From assembly GCA_003133025.1 (NCBI GenBank), contig PKZK01000111.1, forward strand, positions 22,190-34,910: a DNA stretch of 12,721 bases, given 5' to 3'. This DNA is from Vulcanimicrobiota bacterium. Its GTDB lineage: Bacteria; Vulcanimicrobiota; Vulcanimicrobiia; Vulcanimicrobiales; Vulcanimicrobiaceae. The translations under genes were made by a program, and so were the position numbers. The notes under the pieces are model-generated. The model was given only the letters and a program-made list of their open reading frames with translations, was not told where the DNA came from and searched no databases. Numbering within the stretch: the first letter of the stretch is position 1; every line of letters begins with the position of its first letter. This document shows, piece after piece, positions 1 through 12,721 of this stretch.

Positions 1-756
1 GATCCGATCGACGGCACGACGCTGGCCTCCAAGGGCGGTCACGGTGCGATTTCGGTCGTCGCGGCCGCCGAACGCGGCTCGCTCTTTCACACGCACATTC
101 CTTATATGGATAAGATCATCGTCGGCCCGTCCGGGCGGGGCGTGATCTCGATCGAGGCGAGCGTCGAAGACAACGTTCGCGCGCTGGCCAAGGCGATGGG
201 CCGCGCGGTCGCCGAGATCACCGTTGCGGTCATCGAGCGTCCGCGCAACGAACAGATCGTCGCGCAGATTCGCGAGGTCGGCGCGCGCGTGAGGCTCTTC
301 GGCGACGGCGACGTCGCCAACGGCATCATCGCTGCACTCGAGGAGCGCAGCCGCATCGACATGCTCATGGGCATCGGCGGCGCCACCGAGGGCGTGGTCA
401 CGGCGTGCGCCGTGCGCTGTTTGGGCGGCGACATGCAAGGCCGGCTCTGGTTGCGCCCGGGTGAAGAAGAGATCGCCGAACGCGAGGGCATCGACCCCAA
501 CGCCGTGCTCACGCTCGACGATCTGTGCAAGTCGGATCTCGCCATGCTCGCGGCTACGGGCGTCACCGACGGCGAATTTCTCCAAGGCGTCAGTTACGTG
601 CGCGGCAGCGCCTACACGCAGTCGATCATCATCTCGTCGCTCACGCACACCTTGCGCATGGTCGACGGCAAACACGACCTGCAAGCGTTCCTCAACCAAT
701 CGGCGGTCAACGGCATTCCCACTTCCAATCTCCTGAAGGAGCACGCAATCTCATGA
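1..756 (+). CDS. glpX: Class II fructose-1,6-bisphosphatase (GlpX), 5'-truncated by the window edge
   Basis: Frame 1 is open from base 1: DPIDGTTLASKG...YMDK...ERPRN...GDGDV...GIGGATEGV...ATGVTDG, which are GlpX motifs. The ATG at 106 is internal. Stop TGA at 754-756. Confidence 0.95.
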   Translation, partial: DPIDGTTLASKGGHGAISVVAAAERGSLFHTHIPYMDKIIVGPSGRGVISIEASVEDNVRALAKAMGRAVAEITVAVIERPRNEQIVAQIREVGARVRLFGDGDVANGIIAALEERSRIDMLMGIGGATEGVVTACAVRCLGGDMQGRLWLRPGEEEIAEREGIDPNAVLTLDDLCKSDLAMLAATGVTDGEFLQGVSYVRGSAYTQSIIISSLTHTLRMVDGKHDLQAFLNQSAVNGIPTSNLLKEHAIS

Positions 757-1808
757 GCAGCCCTTTGGCAGCGGTTGCCCAGGCGATGGTCGCCCCGGGC
801 AAAGGCATCCTCGCTGCGGACGAAAGCACCGGCACGGCCAATAAGCGCTTCGCGCCGCTGAACATTCCGCAGACCGAAGAGATGCGCGGCCGATACCGCG
901 AACTGCTGTTTACGGCGCCGCGCTTCGGCGAGTTCGTCAGCGGCGTCATTCTCTACGACGAGACGATCCGCCAAACGGGGCCGAGCGGGAAATCGCTCGA
1001 AGCGGTCATTGCGGCTTCGGGAGCGTTTCCCGGCATCAAGCTCGACACGGGCACGCACCCGCTCGCGCTCGGCGGACCGGACGAGAAGATAACCGAAGGG
1101 CTCGACGGCTTGGCCAAGCGCGTCGACGAGTACGTGAAGCTGGGCGCGAAGTTCGCCAAGTGGCGCGCCGTCATCGCCATCGATAACGGCATCCCCACGC
1201 AACGCGCGATCGTCGCCAACGCGCACGCGCTCGCGCGCTACGCCGCGATCTGTCAGGCCGGCGGCCTCGTGCCCATCGTGGAACCCGAGGTCTTGATCGA
1301 CGGCGAACATTCGAAGCATTCGCTCGAGCGCAGTTTCGAGGTGCACGAACGCGTGCTCTCGACCGTGTTCGAAGAACTCGCCGAAGCCGGGGTCAAGTTC
1401 GAGGAGATGATCCTCAAGCCGAGCATGGTCGCACCCGGTCAGCAGTCGGCGAAGGCCTCCGTGCACGAGGTCGCCGAGGCGACCGTGACGGTCTTGCTCC
1501 GCTGGGTCCCGGCGGCGGTTCCGGGCATCGCCTTCCTCTCGGGCGGGCAAGGCGATGAGGAAGCGACCGAGCATCTCAACGAGATCAACCTGATCGGCCG
1601 GAAGAAGCACGCCCCCTGGGCCCTGACCTTCTCCTACGGTCGTGCGCTCCAGCACGGCGCCCTGACCACCTGGCTCGGCTCCGAGGCCAACGTCGCCGCC
1701 GCGCAGGCCATCCTGACCCACCGGCTGCACATGAACAGCCTGGCCTCGCTCGGCCGTTATTCCTCGGATAGCGAGAAGGAACGGGAATTGGTAGGCGCGC
1801 CGGGCTGA
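753..1808 (+). CDS. fba: Class I fructose-bisphosphate aldolase, 351 aa
   Basis: Motifs GKGILAADES, FAKWR, VPIVEPE, ILKPSMV (Schiff-base Lys), FLSGGQ and FSYGRALQ. ATG at 753 overlaps the glpX stop (ATGA), with AAGGAG at 736-741. Confidence 0.96.
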   Translation: MSSPLAAVAQAMVAPGKGILAADESTGTANKRFAPLNIPQTEEMRGRYRELLFTAPRFGEFVSGVILYDETIRQTGPSGKSLEAVIAASGAFPGIKLDTGTHPLALGGPDEKITEGLDGLAKRVDEYVKLGAKFAKWRAVIAIDNGIPTQRAIVANAHALARYAAICQAGGLVPIVEPEVLIDGEHSKHSLERSFEVHERVLSTVFEELAEAGVKFEEMILKPSMVAPGQQSAKASVHEVAEATVTVLLRWVPAAVPGIAFLSGGQGDEEATEHLNEINLIGRKKHAPWALTFSYGRALQHGALTTWLGSEANVAAAQAILTHRLHMNSLASLGRYSSDSEKERELVGAPG

Positions 1809-1835
1809 ACCAAGTTCGGCCTCCGAGCGTTCTCG

Positions 1836-1865
1836 AAGGGGCGGCCCGTAGAGAGCCGCCCCTTT
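1836..1865 (+). terminator. Probable intrinsic terminator after fba
   Basis: Perfect 10-bp stem AAGGGGCGGC (1836-1845) / GCCGCCCCTT (1855-1864) with a 9-nt loop and only a short T tract. Confidence 0.7.
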
Positions 1866-1889
1866 CGTGCCGACAACCGGAATACTCGG

Positions 1890-2627
1890 ATGCTCAACCA
1901 CTTCATCGAATCGCTCCGCGCCTTTTTCACCTCCGGCTCGCCGCTGGAGCTGGGCCTTCTGGTGGTCGCCGTGGTGGCCGCCGGAATCGCTCTGCGCGTC
2001 CGCGCGCTGCGGGCCTCGGTCAGGAAGAGCGCTGCCGAGATCACGCCGCCCGATCCGGCCGACGTCACCTCGACGCCGACGGCGCGCCAGTGGCTCGCCC
2101 GTGAGACTGCCATGAACAACGATCTGCCGCCCCTGCGCGAGCCCGCCCTCGACTCGCCGGCCGAACCCACGCCGTCCGGGGTTGCCACGGCTCTGCCGCC
2201 TCCCCTACCGCCGCCTTTCGAGAGCCGGCCCATCGACGACGCCATCGTCTTCCCCACGGGGCGCGGTTTCGGCGACTATCGCACGGTCGATCTCCCGCCT
2301 CCGCGCAACGGCCTTCCCGAGCTTCCCGAAGCGAGCACGATCGCTTCGATTCTCAGCGAAGGTCTCGACGATTTGGCCACCGGCGGCGATCGTCTCGCCG
2401 AAGCGGTTCGCGAACGCCCGGTCCAGTATGTCGTCGGCGCGCTGGCCGCGGGATTCGTCGCGGGCTTGATGTTCCCGATGGTATACGGACAGCAACGGGT
2501 CACAAAATTGCTCGAACGGCTCGTCGAGAGCAACGAAGAACTCAAGCGCGTTCGCCTCGACGAGCGCCGCGAGGCGCGAGCCGACTTCGAGCGTCGCGAG
2601 AGCGAGCGCTTCCGCCAGACGATTTAG
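1890..2627 (+). CDS. Hypothetical membrane protein, 245 aa: N-terminal TM, Pro-rich linker, DUF883/ElaB-like TM, charged coiled-coil tail
   Basis: Hydrophobic LGLLVVAVVAAGIAL; Pro-rich middle; VRERPVQYVVGALAAGFVAGLMF resembles the YqjD/ElaB tail anchor; E/R-rich end. Fills the gap between fba and the next gene. Confidence 0.75.
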   Translation: MLNHFIESLRAFFTSGSPLELGLLVVAVVAAGIALRVRALRASVRKSAAEITPPDPADVTSTPTARQWLARETAMNNDLPPLREPALDSPAEPTPSGVATALPPPLPPPFESRPIDDAIVFPTGRGFGDYRTVDLPPPRNGLPELPEASTIASILSEGLDDLATGGDRLAEAVRERPVQYVVGALAAGFVAGLMFPMVYGQQRVTKLLERLVESNEELKRVRLDERREARADFERRESERFRQTI

Positions 2628-2646
2628 AAGCCGCGCTTCGGGGAAT
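2621..2646 (+). promoter_or_regulatory. Putative SigB/SigF-like stress promoter
   Basis: GATTTA-N14-GGGAAT resembles the SigB-type consensus GTTT(AA)-N12-14-GGGWAW and precedes a stress-family gene. Confidence 0.35.
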
Positions 2647-2690
2647 ACCCCTCCCGTGTTTCTCGGCGATTGCCGGAGGGAGTGGGTACA

Positions 2691-2951
2691 GTGAGCATCT
2701 TAGCGTGGATCGTCGTGGGCCTCATTGCGGGCGTCTTGGCGAAGTGGGCCGTCCCCGGCGAGGGTCCGGGTGGATTGATCGGAGATCTGATCACGGGCGT
2801 GATCGGAGCTGTCGTCGGTGGCTGGATATTCAACGCGTTCGGCGCTGCCGGGGCGAGCGGCATCAACATCTACAGCGTGGTGGTCGCCTTCGTGGGCGCG
2901 GTGATCTTGCTGCTGATCCTGCGTGCGTTCTCGCGACGCAGCGTCGCCTAA
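2691..2951 (+). CDS. GlsB/YeaQ/YmgE family (transglycosylase-associated) stress-response membrane protein, 86 aa
   Basis: MSILAWIVVGLIAGVLAK..PG..PGG....GVIGAVVGGWIF...AFVGAVILL is the typical pattern. GTG at 2691 with GGAGGGAG at 2675-2682. Confidence 0.93.
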   Translation: MSILAWIVVGLIAGVLAKWAVPGEGPGGLIGDLITGVIGAVVGGWIFNAFGAAGASGINIYSVVVAFVGAVILLLILRAFSRRSVA

Positions 2952-3085
2952 GCGATGAGGTAAACTCGACCAACGCGGACGGCCGCCGGTTCGTAGGCGC
3001 AGAGCGGGTCGCTCTCCAACGGATCGCCGGTCGCCGCAAACGCGCGAGCGGTGTTCCGTGACGACGCCGTGAAAATCGCGCGGAC

Positions 3086-5068
3086 ATGTTTGTGAGGATG
3101 TATGGACTCGCCGCGTTTTTCATTGCTGCCGCCGGCGCGCGGGCGAGCGCGGCCGACGTACCCTCACCCTCGCCGTCACCGACACCGTCACTCGCACCGA
3201 TCGGGAAAGTCACGGTTGCCACCGGCTCCTCACGCTCGCTGCATCAACTGCCGTTTCCCGCGGCGGCTTTCAATCCCGAACTGGTGTCGGGCGGCGACGG
3301 CGCGGCCGACGACCTCCTGCGAACGCTCCCGGGCATCGACCTCAACCGCGGTGCGTCGACGTTCGCGCCGTACGGGCTCACGCGCATCTCGATCGGCGGC
3401 GCGGGTACCGACCGCGGAGCGCTCTTCGTCGACGGCGTGCCCGGTCAGGACGGGTTCGGCGGTCAGGCCGACTGGTCGCTGATCCCGGCGCACGCGGTCG
3501 AAGACGCGCAGATTCTGATCGGGCCCGGTTCGGCGTTGTACGGTTCGGGAGCGATCGGCGGCGTGTTGTCGCTGCGCACGTTCGGGGCGGCCGACGTCGG
3601 TGCGCAACCGGTTGCCGACCTCGATTCCGGCATCTCTTCCCTGGGCAGCGATTCGACGTTGCTGGCGGGCACGCCGGCCGGCGACCACTGGCGGCTGGGT
3701 GTGTGGGGTGCAACGAGCCGCACGAGCTTCGTTTCGCTTCCACCCAACTCGCGCGCGCCCGGCTTCAACGGCGTCGCCACCACCGTGACCGATGCGATGC
3801 GCGCCACGGCCCGCTACACGGGCGGGCCGCTGACGCTCGACCTGGGCCTGGAAAACGGGAGCGACGCGCAACAGGAAGGCCGCACCAATTACGACTTCTG
3901 GCGCTCGGGATCCCAAGCCGATCTCCGCGCCACCGAATCGTTCGGGAACGATGCCGTGATCTTTCGTTCGTTCGTTCGGGAGAGTACGATCGTCAACGTG
4001 GCAGATTCGTTTCCCAAGGATCCCGGTGCCCTCTCGTACGTTCAACTCGTGCCGGATTCCGACGCCGGCCAATCGCTCGACTTCACGAGCGCGAGCGCGC
4101 ACTCCGATCTGCTGGTGCGCTTCGAAACGCGCGGCGTGACCGGGTACAATAGTCAGGCTTCGGCCAAGGACGTGCTCGAGAGTTCGGGCGACGGCAGGCA
4201 GCGTTACGATGCGTTCGCCGTGCAGGATGAAGTCAACAGCGGGCGCTTTCGCCTGGTGCTGGGACTACGCGGCGACGATATCGACACCCACGCCGAAGCG
4301 CTCAAAGAGGGCACCGTCGACCAAACCGCCGGCGCGATCAGCCCGCGCGTCGCGCTCGCGTATCTCTCCGGCGATTTCACGCTGCGGGCCTACGAGGGCG
4401 GCGGCTTTCGCGCGCCCTTTCTCAACGAACTCGTGCGCAGCTATCGCATCGGCGCAACCGAATATCTCTCCAACCTCAACCTCTTGCCGGAGCGCTCCAG
4501 TGCGGGCGGGGTCGGCGTCGATTACGCGCACGGTCCGTTGCGCGTGGCGCTCGATCTGCAGTCGACCGGCGTCTCCGACGCGCTGGATTTCAAAACGATC
4601 GCGACCAATGTCGAGATGCGTTCAAACGTCGGGAAGACGCGTACCGATGCGGCCTCGCTGATCGTCTCGCGCAGCGCCGGCTGCAATCGTTACGACGTGC
4701 AGTACGGCGATCGCGACGCCCGCGTTACCGCCGACGACGACCAAGCGTTGATCGGCAAGCGGTTGACCTACGTGCCCGCGCAGACGGCCTCGCTGGGTTG
4801 GACGCGGACCACGCAGACGCAGGTGAGCGTGCGCGTCGAGTATCTGGGCAAGACCTACGCCGACGATCTGAACGCCGAACCACTGGGCACGGCGGGATTG
4901 CTCGACGTTTCCTACGCGGTTCCGGCGGGCCGCGAGTCGACGCTCTCGATCGGCGCGAGCAACGCGACCGGCGCGCATTACCTCACCAGCCCCGACCGTC
5001 AGGGACCGCCTTCGAACGTCTGGTTGCGGCTGAACCTCGGTCCGCATCCCAAGCCCTGCGCGCCGTAA
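3086..5068 (+). CDS. TonB-dependent outer-membrane receptor, about 660 aa (start 3086 or 3098)
   Basis: Signal peptide ending ARASA, PSPSPSPTPS linker, plug motifs DLLRTLPG, FVDGVP and GPGSALYGSGAIGGV, barrel motifs SPRVAL, GFRAPFLNEL and LLPE. Confidence 0.92.
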   Translation: MFVRMYGLAAFFIAAAGARASAADVPSPSPSPTPSLAPIGKVTVATGSSRSLHQLPFPAAAFNPELVSGGDGAADDLLRTLPGIDLNRGASTFAPYGLTRISIGGAGTDRGALFVDGVPGQDGFGGQADWSLIPAHAVEDAQILIGPGSALYGSGAIGGVLSLRTFGAADVGAQPVADLDSGISSLGSDSTLLAGTPAGDHWRLGVWGATSRTSFVSLPPNSRAPGFNGVATTVTDAMRATARYTGGPLTLDLGLENGSDAQQEGRTNYDFWRSGSQADLRATESFGNDAVIFRSFVRESTIVNVADSFPKDPGALSYVQLVPDSDAGQSLDFTSASAHSDLLVRFETRGVTGYNSQASAKDVLESSGDGRQRYDAFAVQDEVNSGRFRLVLGLRGDDIDTHAEALKEGTVDQTAGAISPRVALAYLSGDFTLRAYEGGGFRAPFLNELVRSYRIGATEYLSNLNLLPERSSAGGVGVDYAHGPLRVALDLQSTGVSDALDFKTIATNVEMRSNVGKTRTDAASLIVSRSAGCNRYDVQYGDRDARVTADDDQALIGKRLTYVPAQTASLGWTRTTQTQVSVRVEYLGKTYADDLNAEPLGTAGLLDVSYAVPAGRESTLSIGASNATGAHYLTSPDRQGPPSNVWLRLNLGPHPKPCAP

Positions 5069-5090
5069 CGCGCAAGGCTCGGGACTCGGC

Positions 5091-8000
5091 CTACTTGTGC
5101 TTGTCGGTCAAGCCGAAGACTTCGACGGTGCCCTGCGAGGCGACGTAGACTTTTCCGTTTGCCACGAGGGGGCTCAAGAAGCTGTTGCTCTTGGGCCAGG
5201 TTCCGGCCGGCGACGAGTAGAGCAGCGTCGCCAGGTTCGTCGCGTCGTAAGCCTCGAGCGTCACCGTGGTGCCGCGCTCGATCTCCCACAGGATGCCGGT
5301 TCCCGCCGTCTGCCCGTTCGAGGAGACGACCGGTAGCGAGCCGCCGTAGCCTGCGTTACTGGAGCCCGTCGAGGTCAGCGTGAGCGACGGTTTGCCCGAG
5401 GGTGAAGTCGACAACTGGTAGGCGTGGATCGTGTCGCCGCCCGTTTGGTAGTAGACGAACTGTCCCGTCGGCCCGCTGTAGTAGGCCGGACCACCCCACA
5501 CGCCGCCGCCGGAGTCGTTGATCACTTGCAGGGCGCCCGTGTCGTTGGTGTGTTCGTGACCCAGCTTGTCCCGATCGAGCAGATACAGCACCGAGGCTTT
5601 GCCCATCGCGACGGCTAGGTTCGGATACTGCGTTCCGGTTTGCTGCGGTATGAGCATCACGCCGCCCGATCCGAAGTCCGTATCGCCGCTGTTGTACTGA
5701 TTCCAGTTGGCCGGGGTGAAGTAGTCGACGATCTTCGAGAGGTTGTTCTTGACTCTGATCACGCTCTCGCCGTAATTGAGTCCGCCCTTCGTATCGGCGT
5801 TGAACGCACCGTTGCCGGTGATCGCGAAGATGTTGCCCTTGGCGTCGACGGCCGGAGCGAAGCCGGTCATCCAGATGCTCGAGAGCAGATACCCGGCGCC
5901 GTCTTCGATCGTGGGCACGGCGGCTTCTTGCGCCAGGCTCGCGTTGTAACGCAGGAGCCAGCCGACGATGTTGCCCGCGTTGTTGTCGCAGTGCGACCCG
6001 AGGCCCACGTAGAGCGAGTTGTTGGCCCACACCAGGCTGGTACGGCTGTACTGATTTTGCGAATCGAGGTCGATCGTGCCGCCGTTGCTCAACACGACCG
6101 ACGCCGAGAGGTCGACCGGCGTGACCTTGTCGGTCAACGTGGCGATGCTCAACGCGTGCAGTGCGAGATGGAAGACGCCCTGTGAGGGTTCCACGTTGGT
6201 CACGACGTAGATCGTGCCCGACTTCAGATCGATGGCCGGCGTCGAGGTGACGCCGTACACGGGCTGAATGTCGCCGCAGCCGATATCGTTGGCTTTTGCG
6301 GCCGTGCCCAGGCTGATGAAGTTGAGTTGCGCGCCCGAATCCGCGTCGAACTCGTACACGCTGGCGTTCTCGGTGGCCACGATCAGCACGTTGTGCGTGC
6401 CCTGGCTGCCCAGGTTGTAGTTCGCGACGTAGAGCGGTTGTGCGAGTACGCCGCCGTCGACGTTGAGCGTCTGCAGCAGCCCGAAGGAGCCCGAATTCAC
6501 GTTACTGGTGGTCAAGATCGTTTCGTTCGGGTTCCAACCGGTGTGCAGCAGGTCGTTGTGATAGATCGACGAGCTGCTGGGCTGGGTTTTCGAGCCGTTT
6601 AGATCGTGCACGGCGACCGTCGCGCTCTGGATCTTGAATGAGGCGCCCGCGTCGCGCGTGGCGTTGATCAGGATCTGCTCGCCGGGATGCGCCGCGCGGT
6701 AAACGATCGTGTAGACGCCCGGCCGATTCTCCACGTCGTCGCGCAGAATCTGTCCGGAGTACACTTTGCCGTCGAGCGTTGCGGTGATGTGCGCGGTAGC
6801 GCGCTCGACGGCTGCGTAGATGCGCACCACGCGTTCGGTGGTGTCGGCCGGTGCGGCGACCGCCCAGCCCGCACCCGTGCGGGTCATGCCGAGCGGTCTG
6901 CCTTCGGTCGCGGGCCGCGCATCGGCGAGGGGCTGGCCGAGGCCGATCGCGACGCCCGGCTTGCCGCCCAGGTTCAGGCTCACCGGTGCGGCGAGCGGCT
7001 TGACCGCGTTCGGCCGGAAGGCCGGCTGCTTGATGGCGTCGTGTTCGGCGACGAACGGTGACGCGTCGGTGCCGATGATCAACGGCGCGTTCGGATTGGC
7101 GCGTCCGCGGCCGAGCCGCAGCACGTCGGGCGAATCCGCCGAGACGACGCGTCCGTTGCCGAACTCGCTGCGGAAGATGGCCAGAATCTGCGCCGAACGC
7201 ACCGAGTACCAGGCGCGCACCAGCGCGTCGGGGTCGTTGCCGCCCAAGTGGAAGTTGCGCGCGGCCATCAGCGCCCAATTATAGGTCGGGCTGTTTCGTC
7301 TGAAGATATCTTCGTTGCCGTACTGCAAGACGGGACGCAGGCTCGGATCGAGCGTGCGGCGCGACTGGTTGGCGAGGTTGCGAATGTAGCCGTCGGTCGC
7401 GCCGACCGGCACGGAGAGCCACGGATTCGCGCCGGTCAGATTGGCCAGCAGGCTCATGTACTCGACGGCGGCGCCGTTGGGCGCGGCCTGGGTCGGCCGC
7501 AGCACGCGCGGGCGCAGCGGCGCCACGGCGGAGTCCGCGAACGAGCCGGCGCGCATCCAAGCGCTGAAGCGTATGACGTTTGCGCCCGAGACCGACTGTA
7601 CGAATGAGGCGAGGAACGGATGTGCGGCGGCGCTGCCTTCGAGCCCGGGCAAAATCAGGCGAACGTTACGGAGCGGATTTTGCGTATCCATGGCCGTGAC
7701 GCGCAGGCGCAGTCCCGTTCCGTCGTTCGGTCTCACGTGCACGACCAGCCGACCCGGTCCGCCGCCCTCGGCGAGCGAACCGCCCGAAACCTCGAAACGT
7801 CCGCTGCCGGCGAACAGCAGCGTGTAGTCGCCGGACGGGTAGCGTTCCGTCGTGTATACGATTCGCTCGGCGGCTTGGCCGGGCGAAAGCGAAAGCAGAT
7901 TGCCTTCGGGATCGAGCTTCAACGGCGCGCTCGACGTGCTGAGCCATGGCGACGCCTGTTGCAACGCGTCGGCGAAAATCAACCCGCTGCCGGAGCCGGG

Positions 8001-8123
8001 GCCGAGTTCGCGCAATTCGACGGTGCGTGGCGGTACGATCGCGGCCGCGGCCGGCAAGCACTGCAGGACGAACGTCGAGACGAGCGCTGCGACGATCCAA
8101 GGGGCTCTTCCATTCCGAAACAC
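5091..8123 (-). CDS. Large exported multidomain protein, about 1010 aa: degenerate glycoside-hydrolase-like region, small beta domain and PQQ-like beta-propeller
   Basis: GTG at 8123 with AAAGG 9 nt upstream gives a clean signal peptide (MFRNGRAPWIVAALVSTFVLQCLPAAAA), preferred over ATG 8195. C-terminal half has HNDxxHTGWNPNETILT, AQPLYV, TSTPAID, DTDFGSGG and PLVANGKVYV, typical of PQQ-repeat-annotated propellers. Confidence 0.85.
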   Translation of the reverse strand: MFRNGRAPWIVAALVSTFVLQCLPAAAAIVPPRTVELRELGPGSGSGLIFADALQQASPWLSTSSAPLKLDPEGNLLSLSPGQAAERIVYTTERYPSGDYTLLFAGSGRFEVSGGSLAEGGGPGRLVVHVRPNDGTGLRLRVTAMDTQNPLRNVRLILPGLEGSAAAHPFLASFVQSVSGANVIRFSAWMRAGSFADSAVAPLRPRVLRPTQAAPNGAAVEYMSLLANLTGANPWLSVPVGATDGYIRNLANQSRRTLDPSLRPVLQYGNEDIFRRNSPTYNWALMAARNFHLGGNDPDALVRAWYSVRSAQILAIFRSEFGNGRVVSADSPDVLRLGRGRANPNAPLIIGTDASPFVAEHDAIKQPAFRPNAVKPLAAPVSLNLGGKPGVAIGLGQPLADARPATEGRPLGMTRTGAGWAVAAPADTTERVVRIYAAVERATAHITATLDGKVYSGQILRDDVENRPGVYTIVYRAAHPGEQILINATRDAGASFKIQSATVAVHDLNGSKTQPSSSSIYHNDLLHTGWNPNETILTTSNVNSGSFGLLQTLNVDGGVLAQPLYVANYNLGSQGTHNVLIVATENASVYEFDADSGAQLNFISLGTAAKANDIGCGDIQPVYGVTSTPAIDLKSGTIYVVTNVEPSQGVFHLALHALSIATLTDKVTPVDLSASVVLSNGGTIDLDSQNQYSRTSLVWANNSLYVGLGSHCDNNAGNIVGWLLRYNASLAQEAAVPTIEDGAGYLLSSIWMTGFAPAVDAKGNIFAITGNGAFNADTKGGLNYGESVIRVKNNLSKIVDYFTPANWNQYNSGDTDFGSGGVMLIPQQTGTQYPNLAVAMGKASVLYLLDRDKLGHEHTNDTGALQVINDSGGGVWGGPAYYSGPTGQFVYYQTGGDTIHAYQLSTSPSGKPSLTLTSTGSSNAGYGGSLPVVSSNGQTAGTGILWEIERGTTVTLEAYDATNLATLLYSSPAGTWPKSNSFLSPLVANGKVYVASQGTVEVFGLTDKHK

Positions 8124-8256
8124 AGGTTCGCGCCTTTCTCGGGCAAGGAACGGGGCGAAGGCTTCGTCTCTTCGGTCGAGTCGGAGGGTTCCCATGCTCG
8201 GAGGGCTCGCAGGAGCGCAGGCTGTGCGCCTGGTCGCTACGCCGGTAGTCTCTACG

Positions 8257-9252
8257 CTACTGTCCCACGGGTTCGGGCGGCGCGAGTTTGCGCCTGAGGC
8301 AGAGGCCCAATGTATCCCGGCCGCCGTGCGCGCAGGCGTCTCGATATCCCGAGGGTATCGAAAACAGATCTCCCGCCTCGTGGAGCGCGCGAATGTGTCC
8401 GCGCTCGTTGACGATGCCGAGGTCGCCGCGCATGAAGGCGGGCTTCGAGCCCTTTGCCTCGAGGGTCAGCGAGGAACGGAAGATCAGGAAGCGTTTGTCG
8501 CCGCCGCAGGTGTTGCCGAAGAGCGTCATGATCGGCACCGCGCGCGGCACGGGACACGGCTCGGGCAGCGCAGCCGTGTACGTCGTGATGCGGAAGCGTT
8601 GCTTGGACGCGACGTGGGCGCGTGGTCGCGCGAAAAAGGCGAAGTCGTAGTCGGCCCGCCGGCCCTGCGCGCGGATGCCGTCGACCACGATCGGTGCGAG
8701 CGCCGCGAAGCTTCCGGGCAAGCGCGTCACATGGTAGTAGTCGCGCCCGAGCGCCGACCGGCAGCCGCGATCGCTCGCGCCGTAAAAGGCTTGCAAGATC
8801 TTGATGGAGTGGTAGTAGAGCTTGTGCGCCTCGTCGAGGACGATCATGTCGTTGCCTTTGGCCTTGCAGATCGTCACGATGCCTTGGGTTTCGACGCGCG
8901 TCTCGCCGCCGAAAGCGGCGACCCGGTAGAGTAGCCCCGGCTCGTACTGCCGGCGATAGTCCGGGTGGGCGCGAATGAATTCGGCGTAGTCGCGGTCGAA
9001 GCGGCCCGGCTCGCGCATCGGCATCGCGCAGCCGCGCACGCATTGAACGGGCAAGTCCAGTTGGTCGAAGGCGATGTCGGGACCCGCGCTCGCATTCGCC
9101 GGCGGCGCCGCGGCGCGCGCCGGTCCGGCCGCGACCAACGCTATGGCCAGCGCGAATGCGACGGCTATCCTGTCGGGACGCAGCGTGCGCAACGCTAACG
9201 CGCCGAACGGCGGGCCGCCCGCCGTCAGGACGGAAAGCGTACGTAGCGTCAT
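8257..9252 (-). CDS. Hypothetical exported Cys-rich protein, possibly DUF4412-like (start uncertain: ATG 9252 or TTG 9192)
   Basis: Signal peptide IAVAFALAIALVAAGPARA; 8 Cys; MIVLDEAHKLYY and LFSIPSGY recall DUF4412-type motifs. Protein-like composition, unlike the overlapping ORFs. Confidence 0.65.
   Translation of the reverse strand: MTLRTLSVLTAGGPPFGALALRTLRPDRIAVAFALAIALVAAGPARAAAPPANASAGPDIAFDQLDLPVQCVRGCAMPMREPGRFDRDYAEFIRAHPDYRRQYEPGLLYRVAAFGGETRVETQGIVTICKAKGNDMIVLDEAHKLYYHSIKILQAFYGASDRGCRSALGRDYYHVTRLPGSFAALAPIVVDGIRAQGRRADYDFAFFARPRAHVASKQRFRITTYTAALPEPCPVPRAVPIMTLFGNTCGGDKRFLIFRSSLTLEAKGSKPAFMRGDLGIVNERGHIRALHEAGDLFSIPSGYRDACAHGGRDTLGLCLRRKLAPPEPVGQ
9207..9225 (-). terminator. 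GC-rich hairpin downstream of the glyoxalase gene, possible weak terminator
   Basis: Perfect 8-bp stem ACGGCGGG-CCG-CCCGCCGT with no real U tract. Confidence 0.3.
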
Positions 9253-9270
9253 GCGCGCCGCTTTCGGCGG

Positions 9271-9669
9271 CTAGGTGATCGGGCCTTGGCGCGCTTCGAG
9301 CAACTCGACGGGGATGCCGTTGGGATCTTCGACGAAGGCCAGCCAGCGGCCGCCGCTCGGCGATTTCTTGGGTCCGCTGGTCACCTTCACGCCCGCGGCG
9401 CGCAGCTTCTCGATCTCCGCCGGAAAGTCGCCTTCGAGCTCGAGCGCGAGATGCTCGTAGCGGTTGCCCGTTTGGTACGGCGGATGGTCCTCGAGATCGT
9501 ACACGAGTTCGATGTACGCGTTCCAATCGGCGCCGACGAAGGCCATGTCGGCGTTGCCCGGATAGTGCAGGGGGCCGTCGAGCAACTTCAAGCCCAAGTG
9601 CTTGGTGTAGAAGTCGATCGACTGCTGCATGTCGTTCACGAAGATCGAGGTGTGCAGGTAACGGGACAA
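9271..9669 (-). CDS. VOC family glyoxalase I (lactoylglutathione lyase)-like protein, 132 aa
   Basis: LHT..V.D.Q.SIDFYTK.LG, AFVG, IELVY, HLAL and AFVEDPNG..VEL; metal ligands H6, E54, H73, E122. TTG start with AGGAG 6 nt upstream. Confidence 0.92.
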   Translation of the reverse strand: MSRYLHTSIFVNDMQQSIDFYTKHLGLKLLDGPLHYPGNADMAFVGADWNAYIELVYDLEDHPPYQTGNRYEHLALELEGDFPAEIEKLRAAGVKVTSGPKKSPSGGRWLAFVEDPNGIPVELLEARQGPIT

Positions 9670-9683
9670 GACGGGCTCCTGTG

Positions 9684-10001
9684 TCAGCGTACGGCGCGGA
9701 GAGGAACGTCGGGTGCGGCTTCCGGCTCCCGGATCCTGCCCACCAGCAGGCTCAGGTAACGCAGGCAGCAGACCCGCAGGAACGAGGCGAAATTCTTCGC
9801 CTCGTCCCGCTCCTCGAGAAGTTCGTCGTAAAGCTTAGCGACGAGTTGATTGGTGGTCAATCCCTCGCGAGACGCCATCTCGAGTAAGACGTCCCAGAAG
9901 AGATTCTCGATCCTGATCGTGGTCAAGACCCCGCGAATGCGGACGGACCTCGTTCGCGATTCGTACAGGATCGCATCCGCCTTCGCGTAGATCTGGCACA
10001 T
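9684..10001 (-). CDS. Ribbon-helix-helix (RHH_4-like) DNA-binding protein, 105 aa
   Basis: MCQIY...YESRTRSVRIRGVLTTIRIENLFWDVL...NFASFLRVCCLRY. It is the C-terminal 105 aa of ORF 9684..11321. The ATG overlaps the GMC stop (TGATG). Confidence 0.9.
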   Translation of the reverse strand: MCQIYAKADAILYESRTRSVRIRGVLTTIRIENLFWDVLLEMASREGLTTNQLVAKLYDELLEERDEAKNFASFLRVCCLRYLSLLVGRIREPEAAPDVPLRAVR

Positions 10002-11569
10002 CAGACGGTCTGCTTGCTCATCGCCGACGCGATGTAGTCGGCTTGCCTGATCGCGAGCGTCACGATCGTCAGCGTCGGGTTCTCGGCGGCGCTGGTGGTG
10101 AATTGGCTGCCGTCGGAGATGAAGAGGTTCTTCACGTCGTGCGTCTGGCCGTGCTTGTTCACCACGCCGAGCTTGGGATCGTTGCTCATGCGCGCGGTAC
10201 CGAGGTTGTGCGTCGAGGGATACGGCGGCGTTTCGATCACGCTCTTGGCGCCGACCGCCCGGTACACGTTGCCGCCCTGCTGGAAGGCGTGGGCGCGCAT
10301 CGCCAGGTCGTTGGCGTGATCGTCGTAGTGCACGTTGGGCACCGGCTGACCGAACTGGTCCTTTACGGCCGTGTTGAGCGTGACGCGGTTGGTTTCGCGC
10401 GGCATGTCTTCGCCGACGATCCACATGCCGGCCATATTGGTGTAGCCGTCGAGCGCGGCGGTGAAGTCCGAACCCCACGCGCCCGGGTTGATGAACGCGG
10501 CCATGAACGGCAGGCCGAGCGAGATCGTCTCCATCTCGTAGCCGCCCACGAAGCCACGGCTCGGTTTGAGCGCCGCTTCGTCCTGGATGATGCCGGCCAT
10601 GGTGGTGCCGCGCCACATGTGCACCGGCTCGTCGAAGACCGCGTACACGGAGGCCGTGAGGTGGCGCATGTAGTTGCGGCCGACCTGGCCCGAGCTGTTG
10701 GCCAATCCATCCGGGAATTGGTTCGAGGCCGAATTGAGCAGCAGTCGCGGTGTCTCGATCGAGTTGGCGGCCACGGCGACGATCCGCGCTTTCTGGCGCT
10801 GCGTCTTGCCCGCCGCATCGACGTACACCACCGCGGTCGCCTTGCCCGCCGCGTTGGTTTCGATCTGCACGACGTGCGACTGAGGCCGCAGGTCGAGATG
10901 GCCCGTCTCTTCGGCGAGCGGGATCTCGGTGTAGAGCGTCGACCACTTCGCGCCCGACTTGCAGCCCTGGAAGCAGAAGCCCATCTGCAAGCACGACGAA
11001 CGATGGTCGCGGAACTTGCTGTTGATCGCCATGTGCCCGGTGCTGCACTTCGTGTAGCCGAGTTTGGTCGCGCCGTTGTAGAGCACTTTGAAGTTGTTGT
11101 TGCCGGGCAGGCCCGGATTGCCGTTGGTGCGCGTGACGCCCATCTTGTGCTCGGCCTTGGCATAGTACGGCGCGAGCTCGGCCAGGCCGATCGGCCAGTC
11201 GGCGAGGTTGGCCCCCTCGAGCTTGCCGTAGTTTGTCAGCGCCTTGAACTCGTGCTCCTGAAGGCGCAGCGAAGCGCCGGCCCAGTGCGTGGTGGTGCCG
11301 CCCACCGTCTTGCACGTCCACGCCGGCAGGTTGGGGAAGTCGGTTGCGACGCGCCAGTTGCCGGAGGTCGTGCGCTTATCGAGCCAGGCGAGCTGATTGA
11401 ACGACTCCCACTCGTCCTGGATGAACGTTTGCGACGATTCGCGCTTGCCCGCCTCGAGCAGCACGACCTTGATGCCCTTCTGGCACAGTTCGTTGGCTAG
11501 GGTTCCGCCGCCGGCGCCCGAGCCGATGATGACGACGGCCGTATCGTCGTTGTGTGCGATTGCTGCCAT
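10001..11569 (-). CDS. GMC family FAD oxidoreductase (sugar/sugar-acid dehydrogenase large-subunit type), 522 aa
   Basis: IIGSGAGG, VGGTTTHWAG, CLQMGFCFQGC, ETPRLLLNS, GLANSSGQVGRNYM, HNLGTARM and NPTLT. GAGGA RBS; no signal peptide. Confidence 0.96.
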   Translation of the reverse strand: MAAIAHNDDTAVVIIGSGAGGGTLANELCQKGIKVVLLEAGKRESSQTFIQDEWESFNQLAWLDKRTTSGNWRVATDFPNLPAWTCKTVGGTTTHWAGASLRLQEHEFKALTNYGKLEGANLADWPIGLAELAPYYAKAEHKMGVTRTNGNPGLPGNNNFKVLYNGATKLGYTKCSTGHMAINSKFRDHRSSCLQMGFCFQGCKSGAKWSTLYTEIPLAEETGHLDLRPQSHVVQIETNAAGKATAVVYVDAAGKTQRQKARIVAVAANSIETPRLLLNSASNQFPDGLANSSGQVGRNYMRHLTASVYAVFDEPVHMWRGTTMAGIIQDEAALKPSRGFVGGYEMETISLGLPFMAAFINPGAWGSDFTAALDGYTNMAGMWIVGEDMPRETNRVTLNTAVKDQFGQPVPNVHYDDHANDLAMRAHAFQQGGNVYRAVGAKSVIETPPYPSTHNLGTARMSNDPKLGVVNKHGQTHDVKNLFISDGSQFTTSAAENPTLTIVTLAIRQADYIASAMSKQTV

Positions 11570-11594
11570 GTTCGTATTCCTCGCTCTCTCGACG

Positions 11595-12167
11595 CTACAG
11601 CACGCCGACGGTGGGGCTGGCCGCCGCGGGCGGATTGGGAAGCCACGTCAGGTCGTTGAAGCCGCGGTGGATGTAGCCGCCCTTCGGCCACGAAGCGCCC
11701 TGATAACCGAAGTGCGCGAAGGCCAACTCGTTGTTGTACAGCGAGGTGATGCACGTCGAGCGGACCTTGGCGAAGTACGCAGTTTTCTCGATCGCCTTCG
11801 CTGCCGCCAGGCGCGCGGCGGGCGTGGCCGCGGCGAAGTTGCCGCCCGCAGCCGAGTCGAGCGAAGCGGTCCCGTCGCGCAGAAGCGACGCGGTCGCGGG
11901 GTCTTTCGCGGCGACGTCGAGGTCCTTGACCAACATCGCGTAGACCGCGGTGGGCAGCGTGGCGTGCGGGTAGAGCGTTTGCCCGAAGGCCAGGATCGTC
12001 TCGCCGTCGTGTTGCGAGAGCGTCTGGAGTTCCAGCGCCCAGGCGCGCGTCGGCGCGAGCGTGGCCAGCGCGGACGTCGCGGCGATGGTGCCCGTGAGCA
12101 CGGCGGCGGTCCGGCGGATCATGTCACGCCGCGTAAGTGCATTCTGCTGTGAAGCGCCCTCGTCCAT
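11595..12167 (-). CDS. Tat-signal small subunit (gluconate 2-dehydrogenase subunit 3 / hitchhiker-like), 190 aa
   Basis: LTRRDMI twin-arginine motif, hydrophobic region and AWA cleavage site; C-terminal FGYQGAS..KGGYI.RGFNDL.WL. AGGAGG RBS at 12173-12178; 25 nt upstream of the GMC gene. Confidence 0.9.
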   Translation of the reverse strand: MDEGASQQNALTRRDMIRRTAAVLTGTIAATSALATLAPTRAWALELQTLSQHDGETILAFGQTLYPHATLPTAVYAMLVKDLDVAAKDPATASLLRDGTASLDSAAGGNFAAATPAARLAAAKAIEKTAYFAKVRSTCITSLYNNELAFAHFGYQGASWPKGGYIHRGFNDLTWLPNPPAAASPTVGVL

Positions 12168-12243
12168 TACAGCCTCCTATCTGGACTCAGCACGATGCGT
12201 AGACCAGCGGGAACAAAGTTCCTCCACCGGCATCGGTGACCGT

Positions 12244-12285
12244 ATCTTATTTGTGCGACGCGCGGAGGGGGTAATATCCTGTTAT
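12244..12285 (-). promoter_or_regulatory. Putative operon promoter (-10 TAAGAT) and palindromic operator
   Basis: Minus-strand TAAGAT at 12249-12244; imperfect inverted repeat GTAATA-TCC-TGTTAT at 12271-12285 in an AT-rich patch. Confidence 0.45.
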
Positions 12286-12316
12286 ATGGCCGTTCCGGGG
12301 CCGGGTCGCCGCGAGG

Positions 12317-12721
12317 TTACATCTGCGTCGGCTGCGGCGACGGTGCGGCCGGCGGGCTGAGCGCCATGCCTTGCACCGAGTCGAGCCCATCGCCGCTGAG
12401 ATACTCGGTCATCGATTTGAGCGTCGGGTGCGGCGAGATGTCGACCTCGCTCGAGAGATTCGACGAGTATATCTTGCCCTCGTTCGCGTCGAACGAGATT
12501 TGCGTCGGCGTTACGGACGTGCCCGGCGTCGTGGCGTATGGTTGCGTCTGGCCGGGGTGGAAGCCGTCGATGCGATTGGTTCCCTGCGTCTCCACCGCGA
12601 AAATGTTGCCCTTCGAGTCGACCAGCAGGCCCTGGGGTCCATCGAGCGTGATGCCGAGATCCCGGCCGGCTCCCGTACCGCCGGCGAAGTACTCGATGCC
12701 CCCGGCGCCGTCGCCGTCGGA
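12317..12721 (-). CDS. NHL/SMP-30-like beta-propeller protein, C-terminal part (5' end outside the window)
   Basis: Frame open from the window end: SDGDGAGGIEYFAGGTGAGRDLGITLDGPQGLLVDSKGNIFAVETQ...PTQISFDANEGKIY...VQGMALSP, with blade-like repeats. Stop TAA at 12319-12317. Confidence 0.8.
   Translation of the reverse strand, partial: SDGDGAGGIEYFAGGTGAGRDLGITLDGPQGLLVDSKGNIFAVETQGTNRIDGFHPGQTQPYATTPGTSVTPTQISFDANEGKIYSSNLSSEVDISPHPTLKSMTEYLSGDGLDSVQGMALSPPAAPSPQPTQM

Follow-up and report, generated by a model that had tools for sequence, protein, structure and literature searches.

A probably exported acetol-dehydrogenase-like enzyme and a candidate RHH_4 operator in a putative four-gene operon of Vulcanimicrobiota

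What do a probably exported flavoprotein dehydrogenase, an RHH protein and a glyoxalase-like protein achieve together when they are encoded side by side, and what controls them? We addressed this question for a stretch of 12,721 nt from a Vulcanimicrobiota genome (contig PKZK01000111.1, positions 22,190 to 34,910), which is called the window here. ORF calls on its minus strand gave a Tat-signal small subunit (GmcB/AceDH beta-like; gene 1, 11595..12167, 190 aa), a GMC flavoprotein large subunit of the acetol-dehydrogenase type (gene 2, 10001..11569, 522 aa), an RHH_4 protein (PF13467, BP1543 family; gene 3, 9684..10001, 105 aa), and a glyoxalase-I-like VOC metalloprotein with a TTG start (gene 4, 9271..9669, 132 aa). 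The ORF coordinates confirm the original prediction of four co-oriented genes with gaps of 25, −1, and 14 nt, and its gene identities were borne out. As for the ribosome binding sites or couplings it had assigned to each gene, genes 1, 2, and 4 are preceded by AGGAGG (12173-12178), GAGGA (11578-11582), and AGGAG (9676-9680), respectively, and the −1 gap shows a TGATG overlap. No Pfam family matches the small subunit, and the other three proteins score above the cut-offs for Glyoxalase, RHH_4, and both GMC_oxred domains (N and C). GC3 is 0.79-0.90 in the four genes and similar in the flanking genes. As all four gene types occur together in 58 of 80 related loci, their clustering is not due to chance. 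In RNA data from four runs, two of which resemble one data set, a single contig spans one of the three junctions, that between the small subunit and the GMC, and it may stem from carried-over DNA. The GMC/RHH and RHH/VOC junctions have no cover in these shallow and patchy contigs, which proves nothing.

The original prediction knew of no characterised substrate for such an arrangement. This view has to be given up, because close homologues are acetol dehydrogenases. Deletion of Msil_1641 in Methylocella silvestris leads to the accumulation of acetol (PMC7364539), and the purified enzyme of Methylacidiphilum fumariolicum SolV is an acetol dehydrogenase (bioRxiv 10.64898/2026.06.11.731722). Both were represented in our comparisons by stand-ins, namely M. 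tundrae and the verrucomicrobial locus L094. The window GMC is identical to the M. tundrae propane-cluster GMC (WP_134492896.1) at 368 of 522 positions (70%) and to the GmcA of L094 at 279 of 515 (54%). It falls inside a FastTree clade (37 rows, 100% support) with L093 and L094, which leaves out paralogues of 30-36% identity. As placed by sequence, this clade is bracketed by two characterised lineages. H95, F200, H303, M324, T447, H454, E496, and N497 match SolV active-site residues, so that the FAD-linking His and the active-site His, His, Asn, Thr, Phe, Met, and Glu of the residue list in the preprint are kept. The SolV cavity residues named there (Phe194, Met318, Thr451, His458, and Asn501) are all identical in the window GMC, and in the GmcA of L094 each of the 15 residues named stands at its SolV number.

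The three-cysteine Fe-S motif is formed by C193, C199, and C203. Leu194 and Met196 replace Asp188 and Cys190, the copper ligands of SolV, and Trp160 of the window small subunit stands opposite the beta-subunit Met of the copper type. Instead of the CDQCGFCFQGCT motif of the [Cu-4Fe-4S] AceDH subtype, which was confined to L094 in the tally of GMC motifs, the window enzyme carries CLQMGFCFQGCK. Lacking the copper ligands, it is not expected to contain a [Cu-4Fe-4S] cluster. The small subunit contains the twin-arginine motif TRRDMIR, and its C-terminus matches the verrucomicrobial GmcB (E 2e-06); its identity to the M. tundrae subunit is 31%. A homologue adjoins the GMC in 77 of the 80 loci, and TatC is encoded in the host genome. 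The small subunit thus likely carries the GMC to the periplasm, and the two-compartment layout proposed earlier, with periplasmic oxidation and cytoplasmic handling of dicarbonyls, appears to be right.

Judged by its sequence, the enzyme pair is a close relative of acetol dehydrogenase, and the GMC very probably oxidises acetol. Because its close homologues are acetol dehydrogenases, it likely generates a reactive carbonyl, and methylglyoxal would be made rather than removed by it. The module is thus better read as a catabolic one that carries its own protection than as general detoxification. Taken alone, the enzyme assignment is unremarkable: it would add an acetol dehydrogenase to Vulcanimicrobiota, for which a literature search naming this group showed none among the papers listed.

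The best PDB match of the VOC protein is E. coli glyoxalase I (E 1.4e-18). Its score lies below every NCBIfam cut-off (56.2 bits vs 120 for TIGR00068). Glyoxalase I has four metal ligands, His/Glu/His/Glu, and H6, E54, H73, and E122 of the VOC occupy all four positions. In E. coli, glutathione is bound via Arg9 and Asn60. Other module glyoxalases keep Arg and Asn, the window VOC has F10 and D58, and Phe and Asp take the two places in all 36 lineage sequences aligned. From these residues, the VOC may work like glyoxalase I, and by family score it is not filed as one. We consider it fairly likely that it acts on methylglyoxal.

An orthologue of this VOC is present in 55 of 61 genomes, and the gene belongs to the core set of the host lineage; here it stands at the end of the module. 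Usually, it lies elsewhere in the genome, often after purH, and it is linked to the GMC in only three of eight lineage genomes examined and apart from it in the other five. One genome (G096) has the native copy and a second copy inside the cassette, which suggests selection for linkage. Across loci, the neighbouring slot is filled by four distant glyoxalase-I-like lineages, as placed in a quick tree of 65 rows with 21 of 60 proteobacterial VOCs kept. A proteobacterial VOC takes it in 58 of 80 loci and a long glyoxalase I in 7 of 80, the latter with the gene order of the window (both proteins tested pass TIGR00068); the other two lineages are the verrucomicrobial gloA and the window lineage's own VOC. 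The VOC of M. tundrae belongs to another lineage and is 30% identical to that of the window. The earlier prediction missed that the glyoxalase of the window is not orthologous to that of most modules.

No gshB was found over the cut-off in any of the 61 genomes searched, nor was one found in the host genome (80% complete). Likewise, bshC and mshC were over the cut-off in 0 of 31 relatives; MshC matches were set aside as cysteinyl-tRNA synthetase (one checked). A GCS2-family gene occurs in 6 of 31 genomes including the host, where no gloB was over the cut-off. A core glyoxalase-I-like gene in a lineage in which none of the three usual thiol pathways was found raises the question of the co-substrate.

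The novel element is the RHH regulator and its predicted operator. The protein scores 89.7 bits with Pfam RHH_4 (cut-off 25) and matches PDB 3kk4 (E 1.7e-28), a deposited protein (BP1543) labelled 'uncharacterized'. Its predicted model (strand 25-32, helices 33-45 and 50-65, mean pLDDT 85.3) compares with 3kk4 at Z 13.2 and with DNA-binding RHH domains at Z 4.4-6.5. Cys2 is kept in 92 and Cys79 in 91 of 95 homologues. Neighbourhoods were taken from a 251-genome sample of one order without GMC bias and from seven hand-chosen plasmid loci. In the sample, 24 genomes have the RHH gene, next to a DJ-1d-like gene (11), a GMC gene (10), a VOC gene alone (1), or none of these (2). The adjacency to GMC, VOC, or DJ-1/PfpI genes, which the original prediction had named, is thus found in 22 of the 24 genomes. 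Among 509 longer candidates, four fusion matches were seen, of which three are single sequences and one is joined to DJ-1 (weak). Our literature search found no operator, regulon, or signal for BP1543/RHH_4, and few bacterial dicarbonyl sensors have been characterised (PMC5297802). For this structural-genomics family, whose function was not known, the analysis predicts an exact operator, a regulon, and a promoter geometry that can be tested in cultured hosts, e.g., Methylocella or Paracoccus denitrificans PD1222, in which a site lies upstream of PDEN_RS23440.

Comparative footprinting placed the predicted operator CATATA-ACAGGA-TATTAC at 12271..12288 and a predicted −10 element TAAGAT at 12244..12249, both on the minus strand. 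The operator is an asymmetric variant of the consensus palindrome GTAGTA-N6-TACTAC, which lies 21 nt before the −10 box and tracks the RHH gene across operons. With a genome-wide scoring model trained without the window lineage, the window palindrome has the top score of 6,666,490 positions in its own genome. The second-best site there (C231) seems to lie inside a gene. In the first, DJ-1-only matrix, trained on 10 DJ-1 sites, the window site scored 5.3, between the 95th (4.4) and 99th (8.0) percentiles of the null. Where the RHH gene lies upstream, this matrix found a site before the first enzyme gene in 30 of 34 loci; the figure is 12 of 31 where the RHH gene lies downstream and 2 of 17 where it is lacking. 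The genomes of 10 RHH-less loci were searched, and none gave an RHH match. As the palindrome is absent from all 29 regions before a leading RHH gene, there is no sign of simple autoregulation there. A strict pattern matched in 14 of 24 RHH-positive vs 22 of 227 RHH-negative genomes, with 13 of the 14 matches within about 3 kb of the RHH gene, and such co-occurrence counts overstate significance because kin are not independent.

Nine of ten further regions with upstream DNA carry the site, one of which shares it with a training locus. In two genomes, a second site precedes a remote cytochrome c gene, and propane clusters have the site before the sigma54 regulator as well. No site was found near the RHH genes of L170, L171, and L206/L247. 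In L094, which is AT-rich, a weak site was set aside because the matrix background does not suit this locus. The two-box operator is thus a candidate that co-occurs with the RHH gene in comparative counts.

The spacing of 21 nt between palindrome and −10 box is the same in 66 of 66 model sites, with 0-15 sites at five other offsets. The −35 position of the window promoter is non-consensus, and the fixed spacing together with the poor −35 puts the site centre near −42. This is the position of class II activators. Transcription is predicted to start about 7 nt after the −10 box. For the single promoter-like region proposed earlier, a consensus sigma70 scan of 8000-12721 gave 0 sites, and the region survives as a non-consensus promoter from comparative footprinting; a terminator scan of the same interval found none. 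From these patterns, the RHH protein probably binds the palindrome, and the geometry inclines us toward an activator rather than a repressor. AmrZ offers a precedent for an RHH activator only; as an RHH reader of GTA boxes it was rejected, as its half-sites are GGC (PMC3325190).

Counts of co-occurrence cannot name the binder of the palindrome, and the right half-site touches the −35 position, which is also compatible with repression. The enzymes could thus act as proposed while another factor reads the palindrome, the RHH protein represses, or the VOC is a passenger, as its usual place apart from the GMC would allow. We regard this as improbable, since site and RHH gene come and go together in the Alpha-, Beta-, and Gammaproteobacteria as well as in the window lineage, and G096 has a second VOC copy in the cassette. 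A sugar oxidase resembling fructose or glucose dehydrogenase without the tri-haem subunit is highly improbable. The large subunits of these two enzymes are the best solved-structure matches (E 2.8e-50 for fructose dehydrogenase) and have the three-cysteine motif in common with the window GMC, but these matches fall far short of the similarity to acetol dehydrogenases (54-70% identity), and AceDH appears to be absent from the PDB copy searched. The window has no tri-haem cytochrome c subunit, and neither such a cytochrome nor a sugar transporter cluster recurs among the neighbours of the 80 loci. Small cytochromes c, and no larger ones, recur beside relatives in 20 of 80 loci (two seeds). In the host genome, no match to three cytochrome c seeds was found, and several CxxCH proteins are present.

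The same chemistry might also serve mainly glycolaldehyde, dihydroxyacetone, or acetoin and yield a 2-oxoaldehyde or diketone, as acetol and four alcohols are the only compounds on which the SolV enzyme was tried according to the accessible preprint text (bioRxiv 10.64898/2026.06.11.731722), and stand-alone modules have no acetone monooxygenase nearby. However, the identical SolV cavity residues and the 70% identity to the Methylocella enzyme make this quite unlikely. The host genome (80% complete) offered no source of acetol: no di-iron or copper monooxygenase was found, one P450 locus is the only P450 candidate, and three PQQ dehydrogenase homologues are present. A monooxygenase lies within 6 kb in only 6 of 80 loci and in none of the other 74. 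This pattern points to acetol itself as a substrate used widely by bacteria. The same facts would suit a carbonyl-stress or salvage module, the reading nearest to the original prediction, in which endogenous methylglyoxal would trigger the regulon and the GMC would reclaim acetol formed from it by the cell or its neighbours, with no growth pathway. Aldo-keto reductases and YqhD do reduce methylglyoxal to acetol (PMC5297802), and the same RHH protein and palindrome serve DJ-1 genes without a GMC beside them. Nevertheless, we consider salvage unlikely, as the reaction turns a less reactive compound into a toxin, C3 growth substrates induce the genes in both characterised systems (M. silvestris and SolV), and M. 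silvestris needs its gene to grow on such substrates (PMC7364539). The site before the sigma54 regulator in propane clusters and the di-iron monooxygenases in 3 of 7 GMC-positive vs 5 of 294 GMC-negative genomes of a phylum sample also speak against it.

We therefore favour, with a probability of roughly 0.65, an acetol-catabolic operon that leads from acetol via methylglyoxal to lactate under a likely RHH activator. In such an operon, the small subunit with its Tat signal would export the flavin/Fe-S dehydrogenase to the periplasm, where the GMC would oxidise acetol to methylglyoxal. A mono-haem cytochrome c whose gene lies elsewhere would receive the electrons from FAD via the three-cysteine Fe-S cluster. 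In the cytoplasm, the glyoxalase-I-like VOC would clear methylglyoxal, and one of the GlcD/GlcF-like complexes would oxidise lactate. The RHH protein would bind the palindrome at 12271-12288 and activate the operon, with methylglyoxal or acetol as the most likely signal via Cys2/Cys79; thiol-based sensing of methylglyoxal by this protein is a possibility that we put forward with reserve. More tentative still is the joint proposal that RHH_4 is a widespread, undescribed methylglyoxal-sensing activator with a two-cysteine switch and GTAGTA-N6-TACTAC near −42. Besides acetol dehydrogenase and its cytochrome c, the regulon would include the sigma54 activator of propane/acetone monooxygenase, glyoxalase I, and the DJ-1 glyoxalase III. 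In this lineage, RHH_4 would drive the scavenging of acetol at high affinity, together with a glyoxalase that needs neither glutathione nor bacillithiol nor mycothiol.

With the GMC of the Methylocella propane cluster, the window operon shares the type of three-cysteine motif, the Tat subunit, VOC, RHH, and the upstream palindrome. The genes for propane monooxygenase, groEL, the sigma54 regulator, and cytochrome c are missing from it, its order is small subunit-GMC-RHH-VOC, and its VOC is of another lineage. In M. tundrae, the order is prmABCD-groEL-sigma54 regulator-RHH-cytochrome c-VOC-small subunit-GMC, which fits the numbering in M. silvestris, where Msil_1651-1649 is the propane monooxygenase and Msil_1643 a lactoylglutathione lyase (PMC7364539); the link to Msil_1641 is one of gene order and numbering. 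The SolV AceDH (GmcA/GmcB) with its cluster gmcAB-gloA-pmoCAB3 (bioRxiv 10.64898/2026.06.11.731722; PMC8630023; PMC12235487) likewise combines a Tat small subunit, a GMC, and a glyoxalase I, and its FAD-linking His and catalytic His/His/Asn are conserved in the window GMC. Unlike that cluster, the window operon has no pmoCAB3, glcDF, or ppsA beside it, and L094, in turn, has a sigma54 regulator and no RHH match. The VOC resembles E. coli GloA in its fold and four metal ligands and differs from it by Phe and Asp at Arg9/Asn60 and by a score below the family cut-offs. The RHH protein is a member of BP1543/RHH_4 by Pfam cut-off, sequence, and fold. As a proposed analogy, it resembles NemR, a TetR-type, Cys-based repressor of nemRA-gloA, and YqhC, an AraC-type activator (PMC5297802), in controlling glyoxalase or aldehyde-reductase genes, and NemR also uses cysteines. 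In contrast to both, its fold is a different one, and its predicted regulon joins a methylglyoxal-producing dehydrogenase and its cytochrome with glyoxalase I and DJ-1.

The four genes proposed as an operon run on the minus strand from a small subunit (11595-12167) through an acetol-dehydrogenase-type GMC large subunit (10001-11569) and an RHH protein (9684-10001) to a glyoxalase-I-like VOC protein (9271-9669). Re-reading of the sequence confirmed four minus-strand ORFs with gaps of 25, -1, and 14 nt and their ribosome-binding sites. The Pfam matches are GMC_oxred, RHH_4, and Glyoxalase; the small subunit has no Pfam match and carries a twin-arginine motif. All four genes are partly covered, at low depth, by contigs assembled from four RNA libraries. 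A single 497-nt contig, for which DNA carry-over is possible, spans the small-subunit/GMC junction, and at this depth no contig spans the GMC/RHH or RHH/VOC junction. As an ORF of 331 aa (8257-9252, minus strand) starts 18 nt past the VOC stop and the scan found no terminator-like site, the transcript may extend into this ORF, which may be co-transcribed. The ORF has a signal-peptide-like N-terminus, several cysteines, and no credible family match; in none of the 8 lineage loci checked does it adjoin the module. Within 12180-12240, the predicted 70-nt leader contains short inverted repeats on the minus strand, e.g., CACCGATGCCGGTG and GGAACTTTGTTCC.

Among the best 80 loci of at least 592 confirmed relatives, the small subunit was found in 77, a glyoxalase-I-like gene in 65, RHH in 60, and all four gene types in 58; 20 loci hold a small cytochrome c, and 6 a monooxygenase within 6 kb. 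When adequately flanked loci are considered, all four types occur in 49 of 62. Within the host's phylum, GMC is rare (7/301 genomes), as is RHH (2/61 relatives), and in the GMC tree the window protein joins a Vulcanimicrobiota sequence and further phylum members, with Burkholderiales adjoining. Decaying copies were also seen, namely a broken GMC in genome G256 (L132) and a split RHH in locus L014.

The original prediction knew of no characterised substrate for this arrangement. This does not hold, since characterised relatives are much closer than the best solved-structure matches of GMC (fructose and glucose dehydrogenase large subunits). According to bioRxiv 10.64898/2026.06.11.731722, purified GmcAB of Methylacidiphilum fumariolicum SolV converts acetol to methylglyoxal (Km 2.3 µM), GmcB bears a Tat signal, and a cytochrome c can serve as acceptor.

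VOC is a lineage core gene (55/61 genomes, 67-86% identity) and is frequently located after purH. It is linked to GMC in the window's own genome, G096, and G257, and unlinked in five other GMC-positive lineage genomes; G096 retains a native copy besides the GMC-linked one. The window VOC shares only about 30% identity with the usual module VOC, and in seven betaproteobacterial loci a long glyoxalase I occupies the position. As four distant glyoxalase lineages occupy one slot, there is good indirect evidence that the GMC product is a 2-oxoaldehyde. The Arg and Asn columns of the alignment, which we take to be the glutathione-binding residues, are Phe and Asp in 36/36 lineage VOCs, whereas Arg and Asn are kept in 28 proteobacterial VOCs. 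These substitutions count against a textbook glyoxalase I role, as do the missing matches above cut-off for gshB (0/61 genomes), bshC and mshC (0/31 each), and gloB (own genome). The core-gene and thiol-pathway counts and the VOC tree include genomes flagged as unpublished (G018, G020, G027, G048, and G059).

By sequence and fold, RHH belongs to RHH_4/BP1543; Cys2 is present in 92/95 homologues and Cys79 in 91/95. A divergent RHH_4 member in locus L207 (1500-1750) lacks the N-terminal Met-Cys start, adjoins genes that presumably encode DsrE- and YeeE-like sulfur proteins, and possibly represents a separate subfamily. Among 251 genomes of one order, 24 were RHH-positive, with a DJ-1/PfpI neighbour in 11, GMC in 10, VOC only in 1, and neither in 2. 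The adjacency to GMC, VOC, or DJ-1/PfpI genes named in the original prediction was thus borne out in 22/24 genomes. The linked DJ-1/PfpI gene is most like Arabidopsis DJ-1d, which itself has glyoxalase activity. The literature describes DJ-1 proteins as glyoxalases that work independently of glutathione, and their importance is debated (PMC5412477).

A dyad scan detected GTAG-N10-CTAC in 6/12 DJ-1 upstream regions (shuffle maximum 2-3). The first matrix, built from 10 DJ-1 sites and then applied to GMC loci, placed a site before the first enzyme gene in 30/34 loci with RHH upstream, 12/31 with RHH downstream, and 2/17 without RHH. These 17 rows include one duplicate stretch and one row, with a strong site, that ends at the GMC stop. 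Scored with a refined matrix, the remaining RHH-less loci reach at most 14.4 across their full length, and 5/6 RHH-positive misses show a site of 17-25 slightly further upstream. The genomes of ten RHH-less loci gave no RHH match (0/10). The strict pattern occurs in 14/24 RHH-positive genomes, 8 of which had supplied training sites, vs 22/227 RHH-negative genomes. Of 11 further regions, one had no upstream DNA, and 9/10 others carry the site. In G403 and G348, a remotely located cytochrome c gene has an extra site in front of it, and in two plasmid clusters one precedes the sigma54 regulator. In Pseudoalteromonas plasmid L172 (3085-3800), a near-perfect site lies just 3' of the RHH stop, close to VOC; it is oriented back through the RHH gene, antisense, toward the divergent VOC gene. 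No site was found in L170, L171, or L206/L247.

An xAxxxT hexamer, which was not used in site selection, follows the palindrome by 21 ± 1 nt in 66/66 model sites, vs 0-15 at five other offsets. An activator site near -42 corresponds to class II geometry. The model sites have a poor -35 position and are centred near -42; hence, the geometry suggests activation. In the window, the predicted site (12271-12288), an asymmetric variant of GTAGTA-N6-TACTAC, with TAAGAT (12244-12249, both minus strand) tops 6,666,490 own-genome positions, using a matrix trained with the lineage excluded. Among lineage relatives, a site is present in 3/3 that have both RHH and upstream DNA (one site is weak) and in 0/2 that lack RHH.

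From the genes, homology, residues, co-occurrence, motif, and spacing established here, we propose that the small-subunit/GMC pair would be exported and would oxidise acetol, with cytochrome c as the putative electron acceptor and methylglyoxal disposal as the likely subsequent step. RHH would sense via its cysteines, bind the palindrome, and activate the operon. Candidate acetol sources are the environment, a P450, conversion of 1,2-propanediol by a PQQ dehydrogenase, the product of a gene absent from the assembly, and methylglyoxal reduction, a route described in PMC5297802. Di-iron monooxygenases occur in 8/301 phylum genomes, and the enzymes from three GMC-positive genomes (G257, G238, and G256) share about 60% identity with Methylocella PrmA; none was found in the window's own genome (80% complete). 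From these enzymes, acetone or propane oxidation within this lineage is possible. Genomes G302 and G303 of the host's family also have di-iron monooxygenases, alongside the L139-L144 loci of G257, G238, and G256. In loci L009-L011, the GMC pair lies directly 3' of a copper membrane monooxygenase operon, without RHH or site.

Elsewhere in the window, a 1034-aa predicted secreted protein of multi-domain appearance (5091-8195, minus strand) has no Pfam or NCBIfam match. A TonB-dependent receptor (3086-5068, plus strand; Pfam, NCBIfam) is convergent on the minus-strand block, and glpX fructose-1,6-bisphosphatase overlaps a eukaryote-type class I fructose-bisphosphate aldolase (106-1808, plus strand; Pfam).

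The enzymes of the module are already known, and the predicted regulon carries the new part. Among the papers listed in literature searches, which covered few subscription journals, none described this RHH_4/BP1543/3kk4 regulator or its site in connection with GMC, glyoxalase, DJ-1, methylglyoxal, propane monooxygenase, or Methylocella; the parts of PMC7660913 and PMC6778391 seen name prmABCDGR and leave the RHH gene unmentioned. As stand-ins for Msil_1641, the GMC of the M. silvestris propane cluster, and SolV GmcA, we used the M. tundrae GMC and GmcA of L094, the single verrucomicrobial-type cluster from the motif scan. The window GMC is identical to them at 368/522 and 279/515 positions, respectively, and keeps the FAD-linking and active-site residues. 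Its predicted three-cysteine Fe-S cluster is probably [3Fe-4S]; the copper ligands of SolV-type AceDH are absent. In M. tundrae T4, whose growth is supported by acetol (bioRxiv 10.1101/2024.01.15.574570), the genes run prmABCD-groEL-sigma54 regulator-RHH-cytochrome c-VOC-small subunit-GMC, an order that agrees with the M. silvestris numbering from Msil_1651 to 1641, and L094 has the same layout as the clusters in PMC8630023 and PMC12235487.
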